Below are positions 1 to 36,946 of a DNA stretch of 36,946 nt, piece by piece. The position numbers were made by a program, and so were the translations under genes. Below the pieces are notes generated by a model. It was given only the letters and a program-made list of their open reading frames with translations. It did no database searches and was not told where the DNA came from. The stretch is from a virus. Its lineage: Duplodnaviria > Heunggongvirae > Uroviricota > Caudoviricetes. Numbering within the stretch: position 1 is the first letter of the stretch; the number at the start of each line of letters is the position of its first letter. The stretch lies in IMG/VR virus record IMGVR_UViG_2718218132_000001, one strand, 5' to 3'.

Positions 1-258
1 ATGCAAACCGTTATTTTTGGTCGTTCGGGTTGCCCTTACTGTGTGCGTGCAAAAGATCTGGCTGAGAAATTGAGCAATGAACGCGATGATTTTCAGTATC
101 AGTATGTAGATATTCGTGCGGAAGGGATCACTAAAGAAGATCTACAACAAAAGGCAGGTAAACCCGTAGAAACCGTGCCGCAGATTTTTGTCGATCAGCA
201 ACATATCGGCGGCTATACCGATTTTGCTGCATGGGTGAAAGAAAATCTGGACGCCTGA
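1..258 (+). CDS. grxA: Glutaredoxin 1
   Basis: 85-aa ORF with the CPYC active-site motif (GCPYCVRAK); full length matches E. coli GrxA as I recall it; sits next to ybjM and ybjL as in Escherichia. Confidence 0.9.
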   Translation: MQTVIFGRSGCPYCVRAKDLAEKLSNERDDFQYQYVDIRAEGITKEDLQQKAGKPVETVPQIFVDQQHIGGYTDFAAWVKENLDA

Positions 259-268
259 TCGTCTGACA

Positions 269-299
269 AGCCCTCGCGTTGAGGGCTTTACTGATTTTT
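269..299. terminator. Hairpin (AGCCCTC-gcgtt-GAGGGCT) followed by a T-run, between convergent grxA and ybjM; likely bidirectional intrinsic terminator
   Basis: 7-bp perfect stem at 269..287 followed by ttactgatttttt, seen directly in sequence. Confidence 0.5.
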
Positions 300-665
300 T
301 CTGTGCTGTGGTTTAAACAAACTACTGATAAATAAGAAACACAGTGCCCCCAGCGCACACCAGAACACCGCGCTTAGTAACCATGCCAGCTCTTGCCAGA
401 ATGAGCGCGTCGGTGAAAAAAACAGCCGCATAATGAGCATCGAACAGGGTGCCGCCAGCATTGCGCCAAACAGAGGTTTCAGGACTTCTCTACGCTGTGA
501 AAAGAAGCTGGCGACTGCTCCAGGAAGAATGAAAAATAGCAAGCCGATTTCAGGATGCCCGGCAGCCCGAAAAGCGCCTTTCATGTGCGTCGCCAGAAAA
601 AGGCACACCACAATGAAGAGGACAAAACAGCAGATTGCCCCCGCCCAACGTTGTTTATGTTTCAC
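288..665 (-). CDS. ybjM: Inner membrane protein YbjM
   Basis: 125-aa hydrophobic ORF between grxA and ybjL; length and synteny match E. coli ybjM. Confidence 0.8.
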   Translation of the reverse strand: MKHKQRWAGAICCFVLFIVVCLFLATHMKGAFRAAGHPEIGLLFFILPGAVASFFSQRREVLKPLFGAMLAAPCSMLIMRLFFSPTRSFWQELAWLLSAVFWCALGALCFLFISSLFKPQHRKNQ

Positions 666-934
666 TCGTTCCTCCTGACACTGCGTCTATCGAACACATT
701 TTTCGCCAGTGTGGCGTTCAGTAAGATAAAGCCGCTTCGCATTCCATGCTAATATAGGCCAACGCAATTCATATAGCCGTTGATACCTAATGTGATTACA
801 CTAGTAAAATATATTGTTACTTTACTATCGTTTAGGTGCGCTGAATGAATCTGCGCCCTGAATTCTGGTAAAAAACATTATCGTAAATTACCATTTCTTT
901 CAACAGCTTACTAGTAAACAAGAAGTTAGCCTCC

Positions 935-2620
935 GTGAATATAAACGTCGCCGAATTGTTAAATGGGAATTACATTCTGTTATTATTTGTGGTCCTCGCG
1001 CTTGGGCTATGTCTCGGAAAGTTACGACTTGGTTCGATCCAACTGGGTAATTCCATTGGCGTTTTAGTCGTATCGCTGTTATTAGGCCAACAACATTTCA
1101 GCATTAACACCGATGCGCTTAATCTTGGCTTTATGCTGTTTATTTTCTGCGTCGGGGTCGAAGCCGGACCGAACTTTTTTTCCATTTTTTTTCGCGATGG
1201 GAAAAATTACCTAATGTTAGCACTGGTGATGGTTGGCAGTGCGCTGGTGATCGCCTTAGGGTTAGGTAAGCTGTTTGGCTGGGATATTGGCCTGACGGCC
1301 GGTATGTTAGCAGGCTCTATGACGTCGACACCGGTTCTGGTCGGTGCTGGCGATACACTGCGTCATTCCGGCATGGAAAGCAGGCAGCTCTCACTGGCAC
1401 TGGATAATCTGAGCCTCGGGTATGCCTTAACCTATTTAATCGGTCTGGTGAGTTTGATTGTTGGTGCGCGTTACTTGCCGAAATTGCAGCATCAGGACTT
1501 ACAGACCAGCGCCCAGCAAATCGCCCGCGAACGTGGCCTGGACACTGATGCCAACCGTAAGGTTTATTTACCGGTGATCCGCGCCTATCGCGTCGGCCCG
1601 GAACTGGTGGCCTGGACCGACGGCAAAAATCTGCGTGAACTGGGTATTTATCGACAAACCGGCTGCTACATTGAACGTATTCGACGTAACGGGATTCTGG
1701 CAAATCCAGACGGTGATGCCGTGCTACAAATGGGCGATGAAATAGCGTTGGTAGGCTATCCCGACGCCCATGCCCGACTCGATCCCAGCTTCCGTAACGG
1801 TAAAGAAGTTTTCGATCGTGACCTTCTCGACATGCGTATCGTCACTGAAGAAGTGGTCGTTAAAAACCATAACGCTGTAGGTAAACGTCTCGCACAACTG
1901 AAGTTGACCGATCACGGTTGCTTCCTTAACCGCGTCATTCGTAGCCAGATTGAGATGCCGATAGATGACAACGTCGTGCTTAACAAAGGTGACGTTTTAC
2001 AAGTCAGCGGCGATGCCCGCCGCGTAAAAACCATCGCCGATCGCATCGGCTTTATCTCGATTCACAGCCAGGTCACTGACCTGCTGGCATTCTGCGCCTT
2101 CTTTGTTATTGGGCTGATGATCGGGATGATCACCTTCCAGTTCAGCACATTCAGTTTCGGCATGGGGAACGCTGCCGGGTTGTTATTCGCCGGAATTATG
2201 CTGGGCTTTATGCGTGCTAACCACCCGACCTTCGGTTACATTCCGCAGGGTGCATTAAGCATGGTGAAAGAGTTCGGCTTGATGGTGTTTATGGCAGGCG
2301 TTGGTCTGAGCGCCGGTAGCGGTATTAATAACGGCCTGGGCGCGATTGGCGGTCAGATGTTGATTGCCGGATTGATTGTCAGTCTGGTGCCCGTGGTTAT
2401 CTGTTTCTTGTTCGGTGCTTATGTATTGCGAATGAACCGCGCGCTGTTGTTCGGCGCAATGATGGGCGCACGTACCTGCGCGCCGGCAATGGAGATCATC
2501 AGTGATACAGCTCGCAGTAACATCCCGGCGCTGGGCTATGCGGGCACCTATGCAATCGCCAACGTCCTGCTGACGCTGGCAGGGACAATCATCGTCATGG
2601 TATGGCCAGGATTAGGATAA
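935..2620 (+). CDS. ybjL: Putative transporter YbjL (AAE family; two permease halves flanking cytoplasmic TrkA-C-like domains)
   Basis: 561-aa ORF with N- and C-terminal polytopic hydrophobic halves around a soluble central region; synteny with grxA and ybjM. Confidence 0.85.
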
Positions 2621-2732
2621 AACTGAAGTTGCCCTGAAAATGAAATTTTTTTGCACAACCGCAGAACTTTTCCGCAGGGCATCAGTCTTAATTAGTGCCA
2701 CTGCTTTTCTTTGATGTCCCCATTTTGTGGAG

Positions 2733-2776
2733 CCCATCAACCCCGCCATTTCGGTTCAAGGTTGATGGGTTTTTTG
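2733..2776 (+). terminator. 10-bp perfect-stem hairpin (CCCATCAACC...GGTTGATGGG) followed by T6; terminator-like element near the host/prophage junction
   Basis: Inverted repeat 2733..2742 / 2760..2769 with a 17-nt loop, then tttttt; the large loop is atypical, so this could instead be part of the att region. Confidence 0.4.
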
Positions 2777-2855
2777 TTGCCTGAAATTTAAGCTGTTTAA
2801 AATCATGATGTTAGAAACACTGTTTTTTAACGATGGCGACAAAATGGCGGCAGCG

Positions 2856-3074
2856 TCAAAGAGAGAGCGCCACCTGTCCTGATTTCATTGGATGCGGCTG
2901 AACCGGATTTGACTCTTTTGGCGTTGCAATCGAACGAACAAAAGTTTCATGGGTAACAAAAGTATGGCTGCAGTTAATGTTCTGGCACTGGTTGTAACGC
3001 TCTTTGGTCAATGAAGATACCTGAAAACTGCTGCGAGTATGGGCGGCACTTCCACACAGTGGGCAAATCATCAT
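2856..3074 (-). CDS. ogr: Ogr/Delta-family zinc-finger late transcription activator
   Basis: CPLCGSAAH...CQNINCSHTF Cys4 zinc-finger pattern as in P2 Ogr; start placed at an internal Met to give 72 aa; position beside gpD at the prophage end. Confidence 0.8.
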   Translation of the reverse strand: MMICPLCGSAAHTRSSFQVSSLTKERYNQCQNINCSHTFVTHETFVRSIATPKESNPVQPHPMKSGQVALSL

Positions 3075-3164
3075 TTTTCGAGCTCTCCCAATTTTTGCTA
3101 AATTCACAATAATGATACCGCATTATTCCATTTTGCAAACTTAAAAGTTCTCCATTGCGAAGAA

Positions 3165-4265
3165 TCATTCCATTTCGAAATCATCAATCCTCACTTCAAG
3201 CTCCAGACTGGTCGTAAAACCATTATCCGGGCTGACAGTATGTGTCAGAGTCGTAATGGTCCATTCCGCATCATCTATCGGCTGTTTAAAACCACTGACC
3301 TTCACAGGCATTTCCGTGTAGAGATCTGCCCGCCCTTCTGCCAGTTGTAGCGAAAATGACGCAACGCCGCGTTGCAGGCGTTCCCACTGCATTTTCGCCG
3401 CTCGTTCGGCGTTGCTCCGGTTGGCATAAGTGCGATTAAGTACCAGCACGTTTTCATCCGTACCCACCAGGTAATCGCCCTGCTTCGCTTCTGGCTCTTT
3501 CTTCTGCTTCTTAGTTCTGCGCTTACGCTTCACCGTGGTGCTTTCTTTCTTCGCAGGTTCGCGGGTATGCAACCAGCTGGCAATTACGCCCGTGTAGGCT
3601 CCGCGATCTGCCAGGGTAAATCGGTGACTGTCGCCGTCCTTGCGTGTGATAGTGATCACTGGCAGAGGTTTACCAGTGGCGCTTTTGCCCTGCCCCTGCC
3701 GGATGAATAACAGATTGCCATTTTTCACCGACGCGATGGCACCGTACTGTCGCGCCAGCCGCATCAGAAAACTGCCGTCACTCTCATTAGTCTGGTCTAT
3801 ATGCTCCACGGGCTTATCCGACAGGTCTTTACCCAGTGCCATCTTCAGCTTGTGCCGCGCGGCTATTTCCTTCACCACTTCCCCGACGGTGGTCTTATGC
3901 CACGATTTTTCACGGCGGGTATTCAGCGTTTCCCGAAAATCAGCACTTCGCGCCCGGATAGTCAGGCGGTCCGGTGCGCCAGTGTGTTCAATCTCGTCCA
4001 CTGTGAATGCCCCTTTCGGGAAAAGCGGCTGCCCCTTCCAGCCCAGCGCCAGCGTAATAACCGCACCACGGCGCGGCAGCACGATTTTTCCGTCAGCGTC
4101 ATCCAGCTCCAGATCAAGCTGGTCCGCTTCAAAGCCCCGGTTATCCGTCAGCGTCAAACTCATCAGGCGGTTATCCAGCACAGTGGTGATATCCCTGCCC
4201 TCAATACTGATGCTGAATGCGGGAGTTTTGTTGCCTTTGTTAAGCAGTTCAGAGCTGAAATTCAC
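3165..4265 (-). CDS. D: Tail protein D (gpD)
   Basis: 366-aa ORF between ogr and gpU; sequence family and position match P2 gpD. Confidence 0.85.
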   Translation of the reverse strand: MNFSSELLNKGNKTPAFSISIEGRDITTVLDNRLMSLTLTDNRGFEADQLDLELDDADGKIVLPRRGAVITLALGWKGQPLFPKGAFTVDEIEHTGAPDRLTIRARSADFRETLNTRREKSWHKTTVGEVVKEIAARHKLKMALGKDLSDKPVEHIDQTNESDGSFLMRLARQYGAIASVKNGNLLFIRQGQGKSATGKPLPVITITRKDGDSHRFTLADRGAYTGVIASWLHTREPAKKESTTVKRKRRTKKQKKEPEAKQGDYLVGTDENVLVLNRTYANRSNAERAAKMQWERLQRGVASFSLQLAEGRADLYTEMPVKVSGFKQPIDDAEWTITTLTHTVSPDNGFTTSLELEVRIDDFEME

Positions 4266-4747
4266 GACAGCAGCCCTCCCACCGTTTTACTGATATCGCT
4301 TAAGGCAGACGTTGCCGTGTCCTGCAGATTATTCAGTTGCGCACTGAGATCACCGAACATATCGGACAGGGATTCATCCACTCGTTTGAGCGACAGGGTG
4401 AACTCAATCCGGCGCGGCATACCGTCGCGGAAAAACTCCGTTTTAGTCTGATTCAGTCCCTCAATCACATACATGCCGTAAATCGTGCCGCTGCCTTCAA
4501 TCAGGGGCCATGCTTTCCCCTGTTCTGCCATCTGCTCCAGTGCCAGCAACGACAGCCTGCCGCCTGTTATTTCCGGCATAAGAACACCGGAAAGCGTCAG
4601 CATGTCGTTTTCCGGTCCCAGAAACTGCGTGGACGGACGTCGGTTTACCCGACTGTTTGCCGCATGTCGCCAGCTGCGTTGATACTGCAGTTCCTGATAC
4701 GGAACGGTGCGCAGCATAAACACGTACAATCCCAGCACCATCATCAT
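4262..4747 (-). CDS. U: Tail protein U (gpU)
   Basis: 161-aa ORF overlapping the D start and T stop; P2 gpU-like size and synteny. Confidence 0.8.
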   Translation of the reverse strand: MMMVLGLYVFMLRTVPYQELQYQRSWRHAANSRVNRRPSTQFLGPENDMLTLSGVLMPEITGGRLSLLALEQMAEQGKAWPLIEGSGTIYGMYVIEGLNQTKTEFFRDGMPRRIEFTLSLKRVDESLSDMFGDLSAQLNNLQDTATSALSDISKTVGGLLS

Positions 4748-7700
4748 GCGTCGTATCCCCCCTGATCGCTGTAGTTACTCCTGGCTTTTGCCTTCAGCCT
4801 GCGTTCACGTTCATCAAGCTGGCGTGCCACCTCCCGCGCAATATCCTGCGCACTTTGTCCTGGCTGCGTCTGAATGATGATCTGCGTCGGTGCCTCAATC
4901 CGTTGAACGAGCGGCACAGTGGCTGCGCGACTCACAATTGCTTCTCCACCTTTCGCGGGAAGTGCCAAAGGGTGCAACGGTGGAAGCTCTGCTGGCGCGG
5001 CAGCAACGCCCATCATTCCGGCAACAACGGCAGCCAGTGCAGCTGTATTTCTCCGGCTGGTCACATTTGCCGGGCCGTTAACAATTTCCGGCCCGTTTTC
5101 ACCGACGATGCCAAACTGCCCGCGCGGGATATACCCGCCGCTGTCATACATCCCCGCAAAGCCATATCCCCATGATGGAAAACCACCCGATGGCATCATC
5201 ACTTTACCGTCTGCATTCACCGTCGCAGGTTGCTGACGCGTCACGCTTTCCGGCAGTTTTGCCTTTGCGGCCTCTTTACTGACAATGCCGAGCTTCTCCA
5301 GCAACCAGGAAACGCCGGATTTCAGGGAGTCCAGCGGATGCATGACCATATTCAGCCCTTCCGCCAGTGCCTCCCCGAATCGCCGCCCCATTGCCGCTGC
5401 GCTCTGCAGTTCGGCAGAGGTCGACTTAACGGGCGTCAGCAGATCAGTAAACCAGCCCCACAGCGCCTGCACTTTGTCGCCAATCCACTGGAACACGGGC
5501 TTAAGCGGTTCGAACGCTGCACTGATGGGACCTGCCGCCGCTTTGAATCCTTCCACCACGCCACCGAGAAATGCGGTGATGGGTTGCCAGTATTTCCAGA
5601 CAACCAGCGCCACGCCCGCCAGTGCAGTAACCACAAGACCTATCGGACTGAGCAGAGCACCTAACAGACCAGATATGGCATACAGGGCAACGCGCAGCAT
5701 CGCCAGTGGACCAGATGCCAGTACTCGCAGCACCGTGCCTGCGGCGGCCAGTCCACCGCGCAGTACCGCCAGAGGATTCATAAACATCACAGCAACAGCA
5801 CGTAAACCGGATAATCCAGACCGCAAAAGTGCAACCGGCGCACCTGCTACAGTTTTCAGGACATTTCCCGTCAGTGATGCCGTGCGGCGCAAAGACGACA
5901 ACGGCGCAGTAAGTAAACCTGCGGCGTTGCCCGATGAAGCAAGCCCGCGTCGCAGCAGTGCCAGTGGTGCGCCAGCCAGCCAGGACAACGCGCTGCTGGT
6001 TCGAGTTACTGCTGCCGTAACGGAAGATAACGTTTTGATACCCAACACAGAGAATCCCAGACGGATCACTGCCAGCGGCCCCAGCACTGCAGCCAGCGCC
6101 ACCGCTAAGGTGCCGAGGCCGACGGTAACCGCAGCCACAACAGCCGATGCTTTCATCAGTGTGCCTGTCAGTTCCGGGTTAGCTTCCCCCCAGCGACGCA
6201 ACGCCCCCGTGACGCTTTTCACCGTGTACAGAATATCCATCAGCGGCTGGCGCAGCGTTTCGCCCAGGCTGCTGAAGGTGTTCTGCGCTCCGGTTTTGAC
6301 CAGCAACCACTGCGCAGAAATTGAATCCTTGTTAATGTCGGATTCTTTCTGCATGGAGCCGAGCGCATCATTGCCCGCTGTCAGTTTTAACTGACGCTGC
6401 AGTTCCGGCAGGTTGTTTGCCAGTTTCGCCGCGTCATCGCCAAACTCTTTACCAAACAACATAGTCATGGCAGACAGGCGCTTGTCCTGCGGCAGCGCGT
6501 TTACCTTCTCCAGCACGCGCTGGATGGTTCCCATCGCATCCTTCGTCATCTGCTTTTCAATCACTTCAGGATTGAGTTTCAGCAGATTCATCCCTTCAAA
6601 GAAACTCTTGCTTTGCATGGTGGCAATGGACAATTCACGCACCATCGCGTTTGCTGCACTGGCTGCAACCTCCGGCGCAGCGCCCAGTGTCAGGAAGGTG
6701 GAACCCAGCGCCGCCGCTTTACGATAATCCAGACGGTCAGCCACACCGCCCAGACGTTGCATCACATCAATGATGTCTGCCCCTTTCGACATGGCGTTAT
6801 CATCCAGATAGTTCAGCGCATCACCGAGCTGTTCAATATTGCGGGTGGGGATTTTGTAGAGCTGGGCGATTTTCCCCAGACTTTCTGACAGTTCATCCGC
6901 TGGCAGCTCAAAGGCTGTTGCCGCCTTTGCTGCCGTACTGGCGAAGGCCAGCAGGTCACGTTTCTGATCTTCCCAGCTGTCGTCAGGGTTTGCGACGTTC
7001 ATGCGCGCACCACCTTCAACCAGTGCAGCGAAGTCCACCGCACCGTTTTCCATCGGCAACTGTTCGCTGGCAGCCTTGATGGCATCCTGCATTTCATAAA
7101 AACGTGCAGTGCGGTTGCCATTATCGTCACGCAGACCATTGACCTGCTTTGCCACACCTTTCATGGCATCTTCCATGCTGGTATAGCTTTTTACTGCCGC
7201 CATCACTGGTGTCCCCATTGCCAGCCCTGCAGCCGTGGTGGTGGCTCCGGCTCCTGCAATACGATCACGCACCTCCAGCGAACGGGCATAACTGGCACGC
7301 GCCGCATTCATCCTGCGCTGAGCTTCCCCCAGTCGCTTCAGCCGCGTCTCCTGTTTCGAAAGCTCCTGGTTATAACGTGATGTTTCACGGGCTAAACGGG
7401 CAGTTGCTCCCGCATCGTCTTTCGCAGAAATTCCCGCCCGGTACAGTTCAGCACGCACAAGCGCCGTCTGCTGCTGCAGCTTTTTCTGGCGTTCTTCCAG
7501 GCGCTGAACAGCCAGCCGTTGACGACCCAGAGCAACAACCTGACGTTGCGAAGGCGGCCCCATCGCTCCCAGTTCCTGACTGAGCAAATTTGCACGCTGG
7601 CGGGCATAGTTCAGCCTGTCGCCTAATTTCTGATTTTCTGCCTGCAGCTTTCGGAAGCTGTCCAGACTGCTCCCGGCCTGATCAAGCTGCTTTATTGCAT

Positions 7701-7821
7701 CGCGGGATTTTTTGACAGCAGCAGCCAGTTCTCTTGAACTGGCCTGCGCAGATCGAAATGGGCGGGTGAGCTTGTCAACCGCATTAAGAATGACCTGCAG
7801 ACGCAGGTTGTTATCACTCAT
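4744..7821 (-). CDS. T: Tail tape-measure protein (gpT)
   Basis: 1025-aa ORF with an N-terminal coiled-coil region and a C-terminal hydrophobic Gly/Ala-rich region; lies immediately downstream of E/E'. Confidence 0.85.
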   Translation of the reverse strand: MSDNNLRLQVILNAVDKLTRPFRSAQASSRELAAAVKKSRDAIKQLDQAGSSLDSFRKLQAENQKLGDRLNYARQRANLLSQELGAMGPPSQRQVVALGRQRLAVQRLEERQKKLQQQTALVRAELYRAGISAKDDAGATARLARETSRYNQELSKQETRLKRLGEAQRRMNAARASYARSLEVRDRIAGAGATTTAAGLAMGTPVMAAVKSYTSMEDAMKGVAKQVNGLRDDNGNRTARFYEMQDAIKAASEQLPMENGAVDFAALVEGGARMNVANPDDSWEDQKRDLLAFASTAAKAATAFELPADELSESLGKIAQLYKIPTRNIEQLGDALNYLDDNAMSKGADIIDVMQRLGGVADRLDYRKAAALGSTFLTLGAAPEVAASAANAMVRELSIATMQSKSFFEGMNLLKLNPEVIEKQMTKDAMGTIQRVLEKVNALPQDKRLSAMTMLFGKEFGDDAAKLANNLPELQRQLKLTAGNDALGSMQKESDINKDSISAQWLLVKTGAQNTFSSLGETLRQPLMDILYTVKSVTGALRRWGEANPELTGTLMKASAVVAAVTVGLGTLAVALAAVLGPLAVIRLGFSVLGIKTLSSVTAAVTRTSSALSWLAGAPLALLRRGLASSGNAAGLLTAPLSSLRRTASLTGNVLKTVAGAPVALLRSGLSGLRAVAVMFMNPLAVLRGGLAAAGTVLRVLASGPLAMLRVALYAISGLLGALLSPIGLVVTALAGVALVVWKYWQPITAFLGGVVEGFKAAAGPISAAFEPLKPVFQWIGDKVQALWGWFTDLLTPVKSTSAELQSAAAMGRRFGEALAEGLNMVMHPLDSLKSGVSWLLEKLGIVSKEAAKAKLPESVTRQQPATVNADGKVMMPSGGFPSWGYGFAGMYDSGGYIPRGQFGIVGENGPEIVNGPANVTSRRNTAALAAVVAGMMGVAAAPAELPPLHPLALPAKGGEAIVSRAATVPLVQRIEAPTQIIIQTQPGQSAQDIAREVARQLDERERRLKAKARSNYSDQGGYDA

Positions 7822-8250
7822 CGTTGGCCCCGCTTCTCTGAATCGCTTTATACCGCCATTCCAGCACTTCGGTCAGCGGCATAACGTCAGTAACGGATGG
7901 CGGCCAGTGAAAAATGGTGGCGATATCTGCCACCAGATCGTCAACCGTCAGGCTGTCGGTAAACCGGCAAGCACCGACTTCTTCAACAAAAAAGTGACAA
8001 CCTCAACCGACATGGCAGTGAGATCTGCCGGGTCCATCTCTGCAATTTCCTGTGCGGTCAGTGCCGGGCTGGAGATGCGGGGGATCACGGTCATCATCGC
8101 GTTCACATCCATATCCATAATGGCCTGCAGGCGTGTACCGCGCAGCGCACCGGACTGCGGTTTACGCAGCACAATTTCGGTGATTTCAGTTTTACCACGC
8201 TTGATGGGGGTATCCAGTTGAATGGTCTTTTCAGTCTGCTTATCGCTCAT
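7814..8250 (-). CDS. E+E': gpE+E' tail chaperone produced by programmed -1 frameshift at the T6G slippery site (7987..7993)
   Basis: Hand translation of the -1 frame after the slippery site is open for 59 codons (FFVEEVGACRF...RSGANDE) and stops at TGA 7814..7816, overlapping the T start codon. Confidence 0.7.
7948..8250 (-). CDS. E: Tail assembly chaperone gpE
   Basis: 100-aa ORF upstream of T; a TTTTTTG slippery heptamer lies near its 3' end. Confidence 0.8.
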   Translation of the reverse strand: MSDKQTEKTIQLDTPIKRGKTEITEIVLRKPQSGALRGTRLQAIMDMDVNAMMTVIPRISSPALTAQEIAEMDPADLTAMSVEVVTFLLKKSVLAGLPTA

Positions 8251-8304
8251 TTTGCTGTCCTGTAAATTGTGTCCTGGCGCGGCATTCCGCGCCGTTCAGA
8301 TACA

Positions 8305-8820
8305 TCAGAGGCCGAGGGCGTTGCGGTGCGCTTCCATCAGGTCCACACCGTCCACAATTTCCACCATGTTGATAAGGTCCACTTCATAGAGCACCTCACC
8401 ATTGATGGTCAGCTTCGCGTAGCTGTTGGTACTGGTCACTTTGGTGGTGTTGCTTTCGCCCGTCTTCCACTCGCCGGAATCCACTTCTTTGTGACGCCCA
8501 CGCACGACAAGCTCCACGGCCTGCACTTCCCCGGTATCGTCACGCTGGATAGAGCCGGTAAAGCGCAGCTGGATGCCATCCACCGTGGATTTGCCCATCT
8601 GCTTAAACAGCAGCAGTTCAGTACCACCAATGGAAAATTCTGTGTCCAGCGCACTGTCATCAAGCCCCAGATCCACATCCACCGCACCCGGCATTCCGCC
8701 GCCGCGATACTTCTCATATTTGCGGGTAAATTTCGGCAGAGTCAGCGACTCAACGATCCCCTGCCAGTTGTTCCCGTCGTTAAACAGGTTCAGGTGTTTT
8801 AATTTGCGTGGTAAAGCCAT
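8305..8820 (-). CDS. FII: Major tail tube protein (gpFII)
   Basis: 171-aa ORF directly downstream of the tail sheath gene; P2 FII-like size and order. Confidence 0.85.
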   Translation of the reverse strand: MALPRKLKHLNLFNDGNNWQGIVESLTLPKFTRKYEKYRGGGMPGAVDVDLGLDDSALDTEFSIGGTELLLFKQMGKSTVDGIQLRFTGSIQRDDTGEVQAVELVVRGRHKEVDSGEWKTGESNTTKVTSTNSYAKLTINGEVLYEVDLINMVEIVDGVDLMEAHRNALGL

Positions 8821-8829
8821 GTTGTCCCC

Positions 8830-10002
8830 TTACGCGCTGACCTGGCTGGCGAAATTCACCAGGTACTGATCGGTGATGCGCTGACGCAGCATCAGGTTTT
8901 CAAGTGGCGGCACTGGCGTGTAGTCGTAGTCGATGGTGAGTTTTCCGGCTTTCAGCGTGTCTTTGTCGTTCACCGACTCATCCAGCCAGCAATCACCACC
9001 AATGAGATAGCCCTGACTGACCAGGCTGCGCATTTTGGCGCGGATACCTTCGATAATGTCGCGGGCCAGCGACGGGTTAAGCGGTTTATCCACCGCCCAC
9101 ATGTGTGCTTCTGCCATCGTGTCCATCAGCACCTGCGCCGTGCGGGTGTAGTTTTCGAAGGCAAAGAGCGGGTCATCACTCAGGCAGCGGGAACCCCAGA
9201 AGCGGAAACCGTCTTTACGCACAAGCGTGGTGACGTCGTTCTGGTTCAGCAGACCTGCATCGGTTGCCGGGTCCTGCAGATCCCAGAACACATCTGCAGA
9301 AATTCCGGTGACACCGTTCACGCCCACGTTGGACAGGCTTTTGTGCCATCCGGTCTGCTCGTCAATTTTGGCGCGCAGACCAAGCGCACGGGCGGTGGCA
9401 TATGCCGTTGCTTCGGCATTCAGCACCGTGTCCCAGCCAGTAAAGTCAGGCCAGATCAGCATCCCTTCGCGCTGGCTGAAGTTTTCGCGGTAAGTGATCG
9501 CCTCCTGCACTGTCTTGCAGCCATACGCTGACAGGTAAGCAAATCCACGCAGGCTTTGCGCCACGCTCAGCAACTCAGTAGCTACCGCCTTGGTGTCGTG
9601 GCCTGGCACGCCGAGAATGCGCGGTTTAACGCCGAGCTGTGACTGGGCAGATAACAGGGCTTTCATACCTGTTTTTTTACCTTCAGCAGTCACTGCGCCG
9701 ATGATATTGGTCGTGGTTTCGTCTTCCGTTTCACCCTGCGGCACACGCACAACAATGGTCACGGGTTTTGCCTGGTCAGCGATGGCATCCAGCGAACGGG
9801 CCAGAGTACCGGACTCACCCGCTTTACCGCTGGCAGTCAGCACATCAGTGATCAGCACGGGTTTATTAAGAGGAAACATTTTTGCATCGGCATCATCGCC
9901 CGTGCAGACCATACCCACGATGGCGGTGCTCACCGTGGTAATAGATCGGGTGCCTTCGTTGACTTCAACAACGCGCACCCCGTGGTGGTAATCCTGAGCC
10001 AT
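8830..10002 (-). CDS. FI: Tail sheath protein (gpFI)
   Basis: 390-aa ORF, contractile tail sheath family, preceded by a TGT-N12-ACA late-promoter motif. Confidence 0.9.
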
Positions 10003-10078
10003 AGTGGCGAACCTCCTGATTGGATTAGGCTTCGCCCTATGTTGAAGTGATTGTGTCCGACAAACAGCTAAGCGCAGT

Positions 10079-10096
10079 TGTACCGTTATTCACACA
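10079..10096 (-). promoter_or_regulatory. Ogr-dependent late promoter element (TGT-N12-ACA) upstream of FI (P_F-like)
   Basis: TGTACCGTTATTCACACA lies about 85 nt upstream of the FI start codon; motif known from P2 late promoters. Confidence 0.5.
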
Positions 10097-10144
10097 AAAT
10101 GACGGTATTTGTCCGCTTGCAGGAATAATCAAAATAATGCTGAT

Positions 10145-10717
10145 TCAGGGAGATTCATTGCTCTTATTTACCGGAAATTTTCTATAAATTGTGGAAACAC
10201 CTACATCAAAAATCAGTGCAATACGCTGTCTTGATTCTCCGGCCTCGAGTAAACGTCCAATCTGTGCCCACTGTTCGGTGGTCAACTTAGGACGGCGTCC
10301 ACCTACTCTGCCTTTGGCGCGAGCTGCAGCAAGCCCCGCCCTGGTACGTTCAACTATTAGTTCGCGCTCCATTTCAGCCAGGGCCCCCATGACATGAAAA
10401 AAGAAACAGCCCATTGGGGTACTGGTATCAATACTGTCAGTCAGGCTTCGGAAATTCACGCCACGCTGGCGCAGCTCTTCTATCAGCGTAACGAGATGCC
10501 GCATACTGCGCCCCAACCTGTCCAGCTTCCAGACAACCAGCGTGTCTCCTGCCGATAGTGTCCTGAGTAGTTTTTTCAGTCCCGGTCTGTCGGACTTAGT
10601 GCCACTGATTTTGTCCTCAAATATCCGCTCACATCCCGCGCAGTTCAGTGCATTACGTTGCAAATCGGTGTTCTGGTCATTTGTTGACACGCGTACATAG
10701 CCAATAAGCATGAGCAT
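10145..10717 (-). CDS. Serine DNA invertase, Hin/Gin/Pin/Cin family
   Basis: 190-aa product beginning MLMLIGYVRVSTNDQ with catalytic Ser in the YVRVST motif and a C-terminal HTH; start placed at an internal Met of the longer ORF. Confidence 0.9.
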   Translation of the reverse strand: MLMLIGYVRVSTNDQNTDLQRNALNCAGCERIFEDKISGTKSDRPGLKKLLRTLSAGDTLVVWKLDRLGRSMRHLVTLIEELRQRGVNFRSLTDSIDTSTPMGCFFFHVMGALAEMERELIVERTRAGLAAARAKGRVGGRRPKLTTEQWAQIGRLLEAGESRQRIALIFDVGVSTIYRKFPVNKSNESP

Positions 10718-10766
10718 CCCCCTGAATAAAAACCGGAGATGATGCCAGTTAGCCGTTATCTCTGCA

Positions 10767-10792
10767 TTTTCATAAACGTTCAATTGGGAGAA
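10767..10792 (+). repeat. Putative 26-bp recombination site (right) of the invertible tail-fibre segment
   Basis: TTTTCATAAACGTTCAATTGGGAGAA; inverted relative to 12301..12326, 19/26 identical, same central TT dinucleotide, encodes ...QLGE in frame. Confidence 0.5.
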
Positions 10793-11215
10793 GCGGCAAA
10801 ACGGGATGTCGGAACCGGTAATAATCAACTCCCGGACATGTCCGCATTTGGTATGTCGCGAAACGGACAAACTGCCTGGGATATTCTCCCAAATGGTATG
10901 ATTCGACAGGCTGGCACTGTGACACTGACACCAGTTGGTAACTTCAACGCGCAGGTGCTTGGTGGGGTGACGTACTACACCCATTACTACAGGGTTAATT
11001 TCCCCAGACAATTCCCAAATGCACAAATAGCAACGCTGGCAACATTAGCGAGTTACAGCTTTTCGACCCAGGCATCAATGGCCGGAAAATCACTGGCAAC
11101 GCATCGCGATACTGATTCTGGCACTGACGTATCAAGAACGCGATTCACTGTGGCGTATACGACACCCAATCTCGGCGAAACACCGACACTGCATTTTGAA
11201 GCAATAGGATACTAA
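10793..11215 (+). CDS. Alternative tail-fibre C-terminal segment (Sv'-like), expressed only after inversion fuses it to the constant part of H
   Basis: Frame is open from the recombination site to ...TLHFEAIGY stop; shares a QLGxAAxRDVG junction motif with H; opposite strand to H and adjacent to the invertase. Confidence 0.65.
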   Translation, partial: AAKRDVGTGNNQLPDMSAFGMSRNGQTAWDILPNGMIRQAGTVTLTPVGNFNAQVLGGVTYYTHYYRVNFPRQFPNAQIATLATLASYSFSTQASMAGKSLATHRDTDSGTDVSRTRFTVAYTTPNLGETPTLHFEAIGY

Positions 11216-11217
11216 AT

Positions 11218-11451
11218 ATGGAGAATATCTATTTCAGCCCAACGACCGTTGGTTTTTATGTTTCTGAACAAGAGCGACCTGATGATGCGGTTGAAGTCTC
11301 GCCAGAGGTGGAGGCATTTTTGAGGGAGTGTGTTATCTGGGGAGCGGATACATTTAACGTAGAGCGAGATGCAGCAACGGTGACATATCCAACAGAACTG
11401 CTTGAATATGTCACCACCTACAACGCCCCCGTTAAATATCCTGCGGATTGA
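11218..11451 (+). CDS. Putative alternative tail-fibre assembly/chaperone gene (tfa'), short at 77 aa and possibly truncated
   Basis: ORF immediately downstream of Sv' on the same strand, converging on tfa; lacks the conserved Tfa C-terminal motif. Confidence 0.4.
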   Translation: MENIYFSPTTVGFYVSEQERPDDAVEVSPEVEAFLRECVIWGADTFNVERDAATVTYPTELLEYVTTYNAPVKYPAD

Positions 11452-11842
11452 CAGGCCATACGGGTTTTGCTGTATCAACGCGCATCAGCAGGACCCGGTA
11501 TTTTTTCCATTCAGATAACGCGGCGGTTTCTTCTGCCGTCGCGATTTCCGCATCAAAAGCATCCTGTCTCCAGGCTATTTCCTTATCAGCCATAGAACGC
11601 AATACCGTTCTTTTCTGTTCAGCCTGAATAATCTGTTGTTCAGCGGAGAGTGGCGGGATATCAATCCACGCAGGATTACCATTTTTATCAGCCCCCAGCG
11701 TTTTGCCTTGTGGCGCTACGCCTGTGTAAATTGCCATTGTTTCATCATCAACATCAACGCCATTTTCAGGCCATGAACCGGCGCTGATATATACCTCTTT
11801 TAGTGCTTTCGGATAGAAAGAGCCTTTATAAAATTTATTCAT
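11432..11842 (-). CDS. Tail-fibre assembly protein (Tfa/gpG-like)
   Basis: C-terminus EIATAEETAALSEWKKYRVLLMRVDT matches the conserved Tfa C-terminal domain; start placed at the ATG 2 nt after the H stop codon. Confidence 0.8.
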   Translation of the reverse strand: MNKFYKGSFYPKALKEVYISAGSWPENGVDVDDETMAIYTGVAPQGKTLGADKNGNPAWIDIPPLSAEQQIIQAEQKRTVLRSMADKEIAWRQDAFDAEIATAEETAALSEWKKYRVLLMRVDTAKPVWPVNPQDI

Positions 11843-11844
11843 TC

Positions 11845-13362
11845 TTAATACCCCAGCGCGATAAAACAACAATCTTCGGTGCCCTCTCCGGATGGCGACC
11901 AGTTCTGAATACTGATATGCGTTCTGCTGGCAATACGCACATTCATCGCGGCATTGTAGCCTGATGTTCCACGGTTTCCGGTCGCAAATAAGCCTGCATA
12001 GGGAAAAGCAAATGGTAAGGCATATCCAGCATCAGCTCCCTTTTGTGTTGCCACCGTTCCCCACTGCAACATAAGTTTCACCGGGTTTCCTGTCGTCGCA
12101 ATGCATGGAATGTAGATGTAGCCATTCCCTGACATCATTGACCTGAAGCTGTCTAAATCCAGTAACTTCGAGGCATTATCTGCTCCAACATCTCGTGTTG
12201 CGGCGGTCCCTAACTGGAGCGCATTTCGGAAGGCTGATACATCAGAAATATCAGCTCCATTAGCCGATTTCTGCATAGCTCCGGAGGCTTTATTTATCGT
12301 TTCTCCCAAACCAAGGTATGTGAGAAGACCAGCTACATCCTTTCCACTCAAATTAGTCAGCGTATTGTCCAGCGGTTGTTTACCTGCCAGTGCATTAAGC
12401 ATTGTCGTGGCAAAGTTCGGGTCATTCCCCAGCGCCGCCGCCAGTTCGTTCAGTGTATCCAGTGCCGCAGGTGCAGAACCCACCATTGCTGCAATCGCTG
12501 ATTTCACAAAAGCTGTAGTGGCAATCTGTGTATTGTTGACCGACTGTGCCGCAGTAGGTGCTGTTGGCGTTCCGGTGAGTGCCGGACTCGACAGCGGTGC
12601 TTTTAGTGCCAGCGCATTGTTAATGGTGGTACTGAATTTCGGATCATTGTTAATGGCTACGGCTATTTCTTTCAGCGTGTCCAGCGTGGCTGGCGCACCA
12701 TTAATAAGAGCCGTCAGTGCCGCCTGAACAAATGCGGTGGTCGCAAGCTGCGTGGTATTATTCCCCGCCGCTGGCGTTGGCGCTTTGGGGGTTCCGGTAA
12801 ACGTCGGACTTTCTTTGGGTGCATACTGTGAATGCGGGTCCGGTGCGGCAAGATGTTTTGCCATCAGGTCATCCACGTACACCTTCAGCTCCAATGCCTT
12901 GTCATCCACATACTTGCGGGTTGCCAGCACTACAGCAGGGTCGATTTTCAGGGTGATATTGTCCGTACTGCTGGTAATCAGCACCATGCGCACGGTCTGG
13001 GTGCGCCCGCTGCCTTCAGCCAGTTGCGGCTTATAGCTTTCCGGGCAGTTGCCCACGGCAATCAATGCCCCGGACTCATCAAACAGGCCCACTTCACGTA
13101 TCCACCAACCGCCCTCGTTTTCAGGGATCACCTGTTCAGCAATAATCTGGCTGCTGTTCTGCGGGTCGATATAAAGCATATTCAGCGCAGCCCGGCGTTT
13201 CTCATTTACCAGTGCCGTCTGCTTTGCGTCCGGCGTTGGCAATACTCCGCCGCCATCGCCCACCGCCATATGGGTAATTTTTAGCGGCACACCGAGCGCG
13301 GCGGCGCAGGCAAGTTTCGCCGCGCCAATATCCGTCAGCAGGGTATAAAATTTTGTGCTCAT
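11845..13362 (-). CDS. H: Tail-fibre protein (gpH-like), with the C-terminal variable part inside the invertible segment
   Basis: 505-aa ORF with repeated TTAFV/ALDTL tail-fibre shaft motifs; sits between gpI and tfa. Confidence 0.85.
   Translation of the reverse strand: MSTKFYTLLTDIGAAKLACAAALGVPLKITHMAVGDGGGVLPTPDAKQTALVNEKRRAALNMLYIDPQNSSQIIAEQVIPENEGGWWIREVGLFDESGALIAVGNCPESYKPQLAEGSGRTQTVRMVLITSSTDNITLKIDPAVVLATRKYVDDKALELKVYVDDLMAKHLAAPDPHSQYAPKESPTFTGTPKAPTPAAGNNTTQLATTAFVQAALTALINGAPATLDTLKEIAVAINNDPKFSTTINNALALKAPLSSPALTGTPTAPTAAQSVNNTQIATTAFVKSAIAAMVGSAPAALDTLNELAAALGNDPNFATTMLNALAGKQPLDNTLTNLSGKDVAGLLTYLGLGETINKASGAMQKSANGADISDVSAFRNALQLGTAATRDVGADNASKLLDLDSFRSMMSGNGYIYIPCIATTGNPVKLMLQWGTVATQKGADAGYALPFAFPYAGLFATGNRGTSGYNAAMNVRIASRTHISIQNWSPSGEGTEDCCFIALGY
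12301..12326 (-). repeat. Putative 26-bp recombination site (left) inside tail-fibre gene H; hix/gix-like imperfect palindrome
   Basis: Coding-strand TTCTCACATACC-TT-GGTTTGGGAGAA; half-sites are inverted repeats (10/12); resembles the hix/gix sites as I recall them; encodes LTYLGLGE of H. Confidence 0.5.
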
Positions 13363-13964
13363 GGATTCACTCTCATTGTGTCAATAACATGGACCGCCCC
13401 ACCTTCATGCGCGGTGCCACCGGAAATAATCGTTTCGTTGATATACGGATAGATCGTGATTTCTTCGCCAAGATAGCTGGCGGCTCCCACCCAATGCGGG
13501 CCGCTGGTCTGCAGATTGATGGACATGCCGATCATGTGACGGCTACATGGTTTGGCATCACTTATCAGTCGCTCAAGTTCCAGATAGGTATCTTCAGTTA
13601 TGCCCTGGTCCTGCACGCCGATATCCAGGCGAAACGTGCCCGGTGCCTCTCCGGTCTGCCACCACTCAATAATGCGGATCAGAAAGCCGAACGGCTCCAC
13701 CACCCGCCGCACGGCACTGGTGGTCCCTTTATGCTGATGAATATAAAAAGCATCCTTCACCACCTGGCGCTTGACGCTTTCTGTCCAGCCCTCATCCCAG
13801 CGATCCACAGAGAACGCCCAGGCGAGATAAGGCAGGAAACTGACCGGACAGGTTGCCGGATTCCACAAGTCACGCAGCGGCACCTGCAGATCAGAAATCC
13901 CACTGCAGGTTTGCGCCAGTCGTCGCTCCAGTGAAGTTGAACCCGGTGGCAGCAGACTATTCAT
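13359..13964 (-). CDS. I: Baseplate assembly protein I (gpI)
   Basis: 201-aa ORF between J and H; P2 gpI-like. Confidence 0.8.
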   Translation of the reverse strand: MNSLLPPGSTSLERRLAQTCSGISDLQVPLRDLWNPATCPVSFLPYLAWAFSVDRWDEGWTESVKRQVVKDAFYIHQHKGTTSAVRRVVEPFGFLIRIIEWWQTGEAPGTFRLDIGVQDQGITEDTYLELERLISDAKPCSRHMIGMSINLQTSGPHWVGAASYLGEEITIYPYINETIISGGTAHEGGAVHVIDTMRVNP

Positions 13965-14865
13965 CCGTTCCTCCGTTGGTCACGCTCCACTGCGTACATG
14001 ATGCCGCCTGTGTTTTGTTCAGGACCACATCCGCCAGAGGGGAAGCCAGCTCCACACGCTGCACACCCTCAACATGCAGGGCGGCAAAGATGGCGCTACG
14101 GCGAATATCCCGACCAAGACGCGTCTGACTGGCGATGTACTTCTGCAGGCTGGCTTTTGCCGCTGCCATTACCGGCTCTGCTTCCGGTCCCGGATAAAGA
14201 AAAATGGTGGCTTCCACTCGGTACGGGATGATTTCTGCGCTGCGAACCGTCAGACGGTCAGCCACCGGGCGGACGTTCTCACTGTTCAGGGCGTTCTCCA
14301 CCACATCCAGCAAGTCTTTTTCTGCAGTTCCGTCGCCTTCGCGGCTAAGGACAGTCAGCACCACCTCTGCAGGTGCCGGGCTGGTTGCACTGGCATCCGC
14401 CACCCGACCGTCGGCGCTTCGGGCATGAAATTCATAAGCGGCAGTTGGCCCCGCAACCGAAAGCCCTTCAAAGGCTGCAGGCACACGCAGGCGTAACGCT
14501 TCATCGCTTTCCATCACAGCCGCAACGGGCGGCACAGCGTCATTATCAGCAGGCGTCACCGTCAGGCGTTTCACGTTGTAGTTGGCAGCGAGCTGGTCAA
14601 GATCGCCGCCCATCGCGTAAGCCACCATCACCGCCTGCGCGGCTTCGTTAATGCGCTGGCGCAGAAGCAACTCACGGTAAGCGTTCTCCTGCAACAATTT
14701 GGTGACTGGTTCAGATTCCAGTTCCAGCGTGCGGATCACTGCTTCCTGCTCATCTTTCGGATGAAGCGCAACAAATTCGGCCTTGCGTTCGGCAAGCAAC
14801 GTCTCAAAGTCCGGCACATCGACAATCTGCGGCGCAGGCAACTGCGAAAGGTCAATCACTGCCAT
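13957..14865 (-). CDS. J: Baseplate protein J (gpJ)
   Basis: 302 aa from the internal Met (MAVIDLSQLPAP...), closely resembling the P2 gpJ N-terminus as I recall it. Confidence 0.85.
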   Translation of the reverse strand: MAVIDLSQLPAPQIVDVPDFETLLAERKAEFVALHPKDEQEAVIRTLELESEPVTKLLQENAYRELLLRQRINEAAQAVMVAYAMGGDLDQLAANYNVKRLTVTPADNDAVPPVAAVMESDEALRLRVPAAFEGLSVAGPTAAYEFHARSADGRVADASATSPAPAEVVLTVLSREGDGTAEKDLLDVVENALNSENVRPVADRLTVRSAEIIPYRVEATIFLYPGPEAEPVMAAAKASLQKYIASQTRLGRDIRRSAIFAALHVEGVQRVELASPLADVVLNKTQAASCTQWSVTNGGTDE

Positions 14866-15211
14866 TCTCTGCTCCTGTTGATACGGAAAGGGAAACAGGC
14901 ACACCGTTATTACGCCGCCCAGTCAGTCCCACCACCATTGAACCGTCAAAATTGCTGTTAATGGTGATGGAATCCAGCGTCAGCCGTGGCTCCCAGCGAC
15001 TCAGCGCCACATACACTGCCGACATGACCTGCAGGCGTAACGCCGGATTTTGTGGCTGGTCTATCAGTGCCGACAGCAGGGAACCATATTCACGGCGAGC
15101 AATGCGGCTACCCTGCGGCGTCAGCAGAATGTCCCGCACCGACTGGCGCAGATGGTCAATATCAGTAATGGCTTTGCCGCTGGTATTGTTCATCCCGCTA
15201 TAAAGCGTCAT
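14852..15211 (-). CDS. W: Baseplate wedge protein W (gpW)
   Basis: 119-aa ORF, GP46/gpW-like, between V and J. Confidence 0.8.
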   Translation of the reverse strand: MTLYSGMNNTSGKAITDIDHLRQSVRDILLTPQGSRIARREYGSLLSALIDQPQNPALRLQVMSAVYVALSRWEPRLTLDSITINSNFDGSMVVGLTGRRNNGVPVSLSVSTGAENGSD

Positions 15212-15786
15212 ACCGGGCCTCCGGTTGTATCGCCGCCTTTCAGGACGCCAGTATGCTGATGCGCATCAACCACGATCCCGTTAGAACTCATCGCTCCGCC
15301 GCCCTGGGTAACGCCACCATTGATCACCACTTCGCTGTTAATGCGCGTGCGGTCAGCCTCCAGTACAAACTCACTGGTTTTCAGGGTGATGTTGTCAGCG
15401 GCCTCAATGACCATTGATTTGATGCCCCTGACATACCAGCGCCCGGTGGCGGGTTCGTATTCAAACCAGCCACCGTCAGGATGTTCTGTCACGCAGGCGT
15501 CCGCCGACGTCGACGGTGGTGCGAACTGATTCGAATAGACAGCGGGCAGCGCAAAGGCGGTCTCCAGATTGCCGCCCAGACTCAGCAGCACCACCTGCTC
15601 ACCTTCCGATGGTTTCCACCATGTGCGGGCATTACCCGCGCGCAGCGTCAGCCAGTTAATCCAGTTGGTTTCAAGGTCGCCCGTTTTCACCCGACAAAGC
15701 CAGTTTTCCCGGTCCACTTCGGTGACTACCCCAGTGCGGATCAGGTTGGTGATAAGGCGCATGATTTCGGTTAATTGTGCGTTCAT
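15208..15786 (-). CDS. V: Baseplate spike/assembly protein V (gpV)
   Basis: 192-aa ORF preceded by a TGT-N12-ACA late-promoter motif; P2 gpV-like. Confidence 0.85.
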   Translation of the reverse strand: MNAQLTEIMRLITNLIRTGVVTEVDRENWLCRVKTGDLETNWINWLTLRAGNARTWWKPSEGEQVVLLSLGGNLETAFALPAVYSNQFAPPSTSADACVTEHPDGGWFEYEPATGRWYVRGIKSMVIEAADNITLKTSEFVLEADRTRINSEVVINGGVTQGGGAMSSNGIVVDAHQHTGVLKGGDTTGGPV

Positions 15787-15832
15787 AGGGAAAGGTTGCC
15801 ATCAGGGGAAGAAAGGCGGCAGTGCTGCAACT

Positions 15833-15850
15833 TGTATCAGTGCTGATACA
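15833..15850 (-). promoter_or_regulatory. Ogr-dependent late promoter element (TGT-N12-ACA, perfect palindrome) upstream of V (P_V-like)
   Basis: TGTATCAGTGCTGATACA lies between the S stop and the V start. Confidence 0.5.
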
Positions 15851-15854
15851 AAGA

Positions 15855-16301
15855 TCACCCCGCCAGCCATTGCAGAATCATGTCGCGGGTCATTGCCTCA
15901 ACATCATCATTTACGCCCAGAAGACGACGCTCTGCGTAACGGACCTCAGGTCCTTTGCGACTAACGCGATCACGCAGGCCGTAATGGTGAACGCGGGCAA
16001 TACGCTGCACCTTACCTTCAAACTGCACGCTGGCAGAATCCGTGCTGGCGGCGGTTTTCAGGTATTTTTTGGTGCGAAGTTTTGTAAACATCTGCCGTTT
16101 GATGCGGCCTTTTTTACTGCGTGCTGTTACTCGCCTCGGTTCATAGCTGCTGCCATCAGGATTGCGTTGCATCCTGATGTTCTGCTGCTGTGTCCGGCGC
16201 AGTTCCTGCGCCAGCTGGCGCATCATGCGGCTTCTGGCGGCTGGCTCCAGATTCGCCAGCAAAGCACTCAGCCAGTCGTCCACCTTCTGCAGTTCAGCCA
16301 C
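15855..16301 (-). CDS. S: Tail completion protein S (gpS)
   Basis: 148-aa ORF; P2 gpS-like position and size. Confidence 0.8.
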   Translation of the reverse strand: MAELQKVDDWLSALLANLEPAARSRMMRQLAQELRRTQQQNIRMQRNPDGSSYEPRRVTARSKKGRIKRQMFTKLRTKKYLKTAASTDSASVQFEGKVQRIARVHHYGLRDRVSRKGPEVRYAERRLLGVNDDVEAMTRDMILQWLAG

Positions 16302-16746
16302 GTTTCACCGTCCACATTTCTTCAGGTTCATCGGGTTCTGCTACAGCTTCAACGCTCGACACACTGCCGTCAGTGCTGACCAGCACACGCTCCGTCAGTT
16401 GCAGGTTAAGGCTGATATCACAGACATCGTTGCGCAGAATATCCACCTCAAAGGTGAATAGTTTTTCCCGTAACGCCGGATTATTGATGGCATCGGGCTG
16501 GTTATCCCGCAGCCACAGCAAAACCGGGGCCATCAGCAGATTCTGGTCCCCGCTGAAATCCTCAATCACCGCGTTCAGGGTGTAACGGTACTCCCATGAC
16601 ATGGAGCCGGCCCCCGTGGCAACCAGCGAACCGTTATCCACAAACAGATGCAGTTTGTCCGGGTTATTGCGGACATAAGGCACCGCTTTATTGAGGGCGT
16701 GGCGCAGGGATTGTGGTTTGTTCACTGTTTCGCTCCTGACACGCAA
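16294..16746 (-). CDS. R: Tail completion protein R (gpR)
   Basis: 150-aa ORF; P2 gpR-like position and size. Confidence 0.8.
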   Translation of the reverse strand: MRVRSETVNKPQSLRHALNKAVPYVRNNPDKLHLFVDNGSLVATGAGSMSWEYRYTLNAVIEDFSGDQNLLMAPVLLWLRDNQPDAINNPALREKLFTFEVDILRNDVCDISLNLQLTERVLVSTDGSVSSVEAVAEPDEPEEMWTVKRG

Positions 16747-16978
16747 TAATCATGTCCACTTTGTCTGCACAGACCGCCCAGGCGGCCTCCGTTTCATCCA
16801 GCAACGCGTTCAGATCACCGTTAGTGCGCGGCGCTGCCTGATCCAGCCGACACGGCGTCACTCGCGGACAACCACTGACGGTAAGCTGCACCTCCGGTGA
16901 GCGTCGGACGTTCCCGCAGCCGGATAATGTCAGCAGGCAAAGGAGTATCAGCCCAGCGGCGTAAATCCTCGTTCTCAC
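16688..16978 (-). CDS. lysC: LysC-like o-spanin (Rz1-type outer-membrane lipoprotein), embedded in the lysB/R overlap
   Basis: Signal peptide with lipobox LTLSGC, Pro-rich mature part; +1-frame overlap with lysB as in P2. Confidence 0.6.
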   Translation of the reverse strand: MRTRIYAAGLILLCLLTLSGCGNVRRSPEVQLTVSGCPRVTPCRLDQAAPRTNGDLNALLDETEAAWAVCADKVDMIIACQERNSEQTTIPAPRPQ

Positions 16979-17249
16979 GTTTCAGTTCCTCTATCCGGTG
17001 TTGTCGTTGTCTCAGCAGCGCGCTGGTCTGTTCTGCTTCGGCATAGAGCCGCGCCTGCTCCCGGTTATTGGTTTCAGTCAGAATGGACAGGCTGATAAGC
17101 TGGCTGTTGCTCTTTGCCAGTGCCTGGCTTTTGCTCTGCAGCTCGTCTGCCTGCGTGCTGATGGTCTGGCTGGCATCAGCCAGCCGCCACGTCTGCCAGC
17201 CCAGCGCCGCCAGTAATAACGCCAGCATAACCAGCAGCAACCGGTTCAT
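16821..17249 (-). CDS. lysB: LysB-like i-spanin (Rz-type)
   Basis: N-terminal TM helix followed by coiled-coil; position after lysA. Confidence 0.7.
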   Translation of the reverse strand: MNRLLLVMLALLLAALGWQTWRLADASQTISTQADELQSKSQALAKSNSQLISLSILTETNNREQARLYAEAEQTSALLRQRQHRIEELKRENEDLRRWADTPLPADIIRLRERPTLTGGAAYRQWLSASDAVSAGSGSAAH

Positions 17250-17623
17250 GCTGCTACCTGTTGCGCCATCTGATTACGGGTGATCCAGAAGGCAATAACG
17301 GTCAGTAGATAAAAGACCAGGGTAATAGCCCACCCCGTCCAGGCGAGACTTACGACAATCAGCAATCGCATCACCCAGCTGATAAATACGTTTTCTTTTC
17401 GGGTAATGGTCTTCAGCAAAGATGCCCTCAACTCCTGCCAGAGCGGGCCATTCTTAATTAACGCAGCCAGTGCTACCGGAATTACCGCCCATGTCAGTAA
17501 ACAGGCTACCCAAACGCCGGACGCTGCCAGTACCGGAAAAATCCCCTGGGGATACACCATTGCTGTGATTAACAGCGCCATCCATAACATCAGAAACAGC
17601 CCGCTGATTAATTTCTTTTTCAT
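17246..17623 (-). CDS. lysA: LysA-like lysis timing membrane protein
   Basis: Multi-TM ORF; start placed at the ATG (MKKKLISG...) immediately after the endolysin stop; the longer ORF reaches 17695. Confidence 0.6.
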   Translation of the reverse strand: MKKKLISGLFLMLWMALLITAMVYPQGIFPVLAASGVWVACLLTWAVIPVALAALIKNGPLWQELRASLLKTITRKENVFISWVMRLLIVVSLAWTGWAITLVFYLLTVIAFWITRNQMAQQVAA

Positions 17624-17624
17624 T

Positions 17625-18137
17625 TCAGTTTGCTCCCTGTAAACACCAGGCCATCTCCCGCGCACGGCGGTTATCCAGCCCCTGATTAAACACACCTTTC
17701 ACATAAACCCAGCGCGGCAACTGTCGGCACGCATCCGCCCAGCGCCGCTGATTGAGTAATTTCACCAGCGTGGAACTGCAGGCATTGCCCGTTCCCACGT
17801 TGAAGGCAAACGACACCGCAGCGTCATATACCTTCTGCGGCGGCTGTTGTTTCACACACCTTTCCAGCGCCCGCTCCACACGCAGCACGTTGGAAATCAG
17901 TCCTTCTGCTGCCTGTCGTTCCGTAATGGTTTTGCCGGGAATGACGCCTGACGTGTTACCAATGCCGTCGGTCCAGACGCCCGCGCTGCACTGATACGGC
18001 TGCAGACGACAGCCTTCGTAATCGGCAATCAGTTTCAGCCCCTCCACGGAGGTGTGAAGCTGCTGAAACCCCGGCAGCGTGGCAGCAATAGCCAGCACGG
18101 CCCCGACAAGGCAGCGTTTAACGATTGATGGATTCAT
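17625..18137 (-). CDS. K: Endolysin (gpK, lysozyme family) with hydrophobic N-terminal signal/anchor
   Basis: 170-aa ORF with lysozyme-like motifs; sits between the holin and lysA. Confidence 0.85.
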   Translation of the reverse strand: MNPSIVKRCLVGAVLAIAATLPGFQQLHTSVEGLKLIADYEGCRLQPYQCSAGVWTDGIGNTSGVIPGKTITERQAAEGLISNVLRVERALERCVKQQPPQKVYDAAVSFAFNVGTGNACSSTLVKLLNQRRWADACRQLPRWVYVKGVFNQGLDNRRAREMAWCLQGAN

Positions 18138-18333
18138 AGTCCTCCCGCGAGATCTGCCCGTCGCGCAGAAGCTGGTAGGCTTTGTGTTTGTAGTACCAGT
18201 TGATAGCCAGCATCAGCACACCAATCATCAGGCCGCCCAGCGTTGAGGCATCCTTGATGGACAAATCGCCCAGCCAGGCCAGCACAACGGCGATGCAGTA
18301 CGTGATAAAGGCGCTGATTCGCTCAAGCGTCAT
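18118..18333 (-). CDS. Putative holin (gpY position)
   Basis: 71-aa protein with two TM segments and a charged C-terminus; immediately upstream of the endolysin. Confidence 0.6.
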   Translation of the reverse strand: MTLERISAFITYCIAVVLAWLGDLSIKDASTLGGLMIGVLMLAINWYYKHKAYQLLRDGQISREDYESINR

Positions 18334-18336
18334 AAT

Positions 18337-18540
18337 TCAGTCCCATAGCTGGACGGTCTGCACGGTGGTGGTGGTCGGAATGTCCGGCAGCTCCACCTGC
18401 AGCCCGTGAGGTAAAAAGGGGCCATATTCGGCAAGCCCCGGATTTGCCTTCAGTACCTGCTCCGTGACACCCTGCGTGCGCCCGTAATGACGCCAGCAAA
18501 GCGCGTCCACCGTGTCATACTGATGCGCACGCACTTTCAT
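18337..18540 (-). CDS. X: Tail protein X (gpX)
   Basis: 67-aa ORF; YGRTxGV...ANPGLAE...LPHG motif pattern as in P2 gpX. Confidence 0.8.
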   Translation of the reverse strand: MKVRAHQYDTVDALCWRHYGRTQGVTEQVLKANPGLAEYGPFLPHGLQVELPDIPTTTTVQTVQLWD

Positions 18541-19004
18541 CAGATAAGCTCCACTGTGCAGTGCGGCGCATCCTGCACCCGGCTGATGGCCCAGCGGGCG
18601 TCACGCCACAAATCACCGCTGGATTCCGCCAGTTCCTCGCCTCGCTTCACACCGGATGCCGTGGCGTCATAGTCCTGGTATCGTTCGTTGAGCATGGCGC
18701 GTGCCCAGCAGTAAACCGCGTTGAAATAGTGCTGAATGCGCTCACTTTTGCCGTCCAGCTGTTCCGCCGGAACCTCAGCCAGCGACACATACCCCAGCAT
18801 CTGCTGACGTCTGCGAAACTCATACAGCTCTGCGTTGACCTCCGAAATTGCCGACAGCGCAACCTGCTTTAAACGCGGCTGCGTCACCGTGCCGTCAGTG
18901 CGCATGACACTGCGAAACTCCGACAGGTCCACATCAGGCCAGAACGGCGTATTTCTGATGATTTCCGCCTGTTCCGGTGCCTGTTCTGGCGCAACAAACT
19001 TCAT
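18540..19004 (-). CDS. L: Head completion/stabilisation protein (gpL)
   Basis: Start placed at the Met preceded by an AGGAGA RBS (MKFVAPEQ...); the longer ORF extends to 19067. Confidence 0.75.
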   Translation of the reverse strand: MKFVAPEQAPEQAEIIRNTPFWPDVDLSEFRSVMRTDGTVTQPRLKQVALSAISEVNAELYEFRRRQQMLGYVSLAEVPAEQLDGKSERIQHYFNAVYCWARAMLNERYQDYDATASGVKRGEELAESSGDLWRDARWAISRVQDAPHCTVELI

Positions 19005-19099
19005 GCTGCTTTCTCCTGAAATAGAGGGCGGTGGACGGGGTTTTGATGTGGCAGTGCCTTTCGCCACCCCGTGCCGCCCGTGCGCGGGGGCACGTTCTG

Positions 19100-19750
19100 T
19101 CAGCGGCTGTCATTGCGCAGTCTGCGCTCCAGCTGCTGTTTGTCTTTTTTCACGCCACAGCGGGGATCAAGCTGTAACGCATGGTTGAGATGATTAAGGG
19201 CGGAAGCCGGATTGCTTTCACTCAGGACAGCGCCAATCGCTTTATGCAGACGCGCCCGTGACTGGTCCGGCATATCCAGACCGTCTGTCAGCTCCAGCGT
19301 CTGCAACAACAGATCGGCATCAAAGCCGGTGGCGGCAAGCATTGCGCTCTGCGCGGCGTCTGCCATTTCCTCTGCCAGCACGGTCTGCACGTTGCGGTTA
19401 CCCAGCGGCATCACCCAGCCATGACGCAGGGCATGACGCCCGATCTCCAGCGCCCCGGCATAATCTCCGGCATCAATGCGCCACAGCATCACGTACATCA
19501 GCACGTCATCCTGTTGAGCGCCTCCGGCAGCCAGGACACCCTCTGCCCAGGCGGCGTACTTCGGCAGCAGCTCCACCTTGATTTCCGCTTTTTTGACCGT
19601 GGACTGAACGCCCTTGAGACGGCGGCGGTCTTCCGCCAGTTGCAGCAGCATCAGGTCATAGCCCGATGCGTGGCGAACACTGCCGCCCTCGCGGGCGGCC
19701 TGTTCAGCCTGAACGCGCAGGCGATGCTGCCGTGCGGGACTCAGGCTCAT
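19100..19750 (-). CDS. M: Terminase endonuclease/small subunit (gpM)
   Basis: 216-aa ORF between N and L; P2 gpM family. Confidence 0.85.
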   Translation of the reverse strand: MSLSPARQHRLRVQAEQAAREGGSVRHASGYDLMLLQLAEDRRRLKGVQSTVKKAEIKVELLPKYAAWAEGVLAAGGAQQDDVLMYVMLWRIDAGDYAGALEIGRHALRHGWVMPLGNRNVQTVLAEEMADAAQSAMLAATGFDADLLLQTLELTDGLDMPDQSRARLHKAIGAVLSESNPASALNHLNHALQLDPRCGVKKDKQQLERRLRNDSR

Positions 19751-19753
19751 GGA

Positions 19754-20812
19754 TTACGCTCCGGTTTCGGCTGCGGCGGCGCTGAAATCACCAATCTGGA
19801 TGTTTTCCACCAGTGCGGCGCAGCGGTAGTCCTCAACCACATAGGCTTCATTAACGGATTCAAAGTTTTCAATCCGGTCACGTTTCGGGTTGTCGATAAC
19901 TGAACGGCGGCGGGTGTCTTCCTGCCAGTAGATGGACAGGTTATCCAGACGGGTGATCAGCAGCGCATTCGGTGGGAAGAACGGCGCACGCACGGCCTGC
20001 AGGCCACCCATGCGTTTCTGGCTGATGATCATATCGGCAGCCAGTTTTTCACTGTTTTCCTGCTCTTTGTTGACCAGCGGGAAATACTTGTCAGACAACA
20101 GTTCACGACCGCAAATCACCACCAGATCGTCATCGTCCTGGTAAACCACGTCGATAAGCTCATTGACGGCATCCATCACCACAGCGTCCAGGTTGGCATA
20201 TTCGCCACCTTTCCCGACTTTCACCGCACCCGGAGTGGTTTCACCGCCCGTGGTGGTGCTGCCCATGACGTGATCCGGTGCATCCTCACGGATTTTCTGC
20301 AGCCAGCCTTTGTTCACATCCTGCAGCAGCGGGTTTTCGCTACGGTTGGAGGTTTTCGCACGCTTCACGCCGTTAAAGCCGATCATGATGCGGTCCAGTG
20401 CCTGACGTTTCACGATGGCGTCACGGATGCGCACCTGGAAATCCTGAAACTTCGCCCACAGATCCAGCTTCGCGTAGGTCAGCACCGTGTCAAAGTTGGT
20501 CTGCTCGCATTTATATTCCACATCGACCATCAGGGTCGGATCGACGGGTTCACGCTCTTTCGCGGTGGTGTCAGTGGTTCCGGCAATGGTGCTGCCAACA
20601 CCCAGCCCCAGCAGCTGACCGGACTGCTCAGTCACTGGCGTGACGTTAATCAGCGTCAGGAAAGCGGCGGACTGCTGGATCTGGTCCTCCAGCGTCTGCT
20701 GCACAGACGGCTCCACAGTGAATTTGCTGGACAGTTCTTCAACTGCCACACCGTTCAGACGCGCCAGCTGCTGCAGGTAAGCGTTAAAAGCAAAGCGGGT
20801 ATTCTTCTTCAT
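19754..20812 (-). CDS. N: Major capsid protein (gpN)
   Basis: 352-aa ORF; P2 gpN family; between O and M. Confidence 0.9.
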   Translation of the reverse strand: MKKNTRFAFNAYLQQLARLNGVAVEELSSKFTVEPSVQQTLEDQIQQSAAFLTLINVTPVTEQSGQLLGLGVGSTIAGTTDTTAKEREPVDPTLMVDVEYKCEQTNFDTVLTYAKLDLWAKFQDFQVRIRDAIVKRQALDRIMIGFNGVKRAKTSNRSENPLLQDVNKGWLQKIREDAPDHVMGSTTTGGETTPGAVKVGKGGEYANLDAVVMDAVNELIDVVYQDDDDLVVICGRELLSDKYFPLVNKEQENSEKLAADMIISQKRMGGLQAVRAPFFPPNALLITRLDNLSIYWQEDTRRRSVIDNPKRDRIENFESVNEAYVVEDYRCAALVENIQIGDFSAAAAETGA

Positions 20813-20828
20813 CGGGTTTTGTGCTCCA

Positions 20829-21662
20829 TCAGCAATTGGTCAGAGTGTCAGCGGGGGCGTTACCGCCTGTTGCACGCTGGCGGTAGTCCTGGCGGCTGTC
20901 TTCATGACTCAGCTTATTCACCAGTTCGTTAAAGGCGGTCTGCTGTGCCTGCAGGGCAGTCTCCAGCTCAGACAGACGTTCTTCCTGCTCAGACAGGGAT
21001 TTTTCGGTGCGTGCGCTCAGGTTCTGCTGCTCAGTGGCGACCAGCTCCACGGCCTTATGCACATCAGAGAACCGGGCGTCATCGGACTGCTCTTTTTTGG
21101 TAAACAGCGCCGTGACGCGGGCAAACAGGGACGGTTTGTCGTCCTGGATTTCTTCCAGTTCGATCACCGTTTCCTCTGCAGCGGTAAAGAGATTGGCAGG
21201 ATTCTGCTTGCGGTTTGCCAGCGGGTTATGGGCTGCACTGGCGCTGAATGTCAGCATTTCCGTACCCAGACTGGCAGGGTCATCAGTGGCCGCCAGGCCG
21301 ACCAGATAGGCTTTGCCCGTATCAGCGAACTTCGGGCTGACTTCCATAGAGGTGAATAATTTCTGGCCTTTTTTCACCAGTTCCACCAGGGACTCCGTTG
21401 GCTCAACGTCGGCATACAGCGCCATCTTGCCTGCCAGCGGACCTTCCGTGATTTCTTCAGCAAACAGCGCCGTCACCTTGCCGTAGCGGTTAAAGGTGCT
21501 GTCCGGCAGATAAGACTTGATGTGCTCAAGGTTAATCAGCGCGGTATACACCGCCGGGTTGTAGCTGGCTGCCATCTGTTCCAGCCATTCACGCTGGATT
21601 TCGCGTCCGTCGGTGGTGGCACCTTCCACCCCGATGCGAAAACGCTTTGCTTTCACTGTCAT
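20829..21662 (-). CDS. O: Capsid scaffolding protein (gpO)
   Basis: 277-aa ORF, divergent from the terminase gene P. Confidence 0.85.
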   Translation of the reverse strand: MTVKAKRFRIGVEGATTDGREIQREWLEQMAASYNPAVYTALINLEHIKSYLPDSTFNRYGKVTALFAEEITEGPLAGKMALYADVEPTESLVELVKKGQKLFTSMEVSPKFADTGKAYLVGLAATDDPASLGTEMLTFSASAAHNPLANRKQNPANLFTAAEETVIELEEIQDDKPSLFARVTALFTKKEQSDDARFSDVHKAVELVATEQQNLSARTEKSLSEQEERLSELETALQAQQTAFNELVNKLSHEDSRQDYRQRATGGNAPADTLTNC

Positions 21663-21740
21663 GAGCCGTGCTCCGTTAGAAAAAACTTACTGGAGCCTTA
21701 TGGTTGCGGTGATGGGGGCAGTGAAACAATGCGCGGTATT

Positions 21741-21758
21741 TGTACCGACAACCACACA
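21741..21758. promoter_or_regulatory. Ogr-dependent late promoter element (TGT-N12-ACA) in the divergent O/P control region
   Basis: TGTACCGACAACCACACA lies between the O and P start codons. Confidence 0.5.
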
Positions 21759-21804
21759 AACCGCAGGCGGGGAAAGCCGTCATTCAAGGCTGTAGGTTTG
21801 TGCC

Positions 21805-23571
21805 ATGAACACCACACTGACACCCGCAGATCTCGATCCCCGTCGGCAGGCCATGCTGCTGTACTTTCAGGGATACCGCGTAGCCCGCATTGCTGAAATG
21901 CTGGGCGAGAAAGTTGCAACCGTTCACAGCTGGAAAAAACGCGACAAGTGGGGTGACTATGGGCCGCTGGATCAGATGCAGCTCACCACCGCCGCACGTT
22001 ACTGCCAGCTCATTATGAAGGAGCACAAAGAAGGGAAAGATTTCAAAGAAATTGATCTGCTGGCGCGCCAGTCGGAGCGCCACGCGCGGATCGGCAAGTT
22101 TAACAATGGCGGCAACGAAGCCGATTTAAACCCTAACGTCGCCAACCGCAACAAAGGCCTGCGCCGTCAGCCTGAAAAGAATGTTTTCACCGATGAACAG
22201 ATTGAGAAGCTGGAAGAAATCTTCCATTCCTCCATGTTCAACTACCAGCGTCACTGGTGGGAAGCCGGAAAAACTAACCGCATCCGCAACCTGCTGAAGT
22301 CACGCCAGATCGGCGCGACCTTCTATTTTGCCCGTGAAGCCCTGATTGACGCCCTGCTAACCGGACGTAACCAGATTTTCCTTTCTGCCAGTAAGGCACA
22401 GGCGCACGTCTTTAAGCAGTACATCATCGACTTCGCCAAAGAAGTGGAAGTGGAGCTGAAAGGCGATCCGATGGTGCTTCCCAACGGGGCCACACTGTAT
22501 TTCCTCGGCACCAATGCCCGCACTGCCCAGAGTTACCACGGCAACCTGTATCTGGATGAATATTTCTGGATACCGAAATTCCAGGAGCTGCGCAAAGTGG
22601 CTTCCGGTATGGCTATTCACAAAAAATGGCGACAAACCTATTTTTCCACGCCATCCAGCCTGACCCACAGTGCTTATCCGTTCTGGTCCGGTGCGCTGTT
22701 CAACCGTGGACGCAACAAAGCCGACAAGGTGGACATCGACCTGTCCCACAGCAATCTGGCCCCCGGCCTGCTGTGCGCAGACGGGCAATACCGCCAGATA
22801 GTCACCGTAGAAGATGCGGTGCGCGGCGGCTGTAACCTGTTCGACCTTGACCAGTTGCGCATGGAATACAGCCCGGACGAATACCAGAACCTGCTGATGT
22901 GTGAGTTCGTGGACGATCTCGCGTCCGTGTTCCCGCTCAGCGAGCTGCAGGCGTGCATGGTGGACAGTTGGGAAGTCTGGACCGACTTTCATGCACTGGC
23001 CCTGCGCCCGTTTGGCTGGCGCGAAGTGTGGATCGGTTATGACCCGGCAAAAGGTACGCAGAACGGCGACAGCGCCGGATGCGTGGTGGTGGCACCGCCA
23101 GCCGTGCCGGGCGGTAAGTTCCGCATTCTTGAGCGTCACCAGTGGCGCGGAATGGACTTCCGCGCCCAGGCTGACGCCATCAAAAAACTGACCGAACAGT
23201 ATAACGTGACCTATATCGGCATCGACTCGACCGGCGTCGGTCACGGGGTTTACGAGAACGTGAAAGCGTTTTTTCCTGCCGTCCGGGAGTTTGTCTACAA
23301 CCCCAACGTTAAAAACGCCCTGGTACTCAAGGCCTACGACATTATCAGTCACCGCCGCCTGGAATTTGACGCCGGACACACCGACATTGCGCAGTCATTC
23401 ATGGCAATCCGTCGCGCCACCACCGCCAGCGGCAACCGCCCGACCTATGAAGCCAGCCGCAGCGAAGAAGCCAGCCATGCCGATCTGGCCTGGGCAACAA
23501 TGCACGCACTGTTTAACGAACCGCTGCAGGGCGAGTCCGCCAATGCCAGCAATATTGTGGAGATTTTTTGA
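21805..23571 (+). CDS. P: Terminase ATPase/large subunit (gpP)
   Basis: 588-aa ORF; P2 gpP family; divergent from O and overlapping the Q start. Confidence 0.9.
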   Translation: MNTTLTPADLDPRRQAMLLYFQGYRVARIAEMLGEKVATVHSWKKRDKWGDYGPLDQMQLTTAARYCQLIMKEHKEGKDFKEIDLLARQSERHARIGKFNNGGNEADLNPNVANRNKGLRRQPEKNVFTDEQIEKLEEIFHSSMFNYQRHWWEAGKTNRIRNLLKSRQIGATFYFAREALIDALLTGRNQIFLSASKAQAHVFKQYIIDFAKEVEVELKGDPMVLPNGATLYFLGTNARTAQSYHGNLYLDEYFWIPKFQELRKVASGMAIHKKWRQTYFSTPSSLTHSAYPFWSGALFNRGRNKADKVDIDLSHSNLAPGLLCADGQYRQIVTVEDAVRGGCNLFDLDQLRMEYSPDEYQNLLMCEFVDDLASVFPLSELQACMVDSWEVWTDFHALALRPFGWREVWIGYDPAKGTQNGDSAGCVVVAPPAVPGGKFRILERHQWRGMDFRAQADAIKKLTEQYNVTYIGIDSTGVGHGVYENVKAFFPAVREFVYNPNVKNALVLKAYDIISHRRLEFDAGHTDIAQSFMAIRRATTASGNRPTYEASRSEEASHADLAWATMHALFNEPLQGESANASNIVEIF

Positions 23572-24602
23572 TGGGAAAGAGTAAGAAGAACCGCGCTGCG
23601 TCGACGAACCAGAACCAGCATAAAAGCCAGACTTCAGCCGAAGCATTCAGCTTCGGTGATCCCGTTCCTGTTCTGGACCGCCGCGAACTGCTGGACTATG
23701 TGGAATGCGTACAGATGGATCGCTGGTATGAGCCGCCCGTCAGCTTTGACGGACTGGCACGAACCTTCCGCGCCGCCGTGCATCACAGCTCACCGATTGC
23801 GGTGAAATGCAACATTTTGACCAGCACCTACATCCCTCACCCGCTGCTCAGCCAGCAGGCTTTTTCGCGTTTTGTGCAGGACTATCTGGTTTTTGGTAAC
23901 GCCTACCTGGAGAAACGCACGAACCGCTTCGGTGAAGTTATCGCCCTTGAGCCTGCGCTGGCAAAATACACCCGACGCGGGTTAGACCTAGATACCTACT
24001 GGTTTGTGCAATACGGTATGACAACCCAGCCATATCAGTTCACGAAAGGCAGCATTTTTCATCTGATGGAACCGGACATTAACCAGGAGATCTACGGCTT
24101 GCCCGGCTATCTTTCTGCCATTCCGTCCGCCCTGCTCAATGAGTCCGCCACGCTGTTCCGTCGAAAGTATTACATTAACGGCAGTCATGCTGGCTTCATC
24201 ATGTATATGACCGACGCCGCGCAGAACCAGGAAGATGTGAACAACCTCCGCAACGCGATGAAAAGCGCCAAAGGTCCAGGCAACTTCCGCAACCTGTTTA
24301 TGTACTCGCCTAACGGCAAAAAGGACGGGCTTCAGATCATCCCGCTGTCAGAAGTCGCAGCGAAGGATGAATTTCTGAACATCAAGAACGTGAGCCGGGA
24401 CGACATGATGGCGGCACACCGTGTGCCACCGCAAATGATGGGGATTATGCCGAGCAATGTAGGTGGGTTTGGAGATGTGGAGAAGGCCAGTCTGGTATTT
24501 GTACGTAATGAATTAATTTATCTACAAGGGCGATTAAAAGAAGTTAATTCTTGGGTGGGCGAAAAAATTATTTCATTCACCCAATACACTTTAGATAATT
24601 AA
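23568..24602 (+). CDS. Q: Portal protein (gpQ)
   Basis: 344-aa ORF, same length as P2 gpQ; downstream of P. Confidence 0.9.
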   Translation: MMGKSKKNRAASTNQNQHKSQTSAEAFSFGDPVPVLDRRELLDYVECVQMDRWYEPPVSFDGLARTFRAAVHHSSPIAVKCNILTSTYIPHPLLSQQAFSRFVQDYLVFGNAYLEKRTNRFGEVIALEPALAKYTRRGLDLDTYWFVQYGMTTQPYQFTKGSIFHLMEPDINQEIYGLPGYLSAIPSALLNESATLFRRKYYINGSHAGFIMYMTDAAQNQEDVNNLRNAMKSAKGPGNFRNLFMYSPNGKKDGLQIIPLSEVAAKDEFLNIKNVSRDDMMAAHRVPPQMMGIMPSNVGGFGDVEKASLVFVRNELIYLQGRLKEVNSWVGEKIISFTQYTLDN

Positions 24603-24653
24603 ATAACAATAAACCCGGTAAACCTTAAACATTGAAAAAGTGTTTGAGGTTAT

Positions 24654-24968
24654 TTAGTTTCTATAATTAGAAATATAGTCATCCATTTTAGCCTGCTCTA
24701 TGATTCCACTATTTTTAATATACAAAACATTTGCCCAATCAAAATACTCACAAAGAATAACAATCATAGTCAAAAGCTTTTCATCAGTCATATTTATTAA
24801 CAGCTCATATTGTTCAGCTTTTTTTTCACTTTCAACTTTATCATCTATCAACTTCACCAAAAGATAAAATCTTCTTACCAAAGAGAAAAAATGATCATCA
24901 ACATCTAAACTTTCCAACCATGCAATGATTCTTTTCTTTTCTATTCCAGCTCTAACCAAGATGCTCAA
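24654..24968 (-). CDS. Hypothetical protein; probable C-terminal part of the upstream membrane protein, split by a frameshift at a G8 tract
   Basis: Starts only with TTG; its frame is open upstream to 25040 and a 1-nt change in the G8 tract (25032..25039) joins it to ORF 24986..25399. Confidence 0.45.
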   Translation of the reverse strand: MSILVRAGIEKKRIIAWLESLDVDDHFFSLVRRFYLLVKLIDDKVESEKKAEQYELLINMTDEKLLTMIVILCEYFDWANVLYIKNSGIIEQAKMDDYISNYRN

Positions 24969-24985
24969 GTTATCATCAATGAAAG

Positions 24986-25399
24986 TTATAGCATTATTAG
25001 ATCTATACTCAATAAGTGTAGGTTCTTTGGTCCCCCCCCTTTACTTTCATCATCATTATCTGCTCCATTACCGATTACAATACGCAATTTATTATAATTA
25101 GAATCTTGAGATTCAATTAGACAGAAAAACCTCACTTCAAATTTTTTGTAATCTTCAAGTAACTCTTGTCTTTTTATCTCTTGTTTCAATGTTGAGTTAG
25201 ACTGCACTTGTAAAGTTACAGAGCGAATCAGCAGGCAAATCGAGATAAAACTTAGTATAGGATTCAGGACCCCACCCATGAAGTCCCCAAATTGCCCCCA
25301 AACATCAGCATCTTGAGTACTTAAGTACCAGGGGCCAAACTTAATACAATAAACCCCCAAAACTATTATTATAAGAGCTAAACAAATTATTTTTAACAT
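24986..25399 (-). CDS. Hypothetical membrane protein (two N-terminal TM helices); N-terminal part of a probably frameshifted roughly 250-aa gene
   Basis: ATG lies 1 nt after the stop of the upstream gene; hydrophobic N-terminus; low GC; ends shortly after the G8 tract. Confidence 0.55.
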   Translation of the reverse strand: MLKIICLALIIIVLGVYCIKFGPWYLSTQDADVWGQFGDFMGGVLNPILSFISICLLIRSVTLQVQSNSTLKQEIKRQELLEDYKKFEVRFFCLIESQDSNYNKLRIVIGNGADNDDESKGGGPKNLHLLSIDLIML

Positions 25400-25400
25400 C

Positions 25401-26219
25401 TTACTGCACCGTATGCACTAAATATTTCACAGTTTCCCCACTGTTAATTATTACCCGACTTACAGTCAGTTCAAGATAAATATAACCAGCAGTGGAAGGC
25501 GGATTATTTACATGTAAGTTAGCCGAAATCATTCTTTTTTGAGCTGGAATGATGACACGTAAGGGGCTATAAAACCCAAATGCCACCGTATCATTTTCGC
25601 CCTCAAGAACAAGCCTACCATTGCCAGTGCGAGCATTAAATCTTGTAATATAAGCCCTGATTACTTCAGTCTTTTTTAAAACACGTGATGTGAATAAATT
25701 TGTTGCAGTAGATGTATCTAATTCAATTACTTTTTTCTTATCATGGGCACGCTGTTTAAAATTTAACTCGATATTATAGTTTTTTTTGAGGTTAATTTCA
25801 TGCATTCTTTTTAGAGGAGCTCGAATACGACCTATCAACTCATCCTCAATATCCGATAAACCTTTAACTACTTCTTCCGCTTCATTGGAAAGTTCGCGAC
25901 TCTCTAAATATAATGATTGCGAAATAAAGAAACTCATCACTTCATTAAATACTGGTTTAGATATTTTGCGAAGTTCTGATACCAGTTCAGCATCATTAAT
26001 AACCAAGTCAAAATTTTGACCATAAGAACCGGTGAAATTCCTCTTGAGTACAGCCCTTGCAGGATTTACATGAGAGCGGCGCTTTATTATTACTTTCCTA
26101 AGTATAGCCTCCGCCAACAAGCAAGTAACCTCTGCAGTTCCTGCAAGCGTGTCGAGACCGTATTCCATATCTACTTCATCATCGCCGCTTTTGATAATAA
26201 CATCGTAATTAACTCGCAT
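25401..26219 (-). CDS. Hypothetical protein (272 aa), first gene of an AT-rich cargo operon between portal Q and cos
   Basis: AAGGAAAG RBS 5 nt before the ATG; candidate -35 TTGACT upstream; no family recognised by eye. Confidence 0.6.
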   Translation of the reverse strand: MRVNYDVIIKSGDDEVDMEYGLDTLAGTAEVTCLLAEAILRKVIIKRRSHVNPARAVLKRNFTGSYGQNFDLVINDAELVSELRKISKPVFNEVMSFFISQSLYLESRELSNEAEEVVKGLSDIEDELIGRIRAPLKRMHEINLKKNYNIELNFKQRAHDKKKVIELDTSTATNLFTSRVLKKTEVIRAYITRFNARTGNGRLVLEGENDTVAFGFYSPLRVIIPAQKRMISANLHVNNPPSTAGYIYLELTVSRVIINSGETVKYLVHTVQ

Positions 26220-26255
26220 TTTCTTTCCTTACGAAAATAATTGCTTCCATTTTGG

Positions 26256-26284
26256 GATTAATCTTAAATTAGCATAGCAGTCAA
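26256..26284 (-). promoter_or_regulatory. Candidate sigma70 promoter for cargo operon 1 (-35 TTGACT, 17-bp spacer, -10 TTAATC)
   Basis: Hexamers read directly on the minus strand about 35 to 65 nt upstream of the 25401..26219 start codon. Confidence 0.3.
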
Positions 26285-26323
26285 TGTTTTTGAACAGCAT
26301 AATCCTAAAAGCGGTAGCGCGCG

Positions 26324-26342
26324 CTCGTATCCCCGCCACGCC
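26324..26342 (-). other. Candidate cos site (cohesive-end region)
   Basis: Minus-strand GGCGTGGCGGGGATACGAG resembles the 19-nt cohesive ends of 186 and P2 as I recall them (first 13 nt match my recollection of 186). Confidence 0.4.
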
Positions 26343-26458
26343 TGCCCGCTTTATGTAGTAGTTTTCATGCAGGTGCATGATCTACGCGAAAGCCCGCCAA
26401 TTCTGGCGGCCCTAGCAAAAACGATCCTCAAACGATCATGCGATCTCATGCAGCATAG

Positions 26459-27301
26459 TCATGCACGATCATTTGACTCAGCATCTGCTGCACGCTTGCT
26501 GCGCGAAGATGCACTTTTACTATCAATCTTTCGACAGTTCTTTCTATCCCTGGCTTCATTTTCTTTAAATTTGTTATATGTCTCAGTATCAAAAAACGAA
26601 ATTGTTTCAACCTCATCTTTTGGTATGAGCACACGGAAATCTTCGATATTAAGCCGAGACATTCCACTTATCACACCACTATCAAGATAATGTTGGTGAT
26701 AGTTAGTCGTGATACTAATCGTTAGATCATCTTTATCCCGATATCCGCTTAACATCGGGAGAAGTTCAAGGTGCTCTGAAAGCCCGTTTTCTAACGCCGG
26801 ACAAGTAACAAGACCAACATAGATTTTGCGAGACGACAGAGTTGCTATGATCGGAAACTGTCTTGCGGACGCTTCCATGAGTAATGATTCGAAAGCGTTA
26901 TTACCCACAGCTTTAGCTAAGGCATCCCAGCGACGATCTCCACGTGATGTGCGTAACTTATTTCCAAAACCTGAAATCGCAGCGAGGACAATTGAAATCA
27001 TAACCCATGCTATCTGTTTGATTTCATTTATTCTTTGAAGTTTGTCTTTCGATGAAGACAACATGCCATTAAAACTGTCAGGTGTTAGATTCAAGGCATT
27101 AGCCAGCCAACGAAACCCTCCGCTGACGTTCAAAATAAAGGTGAAAAAACCGCCAAGGAGAAAAAAAACGATACCCCAGGCAGCCACAAAAAAATAAGCG
27201 TCCCAGCCGTTGGAACGCTTATATCGGTATCTTGTTGAAAGTGATAGGTTTACATAAATAAAACCACTAACCAAAATCACTGCTAAAAGTAATGTTGCCA
27301 T
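26459..27301 (-). CDS. Hypothetical polytopic membrane protein (280 aa) with a soluble C-terminal domain
   Basis: Three to four N-terminal hydrophobic helices; translationally coupled (TAATG) to the upstream 71-aa ORF; AT-rich. Confidence 0.6.
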   Translation of the reverse strand: MATLLLAVILVSGFIYVNLSLSTRYRYKRSNGWDAYFFVAAWGIVFFLLGGFFTFILNVSGGFRWLANALNLTPDSFNGMLSSSKDKLQRINEIKQIAWVMISIVLAAISGFGNKLRTSRGDRRWDALAKAVGNNAFESLLMEASARQFPIIATLSSRKIYVGLVTCPALENGLSEHLELLPMLSGYRDKDDLTISITTNYHQHYLDSGVISGMSRLNIEDFRVLIPKDEVETISFFDTETYNKFKENEARDRKNCRKIDSKSASSRSKRAADAESNDRA

Positions 27302-27516
27302 TATCTGGTTCTATTAGTTTTCTCTTTTACAGTGCTCGTTTTGATGCCTTCAAGCTTATCCATCTGTGCCTTGATGGCATCCATTGCTCTTTTGTTAGAC
27401 AAGTCTACGGACACAAAACCATCTTTACTAAGATTGAGTTTGTCCTGGTTCTCTTTAAGAACCCTTGCCAGACGTTCAACTGGGTTACCCAGGCTAAATG
27501 CGGCGATGCTTGACAT
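27301..27516 (-). CDS. Hypothetical small protein (71 aa), first gene of cargo operon 2
   Basis: ORF whose stop overlaps the start of the membrane-protein gene; basic C-terminus; no family recognised. Confidence 0.5.
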   Translation of the reverse strand: MSSIAAFSLGNPVERLARVLKENQDKLNLSKDGFVSVDLSNKRAMDAIKAQMDKLEGIKTSTVKEKTNRTR

Positions 27517-27786
27517 AACTCCCCCTTTTCACATGGCGCGGAAGTCTACACTCCGACGCCTACAACCTCAACAGATTATCTTTAAAATTTAGACAACAAT
27601 ATCATCTGTTGATTGCGTTACTTAAACTTAAGTTCAATGCGCTCGATCATGCAAGCTGTTTCTTAAGAACTGTTAATTTCCTAGCATATATAGTGGTTAA
27701 GGTAACAAATTGACACTAACGCCTCGCATAGCTCGTTGTTCAACCTTGCTGACGCCAGAAGCAAGTTCAGACGCCAGCAACGTTTC

Positions 27787-28020
27787 TTAATGCAGCCAGC
27801 TGTCGTCTTCCCACACCTTCTGCATAATTTTCATCACTTGTTTTCTTTCTTCGTCCAGTTGCAATCCGGTCAGTTCCACACCGTTAGAGCTACCTTTGCG
27901 GATACGAATTACCGTTTTGGGATACAGAGGACGCAGATTGCGGTAAAGCTCGGATTCAAGGGCGTCCAGGGTAGACTGGCTAATCTTCTGCTCTTTATCG
28001 ATCATTATTTCAATGCGCAT
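27787..28020 (-). CDS. DinI-family protein
   Basis: 77 aa; MRIEIMIDKEQKIS...ALESELYRNL...MKIMQKVWEDDSWLH closely parallels E. coli DinI as I recall it. Confidence 0.8.
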   Translation of the reverse strand: MRIEIMIDKEQKISQSTLDALESELYRNLRPLYPKTVIRIRKGSSNGVELTGLQLDEERKQVMKIMQKVWEDDSWLH

Positions 28021-28031
28021 AAAAAGTCACC

Positions 28032-28220
28032 TCAACTGATGACATCCATTGAGCGGTTGTATTCGTGGGTTCTGATTTTTGCCATGAGTTCATCTGTTAG
28101 TTCAGAAACCCACTGCAAAGCCAGCCCCTTCTCTTCATCACTACACTCACTAGCCGCTACAAGCTTAAGAAAAAAATCAATGCGCTGGAGCTTCAAAGAC
28201 TCCAAAAAATAGTCCTGCAT
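28032..28220 (-). CDS. Hypothetical small protein at the position of the 186 tum antirepressor; LexA-controlled
   Basis: Strong RBS (AGGAGGAAAG), with a CTGT-N8-ACAG LexA box 44 nt upstream of the start codon. Confidence 0.5.
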   Translation of the reverse strand: MQDYFLESLKLQRIDFFLKLVAASECSDEEKGLALQWVSELTDELMAKIRTHEYNRSMDVIS

Positions 28221-28263
28221 CTTTCCTCCTATGACACCAAAGCAATACTGTATACATAACCAC

Positions 28264-28279
28264 TGTTTATATTTACAGT
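28264..28279. promoter_or_regulatory. LexA operator (SOS box) CTGTTTATATTTACAG
   Basis: Perfect CTGT-N8-ACAG with an AT-rich spacer; a second weaker half-site lies at 28250..28261. Confidence 0.6.
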
Positions 28280-28372
28280 ATATAATAATCTTACTGATGT
28301 AAAACGTTTTTTTACGTTCATCAGCCTGATATGCCTGGTATTATTAAGAGCACGAATTGTTAACCCGCGTAA

Positions 28373-30787
28373 TTAATACAGATCCCGCCACTTATCATCT
28401 TCCTGCAAACGCTGGTTCCGATAGAAGATACGCAGGCCTGCTCCTGACGGAATACTGCCACCGCGAAGGAGTAAATCGACCTCTTTCTCGCTGCCATCAA
28501 ATCCTCTGGACTTCAGTTCATAGACGAGCTGCTGTCGCTGATGATCTGTAATTCGCTGTTTGTAGTCTCTACGCCGTTTCGGTTTCACCAGGCGTAACCT
28601 TGCAGCCAGTTCCCGGCGCTCTTTTTTGCTCATACTGTGCAGGTAATCGTGCAACTCCTTGTCATCCATACAGGTAATGTCAGTTCTGGGATCCCCATCT
28701 GTTGATTTATCTTTCTCCTGTTGGTTCAAATTTTCAGCAAGGGGACAGTTATTGCCACGAGTCCAAGGGGCGCAAGCGCCCTGGTCGGCTGCCGCCTCCT
28801 GAACATCAACGGCCTTACGAACCATTTTCCACTTCACGGCATGAGTGCAGATCTTGCCCTCTGCAATAGGTGACCAGATGCCATAAATACGAATGCCGTG
28901 ATCGCCATAGGCGGTCGGCTCTTCGTTGATTTCATAAGCGGTTCTGATGAGGTGATATTTGCGGGGAACCAGTACGCCGCCCTGCTTCATGATGTAGGTG
29001 GCAAAACAACCAGCATCAGCAGCAGCCAGGATGGCATCAAGGCGTGGGTTATCCAGTACCGGCGCACCTGCTTTTTTGTCCCCCTGTTGCCTTGCCGCCT
29101 GACCAGCCAGCAATCGCAGTTCACGGTAAGCCTGACGCCCCGGAATGCCAAAGAAGCGGAATTGCTGAACACGATGCAGAGACGCCCAGGCATTAACGTA
29201 TTCAGCATTATCACGCAGGGATTTCCCCGTTTCCTTGCTGATCTCGCCAGCCAGACCACGCCCGTCAATGTTCTTACTGATGTATTTCGCGATGTAGCTT
29301 GTTGGCGTTCCTTTGCGCGGGTTAATCAACTCAGACTTAAAGCGCGGCCCAGTGTTATTGCCCAGCTCCTCGCGGTCTTCACGGATGGCAAACTTACGCA
29401 GTAATGCAGTGATGGCACGGCGGTCTTTTTTGCGCATGAAACACAACAGGTGCCAGTGAACTGTGCCGTCATGATGCGGCTCAGCCACCCGCACGCCATA
29501 CCAGCGCAACCCGGCTTTGTGCATCGCCTTACGAAATGCAGCAAACATGCCGACCAGATAATCGCTGCTTTGTCTTACCGTCGCGTTTGTCCAGGTCGGG
29601 TTTGGTCTGCCGTTATTGAGCGTGGAATGGAAACGTGACGGACAGGTGATGGTGTAGAAAACGGCGCAGTCACCGCGCATTTCCGCGATAAGCTCCAGAC
29701 CTTTAACACAGGCCATCATCTCATTGCGACGATGCGCCGGGTTGCTGCTGCTGGCGTTTACCACATCCTCCATGTCCAGCGTGTCGCCGTCTTCGTTCAC
29801 CAGTTCATGAGAACGGAAAAACTCCAGCGACTTACGGCGCTGCTCACGTTTATGCATCACGGCTTCATAGCTGACATAGGGAGATGCTTTTTTGCTGACC
29901 AGGCAGACAGCACGCAACTGCTCTTCCCGCCATTCGCAACGCATCTTCCATAATTTCCGATACCACCAGTCGGCGCACAACATACGCGCCAGCGAACCCG
30001 GAATGAGTTCATAGGGCACGGGTTTACGGCGGTTTCTTTTCCGACGGAGTTGCTCAAACGCAGGAGGGATTACATCCAGACGCAGGGTTTCCGCTGCCAC
30101 CTTTTCCCATGTCTTGCGGATTTCTTCTGGCTTAACGTCATCGGTGGCATACAAATCACCACAAGCTGCATCAAGGCACATGCTCATATGCGCGGCAACA
30201 AGGGTAGACAGGCGCTTCACCTGATCCTGACTCATTTCAGGCAGGATCAGCAGGCCGTCCAGCCCTTCATGGCTTGCCATAAAGCGAAAAGAAGTGGATA
30301 GCTGACTCTCGCGTACATGCTCCAGTCGTTCCAGACATGGCTTAATCGTCTCACGCAAATAGCGGGAATAAGCCTTTGGCCTGCCCAGGCTGCTGAAGTA
30401 TTCAATACGTTGCATCAGCGGCTTGCTGATATGGGAAGGCTGGGCGTTGACGTCCGCCAGAATGACCATATCCGGATTAAAACGCTGCTGCTCATGCGCC
30501 AGCTTTGCCCGACTAATGAGCTTATCCTGCTCGATTTCGCGCTGGACAGGATCACGGGATTCATTAAAGAAATAACGCTCCCAGACCTGATCACTCAGCG
30601 CCTCACGGCGCAGCTGTTCCTGCTCGTTATCGGCAGCGTACAGAGTGATCAGGTTTGAAAGCGCAGAAACCGGCGCAACTTCCGCCGGGTCCAGATAAGG
30701 GTTAATGGCCTTTTTCGGGCTGCTCCATGAGAATGCTGCTGCGACCTCGTTAAAGCCGCTGCAGTTGTTCATATCAGCATGGCTCAT
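28373..30787 (-). CDS. A: Replication initiation endonuclease (gpA, rolling-circle initiator)
   Basis: 804-aa ORF, P2 gpA family; position between the Dam gene and the tum-like region. Confidence 0.9.
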
Positions 30788-31641
30788 GCACGCACTCCGT
30801 ACACGGCAGAACTATCCACGCCACGCGAAGGATCAAATCCCACCCAGCAGCGCGGCCCGGAAACAGCGATGATTTCTGTTGCTGATTTACACTCGCCAGC
30901 TGCCACACCGATGCTGCGTTTTACCTTGATATAGTGGTGAGTAAAATTGCGATACAGCGAACGAATCAGGGATGTGTCACTGTTAGAAACAATGACCGGA
31001 TGTCCTTCAGATGATCGATGTTCAAGAACGGATGCCAGGTGATACTGGTCATCTTCAGTGAAACCATCAGTGTGATAGCCGGAAAACGTACCGTCATAAG
31101 GCGGATCGCAATACACCACATCCCCCGCCTTCAACATCGCCAGCGTTTCATCAAAGCTGGCGCAGATAAACGTTGCCCGCTGGGCTTTTTCTGCAAATGC
31201 GCGAATTTCTTTTTCAGGGAAATACGGATTTTTATAATTCCCGTAGGGAATGTTGAAATGTCCGCTCTTGTTATAACGACATAACCCACGGTAACCGTGA
31301 CGATTGAGATACAGGAAATATACTGCTTTCATGAAATCAGTAATTTCAGATGAGTAATTAAACTCCTGCCTTATGTTGTAATAAGCCACCTCCCTGTTTG
31401 CTTCCTCAAATAAGACTCTGGCACGAGATATAAATGATTCGCAATCAGCGGCAATCTTTTTATAGAGGTTGATTAAATCAGGATTAATATCAGCAACCAG
31501 ATAGCTGGGGTAATCCGTCGCCATCATCACAGCACAGGAACCCGCGAAAGGTTCAACCAGTCGCGGGCCAGCAGGAAGGTGTTTTTTCAGTTCGGACATA
31601 ATGGCGGTTTTATTACCCGCCCATTTCAGGATGGTGCTCAT
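30784..31641 (-). CDS. dam: DNA adenine methyltransferase (Dam-like, GATC-specific family)
   Basis: DPPY catalytic motif ([10 protein letters not shown]) and N-terminal SAM-binding motif ([11 protein letters not shown]); start placed at the Met overlapping the upstream stop. Confidence 0.85.
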
Positions 31642-31865
31642 ACAGCACCTCCGTTGTAATGTTTGCCTTTCAGCTCTGCGATTTCCTGGCAGGTAATGCA
31701 AAGCTGCACTCCCGGAATGGCGCGGCGTCGTGCTGGCGGAATTGGCGATTCACATTCAATACAAAGCACGCGAGACACGCCCGGTGTTTTGGCACGGGCA
31801 GCACGAATATGGCGCTGGCGTTCTTCTTCAACGCGCTGCTGTACGAGATCCATTGCATCAGCCAT
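31638..31865 (-). CDS. TraR/DksA-family C4 zinc-finger protein
   Basis: CIECESPIP...CITCQ, i.e. CxxC-N17-CxxC near the C-terminus; 75 aa. Confidence 0.7.
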   Translation of the reverse strand: MADAMDLVQQRVEEERQRHIRAARAKTPGVSRVLCIECESPIPPARRRAIPGVQLCITCQEIAELKGKHYNGGAV

Positions 31866-32104
31866 TAGTGGATCTCCTGCGCTTCGTTCTGGATTGCTTC
31901 AGCAGTTACACGCAGCAGTTCTGCCGCTTCGACGTGGTTTAGCTGGCGGGATGTGATATGACACGCCAGGCTATCAAGGCGAGCTGCCATTGCTTCAGCC
32001 CTTGCCCGGCGTTCTTCCAGACGAGCCTCTGTCAGTAAAATATTAAGCCCTGCGTCATCCGGTCCGGTTTTAGTCGTGAGGATTTCAATATTACGCATAA
32101 TCAA
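31865..32104 (-). CDS. Hypothetical early-region protein
   Basis: 79-aa ORF in the early operon; no family recognised. Confidence 0.45.
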   Translation of the reverse strand: MIMRNIEILTTKTGPDDAGLNILLTEARLEERRARAEAMAARLDSLACHITSRQLNHVEAAELLRVTAEAIQNEAQEIH

Positions 32105-32165
32105 TTCTCCTGAATTTAGATAAAGGGATGCCCGGCGGGTTTACGCCATTAATTTCATTAGTTGG

Positions 32166-32519
32166 TTAATTCGGCATGGTTAGCCGTCTGGGAAATAAGC
32201 TCACCACCGCACGAAAATGATTCATTGCTTTAATCAGCTCCCGCTTTTCGTCAGTGGTCAGCTCATTAATGCTGATGCTATGACGTTCAGCTGGAATTTT
32301 TGCCATAAAGAATATAGCAGCCAGTGCCCGTTTATTTTGTTCATTATTGATATCCCGTGGATCACGCATATCTTTAATAAACCGCTCAAGCTCTGACTCA
32401 ATATTCAAACCAAAAACTTTCGCCCTTAACTCCGCAATATGATTAAGTCCATTCAGGCGTTCACCGGGTCTTAATGGAACAGTCGCCGCAGCGCCTTCAA
32501 TAGCCATTTGTTCCCCCAT
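32166..32519 (-). CDS. Hypothetical early-region protein
   Basis: 117-aa ORF in the early operon; no family recognised. Confidence 0.45.
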   Translation of the reverse strand: MGEQMAIEGAAATVPLRPGERLNGLNHIAELRAKVFGLNIESELERFIKDMRDPRDINNEQNKRALAAIFFMAKIPAERHSISINELTTDEKRELIKAMNHFRAVVSLFPRRLTMPN

Positions 32520-32701
32520 TTTTTCGTAGATAGTTCTGCCAGCAATTCATCTTGTGAACGGCACGGATGCCAGCGTTTACCATCCTCACCCATGATCCAG
32601 CCGTGACCGTAGTGCATTGCCGGACTTTGTTTTACCAGCAGCGATGCAAATGATGGTTCTTTCGTCAGCATAAGCACCTCACAGCAAACCGAATGAAGCA
32701 C
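32471..32701 (-). CDS. Hypothetical early-region protein (start uncertain)
   Basis: 76-aa ORF overlapping neighbours at both ends; sits at the fil/dhr position of phage 186. Confidence 0.35.
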   Translation of the reverse strand: MLHSVCCEVLMLTKEPSFASLLVKQSPAMHYGHGWIMGEDGKRWHPCRSQDELLAELSTKKWGNKWLLKALRRLFH

Positions 32702-33188
32702 CGAGGCCAGTCACGGTATCAACTGCACTCGCCATCGCAGGATTAGCCTGTAAACGGGCCTGCAATGAAACAGCGGCCAGCGCCATCAGTCGTGTTACAG
32801 AGTTAATGCTGCTGATAGCATCACGACGACCTGCACTGGTTTTTACATCGCCAGATACCGCACCTGCAGCAACACGCCCGATCTCTGCGGTTGCACTCAT
32901 GACATAATGCGGCAGTTTCTCTTTTGCCACCTCATTAATCGGTACACATGGCAGGCAGTGAATCTGTGCCAGAAAGCCATCTACCAGCGTTGAATCTTCA
33001 GTCAGATCGGTAAGCAACCAGATTTCTGGTGCGGTTAATAAATGAGGTTGAGCTGGGTTCAGCTTGTTCCGCAGAATCTGTACATTCATGCCTGCACGTT
33101 CTGCCAGTCGCACCAGGTTGTGGCGCAGTGCGAATGCACGACAGGCTTCGTCAAAATGTGGATGTTTGGAAACTTGGTAATCAAACAT
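32679..33188 (-). CDS. cII: CII-like transcriptional activator (phage 186 CII family)
   Basis: 169 aa from the internal Met; N-terminus [20 protein letters not shown] resembles 186 CII as I recall it. Confidence 0.65.
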
Positions 33189-33220
33189 AGTCGACACCCC
33201 TGATGTATCCCAAAATGGAA

Positions 33221-33442
33221 CTAGTTGAATACAACATTGCAATCAGTAAGTGCATCAACGGTAAGAGCAGCAAGGTTGATCATTACCTTTTCTCTTTTCT
33301 TGTCTTTCCGAAGGCGATGGCGAGGGATGCGACCATCAGCCAGCATATCGTTGATGGTGTCGATAGAAAGACCAGTAAGTTCGCTATAACGCTCAATTGT
33401 GACGTGTGGCGTATTCAGAGTTATTGAAATGTTAGGGGTCAT
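33221..33442 (-). CDS. apl: Apl/Cox-like excisionase and lytic-switch regulator
   Basis: 73-aa basic HTH protein, first gene of the rightward operon, divergent from cI; RBS AGGAGA upstream. Confidence 0.6.
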
Positions 33443-33537
33443 GATGCAACATCTCCTATTGGCTTGTGGTGAGCCTGTAGTAATCGTGACAAGTACCCAA
33501 ACGGGGACAAAATTGATACTAGGATCGCAAAAGAGAT

Positions 33538-34134
33538 ATGTCAACATCAAAGTACCCAAATGAGATCAAAATAAATCCCAATAAAGGTGGTAAGGCTGCG
33601 ATTGAGCGATTAGTCGAAGCTTATGGCTTTACGACACGACAGGCTTTAGCTGATCACTTGGAAGTATCAAAAAGCACTCTGGCGAACAGGTATTTGCGGG
33701 ATACGTTTCCTGCAGACTGGATAATCCAATGTGCTCTTGAAACAGGAACCTCACTGAAATGGTTAACCACCGGGCAAGGCCTTAAGCAAAGCTCGCTGAC
33801 AGCAGCTACAGAAGAGCTTGCCAAGTTTCGCCTTACCGCAGGCAAAATGATTGAAGATGGTTCATATGTCTTCGATTCATCATTTCTTCCTGCAAATCTT
33901 TCATCACCAATTGTTATTCAGGATGGGCTCGTCACATACATTTGTGATCAAAAATTTTCTGAAGTACTTGATGGGCACTGGTTAATCAACATCGACGGAA
34001 CCTATTCCATTCGAAAAATCACAAAGCTTCCAAAAGGTATGATTAAAATTACAAGTACAGAGAATAGCTTTGAATGTGCATTTTCTGATATTGAAGTAGT
34101 TGCTTGTATAAGAAGTACAATAGTTTCAAATTAA
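33538..34134 (+). CDS. cI: CI-type immunity repressor (186 CI-like)
   Basis: 198 aa with an N-terminal HTH region (TTRQALADHLEVSKSTLANRY); divergent from apl-cII. Confidence 0.75.
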   Translation: MSTSKYPNEIKINPNKGGKAAIERLVEAYGFTTRQALADHLEVSKSTLANRYLRDTFPADWIIQCALETGTSLKWLTTGQGLKQSSLTAATEELAKFRLTAGKMIEDGSYVFDSSFLPANLSSPIVIQDGLVTYICDQKFSEVLDGHWLINIDGTYSIRKITKLPKGMIKITSTENSFECAFSDIEVVACIRSTIVSN

Positions 34135-34154
34135 TATAGTAAAAGGATTTAAAA

Positions 34155-35831
34155 ATGAATTCATTTTCCATCGTTATATTCTTATTAGCATTTCTCGCCC
34201 CCATTCTAGCTGTAATATTATTTAAGCAAAGCAAAAAACATAAAGCGGCTATAGATACCTTGACAGCTAACAACATAGCCCTTTCCAACCAACTGAAAGA
34301 AAATCAAGAAGAATTAGCACAGACTGTACGAGATCTATCAGAGCTTGAAGGACGAGCTGCACCATTATGGCAATACGTAGAATTGCACAGCGCAGTGATG
34401 GAAGCAGAGAATAAGATAAAAAATGCAGACTCAATAGCCAGGCAAAAAATAGAAGAAGCCCAAATAAAGGCTGCTAAGACAGTAAACGAAGCAAATTATC
34501 AAGCTCAGATAAAAATAAGCAACGCTAATAGCGAAGCTATAGCAATTACTAAAGACGCTCGCGATGCACGCCTGAAAGCTAAAGAACGTCTTGATAATGC
34601 CAATAGTAAAGCAAATGAGCTGATCTCAAATGCTAATGACAATGCAGTGAAGATTATTTCCGATGCAGAAGAAAGAGCAAAAGAGATTGCTGGTTCAGCA
34701 TATGAAGCTAAAGAATTTGCAGAAAAATATGAAGCAGTTGCCAAATCAATGAAAAATAAAATTGAAGGTTATGGTGATGAATGGATCATCCCTAACCGTA
34801 GCGTTCTCGATGAATTGGCAGAAAATTATGAGTTTACAGATGCAGGCAAGGAATTACAAAAAGCCAGGGAGTTAACAAAATCATTAATAAAAACTAATAA
34901 AGCTGCTTCGTGTGATTATGTTGAACAAAACAGGCGTAATACTGCTATCAACTTTGTTTTAGATGCCTTCAATGGAAGAGTTGACAGTATTTTATCAAAA
35001 GTCAAACACAACAATTTTGGAAAACTTTCCCAAGAGATAAAAGATGCGTTTCAACTTGTAAATTACAATGGTTCTGCCTTTAGGTCCGCAAAAATAAGTG
35101 ACATCTATCTTCAAGCTCGACTCAACGAGCTAAAATGGGGTGTTGCAGTTAATGAAATTATGCTCGAAGAAAAAGAAGAGCAAAGAAGGATTAAAGAACA
35201 ACTTCGTGAAGAGGAAAGAGCTCGTAGGGAGTATGAAAAAGCGATAAAAGAAGCTGAAAAAGAAGAGAAAGCTATTCAGCAAGCTATAAATAAAGCAACA
35301 AAAGAGCTTATGCTTGCAAATGAAGAACAACGCTTAGCTTTAGAGCAAAAAATAGCTGAACTACAGTTAAAATATGAAGAAGCTGAAGCTAAAAACCAAC
35401 GAGCTATTTCTATGGCTCAACAAACTAGATCAGGCCACGTTTATATAATTAGTAATATTGGCTCATTTGGCGAAGATGTATATAAAATTGGAATGACACG
35501 CCGCCTTGAACCACTTGATCGTGTTCGTGAACTCGGTGATGCTAGTGTTCCTTTTTCGTTCGATGTTCATGCGATGATTTATAGTGATGATGCACCATCA
35601 TTAGAAAATCATCTGCATAAAGTCTTCAACGAAAAACAGGTCAATAAAATTAACTCACGAAAAGAGTTTTTCAACGTAAATATTAAAGAAATTAAGTCTG
35701 TTATTGAAGATATGAACATCAACGCACAATGGACAATGTTTGCGGAAGCGAAAGAATATAGAGAGTCACTGGCGATTGAGCAAGAGCGCAAAGCAGCAAC
35801 TTCCGCCAACGATGAACTGCATGTTGCTTAG
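34155..35831 (+). CDS. Membrane-anchored coiled-coil protein with C-terminal T5orf172/GIY-YIG-like domain (DUF4041-type); lysogeny-operon cargo
   Basis: N-terminal TM helix, about 350 aa of Ala/Glu/Lys/Asn-rich coiled-coil, C-terminal HVYIISN...YKIGMTRRLEPLDRVREL...PFSFDVHAM motif pattern; AT-rich. Confidence 0.7.
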   Translation: MNSFSIVIFLLAFLAPILAVILFKQSKKHKAAIDTLTANNIALSNQLKENQEELAQTVRDLSELEGRAAPLWQYVELHSAVMEAENKIKNADSIARQKIEEAQIKAAKTVNEANYQAQIKISNANSEAIAITKDARDARLKAKERLDNANSKANELISNANDNAVKIISDAEERAKEIAGSAYEAKEFAEKYEAVAKSMKNKIEGYGDEWIIPNRSVLDELAENYEFTDAGKELQKARELTKSLIKTNKAASCDYVEQNRRNTAINFVLDAFNGRVDSILSKVKHNNFGKLSQEIKDAFQLVNYNGSAFRSAKISDIYLQARLNELKWGVAVNEIMLEEKEEQRRIKEQLREEERARREYEKAIKEAEKEEKAIQQAINKATKELMLANEEQRLALEQKIAELQLKYEEAEAKNQRAISMAQQTRSGHVYIISNIGSFGEDVYKIGMTRRLEPLDRVRELGDASVPFSFDVHAMIYSDDAPSLENHLHKVFNEKQVNKINSRKEFFNVNIKEIKSVIEDMNINAQWTMFAEAKEYRESLAIEQERKAATSANDELHVA

Positions 35832-35889
35832 CAATGTATGTTTCATAGTAATCACACATTGATTACTGGTTGTATATACAGTTAAATTT

Positions 35890-35914
35890 AGCCCTCTGAT
35901 ATGAGGGCTTTTTT
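35890..35914 (+). terminator. Intrinsic terminator-like hairpin (AGCCCTC-tgatat-GAGGGCT + T6) abutting the int start codon
   Basis: 7-bp perfect stem with T-tract 35909..35914; the int ATG is at 35915. Confidence 0.5.
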
Positions 35915-36946
35915 ATGGCAGTACGAAAACTCACCACAGGAAAATGGCTTTGCGAATGTTACCCCGCCGGACGTAGTGGACGTCGTGTGCGTAAACAATT
36001 CGCCACCAAAGGCGAAGCTCTGGCTTTTGAGCGTCACACGATGGAAGAAACCGAAGCAAAGCCCTGGCTGGGTGAATCAGTGGATCGTCGAACACTGAAA
36101 GACGTGGTTGAACTATGGTTCAAACTACATGGTAAATCTCTGACAGCTGGGCAGCATGTCTATGACAAATTGCTGTTGATGGTTGACGCTCTGGGCAATC
36201 CCCTTGCAACCGATCTCACCTCTAAAATGTTTGCCCACTATCGAGATAAACGTCTGACAGGAGAGATCTACTTCAGCGAAAAATGGAAGAAAGGAGCAAG
36301 CCCGGTCACCATTAACCTGGAGCAAAGCTATCTAAGTAGTGTTTTTAGCGAACTATCCCGCCTGGGCGAATGGTCGTATCCGAACCCACTGGAGAACATG
36401 CGAAAATTCACCATCGCAGAAAAAGAGATGGCATGGCTTACCCATGAGCAGATTGTTGAATTGCTGGCTGATTGCAAACGTCAGGACCCAATTCTGGCAC
36501 TGGTAGTTAAGATATGCTTAAGCACAGGCGCACGTTGGCGTGAAGCCGTAAATCTTACCCGCTCACAGGTGACCAAATACCGAATTACCTTTGTAAGAAC
36601 GAAGGGGAAGAAAAACAGAAGCATCCCTATCAGTAAAGAGCTTTACGAAGAGATCATGGCGCTTGATGGGTTCAATTTCTTTACAGACTGCTATTTTCAA
36701 TTTTTATCCGTGATGGAAAAAACGTCTATCGTGCTCCCTCGCGGTCAACTGACACACGTTCTGCGCCATACGTTTGCGGCGCACTTCATGATGTCGGGTG
36801 GAAATATCCTGGCCTTACAAAAAATTCTCGGGCATCACGATATAAAAATGACTATGCGTTACGCACATCTGGCACCGGATCACCTGGAAACTGCATTACG
36901 GTTTAATCCGCTGGCAACACTACCAACATCAATAGCAATTTTTTGA
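35915..36946 (+). CDS. int: Tyrosine integrase (P2/186 Int family)
   Basis: 343 aa; C-terminal catalytic residues in LRHTFAAH...HHDIKMTMRYAHL (R/H-x-x-R...Y); stop codon at the window end. Confidence 0.9.
   Translation: MAVRKLTTGKWLCECYPAGRSGRRVRKQFATKGEALAFERHTMEETEAKPWLGESVDRRTLKDVVELWFKLHGKSLTAGQHVYDKLLLMVDALGNPLATDLTSKMFAHYRDKRLTGEIYFSEKWKKGASPVTINLEQSYLSSVFSELSRLGEWSYPNPLENMRKFTIAEKEMAWLTHEQIVELLADCKRQDPILALVVKICLSTGARWREAVNLTRSQVTKYRITFVRTKGKKNRSIPISKELYEEIMALDGFNFFTDCYFQFLSVMEKTSIVLPRGQLTHVLRHTFAAHFMMSGGNILALQKILGHHDIKMTMRYAHLAPDHLETALRFNPLATLPTSIAIF

Follow-up and report, generated by a model that had tools for sequence, protein, structure and literature searches.

Overall, the tail-fibre operon of an E. 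coli P2-like prophage very probably carries a DNA inversion switch of the Din family (Pin/Gin/Cin/Hin-type). The prophage lies within the window, by which we mean the whole 36,946-nt stretch of DNA that was analysed, and the identical region of EC590 is annotated in RefSeq with a CI protein and an integrase together with P2-type late genes, which places the element among the P2-like Peduoviridae. Specifically, the late gene set and its order are of the P2 type (ogr, D, U, T, E, FII, FI ... H, I, J, W, V ... N, O, P, Q (capsid)). The switch itself is ordinary, in that it is of a known kind and leaves what is understood of the Din family unchanged, and its sole mildly new element is a small non-Tfa partner of one of the two fibre tips.

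The invertase gene (10145..10711, minus strand) is flanked by the fibre genes on one side and the sheath gene on the other, and encodes a 188-aa Din-family serine DNA invertase of the Pin/Gin/Cin type. Its Pfam profile consists of Resolvase (residues 3-135, E 3e-52) and HTH_7 (residues 138-180), it matches the DNA invertase family phrog_125 (E 3e-99), and its best PDB matches are the Gin crystal structures 3UJ3 and 4M6F (E 3e-91). The protein opens with MLIGYVRVST, the same start as in Pin, Cin and Gin, with the Ser9 nucleophile present, and shares 84% identity with e14 PinE, 76% with P1 Cin and 73% with Mu Gin, the catalytic-domain residues being invariant. These matches bear out the initial annotation, which had placed a Hin/Gin-family invertase beside the segment.

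With respect to the activity of this enzyme, one residue deserves comment. Residue 102 is Cys in the invertase of the window, whereas Arg is found there in PinE, Cin, Gin, the EPEC enzyme and the sister copy of ECCRA-119. As this substitution is private to the window's invertase, it attaches a caveat to the EC590 copy, which its sequence otherwise predicts to be active. The alternative that survives best is that of a genuine Din-type architecture with an inactive R102C enzyme, leaving EC590 locked on its present tip unless another Din invertase of the cell acts in trans; we regard this as unlikely, albeit worth serious consideration. The invariance of R102 in the enzymes listed above speaks for it, as do the position of residue 102, which aligns with gamma-delta resolvase Lys105 where helix E begins, and the occurrence of the Cys102 codon context in just 2 of 5,426 genomes, both with the segment oriented as in the window. 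Two genomes, however, cannot demonstrate locking, and the invertase gene is intact apart from R102C. Moreover, the start of helix E in related resolvases tolerates substitutions, some of which are even activating, and Din invertases cross-complement, both of which count against a frozen switch. Nothing on the residue (Hin R103, Gin R102) was found in two papers on Hin.

Returning to a functional Din-type switch, the invertase would act at two inverted, imperfectly palindromic 26-bp sites. The invertase-proximal or left site (TTTTCATAAACGTTCAATTGGGAGAA, 10767..10792, core TT at 10779-10780) is placed upstream of the invertase, 56 bp from its start, and heads a promoterless fibre-tip segment; its reverse complement (TTCTCCCAATTGAACGTTTATGAAAA) is identical to e14 pixR at 23 of 26 positions. 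The second site (TTCTCCCAAACCAAGGTATGTGAGAA, 12301..12326, core AA at 12313-12314) matches both pixL and pixR at 22/26, the pix reference sequences having been taken from the site table in PMC3241671. The AA/TT core is thus the same non-palindromic dinucleotide in both sites, in inverted orientation. It is this right-hand site, and not the left one as had been stated, that lies inside fibre gene H, which runs on the minus strand from 13362 to 11845; read in the frame of H, the site encodes L-L-T-Y-L-G-L-G-E (codons ~345-353). Relative to the Din consensus TTCNNNNAAACNNANGTTTNNNNGAA, the H-internal site has one mismatch and the left site three, the inner half of the latter departing from consensus with AATTG in place of AAACC. 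A consensus search of the window returned these two sites and two 3-mismatch matches elsewhere, nothing more, and no other 26-mer within the window exceeded 19/26 against published Din-family sites. A Min-like shufflon with extra crossover sites was also considered and rejected, as matches to the consensus or to the conserved half-site were confined to these two sites.

As an inverted pair, the two sites are identical at 19/26 positions and form the longest inverted repeat within 10000-13400. This level of identity is not above chance for 3.4 kb of sequence, as at least one such pair arose in 18 of 20 shuffles (best values 18-23). The significance of the repeat derives instead from the pix matches, the reading frame kept upon inversion, and the comparative genomes described below.

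A probable recombinational (Fis) enhancer can be proposed at 10622..10693 on the minus strand (invertase gene nt 19-90), 87-158 bp from the left core, on the basis of homology to the P1 cin enhancer. Din-family systems have a cis-acting enhancer with two Fis sites some 100 bp from one crossover site. The candidate stretch shares 76% identity with cin and 86% with pinE, and contains two G-N13-C 15-mers, at gene nt 22-36 and gene nt 71-85, spaced 49 nt from start to start. Since it also codes for protein, the conservation of this stretch is unspecific, and Fis dependence of the switch is likewise a prediction. With regard to invertase expression, a sigma-70 consensus scan of the minus strand upstream of 10711 gave no match, and inspection by eye revealed only a weak TTGAAC-17-GATAAC. 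The -35-like TTGAAC spans the crossover core and would become ACCAAC after inversion, and one might speculate that orientation-dependent expression of the invertase could follow.

The segment bounded by these sites measures 1,536 bp from core to core (10779..12314) and 1,560 bp with both sites included, in line with the roughly 1.56 kb, the 26-bp inverted sites and the shared central dinucleotide given in the initial annotation. Upstream of the H-internal core, the constant N-terminal part of H (12315..13362, minus strand) comprises about 350 codons, with Pfam Phage_tail_fib at residues 1-150, and over residues 181-340 (160 aa) it shares 80% identity with the constant part of P1 S. In the orientation of the window, H continues into a variable C-terminal tip, which we refer to as tip A (11845..12312, minus strand; Pfam Gp53-like_C at H residues 430-505), followed by a gene for a Tfa tail-fibre assembly chaperone (11432..11842, minus strand) that matches Caudo_TAP (PF02413, E 2e-31, profile positions 5-131) and phrog_188. 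The opposite strand holds a silent, promoterless alternative tip (tip B, or Sv'; 10781..11215, plus strand), which also has Gp53-like_C and shares 84% identity with the H tip of the non-invertible prophage L009, and a 77-aa open reading frame (11218..11451, plus strand). A hairpin at 11379-11415 is stable (z -5) and lacks a U tract; it was considered as a late-operon terminator.

When the segment was inverted in silico from core to core, H remained open and in frame, changing from 505 to 494 aa. The exchange replaces 156 codons with 145, beginning at a Leu codon that spans the core, such that tip B joins H at residue ~350, and the Tfa gene is swapped for the 77-aa reading frame. The anticipated replacement of the end of H together with its chaperone therefore holds for the fibre; the second helper, by contrast, is without Caudo_TAP and is not a canonical Tfa.

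Both orientations were found in nature. Whereas about 11 complete E. coli genomes carry the full-length segment oriented as in the window, about 25 contain the predicted inverted form in one piece at 98-99% identity, and in these H is annotated (1,485 nt), with the same 77-aa protein (WP_001340317.1) encoded after it. The most direct comparison is that of CE12-1 and ECCRA-119, which harbour one and the same prophage in an identical ybjL location and are distinguished across 26,048 bp by just 2 SNPs and one inversion, the end-points of which are confined to the 2-bp core, with 0 SNPs inside the segment. Junctions in natural recombinants are exact recombinant half-sites, and L001 and L016 switch at the core of the left site. 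The segment has thus inverted at exactly these cores in nature, and because near-identical prophages have flipped exactly at the predicted sites, we take the switch to be real. This evidence is at the population level, across genomes rather than within EC590. Two LF82 assemblies were considered as evidence from a single strain and proved uninformative, having the same flanks and other cassettes in the same orientation. Occurrence in one orientation only had been named at the outset as a result that would speak against a switch; the inverted genomes and the near-isogenic pair answer this point.

Opposite orientations might also arise from homologous recombination or cassette replacement between prophages, as opposed to site-specific inversion. 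The segment has clearly been exchanged between elements, being present from core to core in the lambdoid phage phi458 (98% identity) and in P1-like plasmids (about 97%), and many E. coli P2-like prophages have the same flanks with other cassettes (matches of 57% coverage). Nonetheless, such exchange is a very improbable source of the two orientations: it does not account for a pair of prophages with 2 SNPs in 26 kb, none of them in the segment, and end-points in a 2-bp core, the shared inverted homology of 26 bp at 73% is far too short for RecA-driven inversion, and the junctions are exact recombinant half-sites. Finally, the view that the inverted repeat is a chance match flanking functionless, decayed plus-strand remnants draws on the chance-level frequency of such pairs, and can be dismissed with near certainty given the match of the sites to pix, the frame kept in H, the intact tip B and 77-aa genes that are conserved under selection in other prophages, the annotation of the inverted form as full-length H in many genomes, the half-site junctions and the CE12-1/ECCRA-119 pair.

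The Din-type switch proposed here resembles several characterized systems, of which the e14 P-segment of E. coli K-12 (pinE, stfP/ycfK-tfaP, tfaE-stfE) has the closest enzyme and nearly the same sites. The two loci also share their gene order, namely the fibre constant part, a tip with its Tfa, an inverted Tfa' and tip', and then the invertase, whose 5' end is 55-56 bp from the site in both. However, e14 is a defective lambdoid element with a side tail fibre, whereas the window contains an apparently complete P2-like prophage with gene H, and one partner in the window is the 77-aa non-Caudo_TAP protein. Cassette contents are unrelated, with no blastp match between the tips and Tfa of the window and e14 proteins; in comparisons with the e14, Mu and P1 cassettes, the only relatedness was that of the conserved C-terminal half of Tfa to Mu U and P1 U.

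A parallel in layout is found in P2-like prophages of EPEC E2348/69, where sequencing and PCR showed inversion in culture (Goldberg et al. 2014, PMC4272514, Table S1). The EPEC genes are likewise arranged as H / Tfa / Tfa' / Sv' / invertase / sheath, the switch lying between H and the sheath gene, with an invertase 77% identical to that of the window and pix-like sites (TTCTCCCAAACCAACGTTTAAGAAAA) whose cores fall at the published inversion coordinates (PMC4272514). The EPEC locus differs in having other cassettes, in which both chaperones are of the Tfa family, and in belonging to a truncated prophage, where a shortened H adjoins an incomplete integrase gene.

The logic of the Mu G segment and P1 C segment, which the initial annotation had recognized in this P2-like prophage, is likewise upheld by the close Pin/Cin/Gin homologue, the pix-like sites and the maintained frame. 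In Mu, a constant Sc is joined to Sv-U or Sv'-U' cassettes and the 5' end of the invertase gene adjoins the segment, as in the window; the G segment is, however, about 3 kb with a GA core, both of its chaperones are of the Tfa family, and Mu is a transposable myovirus. P1 shares the constant part of S noted above, and its enhancer lies in the 5' part of cin, which corresponds to the position of the candidate enhancer in the window. In P1, however, it is the 3' end of cin that adjoins cixL, and the C segment measures 4.2 kb. The p15B Min system has six sites, as compared with only two in the window. A switch of the fibre C-terminus by inversion on a P2-type contractile tail, with a published change of target range, is described for carotovoricin Er (Nguyen et al. 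2001, cited in PMC4272514). Er and other P2-like tailocins with invertible fibre genes would thus be akin to the system of the window, although Er is a bacteriocin, not a prophage, and comes from another genus.

In terms of novelty, the 77-aa partner of tip B is of most interest. The protein has no Pfam or NCBIfam match, Caudo_TAP (PF02413) included, and only its N-terminal 31 aa match the Tfa family phrog_188 (E 9e-5). It belongs to a conserved family of 77-80 aa whose gene takes the place of gene G in P2-like prophages that are not invertible; in L007 and L009-L011 a family member is the one gene that separates H from the sheath gene, and tip B and the 77-aa gene are found together in such non-invertible prophages. 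The AF2 model of the protein has a pLDDT of 92.7. The N-terminal match and gene context suggest a probable short fibre-assembly protein, which may act as a chaperone. We tentatively propose that the 77-80-aa proteins represent an undescribed minimal fibre assembly or accessory protein, retaining the Tfa N-terminal motif alone within a compact alpha/beta fold of its own, a reading we consider plausible without yet favouring it. If true, inversion would toggle two unrelated classes of fibre helper in addition to two receptor-binding tips.

In the mechanism we propose, the invertase would bind the two pix-like sites and exchange strands at the 2-bp AA/TT core, flipping the 1,536-bp segment. Only the cassette fused to the constant part of H would be transcribed and translated, from the late operon, so that tip A and the Caudo_TAP Tfa would be made in the orientation of the window, and tip B and its 77-aa partner after inversion. 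Since only the H-joined cassette would be expressed, a lysogen population should release two types of particle bearing alternative receptor-binding tips, and by analogy with related systems these tips may confer different host ranges.

Taken together, these observations would make the switch a clean, well-bounded case of phage host-range bet-hedging by DNA inversion. For annotation, they indicate that a 'gp53-like' fragment and an adjacent 'hypothetical protein' are the silent half of the switch rather than junk, and for assembly, that any finished genome shows the segment in an orientation captured arbitrarily at one moment. For phage engineering, the locus offers tip-plus-helper cassettes with exact, portable 26-bp boundaries, and such cassettes are common to P2-like, lambdoid and P1-like elements.

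The window matches Escherichia coli EC590 (NZ_CP016182.2, 3341087-3378032) at 100% identity and holds an apparently complete P2-like prophage inserted beside ybjL. The prophage has ogr (2856) at one end and the integrase gene (35915 onwards) at the other, and its late genes are on the minus strand. The minus-strand genes of interest are J (13957-14865), I (13359-13964), the tail-fiber gene H (11845-13362; 505 aa, with a Gp53-like_C domain in its joined C-terminal part, tip A), tfa (11432-11842; Caudo_TAP, E = 2e-31), a recombinase gene (10145-10711; Resolvase and HTH_7 domains) and the sheath gene (8830-10002). The plus strand carries the silent alternative, tip B (ORF 10739-11215; also Gp53-like_C), and a 77-aa ORF (11218-11451). 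The latter converges on tfa with a 20-bp overlap (11432-11451), and a hairpin with a 14-bp stem (11379-11415; -34 kcal/mol, z -5 as minus-strand RNA, without a U tract) lies directly 3′ of the tfa stop codon, within the 3′ end of the 77-aa ORF. Over 160 aa of its constant shaft (residues 181-340; 12315-12820), H shares 80% identity with the constant part of P1 S. The shaft also contains an internal duplication, with residues 258-349 matching residues 184-275 of H from the non-invertible P2-like prophage L009 a second time.

With respect to the crossover sites, the initial annotation correctly placed an inverted pair of 26-mers, 19/26 identical with a common core (TT at 10779-80, AA at 12313-14), at 10767-10792 and 12301-12326, but assigned the left one to H; in window coordinates the H-internal site is the right-hand one, and the left one precedes the start codon of the invertase by 56 bp. 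The inverted repeat by itself is not significant, since a pair at least as good turned up in 18 of 20 shuffled versions of the 3.4-kb region. The resemblance of both sites to published sites of the Din family, the Hin/Gin/Cin/Pin-type invertases (site table in PMC3241671), is significant: the site within H agrees with pixL and pixR at 22/26 positions, with cixR at 21/26 and with hixL at 20/26, the invertase-proximal site matches pixR at 23/26, and every other 26-mer, on both strands of the 36.9-kb window, scores at most 19/26. A Din-consensus search recovered both sites, two distant matches with three mismatches and no third crossover site, making the system a simple two-state switch.

Inversion of 10779-12314 in silico leaves the H reading frame intact. 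Native H reads ...GLLTYLGLGETINK... at the junction, and the 494-aa inverted form reads ...GLLTYLQLGEAAKRD..., the inner half-site coding for G/Q-L-G-E. The Gp53-like_C domain is present in both tips, and a small gene begins two bases past the stop codon of each: the Caudo_TAP Tfa behind tip A and the 77-aa ORF behind tip B.

Public genomes hold the segment in both orientations, against the alternative raised initially of a segment fixed in one orientation between sites unlike those of the Gin family. Specifically, a query of 2,048 nt that covers the two recombinant junctions predicted for the inverted form is matched in one piece by about 25 complete E. coli genomes at 98-99% identity, and the same span occurs in the window orientation, in P2-like context, in about 11. 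In isolate ECCRA-119 the junctions are exact recombinant half-sites, and a 1,485-nt H is annotated, followed by an identical 77-aa protein, with an identical Tfa on the silent strand. Isolate CE12-1 shares with ECCRA-119 both the prophage and its chromosomal site, with the segment in the window orientation; over 26,048 aligned bases the two differ by the inversion and two SNPs, both elsewhere, and mismatches rise once the inversion end-points are moved beyond the 2-bp core. Such a difference is what conservative strand exchange at the core leaves behind.

The adjacent recombinase, with its Resolvase and HTH_7 domains, is the proposed Hin/Gin-family invertase: it is 84% identical to e14 PinE, 76% to P1 Cin and 73% to Mu Gin, retains their N-terminal MLIGYVRVS(9)T, and finds its best PDB matches in the Gin structures 3UJ3 and 4M6F. 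As a caveat to the activity of this particular copy, codon 102 (10406-10408) encodes Cys in the window, where PinE, Cin, Gin, the enzyme of enteropathogenic E. coli (EPEC) E2348/69 and the ECCRA-119/CE12-1 copy have Arg; the aligned residue of gamma-delta resolvase is Lys105, where helix E begins. Among 5,426 complete E. coli genomes, the 31-mer around the R102C substitution is confined to EC590 and OW968288, both in the window orientation. Upstream of the gene (10740-10790, minus strand), inspection by eye gave a single promoter-like element, TTGAAC-17 nt-GATAAC, which a consensus promoter scan missed. Inversion would turn its -35 hexamer, which spans the crossover core, into ACCAAC, so invertase expression might vary with orientation.

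Nucleotides 19-90 of the invertase gene (10693-10622) are the counterpart of the annotated Cin enhancer in P1, with 76% identity to cin and 86% to pinE, and contain two 15-mers of the form G-N13-C, offset by 49 nt from start to start. The distance of this stretch from the left core, about 90-160 bp, is in keeping with the spacing of about 100 bp in the Hin system (PMC3798978). A putative enhancer inside the invertase 5′ end is only suggested, as the conserved stretch is also coding.

In terms of the partner of tip B, the initial designation as a second Tfa-type chaperone does not hold, as the 77-aa product is not a Caudo_TAP protein and its Tfa-family likeness is confined to the first 31 residues (phrog_188, E = 9e-5). 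The ORF is nevertheless a real gene: Citrobacter, Enterobacter and Phytobacter have homologues of 77-80 aa, conserved over their full length, with identities as low as 59%. Only 16 proteins among 1.84 billion representatives matched in a profile search; the strong matches were all 43-96 aa, and two longer proteins matched weakly at the N-terminal motif, one of them with a Phage_tail_APC chaperone domain. AlphaFold confidently predicts a compact alpha/beta fold (pLDDT 92.7), for which no significant structural neighbor was found. In non-invertible P2-like prophages (L007, L009-L011), a gene of this family stands alone in the position of P2 gene G, with H on one side and the sheath gene on the other, and the H C-terminus is 53-84% identical to tip B. 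This joint occurrence shows that tip B and the 77-aa protein form a conserved pair, and a fiber-assembly or accessory role is the best reading for the latter.

The segment is also found elsewhere. The lambdoid phage phi458 (OP434518) carries a 98%-identical copy (10776-12314), IS1-disrupted and with a truncated pin gene, in which homology stops at the crossover cores. Plasmids CP010173 and CP067401 (94-96 kb), presumably P1-like by size, carry it at about 97% identity. In about 1,700 genomes of E. coli the same flanks enclose different cassettes. With occurrences in P2-like, lambdoid and plasmid elements, the cassette thus travels as a module among phages of unrelated types.

The window also carries cargo. 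The gene at 34155-35831 (+), flanked by those for the CI repressor and the integrase, encodes a 558-aa DUF4041/T5orf172 protein that matches the PADLOC defense model PD-Lambda-1 (E = 4e-120) and represents anti-phage cargo in a P2 hotspot. From the portal gene to a DinI-like gene, five successive hypothetical ORFs (104, 137, 272, 280 and 71 aa; 24654-27516, minus strand) showed no Pfam or PADLOC family save a weak ZorB/MotB-like match (E = 1e-4; 24986-25399); this is likely a variable cargo or defense hotspot.

The proposed logic of the Mu G-segment and P1 C-segment applies, as does that of the e14 P-segment. In e14 the invertase start lies 55 bp from the site, much as here, and Mu has the same arrangement at 67 bp, whereas in P1 cixL is abutted by the 3′ end of cin. 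Sequenced P2-like phages, Cartapus and 500465-1 among them, share the flanks and have an annotated DNA invertase. Tail-fiber inversion in P2-like prophages has already been demonstrated experimentally, in that inversion at NC_011601.1 2977580-2979467 in a P2-like prophage of EPEC E2348/69 was detected and PCR-confirmed (Goldberg et al., PMC4272514). From H to the sheath gene, that locus is laid out as in the window; its invertase shares 77% identity with the one here, and the cores of its pix-like sites coincide with the published inversion coordinates. Taken together, the feature is a genuine, well-supported Din-type switch of ordinary, known logic, its sole mildly novel element being the small protein, not a Tfa, that accompanies tip B, and we infer by analogy that switching would affect the host range of the phage.

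Follow-up and report, generated by a model that had tools for sequence, protein, structure and literature searches.

What are the two AT-rich genes lodged between portal gene Q and cos in a P2-like prophage of E. coli, and what might they do for the lysogen that carries them? We addressed this question on a stretch of 36,946 nucleotides (IMGVR_UViG_2718218132_000001; the whole stretch analysed is hereafter called the window), whose sequence is found unchanged in E. coli EC590 (NZ_CP016182.2) and corresponds to a P2-like prophage. The gpA-cos-gpQ region of P2-like phages has been described as a defence hotspot (Rousset 2022, PMC9122126), and a preprint on the P2 and P4 hotspots (2026) reports that it holds many unrecognised systems. 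A first-pass annotation of the window had proposed that the two genes are accessory cargo of this kind and a candidate uncharacterised anti-phage system.

The terminase gene P (21805-23571, + strand) and the portal gene Q (23568-24602, +), which sets the left-hand limit of the cargo slot, are followed by two minus-strand cargo genes, then by a cos-like block, a second cargo encoding a 280-aa transmembrane (TM) protein and a 71-aa protein, a DinI-like gene, a 62-aa ORF and the replication gene gpA (28373-30787, minus strand). Hereafter called A and B, the two genes occupy positions 24654-26219. Gene A (25401-26219, minus strand) is an intact ORF of 272 aa, and a single base separates its stop codon from the start codon of gene B (24654-25399, minus strand). 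The latter encodes 248 aa when intact and is here frameshifted into ORFs of 137 aa (24986-25399) and 104 aa (24654-24968). The GC content of the operon (0.28-0.39) is far below that of P and Q (0.52-0.62). The tight coupling of the two genes, the foreign composition, and the split reading frame of a protein of roughly 250 aa had all been noticed at first pass and are confirmed here.

The presence of a cos-like site next to the operon was also borne out. The P2 cos junction aligns to positions 26316-26371 with 42 of 56 nucleotides identical, and its 19-nt cohesive end falls on the 19-mer GGCGTGGCGGGGATACGAG (26324-26342, minus strand). This sequence belongs to a conserved block of ~150 bp (26314-26466, minus strand) that forms the right-hand limit of the cargo and recurs in 1274 of 5426 complete E. 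coli genomes and in 85 phage records. In many P2-like phages, with alleles 31-89% identical, the start of A is located 95-115 nt from recognisable cos variants. The suggestion that the operon has its own promoter fared less well. A candidate upstream of A (TTGACT-N16-ATTAAT, 26284-26257, minus strand) can be read by eye; a sigma-70 consensus scan returned no site upstream of A, with regional matches at chance level (8 vs 7.8 expected), and the -35 hexamer is not kept in the closest allele (89% identical). Between the convergent stop codons of Q and B, an AT-rich hairpin (24621-24651) resembles a terminator, possibly bidirectional, at a position equivalent to that of the P2 tQ terminator. As one terminator-like site was found where 1.0 is expected by chance, the evidence for this terminator is weak.

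The operon adjoins cos within the gpA-gpQ interval, in a Q-cos slot of ~1.7 kb compared with the 167 nt that separate cos from the Q stop codon in P2, which lacks the pair. Comparing this interval across P2-like prophages, as proposed at first pass, revealed alternative cargos, and the cargos on the Q side and on the gpA side have been exchanged independently among near-identical prophages. Both the window locus and a second E. coli allele are present in Table S5A of Rousset 2022 (PMC9122126), where they are entered only as 'hypothetical', and in other P2-like prophages of the same table a SieB-domain gene replaces A-B beside the same gpA-side cargo. With old and tin located on the gpA side of cos and A-B on the Q side, the latter represents a cargo slot distinct from the old/tin side. 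The content of this slot is highly variable: the window allele occurs in 5 and a 55%-identical allele in 4 of the 5426 complete E. coli genomes (9 in total), against 1274 genomes with the cos block. This restriction to 5 and 4 genomes rules out a core phage function and agrees with the accessory status first assigned to the pair, which is rare among P2-like prophages.

The pair is not bound to a single phage lineage or to one type of replicon. Approximately 25 of 34 viral loci are arranged as in the window (gpA, cos, A, B, convergent Q), and the pair was found in P2-like phages of several genera and in both orientations, including a Providencia prophage in which the cassette is inverted. In another phage, Klebsiella phage Kp4865-4, it forms an AT-rich island. 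The pair is also carried by IncX1 conjugative plasmids, next to DinQ-like type I toxins, and constitutes the main cargo of a 4.65-kb ColE1 plasmid. On an Acinetobacter plasmid it is flanked by RelE/ParE modules, on a mosaic IncF/IncX4 plasmid it lies 2 kb from an 'Abi family protein', and chromosomal islands of Pseudomonas and Chromobacterium carry it together with an integrase or with IS remnants. The neighbours of the non-phage loci are mostly unannotatable and uninformative. Three neighbouring proteins display a possible HEPN-like Rx4H motif, their sole database match being a weak one to DUF4145.

In all these contexts, A and B travel together. A is followed immediately by B in 11 of 11 curated loci and in all 33 IMG/VR viral contigs with sequence downstream of A (the set comprises 34 contigs, the last of which stops within A and was left uncounted), with junctions that abut or overlap by 4-14 nt. 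Across the 11 curated loci, pairwise identities of A and of B are strongly correlated (r = 0.92, a value reached in 0 of 5000 Mantel permutations), which indicates that the two proteins diverged together, down to ~27-30% identity. A and B are thus an obligate pair and form one two-gene unit. A more remote candidate was considered in Leptospira phage LE1, where gp06 has a B-like N-terminus and a protein with an A-like fold (Q6NE06) is encoded at some point of the genome. The gene beside gp06 has a product of only 99 aa, so LE1 offers no evidence of an A-B pair and this candidate was rejected.

Protein A is soluble, as first described: no hydrophobic segment was detected in it, the highest 19-residue Kyte-Doolittle mean being 1.28. 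Its family is small, with 229 representatives (E <= 1e-3) among 1.84 billion proteins, nearly all of ~270 aa. The AF2 model of A is confident (pLDDT 90) and predicts a C-terminal OB fold (residues ~179-272, DUF7947-like) preceded by an alpha/beta domain (~1-177, DUF7946-like) that found no match among solved structures; sequence searches of the PDB with profiles of A and B also returned nothing. Comparison with BFVD yielded weak cold-shock-domain matches together with three uncharacterised phage proteins. Invariant positions comprise a loop FxGSYGQxF, H140, R193, N195, T198, G201, R202, F214, F216, N234, N238 and K265. No catalytic motif is evident among them, and no cyclase, nuclease or other catalytic fold was recognised in A, in agreement with the initial reading. 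The parallel then drawn with signalling systems was not sustained, A combining an OB-fold domain and a structurally unmatched domain with no catalytic fold.

At first pass, no family had been recognised in either protein, a view that stands only as regards function. A belongs to PHROG 13337 and to the DUF7946/DUF7947 group (PF25678/PF25679) and B belongs to PHROG 8999 (E 1.8e-55), all of them of unknown function. The window A itself scores below the 27-bit gathering threshold of both Pfam families, with 16.1 bits for DUF7947 and no match to DUF7946, and 9 of 36 A homologues weakly match each of them. The profile of A relatives nevertheless grades into members that pass DUF7946 in their N-terminal part and DUF7947 in their C-terminal part. 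It reaches P0345 and P0340 (E ~1e-9), which score 141 and 113 bits against DUF7946, and 47.5 and 24 bits against DUF7947, the last value falling under the gathering score. A, P0345 and P0340 are all about 270-310 aa long and share the same two-domain order. Judging from this likeness in length, domain order and profile homology, A is a divergent DUF7946+DUF7947 protein. By contrast with A, more distant canonical members of these families are followed by a gene for a different soluble protein of 323 aa and not by B, a pattern that fits a constant sensor associated with exchangeable effectors.

In agreement with the two N-terminal TM helices first proposed, protein B displays a pair of TM segments, at approximately residues 1-27 and 39-66, and the intact protein is organised as TM1, a conserved WGQFGDxxGGxxNPxLSF motif with TM2, a long helix, a variable loop and a helical C-terminal domain. 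The residues W34-G-Q-F-G-D39-x-x-G42-G43-x-x-N46-P47 are invariant at the start of TM2. In the AF2 model (pLDDT 83), TM2 runs into a helix of ~70 residues, followed by a hairpin with a disordered loop and by a helical bundle. When the positive-inside rule is applied to the alignment, both termini are predicted to be cytoplasmic (N-in, C-in) and an acidic loop to be exposed to the periplasm. Pfam identified zero domains in B, and no enzymatic domain was found.

Over residues ~3-128, B shares homology with the N-terminal regions of proteins annotated by PGAP as 'putative phage abortive infection protein' and containing Pfam putAbiC (tblastn E 1e-9 to 1e-5, BLASTP 4e-17, hhalign probability 98.8%). 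The likeness to abortive infection systems sensed at first pass is thereby supported for the membrane component. A 2026 review (PMC13064643) portrays the AbiC of lactococci as another 2TM protein, whose helical domain is functionally uncharacterised, and places it with the nucleic-acid-binding AbiP. Like AbiC and the putAbiC proteins, B combines an N-terminal 2TM anchor and juxtamembrane motif with a long helix and an all-helical, presumably cytoplasmic, domain. B departs from this group in several respects. Pfam putAbiC (PF16872) sits in the C-terminal half of the 2TM homologues and gave no match in B or its homologues even at E up to 10, nor did PADLOC return an AbiC match. Furthermore, AbiC-type proteins are single-gene systems, whereas A precedes B in 44 of 44 loci. 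We also considered a putAbiC-like domain in the C-terminus of B, where motifs align by eye (FS-x-RRFY...KLID against MFRTLFRLIKWVD), yet a custom profile of the B C-terminus scored two putAbiC proteins at only 7 bits, the same as shuffled sequences, and this candidate domain is therefore retained only as a lead. Proteins of the putAbiC type are encoded on plasmids, within integron cassettes and amid defence genes. One of these 2TM proteins is encoded by a Vibrio integron cassette, and another lies beside JetA/JetB-like genes (DUF3375, DUF4194) and a HEPN gene. The recurrence of the 2TM module in such single-gene proteins suggests that this module is the output part of the system. AbiC was described over 30 years ago, and AbiC-type 2TM proteins have, to our knowledge, gone without a mechanistic explanation since then.

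The disruption of B in the window can be traced to a single position. Set against the intact allele of E. coli Sx181-0-1 (248 aa), the window gene is disabled solely by the absence of one G from a homopolymer. The tract reads G8 in the window (25032-25039, minus strand; C8 on the + strand), G9A in 22F46 and OW968288, and G10 in Sx181-0-1 and 2017-03-3CC. Intact B alleles include WP_115207747 and WP_040075596, the latter forming with WP_040075599 the intact allele of E. coli 22F46. No other G/C run in the 36.9-kb window reaches 8 nucleotides. The tract falls in a loop of the B model (residues 112-125) that is variable and of low confidence, and the window protein is cut by a -1 frameshift past residue ~124. 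Because of this frameshift, the system is probably inactive in the window copy, barring a sequencing error in the G8 run. The poly-G tract may also act as an on/off switch of a costly system. Three disrupted copies were identified, all of them in B and none in A: besides the G-run frameshift of the window, OW968288 carries an inserted IS1 and CP042629 a frameshift from T8 to T7, at a position similar to that of the window frameshift. Across ~70 loci, A and B are both intact nearly everywhere. Because homopolymer frameshifts, which may be assembly errors, account for two of the three disruptions, and because intact copies of both genes prevail, the argument drawn from B-only disruption is weak.

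A PADLOC (v2) run on the locus, one of the checks proposed at first pass, recognised no defence system, with no match for A and only a weak one for B to the TM region of ZorB3 (19.7 bits, B residues 28-80). PADLOC, Pfam, NCBIfam and PHROGs searches on all cargo ORFs returned only families of unknown function and weak matches to RamB, tRNA-synt_1d, IL10 and the ZorB3 TM region, which were judged spurious. In particular, a ZorB/MotB-like stator subunit of Zorya would have one TM carrying the conserved Asp, end in a peptidoglycan-binding domain and be paired with MotA/ZorA, a description that B does not fit. A is not ZorA-like since it has no PADLOC match, B has no Pfam domain, and its matched helix would run from outside to inside according to the positive-inside rule, opposite to that of MotB. 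We consequently rejected this candidate as a match of TM composition. Neither protein showed homology to phage structural or housekeeping proteins. We found no paper on DUF7946, DUF7947, the PHROG identifiers, the accessions or putAbiC and no report of a phage challenge for the pair, and the supplements of Vassallo 2022 and DefensePredictor 2026 contained nothing on it.

What do these features imply for function? The location in the hotspot, the foreign composition, the rarity, the linkage and co-divergence of the two genes, their spread across replicons and the Abi-type membrane module together give the pair, as read from sequence, the genomic signature of a module for conflict or defence, and a defence interpretation is plausible and better grounded than at first pass. 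Our preferred reading, to which we give an even chance, is that A and B constitute a mobile hotspot module for abortive infection or phage exclusion by the lysogen, with A as the sensor and B as the membrane effector. Under this model, A would stay in the cytoplasm, where its OB-fold domain may bind nucleic acid or protein derived from the phage. B would be anchored in the inner membrane in an N-in/C-in topology, with its helical domain on the cytoplasmic side. Upon infection, A would release or activate B, and the glycine- and proline-rich TM2 of B could then oligomerise, compromising the membrane and stopping phage production. This assignment of roles, which is indirect, is favoured by the constancy of the 2TM module in single-gene putAbiC proteins, by the other partners of canonical A relatives, and by the fact that all three disruptions affect B. 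A more specific version, that the pair represents a new anti-phage family in which a DUF7946/DUF7947 cold-shock-like OB fold detects phage nucleic acid or protein and directly gates an AbiC-type 2TM module, is put forward only tentatively, and we would not yet bet on it.

Other explanations account for part of the same observations. The pair might be a toxin-antitoxin or addiction module, with B as a membrane toxin and A as its protein antitoxin, that stabilises prophages and plasmids and contributes to defence only secondarily. Such a role would suit its position as main cargo of the small ColE1 plasmid, the DinQ-like toxins adjoining the IncX1 copies, the RelE/ParE modules around the Acinetobacter copy, the tight coupling of the genes and the occurrence of disruptions in B only. 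We nonetheless assign it a low probability, because A is large (272 aa) and without the DNA-binding folds usual in antitoxins, and because most carriers are P2-like prophages with the pair in a defence hotspot. The addiction and abortive infection roles are in any case compatible and not mutually exclusive. A similarly modest probability is given to a reversal of roles, resembling Kiwa or superinfection exclusion, in which B would be a membrane sensor or anchor at the site of DNA entry and A a nucleic-acid-binding effector, with no killing. The OB fold of A with its invariant basic residues (R193, R202, K265) and no catalytic motif, the lack of an enzymatic domain in B, the SieB-domain gene that stands in for A-B beside the same gpA-side cargo (Rousset Table S5A) and the nucleic-acid binding of AbiP in the AbiC/P group (PMC13064643) all point in this direction. 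Against it stand the absence of sequence matches to KwaA/KwaB or any other PADLOC model, the recurrence of the 2TM module in single-gene putAbiC proteins, which suggests an output part, and the preferential loss of B, unexpected for a mere sensor.

A benefit to the host unrelated to phages, by lysogenic conversion affecting for example the envelope or stress physiology, appears improbable to us. Morons can encode traits of many kinds and the pair has no known defence domain, but the hotspot site, the Abi-type 2TM module, the mobility and the toxin-antitoxin and Abi neighbourhoods point to conflict systems. Finally, the site beside cos and the portal gene, together with the conserved spacing of 95-115 nt between cos and the start of A in phages with divergent alleles, could evoke a core or packaging accessory function of the phage. 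This reading is nearly excluded and close to refuted, and we consider it very improbable: P2 does without the pair, having only 167 nt between cos and Q, either allele is carried by only 9 of 5426 E. coli genomes when 1274 have the cos block, the pair resides on plasmids and chromosomal islands without phage genes, and its base composition is foreign to the phage.

The RexA/RexB proteins of lambda are also a prophage-encoded pair associating a soluble protein of ~270-280 aa with an inner-membrane protein, as candidate sensor and membrane effector for excluding other phages, and neither A nor B proved homologous to them in sequence or structure. Kiwa similarly combines a membrane protein with a cytoplasmic protein possibly binding nucleic acid. 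Its KwaA component contains four TM helices, and KwaB belongs to DUF4868. A-B has no PADLOC match to Kiwa, and its roles are perhaps reversed relative to Kiwa if A is the sensor and B the effector. The validated systems of the P2 cos hotspot, among them old, tin, AC1 2TM+1TM+TIR and DprA+PRTase (Rousset 2022, PMC9122126), resemble A-B in their location, AT-richness and exchange between related prophages, and have no domains in common with it.

At present, the A-B pair is one of many candidates of this hotspot. If validated, it would represent a compact 1.6-kb defence family missed by PADLOC v2 and would provide the first function for DUF7946/DUF7947 and for PHROGs 13337 and 8999. It would in addition offer an experimental handle on the action of AbiC-type 2TM proteins and, should the gating model prove true, the first mechanism for the widespread AbiC/putAbiC membrane proteins.

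On the replication gene (gpA) side of cos, a second cargo pair occupies 26459-27516 on the minus strand and encodes a 71-aa protein (PHROG 9843) and a 280-aa protein (PHROG 3630) with about three TM segments, their genes overlapping by a single base. Neither protein had a match in Pfam or PADLOC, and the pair appears with a SieB gene in Table S5A of Rousset 2022 (PMC9122126). Comparison of related prophages revealed that this pair is exchanged independently of the A-B pair, i.e. the genes of the soluble protein (A) and of the two-TM membrane protein (B), the same slot holding WP_001059831 or a ComF-like gene with a hypothetical gene. The interval from gpA to this variable cargo contains a DinI-like gene (27787-28020, minus strand; Pfam DinI, E 6.6e-23) together with a conserved ORF of 62 aa (28032-28220; PHROG 698), and both keep this position in the related prophages examined.

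We found several variants of the cos 19-mer (GGCGTGGCGGGGATAGCAT, GGCGAGGCGGGGATAGCAC, GGCGTGGCGGGGAAAGCAT and GGCGTGGCGGGGATACGAG) 5' of the A-B cassette across the compared loci L034-L053 and L003, at a nearly constant distance upstream of A. Because the stretch from cos to the start of A shows no conservation between alleles, sequence comparison places the edge of the cassette ~10-15 bp away from cos.

The frameshift in B maps to a G8 tract (25032-25039), the sole G/C homopolymer of at least 8 nt in the 36.9-kb window, within a gene of 30% GC. Intact B alleles carry G9A or G10 at this position, and the G8 tract could serve as an on/off switch prone to slippage, or could stem from a recent mutation or from an error in the EC590 assembly. 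Besides the window copy, B has been disrupted independently in two other loci, both with A intact: an IncX-type allele (L029, CP042629.1 ~44765-45630) is frameshifted at about residue 129 through a T8 to T7 change, and a chromosomal allele (L013, OW968288.1) is interrupted by an IS1A insertion.

Downstream of the A-B pair or of distant A relatives, we also observed genes whose proteins carry Rx4H motifs (RNIHTH, RHMIVH and RNEFAH; L019 2257-3228, L007 7721-8569 and L010 8797-9264). These motifs are reminiscent of HEPN, a weak DUF4145 match being the sole backing for this resemblance.

The 2TM module of B is also present in single-gene putAbiC (PF16872) proteins, encoded in a Vibrio alginolyticus plasmid (L023, NZ_CP054704.1) by an integron-type cassette between DUF3265 ORFs, and in a Cupriavidus plasmid (L024, NZ_CP044066.1) by a gene whose neighbours include JetA/JetB-like genes (DUF3375/DUF4194) as well as a HEPN gene. 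In Leptospira phage LE1, gp06 (L030, NC_048892.1 4222-5028) bears a B-like N-terminal 2TM module; its upstream neighbour encodes 99 aa unlike A, and a separate LE1 protein, Q6NE06 (381 aa), matches A structurally (Foldseek E 1.7e-5).

Follow-up and report, generated by a model that had tools for sequence, protein, structure and literature searches.

Phase variation by a coding poly-G run is described for the BREX-like Pgl defence system of Streptomyces coelicolor, in which the G-tract of pglX switches at a frequency between 1e-2 and 1e-4 (Sumby and Smith 2003; PMC4365076). In P2-like prophages, the interval between the gpA and gpQ genes, the old/tin locus, is a defence hotspot (Rousset et al. 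2022, PMC9122126). Among the membrane-anchored abortive-infection proteins, AbiC has two transmembrane (TM) helices and AbiP has one, and both the anchor and the extra-membrane domain of AbiP are required (PMC13064643).

The locus analysed here is related to each of these systems. It lies in a window of 36,946 nucleotides, which is the whole stretch of DNA under study, and comprises a G8 homopolymer within the gene of a membrane protein. As in pglX, the poly-G run is coding, gain or loss of one G inactivates the gene and variants arise repeatedly. The switching frequencies and phenotypes of pglX were measured, whereas the variants described here are known from strain sequences. Moreover, the tract of the present gene appears to be young and is located in a variable loop, and its OFF alleles constitute only about 1% of occurrences. 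The gene resembles other cargo of the P2 gpA–gpQ hotspot in its location, in its AT-rich composition and in belonging to a module that is exchanged beside varying neighbour cassettes, but its cassette is absent from the recognised PADLOC v2 systems. Like lactococcal AbiC and AbiP and the Pfam putAbiC family (PF16872), the protein combines an N-terminal membrane anchor, with two TM helices as in AbiC, and a helical extra-membrane domain. It differs from them in falling below the Pfam and PADLOC thresholds itself and in being always paired with a 272-residue OB-fold/DUF7946-like partner, whereas AbiC and AbiP are single-gene systems.

The membrane-protein gene and its reading frames

A run of eight C residues at positions 25032–25039 of the + strand forms the G8 tract on the − strand, as originally predicted. 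It is the sole G/C run of seven or more nucleotides in the 36.9-kb window. At least one G8/C8 run was obtained in 42 of 100 shuffles of the whole window, and a single such run is thus not unusual; the first-order expectation for such a G/C run within the ~4-kb AT-rich cargo region (39% GC) is ~0.03. The tract is located in a block of 35–40% GC that is flanked by a P2-type portal gene (23568–24602, + strand) and by replication genes.

The tract separates two ORFs on the − strand. The 137-aa ORF (24986–25399) consists of native residues 1–123 and 14 out-of-frame residues, and its native part covers the two TM helices, the long helix and the first β-strand of the predicted model. The 104-aa ORF (24654–24968) corresponds to residues 145–248 of the intact protein. 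Reading backwards from its TTG start codon, which represents Leu145 of the full-length protein, the frame stays open exactly as far as the tract and closes at a stop immediately upstream. Because this TTG falls inside a predicted helix (residues 134–150), the 104-aa ORF is not an independent gene. Upon in silico editing of the tract, G9 and G6 generate ORFs of 248 and 247 aa, respectively, and G7 and G10 generate products of only 129–130 aa. The original prediction that a one-nucleotide change in tract length would fuse the two ORFs into one of roughly 250 aa therefore holds for an added G, which yields 248 aa, but not for a removed G. Its further claims that the downstream ORF has only a TTG start in a frame open to the tract, and that the product is a membrane protein, were borne out by the ORFs and the in silico edit and by hydropathy and the AlphaFold model, respectively. 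The disrupted gene as a whole (24654–25399, − strand), once repaired to G9 in silico, has a 248-aa product in which two TM helices are combined with a C-terminal domain resembling putAbiC. In this protein, the tract encodes Gly121–Gly123. The normal allele has G9 followed by A, or G10, and produces the full 248-aa protein; relative to it, the G8 tract of the window is a −1 frameshift.

Homologues of the gene are encoded as single proteins, typically of about 240–252 aa. A search of a large protein collection found 47 homologues, which, with few exceptions, are single proteins of ~240–270 aa spanning both halves and which come from Escherichia, Leclercia, Hafnia, Pectobacterium, Pantoea, Citrobacter, Serratia, Klebsiella, Cronobacter and other genera. 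The exceptions are a few shorter entries of 158–207 aa (P0008, whose source label is partial, and P0013, from a multiply frameshifted metagenome contig). The several homopolymer frameshifts of P0013, a Logan contig, suggest error-prone reads. Both PHROG profiles, including phrog_8999, and a whole-library profile search likewise describe one protein that extends across both halves. An identical intact protein (P0050) is present on 329 contigs, and intact products overall are found on hundreds of contigs. Homologues that consistently occur as two separate proteins, which had been named as grounds for rejecting a split gene, were not found. Thus, positions 24654–25399 represent one gene carrying a −1 frameshift, not two genes, and the split gene in the window is best treated as a single gene for a 248-aa protein.

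Over 13.7 kb, the window matches the genome of Escherichia coli EC590 (NZ_CP016182.2) without a difference; the tract there occupies CP016182.2:3366118–3366125. Four further complete E. coli genomes share the cassette at 99.5% identity or more. Three of the five genomes contain an intact 248-aa gene: 22F46 has G9+A, and 2017-03-3CC and Sx181 have G10, in which the A after the run is replaced by G at equal length. The remaining two are EC590 itself (G8) and isolate 10 (OW968288), which has G9+A but is interrupted by an IS1A insertion further down the gene. The comparison of tract length in related prophages that had been proposed thus identifies intact G9+A or G10 alleles as the nearest relatives of the window gene.

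Predicted structure and family of the membrane protein

In its AlphaFold model (pLDDT 84), the repaired protein begins with two hydrophobic helices at about residues 1–27 and 39–66, which are also evident from hydropathy, and continues as a long helix up to residue 103. A β-hairpin follows (residues 106–110 and 129–133), the tip of which is disordered (residues 113–124, pLDDT below 50). The C-terminal helical domain (residues 134–247) is well folded and lies entirely downstream of the tract. The three glycine residues encoded by the tract are located in the disordered hairpin tip, and the tract segment is the most variable and indel-rich part of the family alignment. The gene has a GC content of 32%. 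GGG is used for four of the ten Gly codons outside the tract, and GGG codons are accordingly not unusual in this gene by Gly codon usage.

Direct scans of Pfam, NCBIfam and PADLOC yielded no usable family for the membrane protein or its partner. Neither the repaired protein nor any of 38 family members matched Pfam, even at E ≤ 1, and the gathering score of PF16872 was not reached. Neither cassette protein matches a PADLOC v2 defence-system model; the membrane protein gave weak partial matches to ZorB (E 3e-4, TM part) and PDC-M43A (E 0.009), and the partner gave none. The PHROG families that were matched are all of unknown function. A Foldseek search with the model of the membrane protein against the PDB returned no significant match. 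However, a family profile search reached carriers of PF16872 (putAbiC) with E values of 1e-9 to 1e-15, and these carriers weakly match the PADLOC AbiC and AbiP models. In hhalign, the family aligned with the putAbiC carriers end to end over 215 columns, including the domain, with a probability of 99.9% and an E value of 3e-35. By these profile comparisons, the 248-aa protein is a divergent member of the membrane-anchored AbiC/AbiP-like (putAbiC-type) group. A literature search on DUF7946 and putAbiC found no papers. The G8 frameshift would remove the whole C-terminal domain, and since none of the putAbiC-equivalent part is encoded upstream of the tract, the G8 allele is expected to be null.

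Tract-length variants and the source of the G8 allele

Tract-length statistics were drawn from protein-indexed assemblies and the five complete E. coli genomes. Exact-pattern scans with the tract and its flanks of viral, metagenome and GTDB genome contigs gave no match. The 137-aa frameshift product was found on ~10 contigs of the collection and the partner gene in 952 blocks, and the −1 allele is therefore rare, at about 1% of occurrences; among the longest contigs, one of ten distinct contexts is split. At the DNA level, −1 alleles are observed on four cassette haplotypes. Haplotype A has G8A in EC590, CP016012 and one metagenome contig and G9A in isolate 10, L027 and CP025243. Haplotype B has G8A in L006 and G9A in 22F46. 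In haplotypes C and D, G9C (L008 and L011; L007 and L012, respectively) corresponds to G10C in 2017-03-3CC and Sx181, respectively. Several of these alleles occur in nearly identical DNA: CP016012 (G8) and CP025243 (G9) exhibit 0 SNPs in 5.8 kb, L007 (G9C) and Sx181 (G10C) exhibit 0 SNPs in 13.7 kb, and L008 and 2017-03-3CC differ by 1 SNP. A +1 allele, G10A, which encodes a 130-aa product, is present on a fifth haplotype. If all are real, the variants amount to at least five −1 events and one +1 event. In total, tract-length polymorphism (G8A/G9A/G10A and G9C/G10C) occurs on six haplotypes, although some variants may be sequencing errors.

The gene is disrupted by other means as well. A (GAAAA)x2 direct repeat inside the gene (24931–24941, − strand) has lost one unit in other strains, and this 5-bp deletion yields a truncated product of 165 aa. 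Isolate 10, whose prophage is otherwise identical to that of EC590 except for 2 SNPs over 36.9 kb, carries IS1A at approximately codon 172 (L003 7444–8141, equivalent to about 24874–24883 of the window), and a second, independent IS1 is inserted near codon 20 in GCA_025241965.1 (L024). The partner gene contains a T8 run at window positions 25780–25787 (A8 on the − strand) at its DKKK codons, and a truncated partner of the Klebsiella-type allele (P0098; 163 aa, seven contigs) ends exactly at that A-run. The proposal that the effector is hit preferentially over the partner is not advanced firmly, in view of this A-run truncation and of a sampling ascertained through truncated products.

Across strains, the tract is a real, slippage-prone indel hotspot. 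We read it as a mutational hotspot whose null alleles would be short-lived, since purifying selection would preserve an intact gene in most lineages. The rarity of defence-gene pseudogenes in P2 hotspots that a 2026 survey reports (PMC13586616) fits this reading. Independently of the origin of the G8 in EC590, the length variants of other strains would be sporadic, short-lived loss-of-function alleles and not the states of a maintained switch.

To locate the source of the EC590 allele, the window and two 50-kb core regions that flank it were aligned between EC590 and isolate 10, its sister strain, for a total of 136.4 kb. The two genomes differ by 14 SNPs and four indels, and all four indels are one-base deletions in EC590, each in a G/C run. 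At the membrane-gene tract, G9 is shortened to G8. At window positions 26405–26410 (26408), GGG on the + strand (CCC on the − strand) is shortened to GG (CC) in a hairpin between the 280-aa gene of a neighbouring cassette and the present cassette. This hairpin is terminator-like (− strand, GCCCGCC-AGAATT-GGCGGGC and then TTT), and EC590 is one G short in it on the + strand. GGG is found at this site in isolate 10, CP016012 and L027, and the GG of EC590 is probably another assembly deletion. In a tRNA-Ser(GGA) gene (L035 15870–15957; record position about 3305871–3305957), C7 is shortened to C6 at L035 position 15942 (record position about 3305942), and the gene measures 87 nt instead of 88 nt. 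The remaining deletion changes an intergenic G5 to G4 (record position about 3316615). The tRNA site lies outside the window and serves as an internal control for assembly quality. ARAGORN called the EC590 copy of this tRNA in a shifted register; the flanks of the tRNA-Ser C-run vary among E. coli genomes. Between EC590 and isolate 10, two of the three G/C runs of at least seven nucleotides are shortened, and none of the 38 A/T runs of that length is changed. L027 has both G9 and GGG at 0 SNPs from EC590 over 5.8 kb, which makes EC590 the odd one out.

A set of differences made up solely of deletions, all of them in G/C runs and one in a tRNA gene, is typical of uncorrected errors in a long-read consensus. 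EC590 was presumably sequenced with PacBio. The deletions of EC590 resemble the residual homopolymer deletions of long-read-only assemblies in that they are one-base deletions only, occur in G/C runs only and are commoner in longer runs, and also in affecting a tRNA gene, in which a genuine loss of a base would do harm. They depart from that pattern in that the coding regions near the EC590 window are clean. From this error pattern, we infer, with a probability of about 0.6, that the EC590 G8 is an uncorrected homopolymer deletion in the assembly. The artefact is the more probable source because the natural −1 frequency is about 1%. The EC590 bacterium would then probably carry an intact gene, and the missing G would have arisen in the assembly. 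Several observations argue in the opposite direction. None of 92 core genes in the flanking regions (50 kb each) is flagged as frameshifted or as a pseudogene, real slippage likewise climbs steeply with the length of a G/C run, and the −1 change is also found in at least four other backgrounds, some of them drafts that are probably based on Illumina reads. In addition, the independent IS1 insertion in the gene of the sister strain fits real selection against the gene in this lineage. The original prediction offered a sequencing or assembly error, an inactivating mutation and an on/off switch without ranking them; the error is the best supported, real inactivation comes second and the switch is the least likely. 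The EC590 frameshift should not be interpreted biologically ahead of a read check, and it matters little for the window.

A real G8 in EC590 would be a recent slipped-strand −1 mutation, arising from neutral decay or favoured by selection against a costly or toxic AbiC/P-like protein. It would find company in the −1 alleles of at least five cassette or prophage backgrounds, all of which have an intact relative that is nearly identical, in the +1 allele and in the independent disruptions of the gene by two IS1 insertions and the 5-bp repeat-unit deletion. We nevertheless consider a real mutation possible but rather unlikely, given that the three other EC590 indels, particularly that in the tRNA gene, look like assembly errors and that disrupted alleles constitute a few percent of occurrences. 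Nor do the disruptions of other strains establish a bias toward the effector, since the partner also has its A-run truncation P0098. IS1 favours AT-rich DNA for insertion, and a gene of 32% GC is an AT-rich target for it. A further reading takes the split as functional as it stands, with separate 137-aa and 104-aa products or with full-length protein made by transcriptional slippage or by −1 ribosomal frameshifting on G GGG GGA. The run does contain a formal X XXY YYZ heptamer in frame, and RNA polymerase slippage on homopolymers is known for long A/T runs. In E. coli, however, slippage is poor both on G-rich heptamers and on runs of G. With no split homologue among those found and only a TTG inside a predicted helix to start the second ORF, a functional split is extremely improbable.

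An evolved switch would make the tract a contingency locus, in which reversible G(n) slippage turns an Abi-like effector on and off within populations. The tract is positioned for this role inside an ORF whose frame it sets (G8 out of frame, G9 in frame), as a G9–G10 run in the coding region of a defence-like gene. Its length is polymorphic among near-identical strains, several pairs of which are distinguished by the tract alone; otherwise identical prophages include −1 as well as +1 variants, and G8 and G9 are interleaved across the strains of haplotype A, which implies repeated changes. The toxic defence component pglX provides a precedent (PMC4365076). However, the tract is not conserved and uninterrupted across alleles in the manner of one kept by selection. 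It is confined to one allele cluster of at least 90% identity, and alleles at 75–79% identity are devoid of the run. The loop that contains it is disordered, hypervariable and rich in indels and tolerates any sequence, and substitutions break the run in some alleles (KGGE, KGGV, KGRG and G7TG). Approximately 97–99% of occurrences are ON, unlike typical contingency loci. Length polymorphism is thus the one positive support for an evolved switch, which we regard as improbable. If such a switch did exist, the tract would stochastically turn on and off the AbiC/P-like membrane effector of a defence cassette in P2 prophages of Enterobacteriaceae and hedge phage protection against effector toxicity; for E. 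coli, this would be the first abortive-infection-type system described as phase-variable. The G9–G10 run of the E. coli allele offers a cheap test case for slippage modulating prophage-borne defence in mismatch-repair-proficient enterobacteria.

The cassette and its neighbours in the P2 hotspot

The partner gene (25401–26219, − strand; 272 aa) is located immediately upstream of the membrane gene, and its TAA stop codon ends 1 nt before the ATG of the latter. The membrane gene is translationally coupled to this partner as the second of two genes in an uncharacterised cassette, which is placed in a P2-like prophage between the annotated replication endonuclease (gpA) and portal (gpQ) genes. The C-terminal domain of the partner is OB-fold-like, and its distant homologues match Pfam DUF7946. 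The 952 blocks in which the partner is indexed come from several enterobacterial genera. A promoter and terminator scan remained at background level, and the INPHARED phage collection contained no match to the cassette. Judged by family relationships and position, the cassette is a candidate anti-phage system, and its most likely function is putatively that of an abortive-infection system composed of a sensor and a membrane effector. It would represent a widespread, unnamed candidate anti-phage module of the P2 hotspot, in which an OB-fold/DUF7946-like protein is combined with a two-TM putAbiC-like protein.

The neighbour of the cassette differs between prophages and can be a pair of 71-aa and 280-aa genes, a ComF-like gene with a hypothetical gene, a DUF8087 gene or none. 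In the window, the companion is the pair of 71-aa and 280-aa genes (26459–27516, − strand), which lies upstream of the 272+248-aa cassette and matches phrog_9843 and phrog_3630, both of unknown function; searches of Pfam and PADLOC returned no match for it. The replacement of the companion while the 272+248-aa cassette stays shows that modules are exchanged in the hotspot. Many Logan contigs (e.g. L012, L013 and L015) hold the two-gene cassette on ~1.9–2.3 kb with near-identical ends, and it is likely that the assembly graphs break where the hotspot neighbours diverge.

Two other regions of the window resemble variable loci. A gene with a DUF4041 annotation (about 34157–35833, + strand), with Pfam matches to SNIPE, T5orf172 and MUG113, is a second AT-rich cargo gene and lies beside the CI repressor gene, between repressor and integrase. 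A recombinase-family gene (approximately 10145–11215; L021 11387–12457) adjoins the genes for tail fibre and tail-fibre assembly, and a short gp53-like ORF is present on the opposite strand; this region looks like an invertible tail-fibre segment.

Follow-up and report, generated by a model that had tools for sequence, protein, structure and literature searches.

A conserved GATC pair in the cos arm of Fels-2-type P2-like prophages as a candidate helper-specific accessory of packaging, plausibly read through Dam methylation

Five GATC tetramers lie together at the cos site of the P2-like prophage examined here, and only two of them, those starting at 26423 and 26434, are conserved among its relatives. 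The prophage was analysed as a single window of 36,946 nucleotides, the whole stretch of DNA held in IMG/VR record IMGVR_UViG_2718218132_000001. Because this pair of sites is kept in helper phages and is absent from P4-like satellites, it appears to be a selected, helper-specific accessory of cos, and plausibly one that is read through its methylation state. We are highly confident that the GATCs lie in the right-end cos arm of a Fels-2-type P2-like prophage and that the anatomy of the arm is as mapped below.

The original prediction placed the GATC cluster beside a cos-like sequence, and that sequence proved to be a real cos. The 19-mer at 26324-26342 is the reverse complement of ggcgtggcggggatacgag and is identical to the cos published for phage SEN8, whose record terminates at the base equivalent to 26343; both the SEN8 record and the Cartapus record have ends in or next to the block 26316-26467. 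The same 19 nucleotides align with the cosR feature of P2 and with the ends of 186, PSP3 and P4, and they fit the 19-nt GGCG(A/T)GGCGGGG type of cohesive end found in the P2 family. Cleavage at 26324-26342 by gpM/gpP, giving 19-nt 5' overhangs, is predicted. The five GATCs are 37-128 bp from the cut and belong to the conserved cos block itself rather than to its neighbourhood. This block of about 150 bp is 82-93% identical to its counterparts in phages of the genera Felsduovirus, Elveevirus, Gegavirus, Gegevirus, Dagavirus and Kapieceevirus, and similarity ends abruptly on either side, where the flanks consist of variable cargo. When the block is aligned with P2, 186, PSP3 and the satellites, the GCCC-CTT, TTTT and ATGCA columns are invariant; a 55-bp core adjoining the P2-family cos cut is cited in PMC5694545. 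The cos lies between Q (23568-24602) and gpA (28373-30787) with cargo on either side, a layout described for the P2 family in PMC9122126, and the order Q, cargo, cos, cargo, dinI, gpA in annotated Fels-2 and vB_EcoM-813R9 agrees with that of the window. The gpA of the window is 92-99% identical to the annotated gpA of those two phages, Q homologues were found in related loci, and a gpP-like ORF is present in the window. The features that concern us are as follows.

19100..19750, minus strand: gpM-like small terminase subunit (PF05944 Phage_term_smal, 2e-40)
23568..24602, plus strand: gpQ-like portal gene, bounding the left cargo hotspot (gene order as in Fels-2 and 813R9)
26316..26467: conserved cos block, comprising the cut site and the right-end arm of the mature genome
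26324..26342: 19-nt cohesive end of cos, the reverse complement of GGCGTGGCGGGGATACGAG
26366..26379: proximal box at +24 from the cut, CATGCA (26366-26371), together with GCATG (26375-26379), its inverted copy
26379..26382: GATC no. 1, confined to a subclade (5/12 aligned phages)
26391..26413, minus strand: G+C-rich palindrome or hairpin with core CGCCA-NNNN-TGGCG, after which the minus strand reads TTT
26423..26437: conserved GATC pair (26423-26426 and 26434-26437), 11 bp from start to start
26437..26465, plus strand: three distal boxes, CATGC (26437-26441), CATGCA (26447-26452) and CATGCA (26460-26465), from the 12-phage alignment
26442..26445: GATC no. 4, unconserved in the alignment, in the spacer that separates the first and second distal boxes
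26467..26470: GATC no. 5, on the outer border of the cos block and in the 3' end of a 280-aa cargo ORF
28373..30787, minus strand: gpA-like replication initiator, bounding the right cargo hotspot (compare annotated gpA of Fels-2 and 813R9)
30784..31641, minus strand: prophage dam, D12-class and E. coli Dam-like, immediately upstream of gpA

The elements of the arm that are common to the whole family are (A/C)ATGCA boxes at fixed offsets, and GATC is not among them. The GATCs had been described as embedded in short repeats, which is borne out: CATGC, with a total of 65 copies on both strands of the window, occurs five times in 99 bp (26366+, 26375-, 26437+, 26447+ and 26460+; P = 0.0015), a clustering that is statistically stronger than that of GATC. 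The ATGCA at +24 is invariant in the window, the Fels-2-type phages, the satellites, 186, PSP3 and P2, and P4 has the box too. All 12 aligned phages have the distal boxes unchanged. Counted from the cut, the first has its ATGC core at +95/+96, and almost every helper and satellite in the survey places this box at offset 96; P2, 186, PSP3 and P4 share the distal layout. The sequence of the palindrome core, CGCCAG-NN-CTGGCG, is conserved in Fels-2-type phages, 186, PSP3 and P4, the copy in the window having a 1-nt deletion, and folding prediction gives a hairpin for 26391-26413 in minus-strand RNA. Since P2 and its satellite P4 are served by one common terminase and have little else alike in the arm, we infer that the boxes are recognition sites for the terminase (gpM/gpP), with the gpM-like protein as the presumed reader of the arm. 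The cos sites of P2, 186, PSP3 and P4 (Ziermann and Calendar 1990, known here through its citation in PMC9122126 and PMC5694545) therefore offer the closest comparison: like them, the window has its cos between gpQ and gpA with a hotspot of cargo or defence genes on either side, a 19-nt 5' cohesive end with a conserved core adjoining the cut, one box at +24 and a run of three that begins at +96, and it has the central palindrome in common with 186, PSP3 and P4. What the Fels-2 type adds is a GATC-N7-GATC pair and a longer G+C-rich palindrome, whereas the arms of P2, 186 and P4 are without GATC and that of PSP3 has one, elsewhere.

In the window GATC stands at 26379, 26423, 26434, 26442 and 26467, which bears out the reported cluster of five sites in 92 bp. 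The phage as a whole is not GATC-rich, with 130 sites, or one per 284 bp, against a composition-based expectation of 125 +/- 10. The five sites nevertheless form the tightest five-site span in the window (the runner-up measures 206 bp), and of 3000 shuffles that preserved dinucleotides, 1.7% gave a span of 92 bp or less, as did 3.1% of uniform placements, the corresponding values for the inner four sites (48 bp) being 3.0% and 5.9%. The comparison of local with genome-wide density that had been suggested as a check sets an ordinary average beside a cluster that is real but of modest significance (P about 0.02-0.03, for a tetramer picked post hoc). The five-site cluster is partly accidental, because three of its members are unconserved. 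At GATC no. 1 the remaining aligned phages read GACA, GAGA or GGCA, and the offset of +37 is GATC in 12 of 111 dereplicated helper arms. At GATC no. 4 other phages have GATT, AATT, GGATT or AGATCC, and both of these sites (26379 and 26442) belong to a subclade. GATC no. 5 is found only in the window and in two near-identical IMG/VR contigs (L039 and L130), and is spanned by the cargo ORF 26459-27301(-). These three sites simply arise from spacers rich in GAT and from the adjoining cargo gene.

The central pair behaves quite differently from these three. It is invariant in all 12 aligned phages, which represent six genera, and both of its GATCs are present in 42 of 45 distinct helper arms that were chosen by their box array only, or in 43 if L062 is included, where an extra box shifts the offset. 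The GATC(C) and GATC columns carry near-maximal information, whereas the 7-bp spacer and the upstream flank carry little, and the second GATC runs into the first distal box, giving GATCATGC. Close relatives conserve the whole block, and selection on GATC itself is argued from arms that diverge further, among them L041, L100 and L122, which retain the pair despite diverged palindromes and arrays. Judged on these arms, the pair is very likely to be under selection.

None of 11 satellite-type arms with the same box array has the pair. Nine of 12 were verified as satellites by satellite markers, and L058 and L102 were verified as P4-like by their integrase, alpha primase and Psu/Sid. The identity of the boxes suggests that these satellites are packaged by Fels-2-type terminases; as they have the same boxes and do without the pair, the terminase probably does not need it for recognising or cutting cos. 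In dereplicated helper arms GATC was observed 117 times against 41.9 expected (or 65 against 29.5), an enrichment of 2.2-2.8 fold that makes it the first- or second-most over-represented tetramer. Satellite arms showed no enrichment, and the idea that they are GATC-depleted was dropped, the 5 observed sites being merely close to the 6.4 expected from composition. The GATCs of helpers cluster at fixed offsets (+37, +47, +81/82, +89-93 and +100-104), and in a second helper lineage three GATC islands stand at different offsets, with variable spacers. GATC is not general to P2-type packaging, since 55 of the 111 dereplicated helper arms, P2 and 186 among them, have none.

The dam gene that had been assigned to 30784..31641 is well supported by PF02086 (8e-77), by TIGR00571 dam (1e-95) and by structure matches to E. 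coli Dam (2g1p, 2e-74), DpnM (6e-33) and T4 Dam (1e-17), a homology which suggests that the phage enzyme is GATC-specific. A D12-class Dam adjoins gpA at 24 of 34 informative loci that bear the pair versus 2 of 30 others, or 14 of 20 versus 2 of 24 after dereplication, and the co-occurrence takes in three loci with a distant gpA type. Ten pair-bearing loci are without Dam beside gpA, as is the second GATC-bearing lineage, and the association is confounded by shared ancestry and by linkage, the distance from cos to dam being about 4.5 kb. Conservation of the pair, enrichment in helpers and co-occurrence with dam together partly favour a link between GATC and Dam. The role of phage-borne Dam in temperate phages is largely unexplained (PMC7556043).

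The model behind the original prediction was phage P1, whose pac site of 161 bp contains seven TGATCA/G hexamers and is cleaved under the control of Dam methylation (PMC10028697). The two systems are alike in that clustered Dam sites occur in the packaging-initiation site of a phage with its own Dam, and in that these sites adjoin or lie in the presumed terminase-binding repeats. The likeness to a P1-type array of GATC hexamers did not hold, and that architecture was rejected. The element repeated for binding in P1 is the GATC hexamer, seven copies of which flank the cut, whereas the repeat in the window is (A/C)ATGCA; only two hexamers there fit TGATC(A/G) or its complement (CGATCA at 26433 and 26466), of which the latter is unconserved. 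Moreover, unlike in P1 pac, just two GATCs are conserved and both are on one side of the cut, and P1 pac is inside pacA and serves headful packaging, while the window has packaging of the cos type. Methylation dependence has been demonstrated for P1 and is proposed for the cos of the window from sequence comparison. In the literature searched we found no description of the box array or GATC pair of P2-family cos, no link of Dam or GATC to it, and no undermethylated GATCs in the cos of Fels-2 or P2-like phages; a paper on a Dam-dependent prophage was set aside as precedent, as it concerns ST64B intA, another system.

In lambda, cosB carries R sites for the small terminase subunit and an IHF site beside cosN. 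The arm studied here is similarly one-sided, about 100-130 bp long, and built of short repeats set at constant distances with a central architectural element, but the sequences are unrelated and the terminases are of different families (gpNu1 versus gpM, PF05944), and lambda cosB is not known to involve Dam sites. SeqA binds hemimethylated GATC pairs at oriC and at the dnaA promoter. The sequence criterion for its sites is at least two GATCs on one face of the DNA within about three helical turns, and its minimal target is a hemimethylated pair so placed at a distance of about one turn. With respect to sequence, the 11-bp spacing of the pair, kept in 42-43 of 45 helper arms, is that of such a target. 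Sequestration of the oriC type involves many GATCs (11 in 245 bp), in contrast to the two conserved here, and the SeqA site is putative. No convincing match to the IHF or OxyR consensus was seen by eye in the region of the pair.

We tentatively propose that the pair is an accessory site of cos that is read through its Dam methylation state. Host Dam and phage Dam would methylate both GATCs; just after replication, while hemi- or unmethylated, the pair would change how far terminase occupies the first distal box or, alternatively, recruit SeqA. In this way cos would be used in step with how far the helper genome has been replicated and methylated. As a whole this explanation seems to us possible, though somewhat short of probable, a standing set by its weakest step, the reading of methylation, for which we would claim a possible role and not a probable one. 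A more specific version, in which Fels-2-type phages gate or tune cos cleavage by methylation of the pair, phage Dam ensures timely full methylation and satellites bypass this control, is unlikely on present comparisons.

A GATC-binding protein alone would yield the same pattern of conservation, and the alternative that we take most seriously, though on balance we doubt it, is that the pair is a plain sequence contact, two direct GATC(C/A) half-sites one helical turn apart, to which methylation is irrelevant or incidental. The binder could be a lineage-specific protein such as the gpM of the clade or a host architectural protein. In agreement with this, the pair tracks the late or packaging module rather than dam, being present at six loci with a Fels-2-like Q and no Dam (L022, L025, L049, L051, L228 and L235) and missing at L112, which has a Fels-2-like gpA and Dam with a different Q and cos type; the distal repeats of Aeromonas-type arms, which are GATCCTT units without CATGC boxes, also suit GATCC as a protein-binding word. 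However, the shared terminase would need no such contact in satellites that have the same proximal and distal boxes, and the second lineage conserves GATC at other offsets, so that a Dam site in both is harder to call coincidence; GATC also heads the list of tetramers enriched in helper arms. In a Dam+ host, moreover, any GATC binder would meet methylated adenines, which makes strict independence of methylation unlikely. It is also conceivable, if improbable, that the cluster has no function and built up by chance in a block conserved for its boxes, palindrome and fixed spacing. The modest, post hoc window-wide significance and the three unconserved sites are in line with this, as are the GAT-rich spacers of the boxes (GATT, GAATC, GGATT), from which single changes yield GATC, and the fact that P2 and 186 work without GATC in the arm. 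Against it, the two central GATCs are intact in arms less than 77% identical in which preceding and intervening bases vary, the pair is absent from satellites that are under equal constraints of box and spacing, and the enrichment of GATC is family-wide.

Two further readings place the sites in transcription. The pair might, with the hairpin, be a terminator-proximal RNA or DNA element that stops the minus-strand early or cargo transcript before cos, and satellites, in which the flanking transcription is different, would not need it. On the minus strand the order is indeed cargo stop codon, boxes, GATC pair, hairpin and T-run; hairpin and pair both occur in helpers, and satellites that have the same boxes lack the two or have them in altered form; the RNA of the cos region folds better than shuffles (z = -3.3); and L122 keeps the hairpin through changes on both sides of the stem. 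A consensus scan, however, called no terminator at the G+C-rich hairpin, whether in the window, in Fels-2 or in 813R9. The core of the palindrome is kept as a sequence, beyond what pairing demands, and recurs in P4 and 186, the strongest predicted stem in the window involves the unconserved fifth GATC, and the need of an RNA element for GATC specifically has no explanation, so that we rate this reading as very improbable. Rfam, run over the whole window, matched host RybB only and nothing at cos. Methylation control of the adjacent cargo operon had also been suggested, and a Dam-sensitive promoter switch of the pap, agn43 or Mu mom type for the cargo or defence genes is the least credible reading of all. 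Dam-sensitive regulatory regions typically contain 2-4 clustered GATCs, and the cluster does lie between two cargo modules, but a consensus scan of 26100-26700 on either strand gave no sigma-70-like promoter, and hence no GATCs at a promoter-overlapping regulator site; the equivalent region of Fels-2 and 813R9 gave no conserved promoter, and a Fels-2 match with GATCAT as its -10 was dropped, as its -35 is not conserved. The same cos block is found beside unrelated cargo in different phages (hypothetical proteins and Ymh-domain, SEFIR, AIPR and ATP-binding proteins), transcription of the right-hand cargo runs toward the cluster, and the left-hand cargo begins at least 160 bp away, beyond the cos cut. 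Pfam and PADLOC gave no family for the five cargo ORFs flanking cos, apart from one weak ZorB/MotB match, so the cargo offers no clue to a regulatory link.

[quoted passage not shown] We offer a family-wide map of this arm, with its fixed-offset boxes and central palindrome, together with a helper-specific GATC pair and a statistical link between that pair and phage Dam. Even without an effect of methylation, the pair is a marker of Fels-2-type cos and a candidate protein-binding site. If cos cleavage is indeed gated or tuned by methylation of the pair, this packaging signal would be the first of any cos-type phage to respond to methylation, and the enrichment of GATC at fixed offsets in the cos arms of helpers but not of satellites would point more broadly to Dam and SeqA as general inputs into P2-family packaging wherever the host is Dam+. 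The paradigm of P1 pac would then extend to cos phages and phage Dam genes would gain a concrete function, while the pair would represent a point of divergence between helper and satellite packaging, a helper-only layer that the satellites bypass.

The window carries a P2-like (Peduoviridae) prophage, inverted in orientation relative to the P2 map, in which the region around cos is arranged as follows.

21805-24602, plus strand: P and Q, the latter being the portal gene
24654-26219, minus strand: three cargo ORFs (104, 137 and 272 aa)
26324-26342: cos 19-mer, between the two cargo groups
26459-27516, minus strand: two cargo ORFs (280 and 71 aa)
28373-30787, minus strand: gpA, the replication initiator gene
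30784-31641, minus strand: dam

This gene order agrees with the annotated Fels-2 and vB_EcoM-813R9 records, and with the cos-proximal defence hotspot described between gpA and gpQ (PMC9122126). Among the five cargo ORFs flanking cos, the sole Pfam or PADLOC match was a weak one to ZorB/MotB for the 137-aa ORF, with no family found for the 104-, 272-, 280- and 71-aa ORFs; located as they are in the published P2 defence hotspot, these ORFs are possible defence genes yet to be characterised. The protein encoded by dam is of the D12 class and near E. coli Dam (PF02086, 8e-77; TIGR00571, 1e-95; 2g1p, 2e-74), with further matches to DpnM and T4 Dam, both GATC-specific; this bears out the prophage dam gene of the original prediction. 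A full-length RybB sRNA (Rfam, 105 bits) lies at 2700-2778 on the plus strand, adjoining a 561-aa ORF (935-2620, plus strand); as this region is host chromosome, the prophage starts just to the right of rybB.

The cos of phage SEN8 is ggcgtggcggggatacgag (PMC5427200), which is the reverse complement of window 26324-26342, and the last base of the SEN8 record matches window 26343. The GATC sites that had been placed beside a candidate cos are therefore within the cos arm itself, between 37 and 128 bp in from the right-hand end of the mature genome. In blastn searches of phage records the match was limited to approximately 26314-26467, at 82-93% identity, in phages of Salmonella, Klebsiella, Escherichia and Yersinia that are placed in six phage genera; similarity stops abruptly at both edges, with unrelated cargo beyond. 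This block of about 150 bp, which behaved as a P2-family cos site in the sequence-level tests, is the cos site of the lineage. A 49-aa ORF (26229-26378, minus strand) runs across the cos cut, and short "hypothetical protein" CDSs are annotated over cos in several phage records (L004, 294-437; L006, 228-437; L007, 290-439; L008, 263-433); these are probably artefacts of the conservation of cos at the DNA level.

We aligned the arm of the window with those of Fels-2-type phages, two P4-like satellites, 186, PSP3 and P2, reading P4 separately. The layout is collinear and nearly free of indels across the aligned set, with these elements (offsets from the cos cut).

+24: (A/C)ATGCA box, with an inverted GCATG directly after it
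about +50 (window 26391-26413): palindrome with core CGCCAG-NN-CTGGCG, kept in sequence in Fels-2-type phages, 186, PSP3 and P4
from +96: three (A/C)ATGC(A) distal boxes, the first at +96 in nearly all helper phages and satellites surveyed

A single terminase packages both P2 and P4 (PMC9122126), and the arms of these two have little in common beyond the core and the (A/C)ATGCA-type boxes, from which we infer that the boxes are terminase recognition elements. The palindrome core, noted in the window and in L013, L014 and L255, is missing from the P2 arm; it resembles a binding site for a protein more closely than it does a simple terminator, and it is improbable that the GATCs belong to a terminator-associated element.

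The five GATCs, predicted to fall within 92 bp, were recovered exactly, at 26379, 26423, 26434, 26442 and 26467. The window holds 130 GATCs (1 per 284 bp), against a composition-based expectation of 125 +/- 10, and the cos cluster is its tightest span of five, the runner-up being a looser cluster of 206 bp at the left edge (55-260). Among 3000 shuffles that preserved dinucleotides, 1.7% gave a span of 92 bp or less, as did 3.1% of uniform placements; the cluster has modest significance in what was a post hoc test. The short repeats said to surround the GATCs are real and are the stronger signal: of the 65 copies of CATGC on the two strands of the window, five fall within 99 bp (26366+, 26375-, 26437+, 26447+ and 26460+; P = 0.0015). 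A window-specific inverted near-repeat, CAAACGATCATG / CACGATCATTTG (26430-26441 and 26464-26475), lies on either side of the distal boxes and gives the minus-strand RNA its strongest predicted stem; it relies on the unconserved fifth GATC.

Only 26423 and 26434, a pair spaced 11 bp start to start, are invariant across 12 aligned phages; 26379 and 26442 are found in five of the 12, and 26467, at the block's outer edge and in the final stretch of the 280-aa cargo ORF, in the window only. The five-site cluster as such is thus partly accidental. A search with the cos core pattern enlarged the sample with 120 IMG/VR stretches and 120 from GTDB species representatives, arms being chosen solely on the Fels-2-type box array. 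Of 45 distinct arms whose loci also encode Q or gpA, 42 have the complete pair; in a 43rd (L062) it is shifted by an extra box, and the remaining two differ by one or two point changes apiece. Per-column information is near maximal at the GATC(C) and GATC of the pair and low in its upstream flank and 7-base spacer (CTCAAAC, CTTTTTG, CAATTTG, CTGTCTG and others), and the pair survives in arms with a diverged palindrome and distal array (L041, L100, L122), which argues that both tetramers are themselves under constraint. Chance, or a lack of function, is an unlikely explanation of the cluster.

Eleven distinct arms have the same proximal and distal boxes, e.g. TCATGCGTTTTCATGCAGCATAGACATGCAC, and neither GATC of the pair. 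Satellite markers were found in 9 of 12 box-sharing, pair-less loci; in L058 and L102, genes for a P4-type integrase, an alpha-type primase-helicase, Ash and Psu/Sid-like proteins lie beside defence cargo. None of 39 distinct arms from marker-positive, P4-like loci (e.g. L058, L102, L153, L192, L254) has the pair. Box identity suggests that these satellites use Fels-2-type helpers, and if so the pair would not be required for terminase recognition. One IMG/VR locus, L115, has two cos sites of different types 7.2 kb apart (2537 and 9784), one with the pair, and may represent a satellite beside its helper or tandem elements.

In dereplicated arms, beyond the 36-nt core and against a first-order Markov expectation, GATC is the top over-represented tetramer of helpers (117 observed, 41.9 expected); under stricter dereplication (65 against 29.5) it ranks behind ATGC only. 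Satellite arms are enriched in box words just as strongly as helpers are, but not in GATC (5 against 6.4). Favoured offsets in helpers are +37, +47, +81/82, +89-93 and +100-104, and 55 of 111 helper arms, P2 and 186 among them, are GATC-free. A second helper lineage, from Pectobacterium, Serratia and Rahnella (L042, L064, L085, L098, L137, L157, L166, L177, L186, L189, L208, L214, L252), keeps GATCs at three other fixed offsets (+37, +47 and +90) separated by variable spacers, and has no D12 Dam adjoining gpA where that region is visible. Aeromonas-type arms (L126, L155, L246) have no CATGC boxes and carry two or three GATCCTT-type repeats at the distal-box position, placing a Dam site within the repeated unit of that lineage.

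Among loci with a visible region upstream of gpA, Dam accompanies 24 of 34 pair-bearing loci and 2 of 30 others (Fisher P 1e-7), or 14 of 20 and 2 of 24 after dereplication (P 3e-5), both values being uncorrected for shared ancestry and physical linkage. In three of the loci that have both the pair and Dam, gpA is of a distant type. Exceptions run both ways, since L022, L025, L049, L051, L228 and L235 retain the pair without Dam, while L112, which has a Fels-2-like gpA and Dam, differs in its Q and its cos type and lacks the pair; the pair thus goes with the packaging module, and Dam is its frequent yet dispensable companion. To our knowledge, host Dam is present in all Enterobacterales concerned.

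Two GATCs one helical turn apart make the minimal SeqA-type arrangement, and the pair has this spacing. We infer that the pair is methylated. Its second GATC abuts the first distal box, and the methylation state of the pair might modulate occupancy of that box or recruit SeqA, a reading we hold tentatively. The main rival, somewhat doubtful in our judgement, is that the pair is a protein contact indifferent to methylation. Control of the adjacent cargo operon, also proposed originally, is contradicted: no promoter-like site was found in 26100-26700, neighbouring cargo is diverse among phages and gene orientation is wrong, so that a GATC switch for a cargo promoter is very improbable indeed.

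The likeness to P1 pac was not matched in architecture. The 161-bp P1 pac site has its seven TGATCA/G hexamers on both sides of the cut (PMC10028697), whereas here two hexamers fit the consensus, on one side of the cut only and one of them unconserved, and the repeated word is not P1's hexamer; a pac-type site is not supported on these grounds, but the region may work as P1 pac does. The literature searched held no account of the pair, the box array or a Dam effect on P2-family packaging, although the boxes may figure in Ziermann and Calendar. The observation behind the original prediction stands, and its interpretation does so in part. Judged from its sequence, the region is the arm of a P2-family cos site, and two of its five GATCs make up an element that is conserved, specific to helpers, associated with Dam and putatively functional; through it the use of cos may be coupled to post-replicative methylation.

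Follow-up and report, generated by a model that had tools for sequence, protein, structure and literature searches.

A mobile two-gene cassette beside cos in a P2-like prophage of Escherichia coli, probably a phage-exclusion or toxin-like module

The accessory cargo of a P2/186-like E. coli prophage includes an autonomous, horizontally mobile cassette of two genes, which encode a soluble protein of 71 aa and a membrane protein of 280 aa and which probably constitute a phage-exclusion or toxin-like module. The prophage lies in the window, i.e. the whole 36,946-nt stretch of DNA analysed here, which matches strain EC590 at 100%. Both genes are already catalogued in RefSeq, in the PHROGs and in Table S5A of Rousset 2022, with no name, domain assignment or phenotype in the sources searched, and a two-gene membrane module in a prophage hotspot is a known kind of thing. 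What is new is the predicted architecture of the large protein, in which transmembrane (TM) helices are joined to an Sm-like domain, the near-universal presence of a very small partner protein and a terminator-like element inside the second gene. The predicted Sm-like domain, the size of the family and the internal hairpin all go beyond the original prediction for this locus.

Genetic context of the cassette

On the minus strand, the genes around the pair are ordered as replication gene A, a 62-aa ORF, a DinI-like gene, the pair, a cos-like core, a second cargo operon and the portal gene Q. The features that frame the pair are as follows.

28373-30787, minus strand: replication gene A, upstream context of the pair
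27787-28020, minus strand: DinI-like gene, between the 62-aa ORF and the pair
26330-26342, minus strand: cos-like core GGCGTGGCGGGGA, context only; it marks the phage genome end and parts the pair from the other cargo operon
24654-26219: other cargo operon, across cos from the pair and before portal gene Q; unrelated to the pair

The pair ends about 120 bp before the cos-like core. A block of about 150 bp around this core (26314-26466) is common to 1,274 complete E. coli genomes and is also found in many Klebsiella and Salmonella P2-like phages. The same block is present in the cloned P2-hotspot inserts of Rousset 2022, where it aligns with the P2 cos region. Therefore, the pair is at the right genome end, in the old/tin slot, and cos separates two independent cargo slots of the prophage. 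As cargo of the P2 hotspot, the pair belongs to the variable genes that lie between gpA and gpQ and adjoin cos. Several defence systems from this hotspot have been validated experimentally, and the hotspot also holds non-defence cargo such as par systems and CDT (Rousset 2022).

An old/tin-equivalent accessory position had been proposed for the pair, and this placement is borne out by its location next to cos in the gpA-gpQ hotspot and by its sporadic occurrence. The pair was found in 52 of 5,426 complete E. coli genomes, compared with 1,274 for the adjacent cos block, and is thus missing from >95% of prophages with the same block (present in 52 of 1,274 genomes).

The two genes and their coupling

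Two ORFs of 71 and 280 aa joined by a TAATG overlap had been described at this locus, and both were recovered. Their features, with those of the region upstream, are given below.

27301..27516, minus strand: small gene, an ORF of 71 aa; phrog_9843; dN/dS 0.22
26459..27301, minus strand: large gene, an ORF of 280 aa with its stop codon at 26459-26461; phrog_3630; dN/dS 0.05
27299..27303, minus strand: TAATG stop/start overlap, with stop TAA at 27303-27301, start ATG at 27301-27299 and one base in common
27525-27519, minus strand: strong Shine-Dalgarno sequence GGGGGAG of the small gene
27543..27571, minus strand: candidate sigma-70 promoter, with -35 TTGAGG at 27571-27566, a 17-nt spacer and -10 TAGACT at 27548-27543

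The large gene has no obvious Shine-Dalgarno sequence, and its start lies inside the TAATG overlap. The overlap implies that translation of the two genes would be coupled. The pair is AT-rich, as described, with a GC content of 41.1% compared with 55.5% for the phage backbone and 53.3% for gene A.

Both ORFs are real genes under purifying selection. The dN/dS values were calculated against the Klebsiella phage copy described below, synonymous sites being saturated in more distant pairs. The large protein matched the PHROG 3630 HMM over residues 1-270 of 280 (E 8.8e-99) and the small protein matched the PHROG 9843 HMM over residues 1-66 of 71 (E 1.4e-36), so both are members of these families. 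Since phrog_3630 and phrog_9843 are annotated as 'unknown function', membership tells nothing about the role of either protein. In the RefSeq record of E. coli EC590, the pair is annotated as hypothetical proteins WP_021556032.1 and WP_000094764.1.

The pair had been said to have no recognisable phage function, and this too was upheld. Searches of Pfam, NCBIfam and PADLOC with both proteins and distant relatives gave nothing at threshold. In particular, PADLOC-DB v2.0.0, which includes RexAB, Kiwa, Zorya, PD-T4/T7/lambda and the PDC candidates, returned 0 matches for both proteins and 10 distant relatives. Similarly, sequence and profile searches of the PDB gave no match for either protein, and searches of the pair at the Pfam/PHROG level found no similarity to holins, spanins or terminase factors. 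Homology to a structural or lysis protein, on which the original prediction would have fallen, was looked for and none was found; the same applies to characterised defence and toxin-antitoxin (TA) proteins. No study or phenotype of the family came out of a literature search by accession, PHROG id, DUF name and topic, and no mention of either protein accession was found in the papers searched or in the DefensePredictor supplement. With no characterised homologue and no published experiment found, the function of the pair therefore remains a matter of inference.

The small and large proteins

The small protein is soluble, hydrophilic and net basic (14 K/R, 9 D/E) and has no hydrophobic segment (maximum KD19 0.64). 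Its AF2 model (pLDDT 73) consists of a helix (residues 12-22), a beta-hairpin (27-29/35-37) and a second helix (42-56), and a structure search with this model gave no significant neighbour.

The large protein had been described as having several N-terminal TM helices and a charged soluble C-terminal domain. This description was supported by Kyte-Doolittle windows, which gave three hydrophobic segments, and by the soluble domain and charged tail that follow them. In the AF2 model (pLDDT 78), TM helices at residues 2-29, 33-60 and 87-119 are followed by two short helices, a barrel and a long charged C-terminal helix. Three parts of the protein can be distinguished.

26945..27301, minus strand: residues 1-119, three TM helices with predicted N-out/C-in topology (hydropathy, AF2, loop K/R counts)
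26591..26896, minus strand: residues 136-237, predicted cytoplasmic Sm/LSm/Hfq-like beta-barrel in which bent strands come after an N-terminal helix (AF2 model)
26462..26590, minus strand: residues 238-280, long charged, mostly basic C-terminal helix or tail (AF2, composition, conservation)

K/R residues are frequent in cytoplasmic loop 1 (RYRYKRSNGWD) and in the segment that follows TM3. By the positive-inside rule, this implies an N-out/C-in orientation, in which the Sm-like barrel is predicted to face the cytoplasm. The modelled barrel has the hallmarks of the Sm/LSm/Hfq fold, namely an N-terminal helix and a strongly bent 5-stranded antiparallel barrel, and a Foldseek search of BFVD returned weak matches to small Sm-like proteins only. 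Remote-homology searches and structure prediction, both of which had been proposed as checks, thus yielded no characterised homologue and a model of three TM helices with an Sm-like barrel.

Conservation of the large protein is highest in TM1-loop1-TM2 and in the barrel, where the motifs LSSRKxYVG, LLPxLSGYRDKD, TTNY and SFFD are kept in the family. It is lowest in periplasmic loop 2 (residues 59-90), which is hypervariable with many indels, and in TM3, the linker and the tail. By region, the values are 1.97 bits for TM1, 1.94 for the barrel and 1.14 for TM3. The C-terminal tail (238-280), of which residues 245-280 contain 11 K/R and 7 D/E, is poorly conserved and often missing in relatives.

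Family size and obligate partnership

An exhaustive profile search with the large protein returned 2,889 representatives at 50% identity (E<=1e-3), including 2,024 at E <= 1e-10, compared with 57 clusters only in a word-indexed search. Almost all members are 240-300 aa long and were matched over their full length. No meaningful names were found among the records of this family. The label 'HrcA', carried by one homologue of the large protein, is spurious, as is 'multidrug ABC transporter ATPase', which many NCBI and UniRef records give to the 71-aa protein; both are apparently propagated annotation errors.

Eighty loci, one per species, were fetched from Enterobacterales, Vibrionales, Shewanella, Pasteurellaceae, Neisseria, Advenella, Psychrobacter, Pseudomonas, Xanthomonas and Acidobacteria. 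At nearly all of them, an ORF of 54-100 aa lies directly upstream of the large gene on the same strand, with a gap of -13 to +35 nt. Many of these upstream ORFs match the small-protein HMM, and in the remaining ones an amphipathic helix comes after the same [D/N/G]-G-x-[ILV]-x-[LV]-[D/N] hairpin. Further, the pairwise identity of the small proteins is strongly correlated with that of the large ones (r = 0.88, Mantel 0/999). The near-universal pairing and the correlated identities therefore identify the two genes as an obligate, co-evolving unit. Six loci have an intact small gene upstream of a membrane gene that is split into two ORFs; two of these six are from Candidatus Symbiopectobacterium, whose genomes are decaying.

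Mobility and neighbourhoods

A survey of synteny, which had also been proposed as a check, placed the cassette in P2-like phages, siphophages, IncC plasmids and chromosomal sites. Exactly this pair is listed, only as 'hypothetical', in Table S5A of Rousset 2022, where it is combined in the hotspot with three different cargoes: SieB, a PIN_12 protein and the cargo seen in the window. The P2-like Klebsiella phage ST15-OXA48phi14.1 has the cassette in the same slot; beside it, on the other side of cos, the second slot (locus L002, 3495-5134) contains a bSEFIR/TIR protein of 476 aa (PADLOC E 1e-102) and a 69-aa ORF, which shows that different cargoes combine independently with the pair. Salmonella phages SEN4 and SEN5 have a copy at their right end, and a Shewanella P2-like prophage has one at its edge. 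Two more copies are in moron positions: in an Enterobacter lambdoid prophage, between tail genes K and I/J, and in an Aeromonas siphophage, between the tail tube and tape measure genes. Beyond phages, the cassette occurs on IncC conjugative plasmids of Salmonella and between ordinary metabolic or regulatory (housekeeping) genes in Pseudomonas.

A census of the nearest and second-nearest neighbours found phage hallmarks at roughly a quarter of loci, and PADLOC defence proteins made up about 8-10 of 146 nearest neighbours of family members. The defence enrichment among neighbours is modest, and many loci lie amid ordinary metabolic genes.

The copy on the Salmonella IncC plasmid pS7697-1 (locus L090, 3872-6789) is a distant one of 68 aa and 262 aa. 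It is flanked by genes for an AAA-family ATPase and a DNA methyltransferase and adjoins a mer operon. IncC plasmids of the pS7697-1 type are widespread conjugative resistance plasmids.

Candidate promoter and intragenic hairpin

A consensus promoter scan found no minus-strand promoter, and the candidate sigma-70 promoter upstream of the small gene was assigned from positional conservation only: it has the same position in diverged homologues, and in Serratia inhibens the -10 hexamer is TATAAT. About 150 nt of upstream sequence is conserved along with the cassette. Upstream of the candidate promoter, at 27590-27640 on the minus strand, are conserved inverted repeats (AACTTAAGTTTAAGT; CAACAG...TGTTG), which are possible operator sites.

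The consensus scan also flagged a terminator-like hairpin (27222-27194 and a U-tract) about 80-115 nt into the membrane gene.

27184..27222, minus strand: intragenic terminator-like element within codons 26-39 of the large gene; in the mRNA sense, 12-bp stem AUAAGCGUUCCA/UGGGACGCUUAU, 5-nt loop, then UUUUUUGUGG

Of 18 homologues, 16 have the hairpin, down to a protein identity of ~38%, despite the saturation of synonymous sites elsewhere. The fraction of identical codons is 0.85 at conserved residues 28-38, compared with 0.42 in the rest of the gene, and this is the top window in the gene. The minimum free energy is -21.5, compared with -10.9+-2.9 for synonymous resamples (~3.5 SD below), and 89.8% of cells are paired, a value reached by 0 of 500 shuffles. 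Three stem pairs have double changes that restore pairing, two of which coincide with amino-acid changes. Covariation is limited, and distant clades are without the element. A terminator-like hairpin still formed in 10-20% of synonymous resamples, so the peptide sequence itself favours it. Taken on these sequence features, the hairpin may act as an attenuator that would make the message for the small protein exceed the full-length message. Alternatively, it might make translation pause once TM1 has emerged and so help target the protein to the membrane.

A second stretch of elevated codon identity among homologues (0.73) covers residues 236-252 of the large gene (26546-26596). Two-codon residues are abundant in this stretch, so the elevated identity is probably compositional; the alternative would be an antisense or RNA element.

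Comparison with known systems

Weak matches to DUF6338 (PF19865) were obtained for 12 of 126 family members, with a best E of 4.6e-5. In one relative, P0102, the match spans residues 4-185 and extends from the TM region into the C-terminal domain, suggesting that the two families share an architecture. The P0102 score of 12.7 bits, like all family scores inspected, is under the gathering threshold of 26.5 bits; there was no match between DUF6338 and the large protein of the window, and DUF6338 is itself uncharacterised. The one paper that mentions DUF6338 is silent on function, and the domain has been reported near biosynthetic clusters.

The predicted barrel has no sequence similarity to Sm/LSm/Hfq proteins or to the related WYL sensor domains of defence regulators (BrxR, CapW, DriD) and differs from both in being fused to three TM helices. 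In its modelled layout, the large protein resembles MscS in its size of about 280 aa, its N-out orientation, the order of three TM helices and a cytoplasmic Sm-like beta domain, and perhaps an oligomeric ring logic. Homology to MscS was rejected, as there was no Pfam MS_channel match and hhalign of the family profile against E. coli MscS gave a probability of 0.2%. In addition, TM3 is less conserved than TM1 in the family, whereas a conserved, pore-lining TM3 would be expected for MscS.

As prophage cargo, the pair resembles lambda RexAB, P2 old/tin and the AC1 '2TM+1TM+TIR' system of Rousset, all of which are expressed independently of lytic genes and have a membrane component with a cytoplasmic partner; old/tin and the AC1 system also share the locus of the pair, the gpA-gpQ hotspot. 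The likeness does not extend to homology or to PADLOC matches, and the soluble partner of the pair has only 71 aa and no enzymatic domain. The TM proteins of AC1 were compared directly and rejected as homologues (hhalign probabilities 0.2% and 0.4%). Similarly, the pair has the layout of a type II TA operon, with two genes, the small one first, overlapping or coupled, and recalls ToxIN-type attenuation in that a putative neutraliser comes first and is coupled to the effector, into which a terminator would limit read-through. It differs in that the terminator-like element lies inside the putative effector ORF and, from type II systems, in that no known antitoxin fold was recognised in the small partner. 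The membrane location predicted for the large protein and the moron positions of the cassette would also fit exclusion proteins of the SieA/gp15 type.

Possible function of the cassette

A regulator or antitoxin coupled to a membrane effector, of the abortive infection, superinfection exclusion or TA kind, had been suggested originally. That suggestion agrees with the obligate pairing, the dispersal, the hotspot position and the putative attenuator, while at the level of function it stays an inference. The explanation we prefer, which we hold tentatively and put at somewhat less than an even chance, is that the cassette works at the inner membrane, where it would exclude other phages or abort their infection, with the small protein, present in excess, restraining a ring-forming membrane effector. 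Sm-fold proteins typically form hexamers or heptamers. The large protein would oligomerise through its Sm-like domain into such a ring, gathering 18-21 TM helices as an effector that could permeabilise or depolarise the membrane or obstruct DNA entry; the Sm-like barrel and the basic tails might serve to bind a cue, either a nucleic acid or a nucleotide. An excess of the small protein over the large one would arise because many transcripts may stop at the internal hairpin and because translation of the large gene would need coupling. The small protein would bind the cytoplasmic face and hold the effector inactive until infection removed or displaced it.

An exclusion or abortive role is suggested by the hotspot site, the obligate pairing and co-divergence, the putative attenuator, the disrupted effector copies, the dispersal and the defence neighbours. 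Against it are the lack of a reported phenotype or of a homologue, the modest defence enrichment, the non-defence cargo of the hotspot and the presence of decaying symbionts among the split copies. A broader and more doubtful proposal is that the pair is the founding example of a large class of immune or conflict systems borne by mobile genetic elements, in which a membrane-anchored Sm-like ring would act as effector on sensing a nucleic-acid cue on the cytoplasmic side of the inner membrane, an obligate partner of ~70 aa would restrain it and an embedded terminator would throttle its synthesis.

Superinfection exclusion could also be non-suicidal, the membrane protein blocking genome entry as do P22 SieA and HK97 gp15 and the small protein serving as an assembly or stability factor. 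The hypervariable, indel-rich periplasmic loop 2 could then face phage ejection proteins, and the basic tails and Sm-like domain would, in the model, be placed at the cytoplasmic face, where DNA enters. The moron positions inside siphophage tail operons, which we take to resemble the position of HK97 gp15, and the presence of SieB alongside the pair in one E. coli arrangement would also accord with such a role. To our knowledge, however, the known Sie proteins are single genes, and here there are two. In addition, the best-conserved parts (loop 1 and the barrel) are cytoplasmic rather than periplasmic, the putative attenuator and disrupted effector copies fit a costly protein better, and many copies lie outside prophages. 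Overall, we consider this mode of action unlikely. The pair could instead be a selfish TA or addiction cassette that stabilises its carrier through a labile small antitoxin and a stable membrane toxin and has no anti-phage role. The overlapping operon with the small gene first, the putative attenuator, the free dispersal of the two genes on plasmids, phages and chromosomes and the split effector genes are all in keeping with it. We regard such a cassette as quite improbable.

A function outside conflict, for example as an ion or solute channel or as a membrane tether for RNA or other nucleic acids that serves as a fitness factor on mobile elements, would account for the MscS-like topology and fold class, for the very large size of the family, with many members amid housekeeping genes in Pseudomonas and other genera, and for the weak links to DUF6338, a domain also reported near biosynthetic clusters. 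A function of this kind appears rather unlikely. Lastly, the location of the pair next to cos and downstream of the early replication operon could indicate a role in the lytic cycle of the phage itself, in lysis timing or cos-proximal packaging. This is very improbable, as the pair is missing from nearly all prophages with the same cos block, has copies on plasmids and at non-phage chromosomal sites and has no similarity to holins, spanins or terminase factors.

If the preferred role in defence or exclusion is true, the immune repertoire of prophages would gain a new effector architecture, in which TM helices are combined with an Sm-like barrel, and a new logic based on a small partner. Thousands of unannotated proteins, encoded by phages, IncC resistance plasmids and chromosomes in Proteobacteria and beyond, would also be given a function. 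With its conserved terminator-like hairpin inside the second gene, the cassette would offer a compact means of controlling the stoichiometry of overlapping genes, which is of general interest for the design of operons. If there is no phenotype, the pair is one of many uncharacterised cargo genes of the P2 hotspot.

Other features of the window

The cargo operon across cos from the pair begins with a 272-aa gene (25401-26219) that belongs to phrog_13337 ('unknown function') and gave a weak match to DUF7947 only. In the same operon, ORFs of 137 aa and 104 aa (24654-25399) match the N- and C-terminal halves of one 270-aa PHROG (phrog_8999), so this gene is split or frameshifted in the window. Its N-terminal half gave a weak ZorB/MotB-like TM match. 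WP_040075596, listed next to the 272-aa gene in Table S5A of Rousset 2022, is presumably the intact version. In the left part of the window, the sole match of an Rfam scan was the RybB sRNA gene (2700-2778, 105 bits), which is probably host DNA flanking the prophage attachment site.

Follow-up and report, generated by a model that had tools for sequence, protein, structure and literature searches.

Does the pair of small genes beside replication gene A in this prophage represent a broken antirepressor gene, or a natural two-gene form of the SOS-inducible tum gene of phage 186? The window (the whole stretch of DNA analyzed, 36,946 nucleotides) encodes on its minus strand, in 5' to 3' order, gene A, a LexA operator, a 62-aa ORF and a 77-aa DinI-family ORF. 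The initial annotation described Tum of 186 as a single larger protein at this position, and this description is accurate. In 186, the LexA-repressed promoter p95 drives expression of a single 146-aa Tum, encoded just downstream of gene A, and the C-terminal half of this protein is DinI-like. The annotation offered two readings of the window, a frameshifted tum or a naturally split antirepressor and DinI pair. Only the second of these stands, given the distribution of the arrangement, its variable spacer and the finding of no fused relative of the 62-aa type among 1.84 billion representative proteins. From the gene content and by analogy with studied relatives, the module very probably serves a 186/Fels-2-like (Peduoviridae) prophage as its operon for SOS induction, in the two-gene form tumA-tumB.

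The place of the module on the phage map is set by its upstream neighbor, gene A (28373..30787, minus strand), for a P2/186 gpA-type rolling-circle replicase (Pfam Phage_GPA PF05840, E 6.7e-128). The intergenic region from the end of gene A (28373) to the start of the 62-aa ORF is 152 nt long. The order of gene A, LexA site and tum is common to the window, 186, PSP3, Fels-2 and DuoHS. Leading up to gene A are genes for DUF5347 and DUF2732 proteins, a TraR/DksA-type zinc-finger protein and a Dam methylase. The prophage that carries the module also carries a switch of the 186 type, with CI, an Apl/Cox-like ORF and CII (CP76). Its cI gene (33538..34134, plus strand) encodes a 186-type immunity repressor (PF07022, E 8e-32, and PF16452, E 4e-27), which is the presumed target of TumA. 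The prophage extends from ybjL/rybB to int at the end of the window, and the ybjL/rybB site is the one held by DuoHS in E. coli HS.

The first gene of the pair, tumA (28032..28220, minus strand), encodes the 62-aa antirepressor half, a homolog of residues 2-45 of 186 Tum and of PSP3 TumA with near-identical orthologs in Fels-2 and E. coli HS. It had been described as a strongly initiated ORF downstream of a LexA box, and we identified both an ATG start and, 4 nt before it, the Shine-Dalgarno sequence AGGAGG (28225..28230, minus strand), which is kept in HS and Fels-2. BLASTP searches of the 62-aa protein against 186 Tum and PSP3 TumA returned no alignment, a result that reflects the limited sensitivity of the method with short proteins and is not evidence of absence. 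Smith-Waterman alignment with Tum is ungapped and runs from residue 6 to residue 40 in each protein, without a register shift, with a score of 57 versus 21.4 ± 4.0 for shuffled sequences (Z = 8.8; none of 5000 shuffles scored as high). Comparison of the family of the 62-aa protein with the 186-type Tum N-terminal family using hhalign aligned residues 2-45 to residues 2-45 (96.4%, E 1.3e-9). PSP3 TumA can be placed in this superfamily too, matching the 186 type with E 1.9e-5 and the 62-aa type with E 0.0039. The motif C-x3-D/E-x2-L/I-A-L is common to the 62-aa and Tum N-terminal families. Both by homology (to the Tum N-terminal half or PSP3 TumA) and by position (right after gene A, in a phage whose CI is of the 186 type), the protein is a TumA.

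Other resources say little about this protein. No family was identified for it in Pfam or PADLOC, and in PHROGs it falls into phrog_698, 'unknown function'. A search of the PDB sequences with its family profile found nothing. AlphaFold2 models the protein as a hairpin of two helices (pLDDT 88, helices 2-23 and 28-61); Foldseek searches of the PDB with this model returned generic helical hairpins only, none with E <= 0.001, and are uninformative. TumA is an acidic protein. Its exact sequence occurs on at least 1000 contigs, and 66 relatives were identified among 1.84 billion representative proteins, all of them short and none annotated. The N-terminal half of the 186-type Tum also occurs free-standing, in genes for 63-92-aa proteins named 'Tum protein'. 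At two loci (L020 and L021), a 186-type TumA gene follows gene A, and the gene directly after it encodes a DNA methylase; a DinI gene is absent. Thus, the two halves are separable.

The second gene, tumB (27787..28020, minus strand), lies 11 nt further on in a different frame (the frame offset is 200 nt) and encodes the 77-aa DinI homolog that had been noted there. Assignment to the DinI family follows from a match to Pfam DinI PF06183 well above the curated cut-off (E 6.6e-23; 81.3 bits, cut-off 24.2) and a full-length match to the solved structure of E. coli DinI (1GHH, E 2.7e-6). The exact TumB sequence occurs on at least 1000 contigs, and its UniRef cluster is named after DINIR_ECOLX. The protein is a homolog of PSP3 TumB and can be aligned over its whole length to residues 71-145 of 186 Tum (41% identity, E 3e-24). 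Alignment with 186 Tum, which the initial annotation proposed as a check, thus recovers both proteins, TumB directly and TumA as a remote homolog detected by Smith-Waterman and hhalign, and the two ORFs match the two Tum halves in order. Based on its family, TumB is predicted to bind RecA. The Shine-Dalgarno sequence of tumB, GAGGTG (28028..28033, minus strand), overlaps the tumA stop codon TGA (28034..28032), which suggests that translation of the two genes may be coupled. A small hairpin (28043..28026) that covers this Shine-Dalgarno sequence is not above chance expectation.

DNA similarity to E. coli HS and Fels-2 ends at the tumB stop codon, which is the end of the conserved module. Just 3' of this codon is a stem-loop (27746..27780, minus strand). 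It is not followed by a U tract and folds no better than shuffled sequences (z = -1.3, not significant), so no terminator is claimed; at most, it is a weak one. The sole downstream ORF compared, which encodes 280 aa, has no detectable similarity to orf97 of 186. A 158-aa antisense ORF (27736..28212, plus strand) has no family match.

The canonical LexA box that had been noted just upstream of the 62-aa ORF is present on the minus strand, within an operator at 28246-28280. Its core, CTGTTTATATTTACAG (28263-28278, plus strand), is the sole match to CTGT-N8-ACAG in the window; this bare pattern alone is not significant (0.5 matches expected; at least one match in 40 of 100 shuffles). The 20-mer LexA consensus TACTGTATATATATACAGTA, allowing up to 3 mismatches, matches the window only at 28261-28280 and is matched in none of 100 shuffles. 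This site is LexA box 1 (TACTGTAAATATAAACAGTG, 28261..28280, minus strand; core CTGT-N8-ACAG at 28278..28263). It agrees with the consensus at 17 of 20 positions and is invariant in DuoHS of E. coli HS and in Fels-2. The second half-site mentioned in the initial annotation proved to be real and part of another box: GTGGTTATGTATACAG (28263..28248, minus strand) overlaps box 1 by a single base. It is the core (GTGG-N8-ACAG) of LexA box 2 (CAGTGGTTATGTATACAGTA, 28246..28265, minus strand), in base-for-base alignment with the double boxes of pst, cra and cya. Both half-sites are kept in HS and Fels-2, with a variable spacer.

The operator, a predicted LexA site, is a double overlapping SOS box of the colicin/pesticin type, in which two 16-bp boxes overlap by one base over or next to the promoter. 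A 51-nt query around it matches 214 plasmid records (BLAST E 1e-5 to 2e-3 in 7.3 Gb of plasmid sequence). The plasmids are mostly small, mobilizable and of the Col type, and they include pPCP1 of Y. pestis. The matches lie directly upstream of the genes for pesticin (pst), colicin R (cra) and colicin Y (cya), with 86-92% identity over 37-42 nt, aligned columns and the same one-base overlap. The -35 regions and all sequence outside the boxes are unrelated between the window and these promoters, and a bacteriocin is controlled there, whereas the window operator precedes a prophage antirepressor gene. According to PMC2994835, the double boxes of colicin genes bind two LexA dimers and are very tightly repressed. 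By analogy, two LexA dimers would bind the window operator. In contrast, p95 of 186 and the corresponding region of PSP3 have a single LexA box.

A putative -35 element of the SOS promoter, the equivalent of p95, was read from the sequence as TTTACA (28298..28303, minus strand). It is located 17 nt upstream of a putative -10 element, TACTGT (28275..28280, minus strand), which is inside LexA box 1 and is the same hexamer as the annotated -10 of 186 p95. The layout of p95 (TTCACA, 18 nt, TACTGT) likewise has the -10 overlapping the LexA site. TATACT (28283..28278, minus strand) is an alternative -10. A generic promoter scan did not call the hexamers of the SOS promoter, as the -10 shares only 3 of the 6 bases of TATAAT. 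The consensus LexA operator overlaps the putative -10, and LexA dependence is established by genetics at the 97%-identical DuoHS locus. A hairpin upstream of the -35 (28324..28294), which is without covariation support in HS and Fels-2, was dropped.

A split tum is already known. It is named in PSP3, has been discussed for Fels-2 (PMC3121763) and has been tested in the near-identical DuoHS (PMC12055606). The DuoHS module of E. coli HS ('tum' ECHS_RS04495 and DinI-like ECHS_RS04500) is ~97% identical to that of the window at the DNA level over the operator, tumA and tumB. Its TumA (ECHS_RS04495, a 62-aa 'hypothetical protein' encoded upstream of the DinI-like gene) is 98.4% identical and differs only by T51S. 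DuoHS shares the double LexA operator and the integration site by ybjL/rybB. It differs in the spacer between tumA and tumB (10 versus 11 nt), in its CI, which is only 55% identical to that of the window, and in its cargo genes downstream of tumB. In DuoHS, delta-tum and lexA(Ind-), the latter giving a non-cleavable LexA, both abolish lysis and virion production with mitomycin C (Phollow, Nat Microbiol 2025, PMC12055606). The supplement of that paper identifies the deleted gene as ECHS_RS04495, and the DinI ORF was left intact.

In Salmonella phage Fels-2, TumA (STM2728) and TumB (STM2726.1) are 98.4% and 100% identical, respectively, to the window proteins. The module has the same place after gene A and the same double operator, but the Fels-2-type CI (in RE2010) is only ~44% identical overall and the downstream gene is different. 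That tum is split in two in Fels-2 and PSP3 is stated in a passage of PMC3121763 (Lemire et al., citing Bunny et al. 2002 for Fels-2). The PSP3 record (NC_005340) annotates tumA as 'similar to 5' end 186 tum; UV induction of prophage' and tumB as 'similar to dinI and 3' end of 186 tum'. PSP3 resembles the window in having a named, LexA-controlled two-gene split after gene A, a 78% identical TumB and a TumA of the same superfamily. Unlike the window, it has a TumA that is only ~22% identical, a split that is in frame (TAG plus 3 nt) and one LexA box. The likeness to 186 lies in the map position, the placement of LexA over the -10, the order of the two protein modules and the CI/Apl/CII switch type. 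In 186, however, these modules form one 146-aa polypeptide, from which internal starts also give short DinI-like forms, and there is one LexA box. More distantly comparable are the dinI-gfoA/gftA operons of Gifsy-1/2/3, which are LexA-repressed and encode a DinI homolog and a small antirepressor that binds its repressor, with no cleavage of the latter (PMC3121763). In these operons dinI comes first, so the order is reversed, and the phages are lambdoid, with a different repressor family.

We envisage the following course of events. In an undamaged lysogen, LexA would occupy the double overlapping operator over the -10 region and keep the operon off. After DNA damage, RecA-stimulated self-cleavage of LexA would free the promoter. 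TumA would then be made and may bind the 186-type CI stoichiometrically, without cleaving it, removing CI from the lytic promoter and allowing lytic growth. In 186, the one case with known biochemistry, Tum binds CI and blocks operator binding (cited in PMC3121763), and CI is not cleaved. TumB would be made from its own ribosome-binding site overlapping the tumA stop, and most probably acts as a modulator of RecA filaments or of the SOS signal, not on CI. The basis for this scheme in the window is the presence of both genes, their homology to the Tum halves, the LexA operator and the cI/apl/cII switch. That the operon depends on LexA and that induction requires the 62-aa gene is known from a relative, DuoHS (PMC12055606).

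With two ORFs 11 nt apart in different frames, and a 146-aa protein encoded by one gene in 186, it could be supposed that a frameshift, from recent decay or an error in sequencing, split a single tum ORF into two pieces that no longer function as in 186. Fused 146-aa Tum forms are indeed common (one cluster has 245 members). We regard this reading as scarcely credible, and it is refuted by the distribution of the arrangement and by DuoHS genetics. The 700 bp of the module are present in 1,125 of 5,426 complete E. coli genomes, with at least 80% of the length in 1,077, and among the matches listed, all are annotated 'DinI-like family protein / hypothetical protein / replication endonuclease'. 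The same two-gene layout is thus shared by about 1,080 of the 5,426 genomes and by many phages (56-66 phage records, from Klebsiella, Escherichia, Salmonella, Yersinia and Cronobacter). In E. coli EC590, identity to the window is 100% over 2 kb (26400-28400), module included. The spacer between tumA and tumB is 11 nt in the window, 10 nt in HS and Fels-2 and 3 nt in PSP3 (with the in-frame TAG), without harm, so a fixed frame relation is not required. Both ORFs change mainly at synonymous sites (synonymous to non-synonymous codons are 4:1 and 3:1 for tumA and 5:0 and 4:0 for tumB, relative to E. coli HS and Fels-2, respectively), and each has its own ribosome-binding site. Removal of one base would not restore a Tum-like linker, and no (Rosetta-stone) fusion of a 62-aa-type protein with DinI was identified among the 1.84 billion representative proteins. 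The near-identical DuoHS copy works. We found neither sporadic disruption of a continuous frame nor relaxed constraint, the marks of a pseudogene. The two-gene form is the natural arrangement, not a frameshift, within a family that has fused, split and TumA-only architectures. Given two intact genes, their roles could also be the reverse of those proposed, with TumB the real inducer (for example via RecA) and no more than an accessory function, or that of a leader for TumB expression, left to the 62-aa protein. The genes do look coupled, as the tumB ribosome-binding site is on the tumA stop and in a hairpin, and the tumA deletion in DuoHS might lower TumB too; if the coupled deletion lowers tumB translation, TumB could in principle contribute to the DuoHS delta-tum phenotype. 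Yet the start and stop codons of tumA and the ribosome-binding site of tumB are retained in that deletion; the primers (…AGGAGGAAAG-ATG-TGA-GGTGACTTTTATGCGCATTG; primer NHR28, PMC12055606) join the start of ECHS_RS04495 to its stop. In PSP3, the antirepressor activity is in the upstream gene, according to a personal communication cited in PMC3121763, and deletion of the dinI homologs of Gifsy phages left induction unaffected (PMC3121763). The occurrence of 186-type TumA without any DinI gene also speaks against TumB as the inducer, as does the annotation of the truncated, DinI-like forms of 186 Tum as modulators, not inducers. An inducing role for TumB is therefore very improbable, and tumA is retained as the antirepressor gene.

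A different doubt concerns the partner of TumA. Overall identity to the window CI is only 38-55% in phages that share this TumA at 98-100% identity, so the tum region and cI recombine independently of one another. The module could thus have been recombined beside another immunity region, leaving a prophage that is not SOS-inducible or a TumA that acts mainly in trans, and crosstalk of antirepressors in trans is documented for Gifsy and Fels-1 phages (PMC3121763). We consider such a mismatch unlikely, based on a comparison of CI split by domain for 12 phages, a small sample. Wherever the TumA type of the window occurs, the N-terminal DNA-binding domain of CI is 72-84% identical to that of the window (78% in DuoHS), and the divergence is limited to the linker and C-terminal domain. 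In ESSI2, this domain is 62% identical and TumA is 49% identical. It falls to 42-47% in 186 and PSP3, which bear other Tum types (the Tum N-terminal half is ~21-22% identical). For the C-terminal domain, identity lies between 26% and 42% across the 12 phages. TumA identity correlates with identity of the CI N-terminal domain (Spearman 0.80, p 0.002) but not significantly with that of the C-terminal domain (0.28), in correlations over the 12 phages that are uncorrected for shared ancestry. This pattern fits contact between TumA and the N-terminal domain. In addition, the combination of this TumA with diverged CI would hardly be so frequent if it were non-functional. As the window CI is only 55% identical to that of DuoHS, we infer the action of TumA on it from the conserved N-terminal domain, through which TumA probably neutralizes the window CI. 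It is possible, and we propose it tentatively, that the Fels-2/DuoHS-type TumA is a broad-range antirepressor directed at the CI N-terminal domain, active even where the linker and oligomerization domains of CI have fallen to 27-42% identity, with expression in this lineage gated by the double LexA operator.

As a discovery, the identification of this module adds little, as it recovers the known tumA/tumB operon. What is new is limited to the type of operator and the relation of TumA to the CI domains. In the literature examined, we did not find a description of a colicin-type double operator of tum, or of a near-invariant TumA occurring with CI proteins that share only the N-terminal domain. 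The main value of the result lies in annotation. The 62-aa gene, present in about one fifth of complete E. coli genomes and labeled 'hypothetical protein' (occasionally 'levan regulatory protein') there and in most phage records, can be recognized as the switch for SOS inducibility of very common P2/186-like prophages. The double SOS box and the tracking of the CI N-terminal domain by TumA provide testable hypotheses about the tightness and promiscuity of prophage induction. If the double operator acts as proposed, repression would be tighter, and the threshold for induction higher, than at the single-box p95 of 186. If TumA is broad in range, one near-invariant 62-aa protein would induce prophages with diverged CI repressors, in cis or in trans.

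Among phages that carry a near-invariant TumA (the 62-aa predicted antirepressor), the N-terminal DNA-binding domain of CI, the 186-type immunity repressor and presumed TumA target, is 72-84% identical (window 33538-34134 (+) compared with loci L005-L016 of the 12-phage set). The CI C-terminal domain shares just 27-42% identity across the same TumA-sharing phages. Over these loci, TumA similarity tracks CI N-terminal-domain similarity (Spearman 0.80, uncorrected for kinship), and thus the sequence comparison hints that the CI N-terminal domain may be the target of TumA. Some public records call the 62-aa protein (window 28032-28220 (-)) a "levan regulatory protein" or "levan regulatory domain protein", a label for which our sequence analyses provided no support.

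The operator of tumA is a double, overlapping SOS box of the colicin/pesticin type (window 28246-28280 (-)), whereas 186 and PSP3 have one SOS box each. Over 37-42 nt, this operator is 86-92% identical to the DNA that immediately precedes pst (pPCP1), colicin R and colicin Y.

The junction between tumA and tumB, the DinI-family gene (window 27787-28020 (-)), bears on the length of the tumB product. Annotations of relatives whose spacer is 10 nt often give the DinI-like gene a product of 101 aa, from an upstream start that overlaps tumA. The 11-nt spacer found here abolishes this extension, which argues, at the level of sequence, that the 77-aa form is the true product. The exact 77-aa sequence sits in a UniRef cluster named for the "DinI-like protein in retron Ec67" (DINIR_ECOLX). 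The stop codon of tumA, together with the ribosome-binding site of tumB, lies within a small hairpin (GTCATC…GGTGAC, then T5; window 28026-28043 (-)) that could couple translation of tumB to that of tumA; the hairpin's score in the scan does not exceed chance. At two other loci (L020 and L021, 3001-3192), a 63-aa 186-type TumA-like gene comes after gene A and directly before a DNA methylase gene, and a DinI-like gene is absent. This is a TumA-only architecture.

The window also includes ybjL, of the aspartate:alanine antiporter family (935-2620 (+)), the RybB sRNA (2700-2778 (+), 105 bits) and, next after RybB, the prophage ogr gene (2856-3107 (-)). DuoHS, the E. coli HS prophage with a near-identical tumA-tumB module, occupies the same chromosomal site beside ybjL and RybB.

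Between cI and int lies a gene for a 558-aa protein (window 34155-35831 (+)) that has DUF4041 and T5orf172/MUG113 domains and is a match to PD-Lambda-1, a PADLOC model, at E 4e-120. It is likely a prophage-borne anti-phage defence gene. Five ORFs of 71, 280, 272, 137 and 104 aa separate tumB from the portal gene (window 24654-27516 (-)). Pfam and PADLOC yielded no assignment for the 71-, 280-, 272- and 104-aa ORFs, and the sole assignment is a weak ZorB/MotB-like match of the 137-aa ORF. The 26400-28400 stretch is mostly covered in only 52 of the 1,143 matching E. coli genomes. The 24654-27516 interval is the region in which P2-like phages carry variable cargo, and an undescribed defence system may be encoded there.
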